A DNA stretch of 62,931 nucleotides, filler included, from Rhabdomonas costata (Eukaryota), in NCBI GenBank assembly GCA_019059605.1. It is 25 parts of 25 records of this genome, joined end to end, with 100 filler letters (N's around TTAATTAATTAA, not from the genome) between each part and the next. Parts side by side here need not be neighbours in the genome. Positions count along the whole stretch, not along the records: positions 60,512 to 62,931 come from JAHMHO010003509.1; 24 more parts are not named here. One strand, given 5' to 3'. Shown here piece by piece: positions 1 to 62,931 of the stretch. Position numbers and translations under genes: made by a program. Position 1 is the first letter of the stretch. Every line of letters begins with the position of its first letter. Below the pieces are notes generated by a model that saw only the letters and a list, made by a program, of their open reading frames with translations, made no database searches and was not told the origin of the DNA.

Positions 1-859
1 GGTTGGACATTTCTGGTCCCCCCCCGCCCGCATGCCCCAGCAGAATTGATGAGCATGAGAAAGCTCCCTTTCCTGTTGCTGTTATGATGGCAGGTTGCTC
101 GCGAGTTTGAACTGGAGTCTTTCTCGGTGACGGGCCAGCAGGACAATGTTAAATTAAGGCACTCTTCGTGTTGGGTTCGGTTGCTTCCGAGTGATTGGGG
201 TGCGACCAGAAATGTTCAACCCAACCACAGAACCACAGGGGGTATGGTGAGTCCCCACTGCTCCATTCGGTACCGCGCTGCATATCATCAGTTGGGCTTT
301 CTGTGATGTGTAGGAGTCGCATTCGCCCTGAAAGGCATCCCTGAATGCAAATCCAAATACAACAAATTTATCGGCCAGCATGTCTCAAAGCATTAGTTTT
401 GGTCAAGGGAGTAAGTTATCTGAAGGCGCTCCGCTTACGCGCGGTTTTTGAACTTGATTACTCTCCATCCCCTGTGAGACCTGGAACCTCAACTGAAGCT
501 GTTGGCATTTACACAACAACATGCTGCGAGAGATGACCCCGCCCAACCCTCGGAATCTCTCTCTCTCGAGATGCTACAAAGTTTGTGTTGAACCTTCACC
601 TCATTTATCTTTAAACCCCACTATCCCAAATTGCTTTACATCGAAAACCGCTACATTCATTTTCTTGCGCTTACTGGTTGTTTCCAGTCATATTGCGTAT
701 TCACGGGCGTCTTTTTAGCAGTTGTTAACAGTCGCAAAGCAAAAGGAATTGCAAAAAAGTCAACATCCGGTGGCTTGTCTCTAATCTCGTTTTCTCGGTT
801 TTCTTCGGCAGGTTATTGTGGGTTTTGTCTCCCTTTGGGTCAAGAAAGCAGCACGAGAA

Positions 860-1832
860 ATGTCGAAAGTAGTTCGCGTTGCAATCGTGCAGACCAGCTG
901 GCCGGGCAACCGCGAATCCATAAAGAAGACCTACCGTGAGCTCGCCGCCACGGCGGCCTCGGGAAATGCCGAGGTATCACCCCACCGCCGCTGTGAATCT
1001 CCCCAGGGGTGTGCTATGGAGAAGAAGAGATGGAGTAAAAGGGCGGTTTGATGTTTGGCATCTCGATCAGGTGCTGCAGGGGCGGCTTGGCCGACTTGAA
1101 GATCTTCAAAATGTCGGCGTAGGTTTGGGTTTCCGCCAAAATGGCGCTGTATTCGCCCACCGTGCATTTTCTGCATCTGTGCCCGTGTACGTATGACCGT
1201 GTGGGGCACTTCATTTAGGTTATATTTCATGCCCAGGATACGAAACGTGTTAGTCTTTCATATGTGCTTATGGCCTCTCGTCAGGGTCACTCCTGTAGGG
1301 ATCACAGTTTCCGGTGACCTGCGTGAGCAAAGCTCTCATTAGTCCGTGTTTTGGTGAACCTCGAAATCGCTTCGCTGCTGGGCCCAGCCTGGGATCCACG
1401 CTTAGGAAATGCCAGCCTCGGAAAGGAGGAGGGATTTTTCTCAGATCCTTTGCTTGCAAGAGCTGAGCATCAGCCCGTACTTCTGCAGCAAGCCCCCCAA
1501 GGGCGCGAAGGTTTCCGCCCTGGCGCACGCTACGGCGTCGGCCGGGGGGCGCTTCGAGGATGGCTTTGACAACGAGTGGGCCGAGCCCTTGGACGGAGAG
1601 TCCACCACCTTCTTCAAGGAGCTGACCACCAACAACAAGCTCTGGGTCGTGGGAAGCTTCTATTGGAAGGACCCTTCCAAGCCCAAGGGAATGTTCAACT
1701 GCTCCACGATCCACAACCCCAAGGGCGAGCTAACGGGGTGGACGCACAAGGTGCACATCCCCAGCGGGCCATGCTACGAGGAGGATTACTACTTTGTTGG
1801 GGGCAAGGACGTGAAGGTCTTCGACGTCGCCG
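860..1832 (+). CDS. Carbon-nitrogen hydrolase (nitrilase superfamily), N-carbamoylputrescine amidase / beta-ureidopropionase-like; 3' partial
   Basis: Exon 860-973 (MSKVVRVAIVQ...NAE|gt) and exon 1445-1832 (ag|ILCLQEL..PYFC..WAEPLDG..HKVHIPSGPCYEEDYYF..VKVFDVA|gt) join in frame. Catalytic Glu (LQEL) and Lys (HKVHIP) are present; the catalytic Cys exon was not found in this contig. Confidence 0.9.
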
Positions 1833-2423
1833 GTAATACTGATGCTCGTTTTCCCCTCTGTCACCGGTGTTTTCAGCCGTATACATGTTATTTTTATCGT
1901 CCTTAGCAACCGTTTTTCCTTTTTTTTTTGAGCGCCCTGGCTAAAAAATACAACATAAAAACGGAGTCGTTGCAGTCCTCCTTCCTGATGACGTTTGCTA
2001 TCTTCCGAGAAAGGGAGCACGTTTTCTGCATTTTCCAAAACGTAGAAAACACCTAATGTGGAGCTGATAGTTTTTCCATTGTTTTTTGTATCGTAGACAG
2101 TGGGGCCATGCTGGGCGGATATGGCTGTTGCTCACAGTGCGAGGTGCGTGGAGGGTCTCCTCCGCAGCTGACCTGCAAACAACGTCGATGTGAGCCGATG
2201 TGGCCAAAAATTGGCCCCCACAGCAGCCCCCTGATACACTCCTGTCAAACGAAAGACCCAATGCAAGTCACCACAAAAGGCGAAGAACGTTTTGGTTGGT
2301 TGCACCATTGCGTGAGTTCCGCGGAAGGACACCAGATGGGCGGTCTCTCGAAGCCCGGTGTGGGGCGCTGCAGCCACCTGCAGGAAGACCCGCTAATAAA
2401 CAAGCTCCTGCCTTGTGGCGGAG

Positions 2424-2523
2424 NNNNNNNNNNNNNNNNNNNNNNNNNNNNNNNNNNNNNNNNNNNNTTAATTAATTAANNNNNNNNNNNNNNNNNNNNN
2501 NNNNNNNNNNNNNNNNNNNNNNN
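2424..2523. other. Artificial contig linker N44-TTAATTAATTAA-N44 (first of 24, recurring about every 2.52 kb)
   Basis: An identical palindromic all-frame-stop 12-mer flanked by N runs recurs at regular spacing. Contigs are of near-identical length, as in a size-sorted concatenation. Confidence 0.99.
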
Positions 2524-2673
2524 GGGGGGTTGTGTTCGCGAAACAGGCTAAACCCTGTTGATCGGTGCGGTGTTCACGGCTGACGGGGCTGAAAGATAGA
2601 GTGCCGGAATGCTGCCAGATCCAATCGCAACGTAAAGTCCTTTTTTTTCGCTCTTAGGATTGCTTCCCCTTCC

Positions 2674-3594
2674 ATGAGATCCAGCAAACAGCAAGCAGGA
2701 TTGGTGCGATGGTCAGGAACCTTTTGCGGGCTCCTTTTGTTCTACATGGCCTGGAGTAAGTGGTTCGCAACTGGAATCGCGACGGGGAGGCCCCTGACAT
2801 CTCAAATTTCAACTCCAGAAGCACCGTCTCAGCAGATATTGGGCAGCCCTCTGTCGACTGATTTGCCCACACCAGTCCTGAAGAAGACTGCTTCTCACCA
2901 TCGCCCCGTGGAAGTGTGGTTTGTTCGACCTGGGGAATCCCGCCATAACCTTATTCCGCGTGCGCATTGCGAAATTGCGGAATTAACGATTCGAGACCCC
3001 TCCCTCACAGAAAACGGGAAGGCCCAAGTAAGGCGGCTGGGCACCAACATGCTCGGCTCAAAAATACCCATGCCTGGTCTTTTGATTTCCTCGCCCCTTC
3101 TCCGGGCGGTTCAGACGACGTTTGGGGTATACTCCGCGGATCTTCTCCTGCAGCATAGCCTTCAGGTACGTCTGGAGCCTATGCTGCAAGAGGTGAATGC
3201 AAATTCGTGCGACACGGGCCGGGAAGCGGCAGAGCTGACGCAAGATGTGAGCCCGGGGGAGCGGGCGGTACTGGATACGACGAGGTTGACTTCGTCGTGG
3301 TTCGTGAAGGCCTACACAGAGACCGATTTGGGTGCAAAGGAGGCGCATCTTGCTCGTCGCGATACTGAGTTTCTGGAAAAGCTTCGTCAGGAGTTGCTTG
3401 CCAACCGAAGCGTGGGGCGTGTCATGATTGTAGCCCACTATGGCACTCTCCTTCGCCTCACGGGCATGGGATTCGACAAGGCGGAAGCGCGAGAGTTTCT
3501 TTGGGAGGTTGGCTCAGCTGGAAAGTTTCTGCCCAGTGGCCGGTCAGTGGGTCAAAACAGTGTTGCGGCGGAGCCCTCTGATGTACAGCGTTGA
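2674..3594 (+). CDS. Histidine phosphatase / phosphoglycerate mutase family protein with N-terminal membrane anchor; RHG motif reads RPG
   Basis: Intronless 306-aa ORF with motifs WFVRPGESRHN, DPSLTENGKAQ, ISSPLLRAVQT, LQE..CDTG and MIVAHYGTL, and a hydrophobic segment near the N-terminus. Confidence 0.85.
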   Translation: MRSSKQQAGLVRWSGTFCGLLLFYMAWSKWFATGIATGRPLTSQISTPEAPSQQILGSPLSTDLPTPVLKKTASHHRPVEVWFVRPGESRHNLIPRAHCEIAELTIRDPSLTENGKAQVRRLGTNMLGSKIPMPGLLISSPLLRAVQTTFGVYSADLLLQHSLQVRLEPMLQEVNANSCDTGREAAELTQDVSPGERAVLDTTRLTSSWFVKAYTETDLGAKEAHLARRDTEFLEKLRQELLANRSVGRVMIVAHYGTLLRLTGMGFDKAEAREFLWEVGSAGKFLPSGRSVGQNSVAAEPSDVQR

Positions 3595-5489
3595 CCTCTC
3601 GTCGGTGTTTACTAACAGTTGTACAACCAAAAGAACAGTTGAGAAGTATTGCCGAAGACGTTTTTTTGGCTTTCCGGCTTCGCGTCACAGGCAATGGTGT
3701 TGGTGATATTTGGCCGCGTGCTGTGGTTTTGTGTATGCGTTTTGAAGTTCGTGGTTTGCGGAAACCGCAGTTTGTAATAATTGAAATATTTTGCCCAGTA
3801 GATGTTTTGGGACTGTGGGGAAGATCTTGCTTCGAAATAGGTTAGCATATTTCAATGTCTTGAAGTTGTTGAACTGTGTGCTTCCCGTTTTCTTGGGGGG
3901 GGGGAGGTACTGTGTTTTGTTTTGTGCAACTCTTGCTTGTTAGAATGGTAACTTTTGGAGAATCACATCTATGTAAGTTTGCCGTGGAACGATCATTCAC
4001 TCTGATTCTAACTAGTCAAATAAAGTGTCCGCCGAGTTAGTTTCTGAAAATCTGCTGGAAGCGCTGTGTTTGATCGTTAGAGGACACTGTGCAAGGCAGA
4101 AAACCGAACTACCTTTCTTTCAACGTGACATTCCTGCGTGTTCACTCTGCAGGTTTTGCTGTTTTTCTGCTTTTTCTTGGTTGGTGTGAAATCCGTCTAA
4201 GAAAAAGGAAACCTGTCTCTCAACGAACCATTAGGAAGAATCTGTGATGATGAGGTTTTCTTCCTCTTCAGCTTATTTCGTATAGGATCCGTCAGCTTGT
4301 AGTTTTGTTGTGTTAGTGTAATAGTGCGTAATGGCTCCTTCTGTCATGGGTTTTCGACCGGGGAAGGCAGTCCCACGCCTTTCCCACCACCGTGTTTCCA
4401 AATGTTTCGCGCCGCCTTTGCTGTCTTAGCTGTGGAGGAGTCAGGTTATGTTCTTCCTGCAGAGTTGAGTTTTTACCCTTTCTTTCTGCTTTTTGTTTGG
4501 AAAAAATGGCTACCGCACCGCTTAGTCCATCCCTGGGAGGTGACATCAGTGCAATCTCTGCGGGGTCCCCTTGGTCGCTCTCCCTGCCCGTCTCTCCATC
4601 GGCGCGAACTAAGAGGCCCTCACTTGTTTCGTCAACGGTCGCCCTCTACCTCCCTCCCCTCCCATCCACCTCCCGTTGTTGTTTTGTGTTCTGTGAGTGC
4701 CACAGCCAGGGTTGTTGTCGAAGGTCTATTCACTTCTTCCCCTGGGCGGAATCTGGCAAGCGGTGGCATCCTGTTTCGCAAGTCTTGAGGAAGAAGGAGG
4801 GCTCTGTGGGGCTGTGAAAGGCTAGACTGGGCCACTTGAGGGACCCCTGTATATGCCTTTTTGTGCTCTATTGGCATAATGTGATTTAGCAGAACATAGG
4901 GTGGCGTGAGGAAAATAGGCGCGCGTTACTATATAACCCCACACCCNNNNNNNNNNNNNNNNNNNNNNNNNNNNNNNNNNNNNNNNNNNNTTAATTAATT
5001 AANNNNNNNNNNNNNNNNNNNNNNNNNNNNNNNNNNNNNNNNNNNNTTTGGGGAGTGCCCCACGGAGATGCAGGACAGGAACAAGTGGTAGCCCCTCCAC
5101 ACGCACACGAACACGCACACCCGCGCTTTTTTGTTTCGTCTTTCACTACATCCGCTGGACCCTTCTTGTCACTGGCAGCTTTCCTTCGTCCTCCCCAAGG
5201 GTGCTAGCTGCCATCTCTTGCACTGCCCCCTCATCTCACAAATGTCGACTCTGCCTCGAACGCGCTGATGGCAGTGGTCAGGGTTTTAAAAGTTCGCTGC
5301 GAATTTACGCTTGAGGTGGCCTTTTGTCAGGGATGGCGCATATGGATTCCTTGCTTGCTTCGAAGTTTGCAGGCTCAAAGCCATAGAGCTGTGAAAACCC
5401 AAAAGGCGCCACAAGCCACAGTGCCTCTGACTGCCTCTGCAGCGATCCCGGCTGTGATTTTGCGAGAATCCGTGTGTGGGATCGCGCAG

Positions 5490-6820
5490 GTATGTCCCGG
5501 GCAGCCAGCAGCGCGTGTCGCGGCGGGCTGTGCTAAGCTGGGATGTTGTGGTGTTCGAGGTGGTTCCCGGGGTGTTCATGCTGCCGCTGCCCCTTGCCTT
5601 GCAGCTCATGGCGAAAGTGAACGCCTTGCGCAACGTATCTCCGAAATTCGCGCAACGCGCTTTCTCTGCGCAAGAGAAGGACGGAAACCGACGCTTCTCT
5701 GTGCCCACAGTGAGCCTTTGTGTTCGCCTCGCTCGTCTCGCACTCAGCCAAACAAGCGTTTGTTTCGAGTTAGGAGTTTGCCGTGGTCGGTTCCTTCATC
5801 CGCGCTGACGTGCATACCCCTTTCGCAATACCTGTGAATTGTTAGCTGTGAATTGCTTGAAACTCATAATGTCATCATGACTCCACTCAAAACGCATTCT
5901 CAAGTTCCGGATGCTCGGTATTTTTATTTCCATCCTCCGTCGCTCATACGGCGGGCATCCATCACTGCAGGCCAAGGCCGCTACCACCGCGTCTCCCTCC
6001 GTGGCTGGTGCACCCCCTGAAGCTCTGCCTGGACCTCGCTCTGCCACTTCCGCGGCCACTCTGCTCACCACCACTGCCCCTGCCAGTCCGGGGGTCCAGC
6101 CCTCATCCTCATGCGCACAAGGTGCACCCACCACCACTGCCCAACCACCGCCATCCCCGCCCTTCTCGAAGCTGAGGGACCACCAGGGTCCGCAGGACCA
6201 GCGCGCTATCCGCTCGCGCAAACGCAAACGCAAACGCGCACTCGCGCACACTCAGGTTTTGGACCAAGCATGCTCACACGTGGTTTAGCCCAATCTTTGG
6301 CACTTGCGTGTGTGAGGGTGGCGCTTTGTTTTCTGCACAGTGAGGGGGCTCACGCATCACGCAGTAGTTACAGAGTAACTTGACAGCACCAGATGGGCTG
6401 TCATGCTCATGCCCCTGTGTTTCAGGGGCGGTCGCCTGTAACCCCCGAAGCAACGCAGAGGTTGCAAGATCCTCCCCGATATATTGTGGGAGTGATTGAT
6501 AGCGGAGTGATTTGTTCGTTCGCAGTTGAAGAGGAATCAATTAATTTACCACTGCATACCTCCCTTTTAGGACCATTTTTTCTGCCTCAGAGGGAAAGAG
6601 AGAAAGTATCTTGTCTGCGAAGGCTGCCCTTTAATGCCTGCTGCTTCTTTCGCAGAGGTGTCCTCTGAGGGCCCGCGACCCCCTAGCGCGGCTCGCCAAC
6701 TGTCCTCGCGGTCCGAGAGCGCGCTTTCTACCGGGTCGGTGCCCCGCAGTGCTCCACAGGCACCCTCCTCGGCCAGCAGGCTTGCCTCCCAGGCCAGCGT
6801 GCTGTACGGGGTCGTCCCAG
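5490..6820 (+). CDS. Putative exons of an unknown Ser/Pro/Ala-rich protein
   Basis: GC-rich open blocks bounded by AG/GT at about 5490-5634, 5971-6255 (contains RSRKRKRKR, NLS-like) and 6656-6821. No family recognised; phases not fully reconciled. Confidence 0.3.
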
Positions 6821-7735
6821 GTTGCAGACCCTACCCCAAATCCCTTCTGCCATTTTGTAAGCATTGCGTTTTCCTGCAGTTTTTTTTCCTTGTTTTTTAT
6901 CCGTCAACTTGTGGGACCGTTAAGTTATTCAGCATGTCCTCGCACCCGATGCCGCCCGGTTTGTTCTTTTATGGTGCGGTTCTCGTTTGCACTTCTTCGA
7001 AGCTTCCCGTTTACTAGCCTCCGATATGAGCGCCGACCACCCCGCCGCGCGTTCCCTGTGAGTCGTAACAGCTGTATTTGTTTTGCTTGCCTTTGTTCTG
7101 CCCGGTTCCTCCATTCCAGTTTGCTCTCGCTGTGTACCCATAGGTTTATGGATATTCCTTTTGCTGCCTGAGCGTGTGCGCTTGTTTACGTGTGAACGGC
7201 TTTGCTTGGGTACGATTGAACACCCAAGCAGTCATTTCCTCTTATCGCCATTACATTAGTAAATGGTTGTCCAAACCAAAGAGAATTGCAGAGCTTCTAT
7301 CCTCCAGTACTGCTGTTCGCCACGAAACCAATGTTACTGTTTCCACAACGAGGAGGGCAAAGGTTAACCGCTAAGCCCTTAGCGGTACCGCAAAGAAAAT
7401 CTTCCCCTTCCATAGGTGACCAGCCTGCTGCTTTGGCAGCCAACCCCGCGGCCTACCCCCCACCACCCNNNNNNNNNNNNNNNNNNNNNNNNNNNNNNNN
7501 NNNNNNNNNNNNTTAATTAATTAANNNNNNNNNNNNNNNNNNNNNNNNNNNNNNNNNNNNNNNNNNNNTGTGTTGGTGGATATGCGAAAGAAGATGTATC
7601 CATTTCCACCATTTTCACCATTTCGACGAGTGTGTTACGGTTAGGCGCATAAATTCTACGTAAGATGTACCTTTAAATGGCTTATGATTGCACTTGACTT
7701 TATCCCCTCCTCTCTCTTGTTATATCTGCGTTCAG

Positions 7736-8649
7736 GTGGGCAGATTTGTCCTACGCTCTTCATAATTATTGGTTTCGCCGCGGTGGCTGTGCTTCATTAC
7801 GATGTTTTGGAGGACATCGATCTTGTCGGGGTCGTGGCCAGTCTGGGTGCCACCACAGTAATGCTTTTCGCCGCAGTGTCTTCCCCGCTGGCCCAACCTC
7901 GCAATGTGATAGCGGGGCACGTCGTCTCCGCGGTGATCGGGATCAGTGTGCGGAAGCTCTCCAACTTTGTCTTTGGAGATCCTCTGCCGATGAAGTGGCC
8001 CTTCGGGACTTTGGCGATCACATTGTCCGTTTTTGTGATGATGTGCACCAACACGGTGCACCCTCCAGGTAGATGCGCATCCTAATTGGTTGTTTGCGGT
8101 GTGGTTGTGTCGGCACCTCCGAGGCTATTGCCGAGACCGTGTTGCACTGTGTGCTTGGCTTCCGCATTTTCCTGTAGTATGTATGACAACGAGCACAGCG
8201 CCGCCTGTGGCAGAAACCATTTATCGTCACCCGTACGGCAGTGCTGGCGTGCTTTTTCTGCGCTTTTTTTTGTGGTGGATGGTGGTGGATGTGGGATGTG
8301 ATTTTTTTTCGTTTTCAGTTTTTCTCTTTTGGGGGGGCGAAGGGACGTCGGTTTCTGTCATTTTTCTGTTTCGTGGGTTCCAGCGTGATACTTTGAGAGG
8401 TTTAATTGGTCGGCTCTCTGACATCATAAATTGGCCTTTGACATCGAATCCCAGACTGTTATTTGTTGTTCTGTACACCCAGGAGGTGCCACCGCCCTCA
8501 TCGCAGTGCTTGGGGGAGCGAAAGTACAGAGGTTGGGATATCTGTTTGTGGTGACGCCCGTTCTTACTGCACTATTGACTATGCTGGCACTTGCGGTGGT
8601 GCTGAACAACCTTGTTGAAGGGCGGCAGTACCCCGAGTTCTGGTGGTGA
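7736..8649 (+). CDS. HPP family integral membrane protein (putative nitrite transporter-like); 5' partial
   Basis: Exons 7736-8068 and 8483-8649 splice to give ASLGATTVMLFA..SPLAQPRNVIAGH..NTVHPPG|GATALIAV..NNL..RQYPEFWW*, the HPP family signature. Confidence 0.93.
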
Positions 8650-10261
8650 GCCCTTCCATGTTCTTGTTTTGAGCTTATTCTTTCCGTGGTGCGCTTTCTG
8701 GTGCTCGACTTTGAACACACGCTGTCTTTGCTGTGTTCTGTCCCCTATCAGATGCGTGTGCTTGTGTTATGTATATTTTTACTGCCGTTGTTTGTCTTTG
8801 CGAATACGGAGGAGTGTGCTTCGGGTTTAACATGTCTCGAAGCTTGTGGAAACGCTGACAAGCTGGTTAGTCCGAACTAGCAAGGGAAGTCTTGGGCTGT
8901 AAAATTCCTATGCATTCTCTTTGAGCGGCCAGAAAGTTTTGGGCTTGGGAGCAGCACCAGATTTTGCCCCCTCCCAATTGTTATTTTTGGACACGTTGCT
9001 GTGTACACACATTGCCGCGTTGCCTGCCAATTCCCCAGTCCGCTGGACCTGCTCACCCTGTGTGTATGCGTTTTTCGGGTGGAGGCAAAGCCGACGCTCT
9101 GCCCTTTTCGCGTGCACTTTGCCCTGCTGCGTGATACTGATCATCAGGAGACTTTCTTTTCTCCGATGTTGGTGAGATAACCTCGACTCTCAACCGCAAC
9201 AGCGTTTCGGTGCAACGATTCGCCTTTCTGGGTGTTCACTGGGAATTTTTGCACATCGTGTAAAGGAAAGTGAGACGCCTGTCCTCGTTTGTGGTCTTAG
9301 TTCCAATTCTACATTGGAATTGGTAAATATGGTCTTGTGCGTTTTGTGTCTATGATGCTCATGAAGCGCACGGGGTGTGCTCCAAATTGGAAGCCCGTGT
9401 ACGTGGGCGTCGTTTGTGTGCAGTGTGATGTTTGGATTGTCGCCCCTGACTTTGCCTGTCATTGCCACAGATGCCTGAACCCTGCACTTAGCTATGTTTT
9501 GCGCGACACGTCGCATGAGATGGATGTACTTCCAACACGTCGCATTGCAGCCACCTCGGCAATCATAGAAAGACACCCCCACATCCGTGAAACTTTTCGC
9601 AGATTTCTGCCTATCGAGTGTTCTGTTTTCTTTTTCTTCGAGGCTGAGGCGATTTTTTTTAGCTTTCGGTTTTGAGGGCGGTTTGTTTCTCTTTGTGCAG
9701 GTTTGTTGTTGTTCTGTCCCTGTTAATTTCAAGTTTGGCACTTTTCCGATATGAAGTGAACAGCTGTGATCTGCGATGGATACAGGTTTATCTGGCAAGT
9801 TTGCTCTTTTAGCGCTCTTTGACCAGGCCGGAGGGCGAGGGTTACCGTGGTAAGGTAATCGGAATGAGGTCATGGCTTTTGAATTTGTGCGCCCCACCAC
9901 CCCGTCCATACAATCTTGGCCCCCACGAACATGAACGGGCTGCGTTACACGAGCCCCTATGTAAGGTTAGGTATAACGTGTCCCCCCAACCNNNNNNNNN
10001 NNNNNNNNNNNNNNNNNNNNNNNNNNNNNNNNNNNTTAATTAATTAANNNNNNNNNNNNNNNNNNNNNNNNNNNNNNNNNNNNNNNNNNNNTTTTTGTGC
10101 GCAGTGCAGATCGTGAACAGCGGAACAAAGAAAACACGAAAACTCCGGTTAGTACTGTCCCCCCATCAGCTCGCTTTGCACCTGCGTTCTCCATTTTCTG
10201 TCGTTTTTCCCGACCACCACGCATATAAAATAGACACACGCGCAGCAGGCACAGGGGAAAC

Positions 10262-12439
<2,178 letters not shown>

Positions 12440-12613
12440 CTGTGAGGGGTGGTCAATCCCTCACTTTCGTAAAAAAAAAAAAGAACCCAACCAAGAGAAG
12501 CATACCAAAAAAANNNNNNNNNNNNNNNNNNNNNNNNNNNNNNNNNNNNNNNNNNNNTTAATTAATTAANNNNNNNNNNNNNNNNNNNNNNNNNNNNNNN
12601 NNNNNNNNNNNNN

Positions 12614-13831
12614 GTGGGGTGTGGTGAGTACCCCCGTGATATTCAATGTAAACCAATAGTGCATGGTGTGTGTGCTTGGCGGGCACCTGCAGCTCCTGAT
12701 CCCGCACTTTTCAGTCCGAATGGCGGCCGATCCTGGCAGCATAAAGAGTCCCAAAAAGGCTGCCGTTCCTCCGTCTGACACGTAGAGCCGATACTGGGAT
12801 ATAATTTGCACCTGCTGCACGGGTGTCAAGCCACGGAAAGAGGTTAGGTTTCTCACAGAGGCAACAACTCCTGGTCGCGATTTGCTGAAATTCCTCACGC
12901 AGTGCACAACAACCTCTGGGTTAACAATGGTGCCACCCATGCTTCCTCTCCACCTCGGCTTCACGTACAGCAAGACCCGCACTTGCACAGGGAGCAACCT
13001 GCCTGAAAGTTTTGTGAATACAGTGCGCCAATTAAACAAGAGGCTCTTTTCTCGGCGCGGACTCTTCTGAACACCACTTCGAGCAAAAAGAGCAGAGCGA
13101 AACTTCTCCATTAACAAAGAGCCTCCTAAAACAGGAACATCCGCGAACAGGGCCGGTACTCCGGCAAAAACAGCCCTGAAACAGTACATTTCAGTGACGT
13201 TTGCATTACGTAGAACCGTAAATCGGTCGGCGGGGAAAACCGCAGCCAGCCAATCCCATATTGGGTCCACCGGAAAAGGATCCAAAAGAAAAAACCTGAC
13301 CCGCTTCAATGAATCCATTCCGAACTGCACAATCAAGGCATAGAATAAACTCCAAAACCCCTCCAGAAAATACTCTACAGGATTCCCATGCTTCCAGCGA
13401 CCAACAATCCAAGAAAGATCGTCAACTCGAATCACTCGTGAAACGTTCATGTATTCCGAAGCTTCCGTCAACCGAACCGAGAGTGAGCACCACGGCATTC
13501 GGTTGTAATGGGCAGGACAAGTTGACAGAGAAGCTGGTGGTTGACTTCCATTCCGGTTGTTTCCAAATAACAGTAGCTCACTTTTCGAAGAGCAAAGATT
13601 GCTTTTGGAACCCGCGCGGGAATTTCCACGGCGTCCCAAAGTACACCGAAGAGTTGGAGATCGAAGCATGCACAATTCAGAAAAGAAGCAATGCGCAGAC
13701 TGAGCAGGTCCATAATGATAATAGGCAGTTCCTCCAACGGAAGTGGTGCAGTTCCATCCCGTCGCTGAGGCGAAGGTGTCCAAACCCTTGCCCCAGTGCA
13801 CCTCCAGTATAAAAAGAAAAGCGAAAAGCAT
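12614..13831 (-). CDS. Glycosyltransferase family 61-like (DUF563) secretory protein; 3' partial
   Basis: Intronless ORF >400 aa with a hydrophobic N-terminus. Motifs GNPVEYFLEG, YCFRAVFAG, IVNPEVV and LTPVQQVQII..LYVSDGGTAAFLGLFMLPGSAAI resemble the GT61 C-terminal EQ...HGAG...LFM.PG pattern. Confidence 0.65.
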
Positions 13832-14074
13832 TCCAGCTGTTAGACAACAAAACGAAGAACACACAACTACCTAGTTCCATTTCATTTGTCACTATCAACC
13901 GTTCCATACAAGCACCAAGCAGGTTGGGTGCGTAGTAGGGATGTAGGAGGGCACCTGTGGTAGGAATGCCCACTCTTCACTCTCACCTCAGAAGCGGGTA
14001 TTTTATCATGTTGGCACGTTCTCACATTGGTCTTGGCATCAATGGGGGGGGGGGTTCTTGCAGATTGCATCACT

Positions 14075-14121
14075 CACACACACACACACACACACACACG
14101 CTCTCTCTCTCTCTCTCTCTC
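14075..14121 (+). repeat. Compound (CA)n(CT)n microsatellite
   Basis: Directly visible. Similar tracts at ~44339-44375, 50967-50999, 51733-51753 and 52990-53011. Confidence 0.95.
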
Positions 14122-14694
14122 GGTGGTGGCATGTGTAGAGGTAGGGTGGAGGCGTAAGGGAAGGTGGGTGCAGTGGCAGGAGGGATGGCAAGAGGCGTAC
14201 GTGGAGGGCGGAGGCATCGAGGTCACATTCCTTCCCACGTTGGCATCACGATGACCTTCACGTTGACATCTTGCGTACCGGTCGCTGCGCGCCCTCACAC
14301 ACCAACAGGAACAGTAGCGGTGGAATTCCTCACGTGGATAGGTTCAGGGTGTCAAGAATGCGTGGGTATGGTTGCGTGTATGGATTATGACCTCCAGTGG
14401 TTTCGTAAAATGCTGGATAGAGGCGCCAACCTGCAGCAGAGCATGCCCCGTGGTAATGCTAGGCAGGAATGGGCACAGTTGCAAAGAGATACCACATCGA
14501 ATCAGGACACAGAGGTCAAAATGGTTGTTGATTTTCACAAGGAAAGGGGTCGCGTTCAGGCGTTCAGGGAGGGAAAGGAGGAAAGTCGGGGCGGTGGGTG
14601 AGGATGAAGGAGATGAGGGAGTGTGGCTGGGACATGGCAGACCGCAGCAGCACACAGAAGACCTGGAAAGGGAAACAGCAAATAGGGTTGTACA

Positions 14695-14880
14695 AACCTC
14701 AAAGTTCAATGCGGACCAAAAAAGTTAAATTCAATCCAATGTCACCAAGTTCAATGTTCAATGTAATTCCCTGCGGGCAAGCAAGTCAAAAATCGACAAA
14801 GTTCAATTCAATTCCAGCCACAAGGTTTCAAAACCCTTAAAACCTCAAAGTTCAATGTGAGGCAGTTCAAAGTTCAATCC
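14695..14880 (+). repeat. Cluster of AAAGTTCAAT-type short repeats
   Basis: About 8 degenerate (A)AGTTCAAT/TTCAAT units, including a duplicated AAACCTCAAAGTTCAATG. Confidence 0.8.
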
Positions 14881-15616
14881 CACAAAAAACCATCTGGTCA
14901 TTCGGCGTCGGAGGGCTTCGAGTCCCCCAGCTTGCGGGCTCCCCTTTTTCCTTCTTCCTTCTGATTCGCTCTAAGTTTGTTCATTCTGTGTGGACCCCCA
15001 CTGTCGAGACAATTTGAAGAAAAAATCAACAACCAACANNNNNNNNNNNNNNNNNNNNNNNNNNNNNNNNNNNNNNNNNNNNTTAATTAATTAANNNNNN
15101 NNNNNNNNNNNNNNNNNNNNNNNNNNNNNNNNNNNNNNGGGGGGATGGGTGATGGGTGATGGGGGATGTGGGATGAGAGATAAGGAGATAGGTAGGATCA
15201 ACTAACAAGGAGTGTTCTCTGCAAGCGAGTGACATGGGAAGCAAAGAATGGCAGAATGCATCTACAGTGGGAAGCATCGGGATCAGAAATTTTCCTAAAA
15301 TGAGTTCTTCTTTTTGAAGACCCTGGCACAGTCTCACTACTCGTCCACTCGTAGAGTGTGGTAGGTAGAGTCTAGTACCAACAAAAGTAAAACTGTTTGG
15401 CGCTGCTGATCATTTTGGTGCAATAAACGTTTAACCATTCAGTCGTCAGGCACGTGAACAGTGTCGATGCCAACACAATTGTCCACCGTACCCATATACA
15501 CTGCCTTGCTTAACTAATTGTCTGGATACCCATGCATCCTGCTTTGATTACTCTCACACAGGCGCCTGACCTTATTTGTCCTCTGTTCCTTCTTTAACCC
15601 CCCCCCCCCCCGCAGA

Positions 15617-17162
15617 ATGATGCGAACCAAGGCGAAAGTTGGAGGAGCCCGAGAAGGCTTGACAGCTGTGGGCAAAATTGGCGAGCTGCCCAGCGATCTT
15701 TGGGGTTCTGTGCTCGCCCGGCTGCATAGCAAAGAGGTGGTTCGAGCTGGGGTTGTGCTGTGCGCGGGCAGGAGGAGCCCCTGCTCTTGGGTGGCTAGTG
15801 CGGTTTCGGAGGAGCTGCAAAGGAGGCCCCGGCCTGTCGATTTCGCTGGAATTGAGGGCTCTGTTAAGTGCTGCGCCCTTTCCCCAAAAGGTTCGCCTCA
15901 TGCGTCTTTTCCACATCCTCTGTTTTGACTCCTCCCGTTCCAGGATGCGTCACGGTCTATTTCCGGATGATGATGTCCTGTTCGCCTTTTGCATTTGTGG
16001 GTTCGCCGGACGGAAACGAAGAGACTTGCTCCGAGCTCGTTATTATCAATGTCGGAATGCGGTTCCCCTCTCGTTATTGTTGCCTTCCTGCCCACACGCA
16101 CTAGAAACGCACGCTTACGCACACACGGATCCTTTGCGCGGCTCGCGTGCCTCCCAAAATGCTGTGGTATTGCCAATCAGGCGGTCGCATCGCCGTTGTT
16201 TCCGGCGAGACGCGTGCTGCGCACGTGCGAGTGCTCAGCCTGCGCACTGGGGAGGAGCTGCTGAGGCTAACCAATCACAATGGTCTAGGGTTCAGCGTTT
16301 GCTTCAGCCCGGATGGTGGGCAGCTGCTGTGTGGCTGCTCCGATCTTGGTTACTGTGGGGACGAGGCAGCGGTGCTGTGGAATTCCACGAGCGGAGCTAC
16401 CGTGGCTACCAACCAGAACCTCACCGAAATGGTCCGCTCCTGCGCTTTTGTTTTCCTATGTTTTTCGCTTAAGAGAACGTGTGCTAATCCTGCAAAAGCC
16501 GTCATGAGGTGATCGATGCGCTCCTCTCTTGGCATTGCAATACGGGCGTTCACTTGGAGAGTTGCTTTTCGCTTTGCTTGAAGTCTTCTACAGTCCTTGA
16601 GGATTTGTTTATTGCCATCACACACGGAGCTACGTTGGCCCTCTACCAGAGCCGCATTGAGGCGGTTCGCTGCTTTGTTGTTCAATTTCTTTTCTTGTAA
16701 CGCGCACACATCGTGGAAAGCAGCCAAGACGTGACCGTTCCACGTCTTATGCATGCGAACAACAGCAGAAGTGCTCGCCCCCGGCTTTCCAACGCAGGCC
16801 TTCTTTTACACAGTTGGATTTGTTTTGTTTCCTGGGGCTTGAGAGATACCCGTGTTGTCATCACACAGGTGAGAGGGGTGGCCTTCGCCCCTGCAGACGG
16901 CGTGCCTTATGTCTTCACGCAATCCGGTGACCGCAGGGTTCGGGTATGGCCATTGAGGGGCGGGTCTGCTGTGGCGGAGCTGCGAGGGCATAGCAACGAG
17001 CTTATTTCTGTGGATCTAGGTGGAGGGGAAGCTCCACGGGTGTTGACTGGATCTGATGATCATACCGTCCGAGTGTGGGATTCCACCACGGGCCAAGAGC
17101 TTCATTCTTTGGCGCATGACAATTGGGTTTCGTCCGTGCAGGTCAGCCCGGACTGCACCATG
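15617..17162 (+). CDS. WD40-repeat protein with N-terminal F-box-like motif; 3' partial
   Basis: Exons 15617-15890, 16181-16431 and 16869-17162 are phase-consistent. F-box-like IGELPSDLWGSVLARL; WD repeats SVCFSPDG..VLWN, SGDRRVRVW, LRGHSNEL..LTGSDDHTVRVWD, HDNWVSSV..SPD. Confidence 0.88.
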
Positions 17163-18065
17163 GTACGTGTCCTTGCTTTGCCTCGATGCCCTCTTTCTGG
17201 TGAGTGAAAAATGCCCATTTTAAACTGATCCTACATTTTTTATGTACTGCTAAGAATTGTCGATTTCACGGAGGCTTCTTTAGATCTATACCTTTCTTGC
17301 TGGATGCTACCTTTTTTATATTGTATTATTGCCTGGGATTTCACTCTTCCCTTATCCGCCATTTAATCGTCTGGTACATCGAACTCCGGACCGTTGCGGA
17401 AATGTGGTGAGCCATGCTTTATAGCAACAGGGTCCAGAAAGTTTTCCCGGGGAGCAAGGAGACCGCGAATGGGAAGAGGTCTTCCACTGAACATTGCCAT
17501 GCAGACGTTGGTGGGAGCGAAATGGATAACGTTAACAGCTAGAATGGGTCCCAAAAACANNNNNNNNNNNNNNNNNNNNNNNNNNNNNNNNNNNNNNNNN
17601 NNNTTAATTAATTAANNNNNNNNNNNNNNNNNNNNNNNNNNNNNNNNNNNNNNNNNNNNTGTGGGGTGTGTGCGTGTGTGTGTGTGGGTATGGGTAGTTA
17701 TGCGCTTCTATCCCGAGATTTGAGTGGATCCTGTGACGTCATACATTCGGCTTTCGGTTTGGTACAACACATTTCTCCATAACCAATGTTCAGGAAGGCG
17801 AAGTGGAGTCCTTTGGACGATCGCCTGAAAAACGGGAATCTTAGCATGAGAGAGTCGTGCAGCGCATCTGGGATGAAAACTTGAATTGACCTTCAATTTA
17901 GGACAGCCATCAACCGACGCCACCAATGCTCAAATCCGAATTCTTCAGGAGCCTTGGACCGATTGGTTCACACCCATGTTAGAAAGGGAATCTAGGATTA
18001 CTTAAGATCTGAAGATGGATTTTGCTTTGCCTCTTACCCTGACTTGTCGCTGTTGCTTTGGAAAG

Positions 18066-19801
18066 GCAATGACGATATTGCTAAGCTTTGGCCTGGTGTT
18101 CTTCGTCATCTTTGGGGGGTTTGCCTTGGCCTTCACGGTGGCTTTCGGGAATGACGTTGCGGACTACCGAGATTTCTCCAGCTCACTGTGCGCATTGCTC
18201 CCTTTCTCTCGATGAGTTTAGGGTTAACCCGATTTTGTTTTTGTGTTTATGAGCCGAATCGTCCTTTGGGTCTTGGGAGTAACCCGATTGTAATACTCTT
18301 GGGGCGTGTCAATGCCTTAAGAGGTGCATGATTGCGTGTGTATGTGAGTTGTCTTTCTCAGCCGTGATCTTACTTTTAGCCACAGAACGATACTCCGAGC
18401 AACTTACGTTTCTAACTAGGCCCCTGCTGGCCTGTGATGGAGTGTTTTAGACCGAGGATAGGGATTTGAGCCGATTTTCGAGCAGTGTCTAGCAGTATCC
18501 GGACCAGTATTACTTTCTATTTCAACATTCTCTGTGTGTGCATGTTTGCGCGCGTCAGCCTGTAGGTATAGGTGAGTCAGAAAATGGTCTCGAAACCTCC
18601 GCAGAACATGGATGTGGAACCGGCTGTTGAGCAGTTGTTCTTTCCCAGGCGGAGTAAATACTGGTAGGCACTCGATACTATCTTTCCCGCTGTCTGCAGA
18701 ATGGCATGCATTCGAATGCTGTTTGGGGACTTTGACTACCCGTTGATCCACGCCTCAAACAGCATTCTAGGTACGTGTCTGCGTGAGGGTGGAGAAACAC
18801 CGTCAGGGTACCCAACCTGGTTTATAATTGATCGTTTCACTACCAAAGGCATTATAAAGGTTACCTCCCCATAAACACACCGAAGCTGCCACTGCCCAAA
18901 GATACCTTCTCTTTTAACCGTTAAGGGTCCTGAAGCCGGAGTGAGTCCTGCGCTTTTTTTGCACTCAAAGCCAATAATAGCATTGAAGAGCGAGAGGAGT
19001 AAGGCTTGGAAGCGATGTACACACACCGGGGGGAGGGAGCTCGCCTACTCTTAGGGAGTCTTCTGGTAGGAACTACATGATATGACAGTGAGGACAGTGA
19101 TGACAGTGTTCTGAATTCCCATCCATGGGATATTCTCTTCCACCACTTCATTCTCTCCACTAAGACACCTTTGAGGTTTGTTTTTTATCTGCAAATAGTT
19201 GCAAAGCATTTGCCACCCCGCTCACCAACTCTGCGTTTAGGAGAGAAATAGCGGCGCAACCAATTTTTTGTTGCAGCCCCAATCCTGTTCCCCGTGTTCA
19301 ACATGATCTGCGTACTGATTTTGATGGTACGTTTTTCCTCTTTTTTAGTGGACGGTTCCCCCTTCCTTGGTGTTTGACTGCCGCCCACCCACCTGCCCAA
19401 CTGACGTTGCCTTTGTGGACCAAAGATAAAAGAAATTGCTCATTCACAAATTCATTCATGTGTGTATGTATGTGTATGTTTGTGCATGTGTGCATGGTGA
19501 GCATCCCATCGCTTCGATTCTCCAATTCTCCAATTGGTGATGCCCCCCCCATAGCAGTGGCCTTGCGTTTGGAAAAATTCAGTTTATTTCTTTAAAGCTC
19601 AACACTCTTTCGGATGGTCCATGCCAAAGAATCGGCCCCCGGCAATCACCATAAGTCCGAAAAACTTTGAACTTTGAACTCTTTCTTGCACAGAGTGTTT
19701 TCCTGGCCATCGTCTCGGCGAGCTTCCAGGAAGTCAAGGAGTCTTTCTTGGAGAAGGCAGTCGACTATGAGACAAGCGCCATGCGAATCCTGTTTGCTTC
19801 G
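18066..19801 (+). CDS. Polycystin-2 (PKD2/TRPP)-like cation channel, S5-pore-S6 region; partial
   Basis: Four phase-consistent exons (18066-18187, 18700-18770, 19277-19326, 19694-19801) give FFVIFGGFALAFTVAFG..YRDFSSSL|MACIRMLFGDFDY..ILAPILF..LILM|SVFLAIVSASFQEVK. The two middle exons are absent from the ORF track. Confidence 0.9.
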
Positions 19802-19917
19802 GTAGGACCACTTTTCATTTCCTCCCGCTTTCCCCCAACTTTACTGCTCAAATGTTGAAGCGATATGGTTTCATTTAATTGTCATTATACGAAGTCATTT
19901 ACTTGCACGGATTTGCC

Positions 19918-20005
19918 GTGCGTCTTGCGTTTTGCGTCTTGCGTTTTGCGTCGTGCGTCGTGCGTCGTGCGTCGTGCGTCGTGCGTCGTGCGTCTTGCGT
20001 CTTGC
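19918..20005 (+). repeat. 7-bp tandem repeat (KTGCGTY) x12
   Basis: Units gtgcgtc/ttgcgtc/ttgcgtt, downstream of the last PKD2-like exon. Confidence 0.95.
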
Positions 20006-20259
20006 AGCGAGTGGAACCCAAAAATGGTAGTCAGACTTCCTTTTGGAGTGCATACCACAACACCCAAACACACCTAGCACANNNNNNNNNNNNNNNNNNN
20101 NNNNNNNNNNNNNNNNNNNNNNNNNTTAATTAATTAANNNNNNNNNNNNNNNNNNNNNNNNNNNNNNNNNNNNNNNNNNNNGGGTTTGGTTATGCACCGC
20201 AGTATGAACGCGCCCACGCACTTCGCTTTGCGGTGCATAACTTTCACCCTCAGTCTCAC

Positions 20260-20476
20260 CCAGCCCAGGGAGCGCCGGACGTCCCTGTGGAACCTCACCA
20301 GTAGGTCGACGACCGCGTGGAGGTCCACTCCAGGAGCCACCTGCTCCCGAATGCCGAACAGCTGCATAGGTGGAGTTGAACTCCAGCCGATCTTAATTGG
20401 ATTGGCGGCTCACCTGGACAGGGCGGTAGTCAAGACCATCGATCGTAAAGACCGACTTAAGGAGATCTTTGTCCAT
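20260..20476 (-). CDS. Two exons of an unknown protein
   Basis: MDKDLLKSVFTIDGLDYRPVQ|gtgag..52-nt intron..cag|LFGIREQVAPGVDLHAVVDLLVRFHRDVRRSLGW|gtgag, in frame. Confidence 0.5.
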
Positions 20477-21139
20477 GTCAGCACGGCTCCAGAGCAATGA
20501 TGGGCCAAAGGGAAGGGGGGCTCCAAACACAACTTCAAAGCAGGACGCGCAAAGCAAGCCGACGGTGCCGGCGCAAAACAAACGTTACAGCACAGCAAAA
20601 AAAAGGAACAAAAGATTCCGGGAGTGGGGTAGTGTAAATGGTAATGTTGATAGTGTTGATGAAAGTTTGGGTTTTGGGGGAAAGCTGAAATTGCTGCTCG
20701 AGACGCTGTGGAGAAGAATAAAAGGGTGTGGCTACGAAAACTGAGGAACCACAGCTAAGCCTGACTACTCGGTGCAGTCTTGCATGGATACTTGGGCCGT
20801 TGCGTCCACTGATTACGGGCACATAAAGGTGGGGAAGGGGAGGAGTATCACCCTTTATTGGATGCTAATCCCCCAACCATTTGCTGCTTTCACTGAACCA
20901 TCAAATAAAGAACACTGGCCGGCCTAAATCGTCGTTGCCGCGCCACAGAACCAATGATCTTCTGCATTCCAGCTCAGTCTCACCGTAGCAAATGGCAATG
21001 ACAAAAGAGAGTCATGCACAAACTTAGCCAAGCGGAGACCCCAAAAGCGCAAATGAAAAGAGCAACAACATTCTACCACCAGCGTTCGCTTCAACATACA
21101 GAGCACAAAGGTGATCATACAAAACGTGTAATTTTTGAA

Positions 21140-22602
21140 TCATTCTGAGCAAGCTCCACACTCTCGATAAGGCCTTCCCTGAGGTGACATGGATAACTCA
21201 ACAGTGGAGTTCGGCTGCGTCAACTCGTCAGATCTTTTTACAAGCGCTTGCACAACAGCAACACCCGTTTCGTCCAAGAGGTACGTCTTTCCGCGAAAAA
21301 TAACGACAGAGTCCTCTCTGCTGCTCACCATCACAGCGCTGGTAACTGTTCTGCGATTTCTTGACGCACGCCGTGCAACAATGAGATGCAAGACGTATTA
21401 AACGACCGAAAAGGCAACTGCGGCGCTAAAAACAACGATGCACGCAACTCGCACAGGGAAGGCCGCCGGAGGGAGAGGGATATCATTGCTCGTGTCACTC
21501 GACGGTAATGGCACCCATTTCGAGTTGAGATCTGCCACGGTGCCATCGTCTTTTGCAGATTGGATCGCAACGTTAAGTTTCCCAACGATGGCGGCGTCCA
21601 GCGCCTTCGAGAAGGTGATGCCGTGGTTGTTGACGGTTCCCGATGTGGTGAAGGGATCAGAAAACGCACTGAACGAAGAGGTGGGGGAGTACTTGGAGTC
21701 CAAATAGAATGCCAAAGGTGTCGTGGTCGCATACCCGTCAACGTCGAGCTCGCCGTTGTACCATTGCTTTGCAGCAAGCTCGAGATCTGCCACTTCCACC
21801 GGAATCGCTCCAATGGTAAGGCTCTGCAGGAATGATGTCATAACTGACCCGGTGACAACCAGTATCCTTGCACCTCGGGCGGAGGAAAGTGATGGTGGGC
21901 TGGCGTTCAGGCTCGACGTGGTCATCTGCGACGTGACTAGTCCTCCAAAGATGGCGAGCAGAAAGATGCCGGCAGATGCACCGATAGTGCGGAAAACCTT
22001 GGCAAGTGGGGTACGGAGGTCGGGCCCGGAAGCAGTTAGCAAAACCTCCATTCCGGCGTGAATGGCCCACATTATGCGGTCCCACCACATCATCGTGCGG
22101 AGCTCCGATTCCTGGTCAAACATCTCGAACACAAGCATGAGGAACCCAGTGACGACGGCCCCAAGGGCGATAATTCCAAAGATATACAGCACCGTTGGCC
22201 GAGTGAGGGAGTCAATAAAACTCATCGGCTGGCTGCCATACTTCGTACCGTCAAGGACTAAGTACCACTCCGATTGCATGACCGACACGGAGAAATCCAT
22301 TACTGACAGCCGATCAGGTGAAATAACGGCAAACGACAATCCAATGTCCATCTGACTTCGGCCGGTGGTGTGATTGACGACAAACGGAGAGGTGTACGAC
22401 CCAGAGAAGTTGGCAACCGTATAATTGGTAATCTCCGCGCGCAGCGCCACGACCTGCCAGAGGTCCCAGAGGAAGCCAACACAAGACCCTCTCGTTGCAT
22501 CCCAGGTGTTGATGGGGGGTTGACCATTGCGGCAACCCACGACCAATGGACGTGCCGCGGCTGAGGCACTGTAAGGCTCGAGGAAGCCCACCACACCCCC
22601 AC
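21140..22602 (-). CDS. Ionotropic glutamate receptor-like ligand-gated channel (S1-M1-P-M3-S2-M4); 5' partial, with in-frame TAA at 21398-21400
   Basis: Intronless. S1 GFLWDLW..DIGLS..ISPDR..MDFS; M1 ..FLMLVFE; pore and M3 ..FGGLVTSQMT; S2 GITFSK..LNVAI..DDGTVADLNSKW; hydrophobic M4. The same frame resumes after TAA (YVLHLIVARR..) for 85 codons to TGA at 21140. Confidence 0.85.
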
Positions 22603-23007
22603 CNNNNNNNNNNNNNNNNNNNNNNNNNNNNNNNNNNNNNNNNNNNNTTAATTAATTAANNNNNNNNNNNNNNNNNNNNNNNNNNNNNNNNNNNNNNNNN
22701 NNNTTTTTTCGTGTTTCAGGCGGCATCTTGCTGACATGGGGCCGTTGTTCCTTGCTTTGCAAACTGAAATTACCCTTGTTCTGACCAGGGTGAGGCATTT
22801 TACCGAGCTTCGTTCGGCTTCAAATGGCGTAGGGAAGCACGGGACACATGAAGATGCGGATCAAAAAAAAAAAGAGGGGGTGGACACACAGCAGTGCTCC
22901 CCAGCCCGATGCAGACTAGACAGCAATTTGGCCTCCTCATACCCGAGAAAGCCTCCTCAACGCCTCCCGCCTTGTTCGAAAGTGTTGGTGAAACCTGCGC
23001 ACATGCC

Positions 23008-24210
23008 TTTGTCCGAGAGATACTCCGGCAAAGAAATGTTCACCTCCTTCGCCAAGTTGGAAGGATCTAAAGTCACCGCGTGCCAGCAGCCTTCGCCTTT
23101 CTTTCCAGTCTCCATTCTGCTCCAAAGGCCTTCGAAGAAAAGAAGGCCGGGAGTTTTACGGGGCAGCAGCCATGAATACGCAATGCGATGCAACGTTGTC
23201 ATTCATCCTAACCTGGATGCCGTCCCATACGTGCAAGGGCACACCTGCTGTCACAACCTCGAGGGAAGCTCTGCCCTACTGCCCCATCACACTGTCTCAA
23301 AGAGTTGCAATGAGCGACCCATGTGACCTGCTTGCCAATCGAACGGCAACGCGATTCCGTGAACTGTGCTGCATCGCTGGCACGTCCAAGTCAACCCTTG
23401 GTGCGAACATTTTCGAATCACCGTACAAAAACATACAAAAGCTTTAACCCATCCCAACGCCCCTCAAATATGACCCCCGAAAAGCGGAGAAATCGAACGA
23501 GCAACGGCCATGCCCTCCTTCCTTGAGGTGAGGAAGCTCCACCAGGCATGCATCACTTTACAAGTACACGAAAGCAAGAATCCTCACCACCGCCTCCCCT
23601 CTGGCGCAACAGCACGCTCTCCGACCTGAACAGGGGTGGTTGTAGATCCACAAACCCACTCTGAAACACCCCAAGCAGGGAGCAGCCCGTTTTCTCGCAC
23701 CCCAAGTCCACTCTCCTGCCCAGCTCCCCACCCATACGGCACACGTGTGCAGCACATCACGAAGCGCGCACGTGCAGACCTCATACGCACACATTTCCTG
23801 ACCCCACGTTATCGAAATATAGCCCCTCACAAGGACAACCAGCAACCTGAGACCCCAAAAGTGCACTCCAGACCCCTTGTGCTTTCCCTCTCTTTTGCCA
23901 GAGCGAAGGGGAAGAAGTTATGAAGGACACAGCGGCCAAAATCTCTCTGGCAATCGCAGAAATGGCAGGATCCACAAATCTGTGAGGGGACAAGAGTGAT
24001 GCACAGAAGAATAGAGCTCACGGTGGTAGCAGGTTGAGGCGCTCGTTGTGAGGCCCATAGATCTCGTCCTCGTCGCTGTCCACGTCAGAGCCGGGCCGCA
24101 GGTGCTCCGGCCGCGAGCAGACCGTGCACAGCAGACCAATAACGAAGACCCCCAGGAAGGCCCACTGGGACCTGAGTGGGTACAAAAAGAGGAGACCTGG
24201 CACCCCGGTC
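23008..24210 (-). CDS. Putative exons of an unknown membrane protein
   Basis: GC-rich AG/GT-bounded block ~24210-24023 (QWAFLGVFVIGLLC..DVDSDEDE) and a further open block ~23130-23008. No family recognised. Confidence 0.3.
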
Positions 24211-25432
24211 TGCTGCGCAAGGGGGGGGGGGGCGAAGAAGACTGAATATGAATATTAGCCTGGACCCTCAGTTAATCATCAGTTAATGGAAATCTCTTCA
24301 GCGGTTTAAAAAGGTTCGCAGCAAGTTGCAGGACGCAGGATAGGGTGGGGTCGGGTAGAGTAAGGTGGGGGATTGAGAACAAACACAGTTGATATCACTC
24401 GAGGAAAAGAGGGCAGAGAGAAAAGACATTCTGGGTGTGTAATTGCATTCGAGTTGCCCCACACGCCGTCGCGCGCGAAGACCAGAAAACAAATCGTTGC
24501 TGGCACACCGGCGTGCAAGTGGGCCGACGGTGTGCCAGCCTACAGTTCTTTATCTTAGCACGATGTAAAGCCAGTGCAAAAGTCCGTCCAAGCGTGGCTC
24601 TGAACAAAGATTTCAGGCCCACTCCGGTGCCAGCAAGTAGTCCTGGGATCTACCCTTAGGTATGCTAAGCAGGCCCGGCCGAAAGCTTAGGCTCAGTATG
24701 CAGGCCTGCAAAGGTACGAAAATGAACCCCGGGCCGTTGAAAATTTTCAAAGTCGAAAATGCCCGTAAAAAGTCCAAAATGGGACCTTGATGGGAACATG
24801 TCTCGACGTGGAGAAGGACTCCGAGGCCGGGAAGCGGCCAACCAACTCATCTTAGGAACTACCATACCATCAAATATGAGCCCCAACACGTCACGCTAGC
24901 TCGAGTTCTGAGGTCAATCTTAGGTCTCCGGTCCGGTGTAACCATGGCGGATGTCACCCAGAGAATAGGGCGAAGGTTTTGCGCCGAAATAAGTGGTCCT
25001 ACCCCCCCCCCCAATTTCCGATGAGGTCCCCGACGATTGGTGAGGTTCCCGAGGTAGAACCCCCAGAACGGCGAAAAGAGAAAGAACTGTAAAGCGGGAT
25101 TTTGTCAGCGAAACAAGCGTGCANNNNNNNNNNNNNNNNNNNNNNNNNNNNNNNNNNNNNNNNNNNNTTAATTAATTAANNNNNNNNNNNNNNNNNNNNN
25201 NNNNNNNNNNNNNNNNNNNNNNNGTTGTTGTGGTGAGAGCATGAAGTGCAACTGTAAACGAGAACACAAAAAAAAGGTAAAAGAAAGCCATCACACTTAT
25301 ACTCACAGAACAAGCAGGCCAGGAACCGGTCATACCGATTCCAAAGCAAAAGATAGAAAGAGACCAATGGAGAAGCACATGAAAACCAAATGACTGGAGC
25401 AAAGCAAGATTTTGAGAGGGAGGAAATGTTAC

Positions 25433-27081
25433 CCCACAATGGAGCAGACCACAATGGTGGTGTTGATCTGCACCCCCGAATATACTCGTTGTGTCCAAGA
25501 CCTGGTGTCCGTGGCGACCACCACAACCCACTGCATGCCCTGAAGGGGGCCGGGGTGACGCCACCGCAGGAAGGGGAGCGGGTGCCATGACTAGACTACA
25601 CGTGCTCTTCACGCTTTTCAATTAGATCCGTTGTGTGAGGCGTTATCACAGCGACCAAGAACATTTTCAGAAGGGAATAATGCCCGCCTCAACTCAAAAG
25701 TGAGAGTTTCGGAAATGTTGTCATACGAAAGCGTTTCACTCTATGGGTGATATCGTACAACGAAACGGACGGTGGACCTGCCGCTAATTAAACTGCTCCA
25801 TTGGTGTGTTGCCCTTGATTTTTGAGTTGATATTTTGACTTCTTTTAACACCTGCAAACATGCGCATTTTGCATGCATGGCCAAATCCGTCACATACTAT
25901 TGCTTTTGAGGTTGCCCGGGCCATATTATGACGGCGAGTGTACCACGCAGTGTAAGACATTGCACGATCATTTGGGTGATAAACCCAGAAGCTTTTCGTC
26001 AGGCTCCCCTATCAAAGCAGACCAGGGAGTGGGCAGATTTGCAGCGCTTTTGTTGCCGCGTTGTGACGCCCACAAAAACATCTTCACAGTGGAAAGAGCC
26101 AGCGTTGCCAGACAATGGACGAGAAAAATAGACAAAGGTTACTTTTTTGCAATCGCAGAGGTCACAATGGCACGAGAGAGAAGACGATGAGACGAGCCCT
26201 TGAGTCCTTGCCGGCTAGCAAACGTCACACTGACTTTTCACAGCTGAATTGTCGATTGCGGTTGCCGAGGCTGAAGTGGTGAAGTGACGACGTCCGGACA
26301 GGGAAGGTTTGCCAAAAAATGCATCCGCTCAAGCCTCTGCGAGTCACTGAACGTGGAACGCCGATTGGAATGAAACCTCCCTCTCCAGGCAAACCTGAAA
26401 AGTGACCGCCTGTGCGGCCACTAGGTAGCCTGGCACTCCACCCAAAGACGTGGCGGTGCTGAGCTGCAGTAGTTGGGTCCAACTGCCCCGTGGGGTAGAG
26501 CTATTCAGCATTTGACTGATGCCCTCAATGACCTGAGCGGCGTCGGCCCCACTGGAGTTGGCGATAAGTTGCACAGAACCCAGGTGGAAGCCGACCTCTA
26601 CAACCAGGATGCTCGTGCCGGGAAACAGCAGCGAGGCCAGCAGCTGCATATAACCCAGAGATGCAAAAGTACGGAGAAAACAACAGTACTTCGCGGAGCT
26701 CGGGCTCATCATATCAAGAAAGGGTATTAACGGAAGATAAACGACATAAGCCTCTGACAAGTGTGACTACCGCTCCTAAAAATGCTTTTCCTTGACACTC
26801 ATGGTTAACAAGGCCATCAACAAATACCTCCGCCAGTTATGCATGACAAACTCAACAGCAGAACAAGACCCGGACATGGAAAATCAAGCCACCGTTTGGA
26901 GAATGCCGGCAAAGCGCTCCGTGGTGAAAAAGGTGACGGCGACGGCAAACATGGGGCCGCGGCTGCGGCGGACGGGCGCGATGATCGGCACGACCTGCAA
27001 GGTCTGGTTTTGCAAATCGGCGGTAAAGGCCGGCCCAATGGTCGCGGAGTAATTGGTTTGCAGCGCATATGCGAAAAACCC
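25433..27081 (-). CDS. dCache-like extracellular sensor region plus following TM helix of a receptor (e.g. nucleotide cyclase or kinase); partial
   Basis: Phase-0 exons 27081-26893, 26643-26395 and 25539-25433: VVPIIAPV..GPMFAVAV.., ILVVE..QLIANSSG, and GMQWVVVVATD..INTTIVVCSIVG (W-hydrophobic terminal strand then TM, typical of Cache domains). Confidence 0.55.
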
Positions 27082-30000
27082 CTGCAATCAAAATACAGAA
27101 ACTATCCTAGAACATAGCAGACTAGAAAAACAACGTCCGATTGAAGAGGATAGTTGCTAGACTGCACATGGGACCTAGGGGAGAGCTAATTATGACAATC
27201 TGATGATCCCAAGGTGGTCTCACGCTGATAAAAAACATAAATACTGGTTCTGCTTCGATAGGGAGGATTGGCTCCGGTGCAGTGCGCGAAAAATCTGAAC
27301 TGAGCATCAAGGGCCAGATTTGTTTTTGACGGTTAAGGAGGTCTCAGGGCAGGGTGTGCAGCAAAGTGATAATCATAATTGACACCCAACCCCCGCCCAT
27401 AATTGGCCCAGCTAGTCCACCACGTTCAAATCAACTGATCCCCTTATTCTGGAAAAGGGAAATGACACTGTTGCGGACATAGAATATATTAGAGCCCGCA
27501 TGCTCGCAGTTACGATACAATGTCGATAGAGCCAGACAGACTGATGCAGTATGCAAGGTGTTCGTAGCCCTTCCATTGACCGGAGCGAACGAACAGCTGA
27601 CCTAACGACACAAAAAACAAATTGTAGCGAAAAACCACCAAAACNNNNNNNNNNNNNNNNNNNNNNNNNNNNNNNNNNNNNNNNNNNNTTAATTAATTAA
27701 NNNNNNNNNNNNNNNNNNNNNNNNNNNNNNNNNNNNNNNNNNNNAACTTAAATAAGAGTATGCACCAAATATGCCCAATGTCCAAATCCAACCCACTAGC
27801 GGCACATCACGGGCTATCGCAAAGTCACTCTAAGACAATGTTTACCATGTAGCTGTCCAATACAGTGTAAATAATTCACTTACAGTTGGTGATATTTCAT
27901 CAACGCTGTTACCTGCTAATGAATCCTTAGGCGACGCTTCCTTTGACTGCTCACGTGAGTAACGCAACCAAATGCCACTGATGTTAGCACGTCCAATTTA
28001 TCTAATGACACAACCATTCAGAGATCACTTTCACGAGTTGTGCGTGTCACCATTTTTCGGTATTCCAGGCGTAGCCTGATGGAAGAGCATGAGGATTACA
28101 TTTGGCTTTCATCTCATCTTGTCATCGAAGCATGTATCGGAGCGTAGCGACGAACCATTCTTAGTAGGAGTTAACATGAAAGGCACCTGCGGTATTAATA
28201 CGCATCGTCTTTACAAGATAACCCGAGCAAGCGACCCAAAAACCAACAGGAGGAAGGAGCGTGTAACGAGCGACGACAACATGATCAACAGAACGCAGAG
28301 AAGACATGAGGTTGGAAGGAGCATTGGAGCGTAGCAAAGATGCAACCAAAAATGTATCCTCACCGTCGGTCAGCATTTTGTCTCCATCATCACCAACATG
28401 AAGAGTTCATTGTCGCGCTAGGCGCGCATCGGTACAGAATGACTCCTATCATCGTGTTCATCCCAGCATCAGCCCTGGAATCACTCCTGCTTTAGTGGTT
28501 GTATCCGTACCGTACCTCATGCGGTGATTGGACAGCCCCTCACAGTGGGAAGGTTGATCAGCATGGTGTGCCGCCATTGGTCTTAGTCTGGTTGTTGTCA
28601 ATGCGCATGAAGTCACACTGTAACCATTTAACCCTTCCACTTCTACAGCAATGGTTCCTCTTCACTCCAACAACAGGAGGTAGAGCGTACGATGAGTGTG
28701 TGTAACGTAGGTGGTAGCGGTTAGCATCACCACCGGAGTCGTTGCACCACTTCCATTACAACGTTGGCATGTGGGTTGTACCACCACAGTAATAAGCACG
28801 GTTACGTTCCTCCTACGTTCATTGCAACACCAAACACCACAATCAGCATCATGGTCTCTCCATCACCGTAAGGATGTTTATGCTACCTAACACTCAACTA
28901 CATCAACATCAACAGGTTGTACGTCTGTCCATTACGCATCATTTCCTTTGCTTGGGTTGATGTGCTGTTTGTCATAGCCTGATTTTGGTGGTTGTATGGC
29001 TTCTACCCGATTCATACACTTCAATCTATGCACCTGGTTACACACCCCTAACCACACCGTTGTGCGTGTGTGCTGTGATGATGTATGTCCTGGCTTTGGT
29101 AACCGGTGCGGGCGATAAACACTCTGGTGAGGTGACGCTACAACAACTTGAATAACAACCGCTATGACCACTACCACCATCTCCACTACGGCACGTGGTT
29201 TCATCAAAGGTGGGGCGAACCTGATGCCATCTCACCCATCAATGCGGTCACCAGCTTGGAAATCACGTATGACGTCAGGAACGCCGACACCGACACCGAA
29301 AGCAAAGACATACGCGACGACACGACATACGCCCACCATCTCCACGACCCTCACCTTCCAAACACAGACAGAAGGCCATCCATCCACGCACAAGACCTCA
29401 CCTTCCATCCATCACAAATCCGTCATCATCCTCAGCACCTTCCTCCTTACCCACACCCTGACCACAGAGGGTCTAGTGCCACGAGCCATTCTTTGTTGCA
29501 ACCTCATAGCCCGCAAAAAAAAGTGGGGGCAACTTAATAAAAACGGCGGACTCAAAGGACGCAACGCACAACCGGCAACGTTTTAGCACATCGCCGTGCA
29601 AATGTAACGGCCTGGATTACGTAGATGTGACAAGAGAGAGAGAGAATTCATGCAGGTGTGGCTAGAGAAGTATGGAGCAGTCCATAATAAAAAAAAGAGA
29701 GGGAAGCGAAGGATGTAAGCAAGAACTGGCAGCGATGGAAGGCATGGATTTAAGAGCGGATGAGACCAAAAGAAGACAGCGGATGATATCAAGAGGTGTG
29801 GGCATCAAAGCATACCATCGAGCGATGTTCGAGAGGAGAGTGTTGTCCCAGTTTGTTTTCAGCAGGATTACAAGGAAAACCAAGGAAGACCAGCAAGAAG
29901 AAGATGCCTATCAAGAACAAGGCCGCCGAAAAGCAAAACGATCAAGAAGCAGGAGGAGAGAAGCAAGGAAGGAAAACCAGACCGACGAAAAGGAATGAGG

Positions 30001-33000
30001 TAAGAGGACAATTTGGAGGATTAGTAGCATTTGAATTGCTACTGGCCCACACGGGGCCCATTTCACTCCACGTACCACCTTCAAGTTTGGCGAAGCGAGG
30101 CGGTGAGGCAGAAGACCCCCCCCCCGACGAATTAGTCCCAGCAAGCGGCGGAGTCCGCAGGAGAANNNNNNNNNNNNNNNNNNNNNNNNNNNNNNNNNNN
30201 NNNNNNNNNTTAATTAATTAANNNNNNNNNNNNNNNNNNNNNNNNNNNNNNNNNNNNNNNNNNNNGGGGGGGGGTTAATGATGGCCCTCGGGGCAAGCGT
30301 GTTAGGGCTGGGTCTTGTTGTTTGGTTTGGGACTGAAGGTAAGGTTGCTGGGTTTAGGGCTCACTCCCCCTCTGCCCCCTGCATTTCTGCTCTCTCTAGT
30401 GTCTAGCGCTTCTCTCTGTGTTGGTGCCGCTTCCTTTGTCTCAGCCCAAGGTGGGAGACTCTATCGCCCGAGGGCGGAGTGGTCCAGCGGAGATAAGGAC
30501 GGCGGTGCGGGGAAGTGAGGTCAAGTGACGCAGGCGAGGTCTTTCATCTGCAAAGTGAAATGGGAGTCCTCCGGCCTTCGGCTGTTACACCTGCACCGAC
30601 CGTAAATGTAACAACTTTCCTCTAAACACATCCCACATACATTTTTCCTGGAAATTCAATTTGAAAGATGTCTCAGAATCAACATTGTTTTTCTTTTTGG
30701 GTTCAGGCGATTTGGGTAATGAGCTTGTGCTTTTGGAAATTGTTAAAAGGGCTTCCTCCATCGAAAAAGGTCGGTTGGTTGGGTCGCCTGCCTCCAGGTG
30801 AATGTGGCCAAGGGGACCTGGAAAACTGCACCTGACATGACCCCACCTGACCCCCTGCTCCCAAAAGAACGCCAGCAAGGTTTACGACCTCCCTCCCGCA
30901 CTTCTCCATTCTTTGCCAAGCTCTGCGGCCAAGGCCTGTTGTGTTTGCCCGGCAGCTCTTTGGATGCATGGGGGCACCCACGTTTTTAACACGCAAAACG
31001 TCCACAAAGCCCGTTTGATCTGAGACTTCGGGCAGTTCAACTCCCTCTTTCATTCGCTGGTCTCCAAACCCCAATCTTTTCACCTCCCCACACTAGAAAG
31101 CCTGCCTTTCTCAGGAAGGGAACGGGGAGAAGAGGGCAGCGAGTCCGCAGTAAAAGACAGGAAAGTTACTGCGGTGTATATCACTTGCAGACCAGAAGCG
31201 AGTGCTGCTGAATCGCTTCCTTGCCACCCATCGTCCTTCCTTGGTTTCTGACACGTCAAGAGCCCAACCTTATCCCACTCTTTGTAACTGGCAGCCACAT
31301 CGTGCTCATTCTCAACACATGTGTCAATTAATTGCAATAGATGCATCGTCATTAATCTTCACATTTCAACAGCGATGTGCAGTGAGGGTGCAGAGCAGAG
31401 AGGGTAAAATATTGAGCTTTATCGAAGCTCTGTCCCTCTGGCGGAGTGAAAATCAGAAGTTATACGGTTCTGTTGACCGGCAGGATCAAAATGTCGTCTC
31501 CCCGACAGACGGTTGTGATCGTGCAGACAACTTCTCTTCCGCTACCCCTCAACCCCTCAACGGCACATACACAAAAGACGCACACCACACTTTGTCCTCA
31601 ACACTTGGCGCGCGGAATGCTCCGTCTGCCCCTTAACGTCTACGCGGAGCGAGTGTTGGCAACCCGAGCCGCCAGGAGAGGAGCCCGAGGACGTCAAGGA
31701 GGGTCCACTGCCCTTCAACTGCAGAACCTTGCGAAAACAACAAACACCAAAAGAACATGGTATGGCAGGAAAGAGAAAACCCGAGTCATCCCTCACACGA
31801 ATGCAGCCGCTTCAAAGCCGATTCATAGAGGTACGTCTATCAAATAGGTTCTCGACCCCCCAACCTCAGAATGGATGGGGATGCAGCTCGCGTCCAAATC
31901 AAACGGCTCTGTACGAGGAAAAAATATACGCGAAGGGGCCCTATTGAGCTGCTTTCAATCGTGACACCATGGATTGCACACCATTTCGTCCCCACTCCAT
32001 TTTCCTTTGAGGGCACAATTGGAGGAAGGACGGAGGATGATCAAAGGCTCTAGCAAAAGTCATGCTTTTGAGTGCCGCCGCCACGGCGTCGAGGACTCCC
32101 ACTCCACCAGCAAAATCGGAAATACCGGGCGATAAGAGGTATCCTGTTGAGCAAAATCGTTGCAAGTATAAAATGTAATGCAACGTCATAACGGGGGGAC
32201 TCATAATGTTACTTCAAACACAGTGAGGGTACGTGCATCTATCCGCCAGTTCTCCGTGCAGACCGTTCCCACTCAATCTTTTCATCGAACACACAAACAT
32301 ACACAAACACAAACAACAAACCCAACTGTCCCTATGTCAAAGAAGAATTCACAGTGATGAAAAACTGCAGCAGATTATAACCCACCTCCTCCAGACTCCC
32401 GGATTCTGATCCACCGCAGAACGTACACAAGTACTCAAAATGCGGCACAGCTCAGTGCTGAAAACCATTTCGTGGGAAACCAGCAGGGCGCAACGCAAAC
32501 CAGCGCAGCGTAACAAATGCCTGAGCTCTGAAAATTTGAGGCTGCCTACAAAGGATCACGGCACACTTGATAGACACGGAAGCAGCAAAGTTAAGCAATT
32601 AGGTAGCAAAATAGACCTCTGCAGATGCCACATTCACAACGAGGAGCTGGCATTTCTGCTCCGTAGAGGTGTACCACCCCCAACANNNNNNNNNNNNNNN
32701 NNNNNNNNNNNNNNNNNNNNNNNNNNNNNTTAATTAATTAANNNNNNNNNNNNNNNNNNNNNNNNNNNNNNNNNNNNNNNNNNNNGTTTTGTTGCCATTC
32801 CTTTTGTTTCACTTCTTTCACTCATCTCTTTGTCAGTCGATGGATACCGAGGCCATGGGCAGGTGCTGGGGAAGCGCGGAATGGCCGTCACCTACCGTTC
32901 GTTTGCTTTGGCTTCTTCTCCCCATTCCGTACCCCGCACTGTTTACTCTGAGAGAACGTATGTTTGGTGTGGATGGAGATACATGCAGTGGGTGCGGGGG

Positions 33001-33103
33001 GAGGAAGCGGCCGATATACTAGTGGGACTCTTCCCTGCTGCACTGTTGGTGTTTTCGGGAGGATTCATGTTGGGCAACATGTTTCCTACTCGCTTTGTGG
33101 CAG

Positions 33104-34908
33104 GGTTGCCGTGGGCCTGCCTGACTGCCCCGCCTGGGCTGGCCTCGGTGAAGATGCTGAACGTGGGGTTCTGCCCGGAGCTGGTGCAGGGCTTCCTGTG
33201 CCGTCTGCCCCAGCTCCAGGCCCTCACCGTGGTCGAGGAGAACGGTTTCACCCCTTCCTTCCTTCCCTTCCCCATTTTTCTTCCTATTCTATTTGGAGTT
33301 GAGGTACCACAGAGTTGCCTTTGGTTCAATCTATGCCGGGGAGCCAATTCGAAGAGGAGATATAGGAGGAACATCATCATCAGTGCATCGGTAGCGATTC
33401 GTCCTGAGTCTAAGTCGGCCAATCCCAAGCACCTGTCCCACCCCAAGGGCAGTCGAACTGCGCGCCTGGGGTCCTCATGGACCCTGCCCTCGCATCGCTC
33501 GCGCTCTAAGGTGAGAATCGTTAGTCTTGGCACTGCGAGTCGAGTTGTTTGCAGAGAGAAAGTCACCCATGAAGCCCTCCGGCTGGTTGTTGTCTGGAAC
33601 AGCCCGGGGGAATCCCCGCAACCCAGGGGGGATAGTGGAGGTCCCACTCTCCGACTGGAGTGGGAGGAGCTTCGGGCTCCGGAAGGTTGAGGTTCACATG
33701 TGCATTCACGTAGCAGGTCGTGAGTTGTCCCTAAGTCAAAAAGAAGACACCGTGCACAGATACACATCATTGGGCGTGCCCGCACAAACAGAGCCAACCC
33801 GCGATGCTTCAGAACACAAGTGCACAAGGCAGACAGTGGCAGTAGAAATGAAAATGGGAGCCGAAAGGCTCTGAGCAAGCGACCACCAAGCCGACCCTTG
33901 GTGTTGTGAACCCTGAAATGCAGCGTATTAGAAAGGGATGACCATTTTGGCCTATGGGTGAGATGCAGCAAGGGGAAAACGGTGTTCAGCACTGCTCATA
34001 AATTGTCTGTATCTCTCCCTTCCAATCATCGTACATACTTTTGGACGCTGAAAAGGGGCCACCCCTCCCCCTCCCCCATTGTCCTTGTTTCTCTCCCATG
34101 TCGCAGAGCTTGGGCTCTCTGGGGCGGTGCGGGTGGACAAGCCCGTGTGGGCTTCCCTTCTGGGAAGCTGCCCCAGCCTGACCCGGGTGGACCTCTCTGG
34201 GATCGGTGCTGTGGCCTTTTCTGTGCTTCTGCGCTACGGGGGGCGCGAGCTATGGGCTGAGGAAGATGGCGCGATGGATTTCACTTCCGAGACATAGCGC
34301 CATTTTAGCCTGCGCTCTAGCTCTAGCTCTAGCGGTTGGAGTGCCCTGCGGGGCTTCTGGCCAAGACCTTGAGCTGAAACGCCGTTTTCAGGACTCCGCA
34401 GAGGACGGGGTGTATTTCAGTTAAACCCAACGCTCCGCTGATGACCACTCAGCTTGTTTGCCACACTCAGCTTGTTTGCCACCATGCGTAACGCGATTCC
34501 CGTCACTGGTACCATTCTGGCGCACGGTTTGTTTGTTGAAGGATCCCATTTTTTGTCATGTGTGTTCTCGGCAGGGCCTTTTCATATGTACGAGTTGTGG
34601 GGGGTGTGGTAGGGTCGTGCTCAACTTTGCTTCGCGAGGCCATCCTCGGAGGCATTGGCAGCGGTAAGGTGGGATCCTCGGATGGAGAAGGCGCTGAGAA
34701 TGGCGGGGTTGGTGGCAAGGGTCGTGTCGGCGGCGGAGGGTTCTGCCGGCTGCGCAGCGTGGCCCTGTGCCGCGGAGGCAGCCTGAGGTCCTCCGTGCTG
34801 CAGACTGGATTCACCCGCTCCGTTCTAACGTGCTTCCTGGCGGACGGCGAAACGGCGCTGTCCAGCCGCACAGTGGTCGCCCTGGCGAAACGCACCCCCT
34901 TCCTGAAG
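33104..34908 (+). CDS. Leucine-rich-repeat (FBXL/AMN1-like) protein exons; partial
   Basis: Exons ~33104-33244, 34107-34205 and one ending 34908, containing LASVKMLNVGFC, LPQLQALTV, CPSLTRVDLSG and LRSVALC..TPFLK. Confidence 0.55.
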
Positions 34909-35647
34909 GTCACTTCTTTATCTTTTTGCCTTTGCATGTCGAGGCAACGGCCATGCAGTGGGCGTCGTTTAGAAGGCAAAAGGCCGGAAAGGATTCCCTC
35001 AGTTTTACTGCAAAACTACAGTGCTGAGAGAGTGAGCAAACAGGACAAATTGCTCATCAATGCCCTGAGCCACCTCGGCACCCTTCTCCTCGGTGGCTTA
35101 CGGCTCCAGAACGTTTCCAACAACGTGCACCATAGAGCGAGTAGCCTCCTCAGCGCGGAAGGGCGAGAATGACGAAGGAGCTCATTGTTCCCCTGACCCA
35201 ACACCCNNNNNNNNNNNNNNNNNNNNNNNNNNNNNNNNNNNNNNNNNNNNTTAATTAATTAANNNNNNNNNNNNNNNNNNNNNNNNNNNNNNNNNNNNNN
35301 NNNNNNGGTGTGGGGTTGATAACAACATTTGAAAACGTTTTGTTAAAACCAACAGCAGGGAACAAGAAAAATTTCATTTCAACAACTGTGTGTATGTCCT
35401 GGAGTTCCTTCGATGTGAAGCTACGACTGTTGAAAAACTTGGCAAGCTATGTGTATTCACCATTTTTTTGGGGGTTGGGTAAATTAAATTTGCGATATAT
35501 ACGAGCTTCATCTTGAGGGAGGGGGGGGGCAGCGCAGATTGCCCTATCCCAAACCAAACCAAACCTCGTTTGCTGGTGACAAAAGTTTAAGTGATCAACA
35601 CCACTAAGCCCAAGCACCATTGCCCCCACCCGACTCGCCGCTGAAAC

Positions 35648-37173
35648 CTCTTCCGAGGAGGATTCGTCGCACGATCATTGGATGAAACGTCCCTCTCCAG
35701 GTCTGTGCTGAGGTCAAAGCTGACCTGGCGAGCCTGCGTCACCCCTGCCCCCAAGGAGCCCTTCACCCTTTCCAGCTGAGGATTCCCCAGGGCAGCCGCT
35801 GAGGTTGGGCCGGGGGTGGAGGAGCGGGAGCTTTCCTCCTGGAAGACACCTTTCTTCAGCGCGCTGCGTGGGGAGAGCGAGCTCTGGCCTGAGACAGCGC
35901 AGGCTGGGCCACACTTGTCCCGGCTGTCATCGACCTGCAAACGAGGCAGCGCTCCCTCCAGAATAGGCTTAAGGCAACTAGCACCAAACGAAGGGCGGCA
36001 CATCAACAGCAATGTTAACAGCTAGGACGAAACGAAAAGCCAATAGTTTACAGGGAAGGCAGACACTGAAATGTGTGTGTGTGCGCAGGTTCCGAGAACT
36101 GCCTGCTCAGATCATCCTACCAGGTGTCCATAAGTATTTTGCCCAATAATTTGCTCCAATTTGTAGTACTCATCCACCACGGGTTGCTGATGCATAGAAT
36201 CCCCACGAAGCAAGTATGCTGACAAGGTTAACAGGGAGAGGACCACCCAACTCCTATTGAAGGAGAAATATATAGCATTCCTAAAGGTGGTTTTTTGGTG
36301 CCACTAACTCTCAATTTTAAAATGGCCACGGGCAACACATCGCTACACATAACAAAGCCGCCCAAAAACTCCCGCCACTTGCCACAATGCATATTAACTG
36401 GAAAAAAGGCTCACAAACCGACTCGAGGAACCACGCTGATTCAGGTCCGAGACCCACCCGAAGCCTGTCTCCGTGCTCACGCTCCGCTACTTGTGCGGTC
36501 AGGTCCGCGGGGTCCGAGGTGTTGATTCTGGTTGGGCTGAGTTGAGACAGGCGAAGGGAGTTCCCCGTGTCGGTGACCAAACCATGTAACACACGCTGCA
36601 ACATCCTCTGCCGGTAATCCTCGGCAAGCTCCTCGACGACCCTCTCCAACGCCTCTCCCTGAGACCACGGAGCGGGGAGAAGCTGCTGATTCACGCCACT
36701 TTACTAACGCAGCAAAAAGTTCTTGAAGAAGAACAGGAATCTTTTTTCAGATCTCCTTTCTGCCACTGTGCCACTTACTGTTTGGACCCCAGGACAATGG
36801 CAGATCCGAATACTGCGACAAGCAGCAAAGAAAGGAAGACTGCACATAGAAAGTATACGTGCAGGCTGCCAACAAAATTTCCGGAACTGGTGCCAGGGAA
36901 GCGGTACGGAAACCAAAGCAATCGATCAATCATATGCATCCCCGAAGGCAAACTCACTGCGCACCGTCTCTGAGCGGTTGAAAATATAGTGCTGCAGAAG
37001 GACTGGGGGCATTCCCGCGAAGAGCTCCATCTCGTCCACCGTGGGTGAGCGCCTCATTTGATTGACCAATGAGAGGGTCTCCCGCGATGCTGTGTTTTGG
37101 AAAGTCGCCTTTCGCTCCTGAGTGGCCAGATAAACCACCTTGAGCTCGCGCAGGGTCACCTCGAGGTTTGTTC
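35648..37173 (-). CDS. Three exons of an unknown protein
   Basis: AG/GT-bounded open blocks 37173-36965, ~36659-36459 and 35934-~35648 with coding-like composition. Confidence 0.45.
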
Positions 37174-38104
37174 CTGCAAAAAAAACAGATTTCCAATCCA
37201 CGTGCAATGAATACTCAAGCGCAGACCAGACTTCAGAGAGGCAGCAATAAATGCATATTGTGAAGCTTTCTGCAAGGTCGAAATTCAAAGCAGCTCCCAC
37301 GCTGAGGACGTGCTGTTGAGAGACACCAAGTGTGTAAAATGCATTGTGCATGACCTGCGTCTTCTCAAAGATATGAAATGAAATGAGATGAGACGCAAAA
37401 AAAAAAAGAATAAGAAAACAATTCTCCATCATCTGTTGCGTTTGTGTGTGTGTTTATTTTTGACGGAACACGCAATGTGACGGCGGCACTTTTTACTGAG
37501 GGAAGACGGGGAATGGTTATCGACTCACCAATGAGAGAATGCCCCATAAACTTTCGTCATTAACCATGTGTTCAGGAATGGGCCATCCAACAGTGATGAA
37601 CAACAAAGTGGAGGCGCTAAAATTGCAACCCGTGATGAGAAACGACGGTACCGGCGGTTGTACCTTGGGTATGATGCCGCCAAACTAGATTACAATAGGA
37701 AAACAAACAGTGTCATGTGTCCAAACANNNNNNNNNNNNNNNNNNNNNNNNNNNNNNNNNNNNNNNNNNNNTTAATTAATTAANNNNNNNNNNNNNNNNN
37801 NNNNNNNNNNNNNNNNNNNNNNNNNNNGTTGGGTGTGGGTGGGGTGTGTGGTTTGATGTCAAGCGCGCAGCAACCCTATGTACGGCCTTAAATCGTGGTC
37901 TGCAGTAAACCCATGGAGCCAATCAATGTGATGCTGCATCGTGTTTAGATAGTTCTCACTCTCAGACACCCTCTCCACACACACACGCTCCACGAGTTAG
38001 TTTAGAGTACACAGCAACAAAAAAAAACCCGCCCTCCTGGTTCGATACCCTTTTTTTCTGTGGAAACTATCCCTCTTCCAGTCCGTTTGCCTATCTCTCG
38101 GCAG

Positions 38105-39817
38105 CCCCGAATCACACCGACAAGGAGCTCGACAAGGCCTCCGCCGCTCTGCTCGAGTTCCTTCAAAGCACTCAGGGAATCACTCAGGCCGCCCTGAGGG
38201 ACGCCGCGGTGCCCGGGTCCAGTCCCTTGGCGGTGTTCCACGAGGTTTTCCTGGAGTTGCTGAGGGCCATGGAGAGGGGCCTCATGCAGTGTGGGAAGAG
38301 CCTGACCACAATTCAGGTCAAGTCTCTGGAGTTCAGCGCGAACCACCTGAACACTGAGGTATGGAGTGGTAGGTTGGTCGTGGTTAGTTTTGGTGGCTGT
38401 GGGTTTGCGTTTACTTTTCGGCTTTCAAATCAATTTCGATTGGTAGCGTATGGCCGTTTCTGAGATCATTTGTGTCAATTTGGCTGAATTGGGGAACCCT
38501 TAAGACACAGACATGCCCTTTTGCCGCCAATCTTTTGTGCTTTTTCTTTTGTGCTGTCTCTCTCCCAGGTGAGGGTCATCGCCCTTCAGATTGCCCGGGA
38601 AACGGCAGGCCATCCGCAGCCATCTGAGAAGAAAAAGCCCAAGAACCGGATCCAAGATGGGGTGGACGTGGTGGACGACGGCAAGCTCCATGATTTTGGC
38701 AGCTTCCCTGTGGTAATGTGGTAATGTAGTAAAGTCTTTTAAAGGATTTCAGAATATTCACCTGGGGCCGAACGTACTCAGAAGTGTTCTCATTACTCCT
38801 TCAAAGGTTGAAGAAATCAAACCTGCGGTTTGGTGTGTGGCTCTTGCCACCTTTTCGCTTCAGATTACACATCCCTTTTTAAACATCTCCGAAATAATAC
38901 CTAGTTCGTCTCTTCTTATCATAAAGTCGCTTATAGGTGCGCAAGTGGAACACGGAACAACGTTCGCCACGGAACAACATAACCTCAAAGGTGCACTCCG
39001 TCGAGGAGGCCTTCAGGGGCCACCTCTGGGAGGACTGGCTGGCTCAAGTTCCGGGGACAACGTACTGGTTGTGTCCACATTGCCACCGCACCACCTCCGA
39101 CATCTGCCCCGTGGCCCACTATGAAGAGAAGCACCCGCTGGAGCTCAACCGCCCCCCAAACGACTTCCCCACGGTGGAGCACGCAGAGGAGTGGAAGAAC
39201 GCACGGCTGGTGGACATGGCCACCCTGCTAAGGCTGGTGCAGGAGGAAAGCAAGGCGAAGACCATTGCCGGCAAGAGCTACCCCGCCATCACAGCGTACA
39301 CAATGGAGGTTCCGGTGTACAGGTTGTGCAACAAGGCCAGCAGGGAGGCCAAGAAGAACCCCGAGGCCTTCGAGGTTTCAGCTTCTCTCCCCTGTAAATA
39401 TTTTGGTTCGATGCGGCCCGATTTGCTGAAGGTGAAAAGAACGTGTTTTTAAGGCTCTTCCGAACGTCGACCGAGCGACATGGTGGTTTCGGGAAGTCGG
39501 ATCTGGATCAAAGTTGGTTGAGCGCTATACGTTGAGGACCCCGGGAACTGGCTTTACTGGTTTTCAGGGTTGTTGTTATGCTGGAGTTGAGGTTTGGTGG
39601 AGGCTTCGTTCTTTCTGTCTGTCACGGATCCTGGTGGCTCCACTTCTCCGTGTGTGTGGTATTGCCGACTGGTGTGCAGATCTGGAAGGCGTTTTCGCGG
39701 CTGCTGCACCACCAACTGCTGTCGCTGCCGCCGTTCGAGGGGATGGTATTCCGCGCGATCGACTTCAAGCCAGACTCCGGCACCTTTGCCGTGGGTGCTG
39801 TCATCACATGGAACCAG
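38105..39817 (+). CDS. ART-family (R-S-E type) mono-ADP-ribosyltransferase domain protein with upstream C2H2-like finger; partial
   Basis: Exons 38105-38358, 38569-38712, 38937-39374 and 39680-39817. AITAYT..VYRLCNKASR..|IWKAFSRLLHHQLLSLPPFEGMVFRAI..GAVITWNQ matches the ART N-half including the catalytic Arg. CPHC..HYEEKH precedes it. Confidence 0.8.
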
Positions 39818-41043
39818 GCATCCCTTTCACCCTCCTTCGCACTCGCCTGTGTTGCACGTTCCACCGATGCACTGATCCACCGATGCCAACTCGACGCTGG
39901 GGATACAACGGCCGTTACTCCAACACAACTACGGTGTACCGTACGCTCTTGCACGTAAGATACATCATAGTAGGCTGAATAACCGCTGCCAACGCCACCA
40001 ATACTGTCATCCCAGCACTGGTGTTACCATGTACTACTTACGTCGCATAGGTCCGCTCAAGCACACCAGCCTAATATGAGTTCTCCTGATGTCTCAGGTC
40101 ACTGCGCCTGTGCCGGCACCCTTTTTTGATTGGTTATTACCATTCTGAGCTTTTATCCTTCACCGTCGTCCTTCCTTCTTCGCGGTGTCATAGTCCATGT
40201 GGGGCTCTCTGTTTCCCTGCCACAGCCCAGCAGCACCTCCAGGCACCCNNNNNNNNNNNNNNNNNNNNNNNNNNNNNNNNNNNNNNNNNNNNTTAATTAA
40301 TTAANNNNNNNNNNNNNNNNNNNNNNNNNNNNNNNNNNNNNNNNNNNNTTGTGTTGTGGAGGCAGAAAGTTCTTGTTCTGAAAGGGAAAGTGTTAGTCTG
40401 AGTTTGCCGTTTGGTGCTCCTGCTTGTCGGTTGGTATTGACTGTTAGGTGGCTGCTGAGAATGATTGCATCTCCACAAGCATTGGCGTGGCAATGCTAAA
40501 AACCCTGCGTCCATCGGCGATCCCACTTTTTTTTGGCTTGTCTGCTCGTCCACTTAGCCTGCTTGCTTCCGTGCTTCCTTGCAATGCGAGCGCACCGTTC
40601 GCTGGCCGAGTGGTGAGCACTATTGAGCTGATTAAACAAATCATGACAACAGAAAAGAGGCGTGTTTTTGCGGTCCTGCGGGGGGCGGGGGAGAGCCCTT
40701 TATGCCGTTCTGAGATAACCCTGGTGGCCTGACCCCACCCTACCCGTCGCTGAAATGTCCCTTCTAAAGAGGAGCACGCACACACGCAAATCAGTTGTCG
40801 GCACCCTTGGGGCGCTGCCGGTGTGCCATTTCTTGCCAGGTACTCAAGACCGAAAAAGCTCCCTGAAGGCCCCAAAATGGCCCTAAAATGGCCTATAGGG
40901 CTGCCCACTCGTGATCCAGCATTGAAGTACTCAGGACAAGGCCAGTGGCTGTTGTGCCGAGCCACGCATTAGGCTAGTGTTTTGACGGAAAGAAAAAATG
41001 AGGTGCGGGGAAGGGATGGGATGGGATGGGTGGGGACGCAAAG

Positions 41044-41773
41044 GCCGCAAGGACGCGGAGGCGGAGCGAGCGAAGAAGTATGAGAAGCAGCAGAACCAAT
41101 TGAAGACGTGGAAATCCCAAGGGCTGTCCAACAAGCAGATCGAGGAACGCCTGAAGACCTTCGCGCAGCGCGAGGGGGTCACCCTGGCGGACTTCAAGCT
41201 GGAGAAGCACTACGCATACGTTGTGAAGTTCCCGTTCACGGACCCCCCGGAGCTGCGGGATAACTACATCTGCAAGTTGGACGATGTGGAGTTCCACTAC
41301 CCCAATGGTTTGCGTTGCACGATTTTAACTGGAGCACGTCCGCAACTCTGAAATGCCTTCTAGGCAATCATCAGATGCATTGAACTTTGAAAAATAAATT
41401 GTTTGGGATTGACTGAGATAAGACTTGAACTGTTCACATTGAATTGGTCGCTGATGTTGAAGTTTGCATTGACCTTTGAGATTTTTTTCTTCCGTAAAAA
41501 CCGTCGTCGTGGTGCCGTTGTGGACTTCGAGTTGATGGCGCAGCTCGTGCTAGAGAATCCCGGATTGGGAGAATATTCGGTGAAGGAAGTGGCGGGGCAG
41601 ATGGGGAGGGTCGTGATTTACCTCCCCTGTTTGCCTCGGAGGGGTCCAAAAGGCACAGGGTCCTTTCCTCTGGTCTGCACACGCAAAAAGGTCCGACGCT
41701 GTTCCGGGACTTGAACCTGGCCATCTGGACGGACTCTCGGATCACTCTGGTGGGTCCCAACGGCACGGGCAAG
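41044..41773 (+). CDS. ABC-F family ATPase (ABCF1-like), inter-ABC linker and start of second ABC domain; partial
   Basis: Exons 41044-41307 and 41691-41773: KKYEKQQNQL..YVVKFPFTDPP..LDDVEFHYPNG|PTLFRDLNLAI..SRITLVGPNGTGK (Walker A). Confidence 0.9.
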
Positions 41774-44700
41774 GTTGCGTTTTTTTTCACGGCACACGTG
41801 GGGTAAACGCATGTGCAAGCAGTCGTCGAACTCTGTTCACCAGGATGCTCCTCATCCCTCGGGTTCCGATTTTTGGTGATCCCCCCCCCCTTTTTTTCCC
41901 ATTTTTTTTCCAAATGGCGTCCCATCATTGGGGTGGCGTCTCCCTCCGGGTCGCTCTATTTTTTTCTTTTGTTTTCGCCGCTGCTGAGCTGCTCGGCTGG
42001 ACTGAGAGTACCCCAGCCGAGCACGCCCACTGTTTACAAAGGGAGAGGAAAGGGGTGCAGGGAGCAGGGTACCAGCCCGCACTCCCCCCTCAGAAATGTA
42101 AAGGTGTGCATCCATTTAGAGGGAAACACATGCACCTATTGTTATTTCCGTCCGCTTCTTCCCCGTTTTCCCCCGTCCACTGGGGTTCAGTAAAGTTTTA
42201 AGGTTGTTAGAGTGCGATGCACGTCCCCTAGAACAGCATCCAGAATTGGGACGGGGAGCACAGCGGACTTCCGTGACTTGCCCCAGAAGGGCGATGAACG
42301 TTTTCCAGGAGACTGAAGTTCAAATTGATTGAATTATTGAATTATTTCAGTCAGCCACAGCCGCCGCGGCGTGGGTGCCCTTGAGCATTTTTGCTTGCGG
42401 CTGCGGAATCTTGCTGGCTCGATGGTGCCCACTATCTTTATGGATAGTGCTCACCATCGAGCTTCCCCGATAGTGGGGGGAGGTGCAAGCAGATTAACCT
42501 CCCTCCCACTCCGTCCCGCTTCCGTTGAAAGGAGCGTGGCTCGTGGGGATTACATGATGAAGCATTTTCATTTTGAGGCACTTAGAAGCATATTCTTCGG
42601 GGTTTGCGAACCACCAGCATAAGCCGATAAACACACATACGCCAACAGCAACAAATGTTTCGGCAGTTTTCAAGTGCATTCCCGAACGCACGATCATACA
42701 CACATACATACAGTCGATTATGAAACAACTCATAGGGGACTAAATTACTGCTGAATGGAAAAAAAACANNNNNNNNNNNNNNNNNNNNNNNNNNNNNNNN
42801 NNNNNNNNNNNNTTAATTAATTAANNNNNNNNNNNNNNNNNNNNNNNNNNNNNNNNNNNNNNNNNNNNGTGTATTTGTAACCCGTTCGGTCATTTCAAAT
42901 CGGCAATTGGACCAGTCTTGCAACTTTCCTGGTTTTGCGCCGCTTCTTCTCAGCCGTTTATTCGTTTTTACACGCGCTACGCGATACACGCTGTGCTGAA
43001 ACTTTTTTCAAATGCAAGTCAAAAAACTCAAATGTTGGGGTTGATAAACAGAAAGGTCATTTTGAATGTGTTATGGCGCGGGACCATTCCAAAAACATTT
43101 TCCCAAAACGCTACTGTGTCCCAACAGCTTCACCAACATCTGAATGGGAGCATGTGCCCTGGTTCCTGTGTTTACCCCGACGGGATCCAGTTACCACGGG
43201 AGTGCCTTTCTTCCGAGGATGCGAGACTTCTGATGTTGTGGCAGTTGTTGACAGAACAGTTGGATACTTTATGTTCGCTTCTGGGGCGGGGTACCAGCTG
43301 CCCAACCTCAACTCCAGCGCGATCTTAACAACGCTGCCACCAGCGCTGCGGCGCCGCACCTCTGAACCGACTAGTGCTGCCAGGTGTGCGGTCTGTGGTG
43401 TTGTGCGATGACATGCAGCAGTACTCTGTTATGAGGCGGTGTGAGTTCGCCATATCGGTGGCCTTCCATAGGGAAATCCATTCCTTGGGAAGTTCATGGC
43501 TCGAAGGAGCGGGGTGCGAAAAGTGAGCATTTGGGTTCGTTAATCGATTATTTTGCGGGTGTTTTGATTCTTTTCTCACCTTTTCATCAACTTCACAACA
43601 ACACCGATCGTGTGACACCCCACCCCACCCCCCAACACACGGAGCCATGCGGCACTGGAAAAAACCGTCCCCGATTGTCTTGCGACACATTTCTGACCCA
43701 CATTGCTTTTTGTGGACACGGTGTGGCGGGCTGAAGGTTATTGTGCGCGGAATGCCTCAGTTGTGCAAGCATTGTAGTTGTACCGCTTTTATTTTTGTTT
43801 CGCTGGGATTTTTGCACTATGCGCAGTCCTGCTGAGCCTCAGTCCCTTGATCGGTCCCAGGTATGCTGCCCCGCGCATTCCATCTCGCTTCCTCATCCTC
43901 CGGTTTCGGGTGGCCGCGATATTGTCTCGCACTTTTGCTGTGGGTCTAAGTTTAGATAAAAATGTGAGGGATGGGCTTTTGTCGGGCACGAACGAACGAA
44001 TGAACTGCAGCTTCGATGCACTTGGACCCTCCCATCTCAGAGAAAACGGCTGCAACGACATAGGAATTAGGCAGGTGGCAGTCATAAAAGACTTTTTTAG
44101 CGTCGTGTTGACTTAATTCAGTACTTCTTGTTGGCATTGTTAGCCTTCGCCAGTTGGTCACACACGATCTCGTGGATGTTGTTATTGGCAGGGGAATTTT
44201 CGCCGTTTTTTCAGGGACTATTTGGACAGTCTCCACTCTCGGCTGGGAGTAACAAGGAAGCCAAGCTTGTATCTTGCCCCTCCTCCCCCCTCCTTCTCCA
44301 GCCTGTCCCATCCTTTTGTGTGCTATTCGTAAGTGAATGCGCGCGCGCGCGCGAGAGAGAGTGTGTGTGTGTGTGATGGAGTGAGTGATTGAGCGAGTGA
44401 TTGAGTGAGTTACTGAAGGAGTGTGTGTGTGTGTGTGTGACCCATTTCACCTTGCGAGGCCATTGTGTCGCGGCCACCATTGCGAGCCCTGAAACGCCAC
44501 GCTTCGTTGTGTGTGTGGGGATGCACCACAGATGATGTCTTCGGGCTCATGCTCTGCCATTCTCTCCTCCTTGCCACGAAGCCTGTCGAAGAGCCAGCGC
44601 CACACGCCGATGGTGGTGGCGTTCCCTCCCGAAGACAGGTATCCGCAGCTTTCCAGACAGAAGCGATGCTCTGGCCTGTATGGTTTGAGGCAGAGTCCTA

Positions 44701-46232
44701 TAATGGCCCGGGTCACGTCAAAAGTGAGATTTGGAGCAAAAGCAGATCTAGACTGTCAAAGATTAACACTCCACCTCTAAGCCCGGTTTTTGAGTGCCTG
44801 CAGTAAGGCACAAGGAGCGCACACTTGGCAAAGCTTGCTGGGCACACCTGCCGGTGAGGCATACTTTAGGCTGCTGCCGCACACCGTTTCATGCAATGTG
44901 ACGGAATTGGCCGTTTTAGCGAAATTTTAGCTCTGTAAGCCAGAAAGTGCTTGTTTGCAGCTTCTGGCGAAAAGAAGCGGCCCAAAGGGCACTGGAGCAT
45001 TGCTATTCACAGCAAGGGCACCGTCTTCGGCGCACTTATGTTTTCAACCAACACTATCGCCCATAAGGCGAAACGCTTCCATGTGACAACACTTCTGAAA
45101 CTCTCTCTTTTGTTCGTACAGCACCACTGGAGCTCAGCCGACAGGCCGGGTATGATGCTGCCGCAGACTTTTGCGTTTGCCGGACTTGTTTGTTTCTTTT
45201 ATTTCTTTTTGGTGTTCCTGCAGCTCGTTCCCCACATCGTAGCGCATTCATGTTGTTCATCTCGGCTATACCCCACCACCCNNNNNNNNNNNNNNNNNNN
45301 NNNNNNNNNNNNNNNNNNNNNNNNNTTAATTAATTAANNNNNNNNNNNNNNNNNNNNNNNNNNNNNNNNNNNNNNNNNNNNTTTTTGCCCCCCCCCCCGC
45401 TATCGTGCGCGCCATGGAGATATGGAGATGGGCGGTCTCGGAGCTGTGCTTCGTCACTGCAGAGCTCCAGGACATCATGAAGTGTCAACATGAGCAATGA
45501 AAACAGAAGCCTTAAAAAAAGGAACACTGCCAAACGTTTGAACACCCCTCACTTTCTGAAGGTGAGCAAGAGATAAGCGGTATACGTTTTTGCAAAAACA
45601 CCACGACAACCTGCGGGGAAAGAGCTCTGGCCAGCTCCCGGGGTTGGGGCGACTGGGCTATCACCCTTCTTTCCCTGGGCAGCAAACGAGCGCGACGCAG
45701 CGCGAAAAAAGATTGCGAGCACAGGAGGCATCGATGCAAAAAAAAAAAAAGACGATGTGCTCCTTAAACCGATGTTCCATCTCGAGTTCCCACTGAAATG
45801 CACTTGAAAAAAGTTGGAGAAGCCACAGGTGTTGGTGTGAGTGCCATAACACACAACGGCACAACTAGAAATAACATTTCAAAACAAAAAATGGCGTAAG
45901 GCAACACTATACGTGAGTAACGGTTCCATGCGTATGACAGCAAACAGCACCGTTTGCGTTCGCAGGACAGGTGTTAGTCTCGCGGAGGAAGGGGCAATCA
46001 AGTGAAAGGATGATGCACACCCGACGAGAAGTGGGTCTGAGGAGGGGTGGGAGGTGCAAGCCATTCATCCATTTGATGTTTCTAAAGTTCAATTCAATTT
46101 CAAATTCAATTCAGCATCCAACCCTGTGTTCCCGTGGCAAAGAAGCCGGGGCATAATTGGATACTGGAAAGCAAAGAACGACAAGGCCGGCTCCAAGCCG
46201 AACGGTTTGTAGGCAACCTTCTTTCCTCGCAC

Positions 46233-47323
46233 CCGAAGAAGAATATCGGTGATCTCCTGCACGGAGAACTGCAGCGCATTGTAGACCTCAGGGCTGCAGC
46301 GGTTCTTCACCGCACCCAGCTCACCCCGGGGCATCGTCGCCACCTCTACCCGAGAGCCCTGAAACATGGCCACGGGCAGCTGAGGGGGGTCGGGTTCAAA
46401 GTCGAAAGATGCAAAACGAAAAAATAAACAGAGTCCATTAATGGTATGACTGTAGAGACACCATGCGGATCTCCGGCCAGCTCATCAGCTCCCGCCTTAA
46501 AGCCACCAACTCTACCAGGGCCGCTGACAGGAAACTCACCAATAGGGAATCCAATCCCCATCGTGCCAGACCGCCAAAGTTGCATTGGAGGTAAGCTTAC
46601 ACTCAACCACTCAACCACTGCCCGGGACACCGGTGAAGGTTGTGCAGCAGCCTCCTTGCATTCGAGTGCTCGAGAGGGTTGCAGCGAAGCCGAAAATGCG
46701 CCGACGGTGGTAATGGATGGTGGCATTTCGGACCGAGAGGCAATGGGTTCCGGCGATGTGGAGCCCCATGGCAACCCTGCGGTGTCCCGCGTGTTCAGCT
46801 AGTGCTGATCTCCCTTTTGGAGGGGCTAGCAGCGAAAACTCGGAAGGTACTTTAGAGGACAGCGAGCAAAGCAGAAAACCGAACTTCGGTGCGGTAGGTC
46901 GGCCTTAAGGTGGCCCAGCTTTTCGGGATGGAAACCCCGCACTTTCTGAGAAGCTGACGGAGCAGTTGGGGTGCTACGTTTCCGGCGTCGCGCAGTGGGT
47001 TACCCTCCGAGAGAAGTTCGGCACGAGACCCGTTCCAGTTTTCTGGAAGCAGGCGGTGCTGGCAGGTCCTGAGCTCAGTCAACTGGCCCTGCGTTTTCAC
47101 CCGGTTGGTTTGGTGCCTGACGAAGGTTTGCTGTTATTCTGTTTTATTTTCGCCTAAGCAAAAAAAAGGAAACCTTTCTCTCCAGTTATTCATGAGACTA
47201 GGTCAGGAGTACACCGAGGGGGGGGGGCGAGGATGCCACACGTGGTGCGAGTAAACGTCCAAGATAAACTGATCTTCCACTTCGCTGAGCAGGAGCTTGA
47301 GCTCATGGGGGTGCAGGGGCCGG
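46233..47323 (-). CDS. Two exons of an unknown protein
   Basis: Exons 47323-47242 (RPLHPHELKLLLSEVEDQFILDVYSHH) and 46379-46233 (LPVAMFQGSRVEV..ITDILLR), GT-AG and phase 0. Confidence 0.5.
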
Positions 47324-47901
47324 CTGTCAGAACCTGCGCCTGCACCGCACAAAACCCACACCACATGCAAAGGCCAAACCCAGGATACAGCTTCTATGTC
47401 CCGGGCAAAGAAAAGGACATTGCGTAAACGAGAAGAAAATTTAAGCAACCAGAAATCGATTATCAGAAAATCTTCGATTTGCATTGCAAAAAAGCTGGAC
47501 GGCACTTTTTGAAAATGTTCCGATGAAAGAAGGGCAGGATCAAGCGATTCGTCCTATTGGCGCGCGAAGAGGACCAATGGCGGAGCGTATTTTATATGTA
47601 AATTTCGGCTCCGGGCAACGGTAAGGATATGAAAGTTTTCTGAAAGTTTTGAAGCAGGCCTGGGTTCTTTTTTGTGTACAGCAGGCCTCCCGAAAGGGCT
47701 TCTTTGCTTTGTTGTCTGGGCGTACCAGTGCCCAGACTATTTAGAGCCGAAAAAAGGGTAGCTCTTCAGAAGGACAGACCCCCCCACCCCAACACGGACC
47801 ANNNNNNNNNNNNNNNNNNNNNNNNNNNNNNNNNNNNNNNNNNNNTTAATTAATTAANNNNNNNNNNNNNNNNNNNNNNNNNNNNNNNNNNNNNNNNNNN
47901 N

Positions 47902-48556
47902 GGTTGTGGGTAAGGGCCATTACTCTGACTGGAGCCCGGCACAGGGTATATGGACATGCTGGACCGCTTTGTGGTCCCTTCTTTGGGCCGCAAGCATATC
48001 TCACGGCGCCTGCTCTGGTTTCAGCAAGACAGCGCCCCACCTCACCCTTCCCGTGAGGTGCTGGCGCGGCTTCAAAAGCTGATTCCCAATGAAGTCCTTT
48101 CCAATGAGTGCGGTTCCGTTGCCACCTCGGTCATCCGATCTCACCCAAGCTGACTTTTTCCTTTGGGGACACCTTAAGGCCCGCGTGAACACACCACACC
48201 GCTCTCTGCGGCAACTGCGAGGCAGGGTCTCCTCCGCCGTCCGGAGCATCCCGAGCTCGACCATTTGTGCGGCCATCAACAACTTCTTGGTCCGTTGAAG
48301 AATGTGCTTGACACCCGAGGACGCCAGTACTGCAGAGAAATGACACCCAACATAATACGTAAGTGCCAACTCGTGCACGGTGTTTGTCACAGTATGTTCA
48401 TTGCACCACAAGTGCACCGCATGCATGGGAGGCCAGTCCTGCACCCATCAAAATGGCATTATTAGCGCTACAGCCACCCACCATGTGCTCCCACCAAAAA
48501 CACGTCCCTGTGGTTCCAAAGACCGACATTGTAAAGAAATTTGTGGGACATCTGTA
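47902..48556 (+). mobile_element. Decayed IS630-Tc1-mariner DNA transposon (DD40/41D, rosa-like), 3' half with probable right TIR and TA
   Basis: YMDML..WFQQDSAPPH..(frameshift)..PPRSSDLTQADFFLWGHLKARV. 121 nt separate the second and third Asp codons. The terminus ..TTTGTGGGACATCTG|TA resembles the TA|CAGGGTGTCCCA-type end. Confidence 0.85.
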
Positions 48557-49132
48557 CTTCCACAGGGCTAAGCACTGAGCCTGGATGCAATCGATCACGT
48601 TGAATTCGCACACATACTCTCTGTCTCGATTTGTGTCTCTCTGTCTCTCTCTGTCTTTCATTGTGCGGGCCGCTCCCGCCAATGCTCCGTCGTGTTGGGG
48701 GAGAGGGAGCTGAAACCGTCACTTCAGGGTCTGATGGAAGCAGCCTCTGGAAGCAACGTCAGCAGCAACTTCTCGGCAGCTGTCGCCTATTCAGTCTGCT
48801 TTGTACCAATTCTCTATCGTGGACGGGAGCACATGTTTTTCCCGGACCTGTGTTGTTTGGTCTTCCTGAGTTGGGTTCAACCAGTTTTTTTTTAAAGAAA
48901 TATATCCCTCATGTCAGCATTTCGGCTTTTAGGGTGCCTCCTAATGTTGACGCTAGTCCGCTAGTCCGCCTGATTCTTCCGCCTTCATTTATCCGTTTTT
49001 TCAGGAGGATCTGGAGTACTACGCCACCATTTTCAACGCGATGGAGCCCAACAACCCGTTCTACAGAGTCCCCTCTGCTGAGACTTGGGGTCGGTGGAGG
49101 GAGCGCGTGGAGGCAGCGAGAAAGAAAATGAC

Positions 49133-49307
49133 CTCAGGCCCCAGCTGGGCCCTCTGCCTTTGCCGCAGCAGCTCCTCCCGGGTGTCGTAAGAGGGGATCT
49201 CCAGGCTGAGGTCCATGAACCGCTCCACAACGCAGGACAGCCCGAGGCACCGGTCGCACCGCACCTGCGACAGCAGCGTGCCCTGGAACACATCTGAGGC
49301 GAGGCCC
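49133..49307 (-). CDS. Ubiquitin-specific protease (USP/C19) exon
   Basis: ag|..SDVFQGTLLSQVRCDRC..VERFMDLSLEIP..|gt matches the conserved USP F.G.L.S...C..C...E.F.DLSL.IP box. Confidence 0.88.
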
Positions 49308-50964
49308 CTGAAAAAAAGAGAGCAATGGCAGTACTTTTTTTCTTCCGATTGCTCTCTCATTCTGCCTGCAAATATTGAGAGAGAGAGAGACATGTTGGGT
49401 GTGCCGTCCCACGCAACTACCGGTCCTACAGGTAATATGTTACCGGTTTCTGCGATTGAGGGTGCTCCGACAAAGACGCACTTCACAGAATGAATCGCAT
49501 ATGCATTGCGCCCGTCCCAACGTCGTGTATATGCATCATGCGTGGGAGTGTGGGAGAGAGTGTGTGTTGGGCACATTGCGCGCTCGCTGTTGCATGGTTG
49601 CCTGGTTGCTTGGTTGTTGGTGACCACTGGGGACTGACTGGCGCACGCGCTGTTGGCCATGGGTGCTCGCCAGAGGTGGAGCGTTGGAGCGAACGGTGCC
49701 GTGGGGAACCGAAACCGGCTCACCGCCGAACGTTCCACATCTGGTACACTCCCTTCTGCCCCACGAGTCCCGGGCTTTCGTTGCGCAGCTGCTCTTTTCC
49801 AGCAGCTACCTGCATTGCTCCATTGCTGCTCAGGTCTCTGCGACTCCACCCTTCTTCCTTGGGGGGCTGGGGGCCTTTTCTCGCGGGAACAACCCTTGGA
49901 GCTTTTCTTTCGGATGGGTGAACGGGCAGCACCGGTAATTACAGTCGTTGCCGTGCCAGCAGATCACTCTATACTTGCGTTGCAGGCTGTTCCTGTCCTC
50001 TTCCGCTGAGCCTCCGGTACCTCGAGGTTGCCTCACTGACTGTTTGCCGTGGTACGTCAGCGCGTACTGTCGATTCCCATTGAAGGTAGCATAAGGGATT
50101 GCATCAGCTCTGATTTGTTGCGATGCTCAATGGTCCGTTTGCACCTGCGCACTGGGTCCGTCTCTACGCGGGTTCGTTCTAGGTGCTCCTCCATCGAGTG
50201 CATAAGGGACACCGTTGGAACTTGCATGCCATCCCGTGCCAGCATCGCACTCCTGGGGCAAGCGTGCTCGTCTTCCACCCTCTTTCGGCTGCGGCTTTCA
50301 CGTCTCACCACCCGGTAGTCTCGNNNNNNNNNNNNNNNNNNNNNNNNNNNNNNNNNNNNNNNNNNNNTTAATTAATTAANNNNNNNNNNNNNNNNNNNNN
50401 NNNNNNNNNNNNNNNNNNNNNNNGTGTTGGGTGTGGTTGGGTGTTGGTGTCGCTTGGTTTCCACGGCATCTGACCCACCTCTGCTTCACTTGCTGCGAAT
50501 CTGGTGGCGTCCATCGGGGTGACTTGTCGGGCCTCCCGTCTCCGCCAGGTTTCCCCTTTAACGTGCCCAGGGACGGCTTGCGTCGCATCCTGTGCTGTGG
50601 TCCACTCTCGCTGTCGTCGTTGGTGTCGCTGTCCTCGTCATCGTTGGTGAACCCGTGGGTTCTTGAACATCCCCTTCTGCTCACCCTGCTTCATTCCTCC
50701 ATGGCCATCCCATTTCTGCCCTTGCTTGTGATCTGCTGGGCTCTTTGTGGTTCTCCCTCTGCTCTGTTCTCCTTCTCTGCCTCCTTCCTCCATGGCCATC
50801 TCGTCCTCGTCCTCGATGGTGATTATCTGGACTCTCTGGATTTCTCTGCCCTCACTCTCACTCTCACTCTCTGCCTCGCTTCCTCCATGGACATCTCGTC
50901 CCCGTCCTCGTTGATGATCCACTGGGCTGTTTGTCGTCATTCCCCTTCTGTTCTCTCTCTCAGC

Positions 50965-50999
<35 letters not shown>

Positions 51000-51000
<1 letters not shown>

Positions 51001-52470
51001 AGCTCGTACACGCTGGCGCCCAGGGCGAAGATGTCGGCGTGCCTGAGGTGGGCCGCGGGGTCCTCGACAAGTTCTGCGCTGAGCAGGTACCTGCACAGGT
51101 ACCTCGTGTCCCCCTCGCTGTCCGGCAGCCCCGCGGTGAGGCGGCGGGCCTGTTCACAGAAAAAGACAAAAATATAATCATGCCGGAGACAAACCGACAG
51201 CATCAACTCCAAGACAAAATATAGCAGGCTACACCGTAAACTGAGAGATTTTAACCACGGCACACAACAGGATGCCGCGAAGGACTACCGGCATAAATAG
51301 AGGCTAAAAAGACTTCTGTTCGAAACGTCACATACTAAATTCTCAGTTTCGGGGTGTTACTAGTCTTATATGGCAACACAGAACAGGCAAGATTCCAACG
51401 GGGTGGGGGGCTGGCCCCCTTTTACTCAAAAACACCAGCACACACATACATATGAATTTTTTCTGGGGAGGACTCGAGGTCCACTTCCCCCCTGGGCTCC
51501 CACCTTTCGATGGGGCATGGGCCCATCGAGCCTCACACCCTTGTCGGCCCATGGTACTTTTGTCCCGCTGTCTTGTCTCGAAGGGTTGGCTTACCCCATG
51601 TGACCCCCGATCCACAGTGTACGCGGGGCCTTGGGAACCCCGACTGGCGCGTTTAGAGATCTCTTTCTGGGTACCCAGCCTTCCGTACACTCTCGTACAC
51701 TTTCCCTTGGGTCCGACTGCCCTTGTGGGTTCACACACACACACACACACACACTGAGCGGGGCCAGAACACAGACCACAGTCGATTATGTATCACAGAC
51801 TTTGTGCACTTGGTCAGGGTGACTTTTTCTGGGAAGCACACACATCAGCTGTTGGCATGCCGAGGGGGGGGGCGGTGCTGGTGTGCTGGTTAAGATGAAT
51901 TCCTCTTCGATACCCCAAGGATCCTGGACTCAAAAAAGCCCACAATAAAAATGGCCCGCAAAAGGACTTTGCAATGTAAGAAATTACTCAGGGAACAGGG
52001 CGAAGATAGGGGGAGATGTCGAAGTAAGCAGACGCAGGCGACCTCTGACGATTGGTGCCCAGAAAAAGAAAAGAGGAGGCTAGATGACTGTTTTTTTCTC
52101 ATTGAAAAGAAGTCCCCAAAAACAAAAAACAGATTGAGAAAAATCGTTAGAGTGTCGCTCCGTACCATGCCAAAGTCGGTGAGCAGGTAGGTCACTGGGC
52201 CACCCCACACGCTCCCTTTCCCTGATGTCGGGCCGGTGTACGCCAGGGCGGCAGTGGAGTGGTGGTGGGCGCCAGGTGCTGGGGGCTGGTGGAAGTGGTG
52301 ATGGTGGTGATGGTGTACCAGGACGTTCTCCATCTTTACGTCCAGGTGGGCAACGCCCAGCCCGTGGTGGAGGAAGGCCAGGGCGTGGCTGACCTGCTGC
52401 AGAAGGTCCAAGAGCTCGGCTTCAGACCACTGGTGGCTGCCCAGTGGGTGACAGTCGATCACGGAGCCCT
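51000..52470 (-). CDS. WEE1: Wee1/Myt1-family protein kinase; partial
   Basis: Exons 52470-52166 (ALAFLH..VAHLDVKMENVL..LTDFGM) and 51149-51000 (EGDTRYL..ADIFALGASVYEL). EGDxRY and non-RD HLD are Wee1 hallmarks. Confidence 0.85.
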
Positions 52471-54350
52471 CTGTGCGCGGGGCAAGGAAGATGAAGGTTT
52501 TTTTTCGTTTTCTCTGACGATTTCCCAGTGTTATCAAGTAAAAAGCAAGACGAAGGGGGGGGGGGGGGGGGGGGACGAAACTTAAGAAGCCCCACGAATG
52601 GAGCAACCTTCCCAGTTTTACCAGACGTAAAGCAAATGTTTGCAGGGCGGATTGGAGCGGACGCAAGGGAATAACAAAAGCTTAGGCCGCCGTGCGTATG
52701 ACCACCACACAGGATGACCCCCTTCTCCGGAACGCACTGTGGAGAACAACGAGTTCACAACCAGATCACCGTGCTGGAATTTTGGAGCACCTGAGGCCAT
52801 TCTGATGGTTGGCGCTCGACGTTCCACATCGGGAGTTTCCGAACCCCCCCCCNNNNNNNNNNNNNNNNNNNNNNNNNNNNNNNNNNNNNNNNNNNNTTAA
52901 TTAATTAANNNNNNNNNNNNNNNNNNNNNNNNNNNNNNNNNNNNNNNNNNNNTGTTGGTGGTATGCCTAATTCTTTGTGTGCGGGTTTGTGTGTGTGTGT
53001 GTGTGTGTGTGTTGGAGAAACCCAGGTGTCCTCCCTGCGCCGTCATAGCGAAGATGGTATGCTTCTGCACCGGCAGGGCCTCGATAGGCTGAGCCAGTGC
53101 CAGAGGGTCGTCTGTGAGAGGAGAATGTTTGGATGGAACTAGGCATTACATCGCGGCAAAGATTCGGGCAAACGTTCAATATGCAGGAGCTCAAGAATGA
53201 ACATCGAAGGGCGATGCAGGGTGGGCGAAGAAGGGCTACAGAACTGACAGCGAAATCCGGGCTGGGGTATTTTGAATTCCAGAAAGCGGCGGGGGGAAAG
53301 CTCTCCGGTGTGAGAATCCTTTAGACCCTTAAAACACTATCCCTCTTTTTCTTGCAGGTCATAAAGAGGGATTCTCGACCCCAAGGAAGGCTGCCACCAC
53401 AGAGGAGCCCATATCAAAGCAAGTCACCGGAGTCACTTGTTGAGCAGGTATTGTTCGAATCCAAAGTCTTCTGCTGCTTGGCTGAAAGCCTTTAAAAACT
53501 GGCGGCAACTTTTGCATTTTCCTGATTTGCTGTGACCATTTTCGGGGTGCGAATAACTCCTCCGGAAGAACAAAGACCCCGGAGAACCTTCAACTAACGC
53601 ACAGCACACAGGCACAGAAGCCTTGGGCATTGAGCAGTAGCAACGGCACGGCCACGGTGGGCAAGACGTGAGCACAGCTGGCCCTATTATAGTAGTCTTC
53701 CGCCCCGTTAAACCCGAACGCCTGAGAGGTGATGTTGTGGTCAAAGTCCCACACCGTCGCGCAGCTGAGAGCGAAACAGAAAAGACAGCAGCGGGAGCTG
53801 ATAATAAGTGGCTGTTGCTAAAAACGCTTGTGTGTCCAGAAGCCAAGAGGAATCAAATTAAATCAATTTGCCATTTGTTGCTAATTTAGGTTCCTGCAGC
53901 AGTTCCAGATCACGCTCGACCCCGAATGCGGGCTTTTCAGGGAAATCAGAAAAGCCTAAGCCCAGGGTGAACACCACGATCCAGAAGACTTGCCCCCCCC
54001 CCCTGATTTTGTGTTAATGGATTGGCATCCACTCAGGGAGATTGACTAGGGGGAGGTTTTTATCTGTTGGTCCAGCATGTTCAACGCACCTGGCGGCGTG
54101 CGAGGCACCGCACTGTCGCGCCCTGTACAACCCGGCTCGCGAACCCCCTTATACTCGCCCCCCACAGGTCAACTGTGCATGACTCGAACGCCAGAAAATC
54201 CGGAGGCGGGGTGGGGAATGGTAGATGAGCAGATGAGCTTAAGGAGACACAGCACAAAGGCGCTGCCAATTGTGAGAGCGTAGGCGGCAGTCCGCAACCA
54301 CTCGTCCCTTGCACAGGCTTAGAGCACAAGGGGGATGTGCGCCTGCCGAC

Positions 54351-55359
54351 CTGGCGGCCACCTCGGGATCCATCAGTCCCTGAAGCACGCCCTGGTGCCT
54401 GTGGACGTAGTCTCGCAGGCGGGCCACGATCCGCGAGCCGTACACCCGGCTGCAGAACCCGGGCACAGAGATCCTCCGGGCCCTGCAAAATCACAACAAA
54501 GAAACCAGCTCAATTTCAAAAGAGTGAGCATGCTCGAAAAAACATAATGTTGCTGGAGATGCCGCTGTGCTGGAAAACGACACTCCGGAGTCGAAGGTCT
54601 TTGCGAAGACTCAGCAGCCCTGCAGAGGAAAGAAGAGTCTTTGATGTCAGAGGCGCGGTGCAATGTCACGTGGAGATGGGCATGTTCACGGTAAACGGGT
54701 ACAGCTTTCTCGCAGCAGTGGCGACTGCCGCAAGATTCAAAGAGAAAAAGATAATGCGATCTCGAGGAAGAAACCTTTCCCAAGTGATCCCAATGGACTC
54801 CTGATGGGCGATGTGAGGGGTCCACTAGAAACCGGCCATATATGGGTGGTCTTGGCTATTTTAAGGCTACATTGCACTGCGCCCCCCTCCCCCAAAAAGC
54901 GACCAGACAGGGGAGGCATGAAACTTCACCGAAAAGTTTACTTCGGATTGTTTAAAGAGAGAGAAGAGAGAAAGAAAAGAAGGGCCATTCGCCGATCTTC
55001 ATGCATGGGAGGTAGGGAGGGCAGGAACGGGTAGGCCTTCCCTGGCTCCAAAACCAGAGGGTTGGCCACGGACACCGCGGCCGACAATAAGCTGGAGGAG
55101 CCGGCTTCCCCCAAATACTTCACCTGCACGCAAACGCACGAAGAACTGCTGCCAACTTAGAAAGTCGAAAAGGAACTGGGTAGATGCCGGGCACGTACAG
55201 GCCACACGAAGCGCGAAGGAAAGGAAACTGCTTGCGTGTTTTGAAAACAAAGCAACAACAATCGGGAGAGCACAGTGAGACCAGCACATTGGCCCCCATG
55301 GAGAAGCCCACTCCGAAGATTGGGGCCTTAGGGTGCTTCAAGTGGACGTGGGCCACCAC
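54351..55359 (-). CDS. Alpha/beta hydrolase, ABHD1-3/YheT family; partial
   Basis: Exons 55359-55282 (PKAPIFGVGFSMGANVL, nucleophile GxSxG), from 55123 (VKYLGE..AAVSVANP) and 54482-54351 (GFCSRVY..LRDYV). Confidence 0.88.
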
Positions 55360-55473
55360 CTGAAGAGGGGGAGNNNNNNNNNNNNNNNNNNNNNNNNNNN
55401 NNNNNNNNNNNNNNNNNTTAATTAATTAANNNNNNNNNNNNNNNNNNNNNNNNNNNNNNNNNNNNNNNNNNNN

Positions 55474-55561
55474 AAGCTCTTCCGCTTGCTTTCTCTCAGA
55501 TGTGCAAGCGGTGTGGAACCGCGCCGCTTGCACATCTGAGAGAAAGCAAGCGGAAGAGCTT
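55474..55561. repeat. Perfect 38-bp inverted repeat with 12-nt spacer at contig start
   Basis: 55474-55511 is the exact reverse complement of 55524-55561. Confidence 0.95.
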
Positions 55562-56341
55562 CCAGGCACAACACAAAGACCTTCACTGAGGGAAAAAAGA
55601 GAGCACTCGGGAAAAGGGAACTGCTACAAAGAATGATGGGAAATGTCAGCTAGGTAAGAAGCACCGACACTGCCACAACAAGTCGCGACCGCTTTAGTCA
55701 AGAATAAAAACCACTTGCGGACGCACTGCCATCTTTACCTTGCCAAGTTGACTTGACTCCTCTTCGATACCTTTCTTACCCTTCAAAAGCAAAAGCAAAA
55801 ATAGTCCTTGGTTCTCTGCTGAGGAATAATCATCAAGCAAAGAGGCCTGTGCAGGTGATTCGTGCAATGGGATTCTTGAATTTTTTTTCTTGGGGGCGTT
55901 GAGCGTTTAGCTCCACAAAACGGTCATTTTCCTAAGCCCCTTAAATGACCCCCTTAAAACCCCTTAAAATATGAGGGAGCAGATAAACAGATAGCTACTC
56001 CCTTTAGCTTTAAAAAAAATATGCTTTTAGAGGCACAGTTTACCGAACCCCAGTGCCCTAAAAAAAACAAAAAAGTGTCCGATTCGGACATTTAGCCCAC
56101 CTGAAACGCAGTGCTAAACTGAGCATCGCCCACCCCATGGAACGTCCCAACCCATCCGCGCTGGCCTTCGCACCATAATAATCCCGTCCCATTTGTCTGC
56201 CAAAGCCCAGCAACGACAAATAAAAATCCGAACAAACACTGCTTTTGAACTTTATAAAGCCCCACACACAAAAAAAAATACAATGGTCCCCGTGCAAAAA
56301 CTCTCGAGCCCGCTGCGTATATGTGTGACCGTGCTCGCAAC

Positions 56342-56770
56342 CTTTCTCGTCTTGTTGTTCATCTGTTCGCATTTGCGGCACTGCCAATGGTTCTTAAAGT
56401 CCCCGACCAGCTCTCCATCGATGAATGGCGCGTCCCCAGGCTCGTCACCGAACATCCGGGCCTGCTTCATCCCACCAGGATTCGCTGCGCCGCAGCGATT
56501 GCAGTACGCCCGCCGCGCCCAGCAAACGTTCTTGCACTTCGGGCAGTCCCAGTCCCCAGGCTGCCGGAAGGGGGGCTTGGACACCCCTAGAGTCTGCATC
56601 TCTGACAGCTCGAGGTGCGCAAAACAATAGGGTGAAAAGCCAAACAGGGAGTGGGGGTGGGGGGTCAAAAAGCTGCAATACCAAATCCAAAAGCGTATTG
56701 GTGTGTCCAATAAATCAACTGAGGAAGCGAAAAGAACGGGCAACGAATTGGGATTGAAGAACTCCGCCAT
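56342..56770 (-). CDS. RanBP2-type zinc-finger protein; 5' part
   Basis: PGDWDCPKCKNVCWARRAYCNRCG is a complete RanBP2 finger. A second finger, WQCRKCEQMN..RK, is cut by a GT donor at 56341. Probable short first exon from ATG 56770. Confidence 0.85.
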
Positions 56771-57435
56771 TCAGCAAGCGGGAAGGAAACCGTCCTCGCA
56801 TCCATCATCGAATCTCCACCAACAAGCAGATACCACCAAAAAATCCCAGCGACCTGGACGATCGACCTCCAGTTCCGAATTACTTACACTGAAACATCAA
56901 CGCACCCAATCACCAAATCGTCAGAGAGCGGTCTCCTCTACCTGGTTCCCAAAACGAACAAGGCCAGTCCTCAATTTTTCCGTAGAACCAATTCATGATA
57001 AACCAATTCCTTCTTGCAAGTTGGTTGTTTGTTTGGTGACGCTTCAAGCACTTCTACGCACTCCAGTGATCCCAAGGAGGTGATTCACCTTGTGAACCAA
57101 TTGATGATGAGCATAAGAAATGACGAGTCTACGCAGACCTGTCTAACCAGAGTTGTCGGTATCTAACCATTTGGGGGACAGAATGGGCTAAAGAATAGCG
57201 ACACGTGCACATGTTTTCCCTTTGGTTTGAGGATGACTTTCCAGAGCTGACAAAGGCTGGTGTGATGAATTCCGCCGTGATGGGCTCATCTTCAGGTGAG
57301 CCAAGAACATACGGATAGATGTGCAATGCAGGCAAAAAAAAAAGGGCAATGCAAAGTACGGCAAAGAATGAAAGGTGGAACAAAGACAAAGTTTCATTCC
57401 AACTCATTCTCTTCCTCTGGCTCTCATCTCATCCC

Positions 57436-57893
57436 TCAGTAAGTGAAGTAAATGATATACTCGGGAAGACACTGGGCCCCGTTATAAACAATCAACCCCC
57501 GATGGACCTGATGGCCCCCGTTGGCGACTCCTGGGTTGGCAACCACGCTGTCATACAGCACCGTTGGAACATCTTTGCGAGCAGGCGGCCTGCGCATGTT
57601 CGCCAATGTGGAATCCGTGTAGAAAATGTCCCCCAGAGTGACGCGGCAGTAGAGCAGGCAGAACCTCCCTTGCGCATCTTTGCTGCGACAGTACTGGGCG
57701 GACTTGCACCCCTCCTGAGCAAAGTAGATGCCTGCGCCAAAGAGGCCGCCCAGGTTGGCAACCCTTTCGTCAAAACCATTGCGTGCAATGATCGTTGCAG
57801 TATCAGGGCTGGACCCATGAAATAGATACACCTCGTTGAGATCCCTGTTCAAAACACGGTGATGCTCGACTCCAGGCTGAATGGAGAGGATCG
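57436..57893 (-). CDS. PARP catalytic domain (tankyrase/PARP12-like C-terminus); 5' partial
   Basis: [60 protein letters not shown]. Confidence 0.92.
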
Positions 57894-60511
57894 NNNNNNN
57901 NNNNNNNNNNNNNNNNNNNNNNNNNNNNNNNNNNNNNTTAATTAATTAANNNNNNNNNNNNNNNNNNNNNNNNNNNNNNNNNNNNNNNNNNNNTTCGAGA
58001 CGAGAAGCTTCAGCTGAATCTTGCTCTGGAACGCACGTCAGCTTCCACCACGGCAACCACGGAGCAGGTGGTGGCCATCAGGTGCGTCGGTCAGCATTGG
58101 GCACTGTTGCACGGGATGAAAATGTTGCTTGGGCTTGGGGAGCCTTGGGGATTTGGAACCCCGCTGGGCTGCATTCTGTATCTCATGGTGTCTCCTCTTT
58201 TTTCCCTCTTCCCCTGTGTGTTTTTTTCTGACTGCCTCAGCTTGTGTTGCGGTTCCATGAGGAGGACCTTTGACGCTGGACATTGCCTTGCCTGTGGTAA
58301 GCCTGGCCCAGTCAAGCTCATTTCTGGATTCCCGTTGGTCGAAGGCGCTTGTGTCTTCACAAACTGATTGACAGAGAGCTTGGGGGTTCAGCGTGCCTGT
58401 TGATGAGGAAATACAGAGGGTGCTTGCTTGTGCTTTGCGGGGTGAATACGGTAATCAGGCAAATGCTTTCTCGAAGAGACACGGAGCTGGAGGCGCAGCA
58501 GGAGAGGCTGGTGCACCTCCAGAATCTCCACAAAAGGTATGCATATTATAATGAAGAATGTGATCTGTGCAAATGCGTTGGGAATTGTAAGAGATGTCAT
58601 GCGCAGGTTCTGTTTCCTATTGTAGTCCTGCTGCGCTTTCGCCTTCGCCTTCGCTCTTGATTGGAAACTCGAAAACAACCGCCGCGTAGGAAAGCATTGC
58701 GCATCTCACATCGCTTCGATTTTCCATTTTTTTCTGGGGGCCCTGTGTGTGCGTGGGGGAGGGGGCCCATGAGCAAACGTACTCGCGCACACGGAACGGG
58801 GGGCGCTCGTGGGCCCGCCAGCGCTCTCGTAGACCCTCTGGGGTGAGCTCCATCGCGACTACCCCGCTGACTGCGTGACATCCAAAAGCCGTGGGAAGAA
58901 CGGTGAGTGCAACACGCGTCGACACCCAGCCAGCAAATCAAAGCAGCAGTAGTGGTGGTTAGCAGCAGAAACCCGTCGCCCCCACACACTTACCTCTGCA
59001 ACCGCCGCTACACTGCCTGTATTTTTCTCCAGCTCCTTCCTTGCAACAAATCTGTCCACAAATAAGCAAACGACTGCCCTGGGCCGTGTCTGCGCAGGCC
59101 GTGGGGCTGACTGAACATCACCGACCCAGGCACCGCATTGCCTATGGAGTCCACCACAGGGGTGCTCCCGAAGCGCCCCGCGGCCCATACCACCTCCCCA
59201 GAGTGCCGACGGATCTGAGCAAAAATTGTGTACCAGAGGCAGGGTATGATGGAGAAAGATAGGCGAATGTAAGTCATAAGAGGTAACGTAGAATACGTCG
59301 ATGTAGAATACGGGATGTTGTAATGGCATACCTTAGTTAACAGCGCTCACAGCTGGGATGGAGGCAAGATGAATGCAACAATGATTTGCAGTGAAAAAAA
59401 AGTAGAAACAAAAAGAGAGGGCCAGGATGCATTGAGAAGCGAAAAATCAAATCGGAAGGGTGCAAACAGAAAAGAAGCCAAATTGCAGGAAAGCAAGGGC
59501 GTTTCCAAAAAAAAAGGTGCAAAAGGGCAAGAAAGAAATGGAGATGGTAATGGCGGGGACAGATTACGGTAACATAAACAAGGAAAAGACACAGTGAAAT
59601 AAGGTGACAAGATGACAAGGAGGGACGGGATGTTGTGGATACGGTTGCGAGGTGGAGGATGACCTCCTGCATTCGTTACGTCGCTAGGGACACGTTAAAT
59701 TCGATTTTCCGGAAACATGCACAGGTTGTGCGAAATGGATGCAAGCGATGCGACCTATGGCAAAGACTTATTCGGAAAGCATACCTGAAACTTTTCGCTT
59801 TCACAGCAGTTGGCGGGGGAGGCTGACCTGAAACACGGTACTCAGTGTACGGGAGGTGATGTACAGCACTCCTTCCGAGGGCACCAGCTGGACGGTGTTG
59901 AAGTGAGTGAGATCCCTGCGTGGAAAAACGGAGTAACCAGAATTGGCGTAATGCCGTCCGCAGAAAGGGCATACAAAAAAGAGATGCTGACGTTTTAGGC
60001 AGAACTAGTGCACGTGTACCGCAAATGAATTGATTCACGCCCGCAGGAGCAAATGCACGGGAACATGGGAATCAGTGAGCGACTGTAATGCCATCCCTGG
60101 GCGGTTTCTGGAGGACCCAGGAAGACCATAGGGACCCCCCACGCAACGCGTTGCGGGGAATCTAATCTAAAGGAACTTCATGATACAGCTGGAGATGATG
60201 ATGATGTTGTAATATAAACCATTCCGGAAGCAAATGCACCACTTCCAGCACCCAAACACACAATAAGTGGCATATGACTGATAACTGATACGAGTGAGGG
60301 CGGTGAAAACACGAGTTCTTTTAATGCAACAACACGATCCTATGCAGTTCTTGACAAAATAAAGGCTTGTGTGAGGTCGGCCTGTGAGTATGAGAGAGTA
60401 AACACAACCTANNNNNNNNNNNNNNNNNNNNNNNNNNNNNNNNNNNNNNNNNNNNTTAATTAATTAANNNNNNNNNNNNNNNNNNNNNNNNNNNNNNNNN
60501 NNNNNNNNNNN

Positions 60512-60690
60512 GAATAAAAAGTTTTGTTGTATTTCTTATTGTATAGTATCAGATTAGGACCATATTTGGTATTGATTTGTTTTATTGCATTAATGTCAAA
60601 TGATTTACCCTCACTTTGTTCATTTAATTTAATCATACTTGAATTATCAAAAATTTCGTCAAAGTTCATATATAATAATATCTTATACAT
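60512..60690 (-). CDS. AT-rich hypothetical protein (virus-like), runs off contig
   Basis: ATG 6 nt after the stop of the preceding ORF; K/N/I/Y-rich; open to the contig end. Confidence 0.55.
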
Positions 60691-60696
60691 TATTTT

Positions 60697-61041
60697 TCAG
60701 CAAATAAATTCAACAATAATTCCAACAATATCCATGCATAAATAAGTTCTTAATATAGATCTATATGCATCACGTTTTAATATTATCTTATTCTTTTCGT
60801 GTCGTTTTATTAAAGCCTTTTGTGTTGATAGGTAATTTCTCCAAAGATGCATAATCTTATCGTGCACAAAAATAACATAAAACCTAAAATCTATGAATCT
60901 TTCATCATCTAAGACTTGAGTATACTGATCAGTATCCTCATCATATATTAATACTGAGAACAGATCAAATCGATCATCAAATAAAACCCTATGGAAATAA
61001 TCATATTTATTTTTAATCAGTAATGTATCATTTCTTACCAT
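60697..61041 (-). CDS. AT-rich 114-aa hypothetical protein (giant-virus-like) with C-terminal L.xDI.xxI.xF motif
   Basis: A 114-codon ORF in very AT-rich DNA is unlikely by chance. It is intronless and ends YLCMDIVGIIVEFIC*. Confidence 0.7.
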   Translation of the reverse strand: MVRNDTLLIKNKYDYFHRVLFDDRFDLFSVLIYDEDTDQYTQVLDDERFIDFRFYVIFVHDKIMHLWRNYLSTQKALIKRHEKNKIILKRDAYRSILRTYLCMDIVGIIVEFIC

Positions 61042-61782
61042 AAGAATATTTACTATTAGTATATACTATTAATTTTAGTTATGGTTGCATTTGACACCAC
61101 AAGAACAGAACTCAATAAAATTAATCCTCTTAGGCGGAGTTTCCACACCACGAGAGCCTTAATTAGGGGTCGTATCCGCCTCAGTGCGTTGCCCTTTGTT
61201 TATAGTGGGGGGCTCGCCTGTAGCCCTACACCCACTTGTGAGAATACAGCAAAAGTGAAGCGGTACAAAGGTCTGTGAAAGGGGACACACAAGGGAAGTG
61301 AGCTGGCACCTGTAAGAAAAAGGTTTTGAAGACATACAGCAAGCACAGCTGAAAAACAAGCGGAAATCCTATTTACTGCATTTACAAAAGAAGAGAACAG
61401 AAGAAAACACCAATCCTACTTATGAGATGTTTCAGCTCTCCCTTCCTCCAAGAAGAAGCTTTGAACTTTCTGATCCTTATTGTTTGTAAGCATGGTGACC
61501 GTTCCAACAACCCACCCCCGTTTCAGTAATTTAAAAACTCAACAAAAGTAGTATGTGAGCTCCACGAAGTGGAGGTATTTTATTTTTGTTTGTTGTTTGT
61601 GTTGTTTGTTGTTTGTATCTGTTTGTAACAAAATCTCAAACATCAGACAAGGAAACATATCTCTTCATCTTATTATCTTTATCCCTCCCGTTCAGAAAGC
61701 ATTTCGAAAGAGCGCTTCAAACGCCCTCTCTTTTATCTACGTCTCGTCATCTTCTTCGCTCCTTTCCTCCATTTCCCCTCCA

Positions 61783-62445
61783 TCAAACACTCTTGATGCA
61801 ACAAGCATAGAGAGAAGCTATTTTCTCTTGCTCTTTCTGGAGATGTACATCTTTTACATCCGTGAAGACATCTGACCCGATGCCATTATCTCTTTGAACT
61901 AGACGGTACAACCGCAGACTCCAGTACTTGCAGAGGACCCCGTCGGTTTCAAACCGATGAAACCGAGCTCCAATCTGTTTCTCCTCCCGCCTGAAGGATA
62001 CGTAGCTGCGCAAACCAGAACAATAAACCAAAGAGAGAATGAATAATACGTTAAACGAAAAAGCGCAGAACGCTCCAAACCAGTCTGAATCATAAGTAAG
62101 AACTTTTGGGGTGCGACTCTGGACACAGAGACGTAAGTCCATGCGGTTGGTTGCGCTAACTTCAACGTTGAGGTTGTTTATGAACGTCAGCAGGTAGTCC
62201 AGAACCTGTGAAATTAGAATTGCACGCACTGCACAGTTGGTTCAAATGGTTCAAATATAAAAAACCAATCTGAAAGGTAACACAAAAACCATTTCAGGGA
62301 GTGGCTCTCCTTGCTCAAAAAGCTTTTCGCGAGTAGCGGCAAGTTCACGCTGCTTGGAACCGTACTTCTCCTTGCGGTCGCGAGCTTTTTGACGACGCCT
62401 TTCCTCACGATCTTGGTCATCGGTCAGAACATCTTCATTTTCCAT
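61783..62445 (-). CDS. Hypothetical protein with two short introns
   Basis: Exons 62445-62290, 62205-62081 and 62005-61783; introns of 84 nt and (predicted) 75 nt, GT-AG. Charged coiled-coil-like N-terminus; no family recognised. Confidence 0.55.
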
Positions 62446-62527
62446 TTCTCTCTTTCGGGGAGAGAAATAAGAAAATATGGAGTCGTAGAAGAGGGAGAAC
62501 ATGGAAGCTGCAAATAAATAAACGTTG

Positions 62528-62835
62528 TGGGAACGCTCTTGGGACGCTGTAGGAACGCTGTAGGAACGCTGTTGGAACGCTCTTGGAACGCTGTTGGAAC
62601 GCTACTGGAACGCTGTAGGAACGCTGCTGGAACGCTCTGGGAACGCTGTAGGAACGCTGCTGGAACGCTATTGGAACGCTGTAGGAACGTTGTAGGAATG
62701 CTCTGGGAACGCTCTGGGAACGGTGTTGGAACGCTCTGAGAACGCTATGGGAACGCTGTAGGAACGCTACTGGAACGCTATGGGAACACTATAGGAACGC
62801 TGTAGGAACGCTGTAGGAACGCTACTGGAATGCCC
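62528..62835 (+). repeat. 11-bp minisatellite (YNGGAACGCTN) x28
   Basis: 308 bp = 28 ungapped units with near-invariant core GGAACGCT and three variable spacer positions. Confidence 0.98.
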
Positions 62836-62931
62836 ACTTTTAATTGGTTTTAATATTCTGCAGTTAATATATAGATTATGGATTCTGTAAAATTTCATCC
62901 AATTTATAAAAATTATGGATACAACACAGAA

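Follow-up and report, generated by a model that had tools for sequence, protein, structure and literature searches.

A Polinton-type virus family in the Rhabdomonas costata assembly and the host-like island that probably interrupts it

Introduction

What does an abrupt step in base composition mean when virus-type and eukaryote-type DNA meet inside one short contig? We address this question for a locus in the genome assembly of Rhabdomonas costata, which comprises 97 Mb split over 104,289 contigs. The window, that is, the whole stretch of DNA analysed (62,931 nucleotides), is made up of 25 unrelated contigs of ~2.42 kb each, joined by 24 identical artificial linkers of the form N44-TTAATTAATTAA-N44. 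One such linker (60412..60511, unstranded), which is not biology, precedes the contig under study, the last of the window (G000:C3509, window 60512-62931, 2.4 kb; hereafter C3509). Position 60512 is base 1 of C3509, a contig end and not a biological edge. A preliminary description had read the AT-rich start of this contig as the edge of an endogenous giant-virus or Polinton-like/virophage element, or as an amplification chimera with a co-occurring virus.

Endogenous viruses with a drop in GC are common across protists (PMC10120064), and a polymerase together with an rve integrase is the defining pair of Polintons (PMC5499653). Related literature also includes 10.1101/2023.08.22.554363 and 10.64898/2026.10.13.758929.

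Results

Base composition and upstream motifs

The AT-rich block at 60512-61080 has a GC content of 0.241 against 0.522 over 1-60412, bearing out the contrast with about 50% GC elsewhere that had been judged by eye, and within the whole window, 200-nt windows below 33% GC are found in this block only. The step formerly placed near 61080 is real, but it is described equally well by two change points, at 61082 and 61125, and the DNA to its right has a GC content of 0.44-0.455 instead of about 0.50. The block begins at a contig end, and a second step had been overlooked, at 62837, where C3509 returns to 0.22 GC.

The block contains two co-oriented ORFs 6 nt apart, as described before, both on the minus strand, with ORF1 at 60697-61041 and ORF2 starting at 60690. 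The AT-rich region upstream of ORF1 (61042..61081, minus strand) is likely its promoter, and it does contain the 12-bp palindrome (61057-61068) and AAAATTAA (minus strand, 61069-61076) to which attention had been drawn, but such motifs are close to what chance would yield. Dinucleotide shuffling of the block (1000 replicates) produced one or more 12-bp palindromes in 39% of cases and AAAATTRA in 43%; when the 40-nt segment preceding ORF1 was shuffled, the values were 11.5% and 2.2%, respectively. The block holds three palindromes, a number reached in 1.4% of 1000 dinucleotide shuffles. The early promoter motif of Mimiviridae, AAAATTGA, is absent in its exact form from the block; across 24 upstream regions of family genes, it is found in none and AAAATTAA in one. 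AAAATT as a family-wide promoter motif occurs in 6/24 regions, not clearly above the 18% of shuffled controls, and TATA lies within the last 15 nt upstream in 15/24 against 31% in controls, a weak signal from genes that are not independent.

ORF1 and ORF2

ORF1 (60697..61041, minus strand) encodes a small helical protein of 114 aa. At E<=0.001 it has 19 relatives among 1.84 billion representatives; none of these 19 clusters is named, nor is P0067 (the relative of the island gene described below), and the members of the clusters lie on short contigs. Additionally, four paralogues are found in the assembly, all on AT-rich contigs. The AlphaFold model (pLDDT 92.9) consists of a helix, a β-hairpin, a 53-residue helix and a short C-terminal helix, and the hydrophobic tail is conserved across the family. 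ORF1 matched nothing in Pfam or PHROGs, reached at best 0.87, with low recognition, in the ESM Atlas, and found no similar fold at E<=0.001 in a viral structure library and the PDB (Foldseek); neither ORF1 nor its alignment has a match in IMG/VR. The tail had been likened to that of F-box proteins. This identity is rejected, with 0/21 members of the ORF1 family matching F-box families at E<=1 and no fold match at E<=0.001, and a weak functional likeness through the conserved tail may nevertheless exist. ORF1 is a genuine gene, and its family has no name. The most plausible role of ORF1, which we propose tentatively, would be that of a protein-binding adaptor acting through the long helix and the conserved C-terminal helix.

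The first 59 codons of ORF2 occupy 60512..60690 (minus strand); the ORF starts at 60690, runs off the contig and continues in C82933. The tail of ORF2 is similar to the gene next to the ORF1 paralogue in C585, which it follows there, and searches of Pfam and PHROG with ORF2 gave no match.

Genes linked to the block

The genes and their order are observed directly along overlapping contigs. To the right, the AT-rich DNA contains the start of an HNH endonuclease gene (62878..62931, plus strand; HNH_3, E 4e-15), which is whole in C46704. From this start, 11 contigs extend rightwards with end overlaps of 71-204 nt at 98-100%, the chain running from C3509 through C103497/C46704 (HNH), C99238, C62446, C79326, C22760, C82767, C103112, C65210 and C93869 to C10922. 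Beyond HNH follow a small basic ORF, a polymerase and an rve integrase. The chain spans the whole polymerase, with 28 of 32 matches at 52-91% identity to P0087; the polymerase relatives carry PF03175 and PF02945 (protein-primed polymerase, endonuclease VII), cnidarian genome proteins being among the family, and a piece of the polymerase itself scores E 1.5e-4 with PF03175, under the cut-off. The integrase begins directly after the polymerase in C10922 and matches an IMG/VR ORF of the rve group at E 2e-31, the Pfam rve model giving only E 0.002 on the fragment. Altogether 18 rve integrase matches are found in the assembly. At least three distinct integrase lineages (L108-L119) occur, which means that the assembly contains several Polinton families.

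To the left, C3509, C82933, C6732, C85170 and C2164 are chained by overlaps of 69-127 nt. ORF2 is followed by a small Cys-rich ORF3, after which the genes lie on the opposite strand, in the order papain protease (PF00112), small proteins, short P-loop ORF, protease, Arg-rich ORF and capsid-like ORF. One of the small proteins has a relative in IMG/VR locus L064. The P-loop ORF (~134 aa) has a weak match to Pox_A32 (E 0.021), and searching the assembly with the Pox_A32 family gave 0 matches. The protease ORF of C2164 has relatives in 4/22 IMG/VR loci (best E 1e-7) and no match among solved structures, and a paralogue of it weakly matches Peptidase_C5 (E 0.048). The capsid-like ORF of C2164 scores E 6e-6, in a single comparison, with a profile of seven IMG/VR ORFs that were themselves taken as capsids on account of their length and location; no signal came from two further profiles, and the single-sequence structure prediction of the ORF has a pLDDT of 30.7. 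The capsid, ATPase and protease assignments of this arm are putative and weak. Small ORFs beside the P-loop gene (L095 in C14626, L102 in C50151 and L103 in C39617) have an ORF1-like hydrophobic tail, yet the ORF1 profile does not detect them; several accessory proteins may have this tail in common as a module.

The ORF1-2-3-papain module is repeated in C585, with an ORF1 DNA identity of ~68%, and the family is mosaic, C99377 being a C6732-type start joined to a C585-type end. Four of the chain overlaps are only 69-78 nt long. Because the chains cross a mosaic multi-copy family, they give the gene order of the family and not that of one molecule; we infer that both arms and the island described below share a molecule. 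The sister module in C585 also contains a 289-aa ORF fragment (L005, G000:C585, 1820-2686) with no Pfam or PHROG match, which we take to recall the MSV199-like proteins of large DNA viruses.

A Polinton-type virus

Both the protein-primed polymerase and the rve integrase of Polintons are present, linked to the block at the family level, and this supports the Polinton-like option of the preliminary description. ORF1 and ORF2 belong, as accessory genes, to a small integrating virus of the Polinton/Maverick type and not to a giant virus. Further hallmarks of Polintons are a double jelly-roll major capsid protein, a minor capsid (penton) protein, an adenain-like maturation protease, an A32-like packaging ATPase, terminal inverted repeats, target-site duplications and a unit of 15-20 kb. 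Mavirus, too, has a polymerase plus rve; virophages of its kind have a virophage-type capsid and rely on a giant virus. Following the established roles of these Polinton genes, the protein-primed polymerase would start at the ends of the linear genome to copy it, the rve integrase would insert the element into host chromosomes, and the putative capsid, protease and ATPase genes could package the genome.

The argument that the two arms are natural neighbours draws on one metagenome contig and one contig of the assembly itself. In the former (L032), a relative of ORF1 is separated by 107 bp from a small ORF, divergently oriented, and a polymerase-like long ORF. This long ORF shows 26-36% identity with the first half in 9/9 polymerase-family proteins (full-length or partial). 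In the latter (C31817), an ORF1 paralogue and an HNH gene without its start diverge. The other two of the three metagenome loci, L033 and L034, were discarded as chance matches inside a bacterial ATPase gene, L032 alone scoring with the family profile. Among the IMG/VR loci with the same polymerase type, 0/22 carry the ORF1 family, ORF2 or the papain gene. No useful locus emerged when IMG/VR was queried with ORF1, alignment A2, two C585 proteins, the polymerase fragment or HNH; the match L031 is weak and unrelated.

Integrated copies and a candidate terminal repeat

One stretch of the family gives 27 matches at 71-100% in 25 contigs, and decay is seen directly in several copies. Specifically, the capsid-gene relic of C4505 (L149, locus ~1060-1845) has a 69-nt insertion and flanks of 57% and 49% GC, C29459 contains a capsid gene with frame breaks, C4597 and C16466 contain integrase pieces with stops inside DNA of 43-50% GC, and a polymerase piece with a stop in C70496 runs into host-like DNA. 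The HNH copies of C44828 and C46704 differ by 7 missense, 1 nonsense and 2 silent codon differences, the C44828 copy being joined to a repeat present in many host contigs, whereas two polymerase copies show 10 silent and 7 missense differences in 179 codons. The integrated copies found are relics; an intact one was not seen. Any single decayed copy could be an amplification error or chimera, but taken together they indicate that a host genome contains copies of varying age. The C4505 capsid relic also adjoins an apparent host exon.

The top-scoring 18S gene of the assembly is strongly expanded (1842 nt across model positions 4-1116) and lies on a contig of 62% GC; we take it to be of the euglenid type. 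A second 18S gene of ordinary length (L018, G000:C25815, 1-1157), presumably green-alga-like, means that the sample contains more than one eukaryote. The Polinton family is endogenous, in many diverged copies, in the euglenid-like host genome. On an unrelated host contig of the window, we also observed a PARP catalytic domain (PF00644, E 1.5e-19) at 57436-57852 (minus strand) together with RanBP2-type zinc fingers (PF00641, E 3e-5) at 56252-56770 (minus strand).

Past the integrase lies one inward-pointing ORF and then a stretch of 46% GC with small hairpins (L164, G000:C67797, 1-673; also L151, L160, L163 and L165-L168), which is 97.5-100% identical after three different AT-rich interiors. 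It includes a piece 70-85% identical to a retrotransposon of eight other contigs (49-58% GC) that encodes a gag-type aspartyl protease. The stretch is a candidate terminal repeat, which would consist in part of captured host DNA, and the retrotransposon piece suggests that the family acquires and keeps host DNA. Of the 14 IMG/VR loci matching rve, five have the polymerase and rve directed towards a contig end less than 1 kb away.

A host-like island, probably between the two arms

The DNA to the right of the first step forms a host-like island of 44% GC (61082..62520, unstranded; left border 61082-61125), which occurs as a single copy in searches of the assembly. When a Markov model is built from the window's remaining 24 contigs, the island (61126-62520) scores -1.97 and these contigs themselves -1.97, and TpA is 0.58 in the island and 0.53 in the 24 contigs against 0.90 in virus DNA, a depletion common to island and host. 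Its GC content of 0.44 lies below that of all 24 contigs (0.47-0.59). The earlier view that virus-type DNA is joined here to eukaryote-type DNA is right. The island carries a predicted spliced gene (61783..62445, minus strand; exons 62445-62290, 62205-62081 and 62005-61783) with two predicted GT-AG, T-rich introns of 84 and 75 nt. Exon 3 has a relative, P0067, that is 53% identical over 68 residues, the match starting at the predicted acceptor; the gene would be spliced. P0067, encoded on an unrelated metagenome contig of 1082 bp, is the sole relative found for the gene.

The island is followed by a tandem array of 27.5 copies of an 11-bp unit (62521..62823, unstranded), found only beside the HNH gene. 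Its pattern occurs in five contigs only, all tied to the C3509 locus, and in none of the control; four of them show the HNH side and one the array alone, and the array-HNH junction is present in three contigs besides C3509. The island and its left junction, by comparison, are known from one contig, with no second DNA or protein match in the assembly. At the island borders we found neither an inverted repeat nor a target-site duplication, the fold of the border is not unusual (z -0.46), and Rfam returned nothing on C3509. A tyrosine-recombinase or a retroelement nature of the island was rejected, as Pfam gave no match and the Atlas was blank, and the suggestive recombinase motif falls in predicted intron 2. 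Likewise, the island has no blastn or tblastx likeness to the 46% GC terminal-like stretch and was rejected as a part of it.

What is the step, then? To read it as an element edge is probably mistaken, since after another 1.76 kb C3509 returns to virus-type DNA belonging to the same family. Since the flanks are natural neighbours in L032 (less cleanly in C31817) and the likely end lies past the integrase, we regard the step at ~61080 as most likely the left border of an internal host-like island within a Polinton-type virus and not an element end. The island and the 11-bp array would lie in the divergent promoter region, with the ORF1-2-3 arm on one side and the arm of HNH, small ORF, polymerase and integrase on the other, and the island would derive from a eukaryote genome via capture or insertion. 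Its arrival by insertion or recombination into one integrated copy is plausible, and we hold it with somewhat less than even confidence. The island may instead be cargo carried by the element lineage, which we consider rather doubtful. As cargo, its low GC would reflect drift during carriage (compare the retrotransposon piece, 46% against 49-58% in its relatives), and the sole relative of its gene, on a metagenome contig, would mark the transfer route. The full form of this idea, a euglenid Polinton lineage with a captured intron-bearing eukaryotic cargo gene in its central promoter region, appears unlikely, if conceivable.

Alternative explanations of the step

The join at ~61080, and perhaps that at 62520, could come from whole-genome amplification, the Polinton genes themselves being real. 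We judge such a chimera rather unlikely, although several observations speak for it: the island and left junction are represented by a single contig, neighbouring contigs show fold-back artefacts of amplification in virus-type DNA (L002, C94488; the end of C6732, L049, 1818-1983), the ends of many contigs consist of G/T-only or C/A-only runs such as primer-based amplification leaves, and two other virus-to-host joins fall inside genes. However, a chance join would need to meet the natural neighbour exactly at its promoter end and in its natural orientation, no contig offers an alternative continuation upstream of ORF1, G/T-only runs of at least 11 nt occur at neither step (the nearest lie 400-500 nt inside the island), and the array-HNH junction recurs as described above.

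A separate question, weighed independently of the island, chimera and element-end readings, is whether the element stems from a different organism of the sample or represents a free virus, so that the island would be DNA of that other host. The green-alga-like 18S gene of C25815, the GC content of the island below that of every other contig in the window, and the lack of a paralogue of the island gene in the assembly are consistent with this. Decayed copies of the element nevertheless sit in DNA that scores as host, and the terminal-like stretch of the family is 70-85% identical to the retrotransposon of the 49-58% GC contigs, which makes a foreign element distinctly unlikely.

It is also very improbable that both steps are true element ends, with the island as host DNA separating one integrated copy at its right end from another at its left end. 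ORF1 and HNH are both directed away from the island, as is often the case for the end genes of linear elements, and the island has a host-like composition; yet no inverted repeat pairs its two borders, the candidate terminal repeat is a different sequence past the integrase, the array has neither a second inverted neighbour nor a set of differing host flanks, and in L032 the two arms are only 107 bp apart.

Finally, a Mimiviridae-like giant-virus piece, free or endogenous, is hardly credible: the assembly search for capsid and ATPase genes that had been suggested did find giant-virus-type capsid genes (five PF04451 matches over the cut-off in four contigs of 23-40% GC), and papain proteases and HNH genes are known also from giant viruses, but the PF04451 contigs are on neither chain, the polymerase linked to the ORF1/ORF2 family is protein-primed and followed by an integrase, AAAATTGA precedes 0/24 family genes, 0/21 ORF1-family members fit the F-box, and ORF1 is without a match at E<=0.001 in predicted viral structures and, singly or as an alignment, in IMG/VR; the former Mimiviridae reading of the ORFs is not supported.

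Discussion

Endogenous Polintons are common in protists, and the class itself is ordinary. What C3509 contributes is an anchor for the gene order of a family, from capsid-like gene to integrase, in a euglenid-like genome. As described for Polintons/Mavericks (Polintoviricetes; PMC5499653, 10.64898/2026.06.19.733378), the protein-primed polymerase is directly followed by the rve integrase, putative protease, ATPase-like and capsid-like genes are present, GC is below that of the host, and integrated copies are many. Unlike those elements, the present family has a euglenid-like host, an additional papain protease and an unnamed ORF1-2-3 module, its P-loop ORF is only ~134 aa long, and its capsid is without group placement. 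The 22 IMG/VR loci (e.g. L054, L064 and L066) are alike in their polymerase, 30-45% identical to P0086, in rve and, putatively, in A32 ATPase and protease; L064 further has a small protein in common with the left arm, and the metagenome contig L032 shares ORF1 and its position, whereas ORF1, ORF2 and the papain gene are present in 0/22 of these loci.

GC-richer inserts in related elements are known in two forms, and the island, by its features, appears to resemble the cargo of nematode Mavericks. In the nematode cargo regions (10.1101/2022.07.12.499685), a GC-richer, intron-bearing gene lies among intronless virus genes, as predicted for the island; they are reported there as 2-5 kb long, located between terminal repeat and integrase, and moving between species, whereas the island measures 1.4 kb, is placed upstream of the polymerase arm, was seen once and has a gene without known family. 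The nested retroelements of cryptophyte Polinton-like viruses (PMC12220804) are alike in being GC-richer inserts in intergenic space of an endogenous virus, but are described as 4-9.5 kb long, with reverse transcriptase and often direct repeats, none of which the island shows. Were the island carried as cargo, the transfer of spliced host genes by Mavericks would extend from nematodes to protists.

Our literature search found no report of such a family for a euglenid-like genome and, for euglenids, only the giant-virus elements of Euglena gracilis; the string 'euglen' has 0 occurrences in the main texts of PMC10120064 and 10.64898/2026.06.19.733378, whose supplements may list euglenids. The giant endogenous viral elements of E. 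gracilis (10.1101/2025.04.23.650285) are similar in that low-GC (25-35%) integrated virus DNA erodes in a euglenid genome; they are assigned there to Nucleocytoviricota, whereas the block studied here is tied to replication and integration genes of the Polinton type. Occurring together in one sample, a Polinton family and a giant virus could form a virus-on-virus pair, and no link between them was found here. The giant-virus-type capsid genes of this assembly lie in C53914 (L012), C6785 (L014, two in tandem), C6302 (L015, with many stops) and C52698 (L016).
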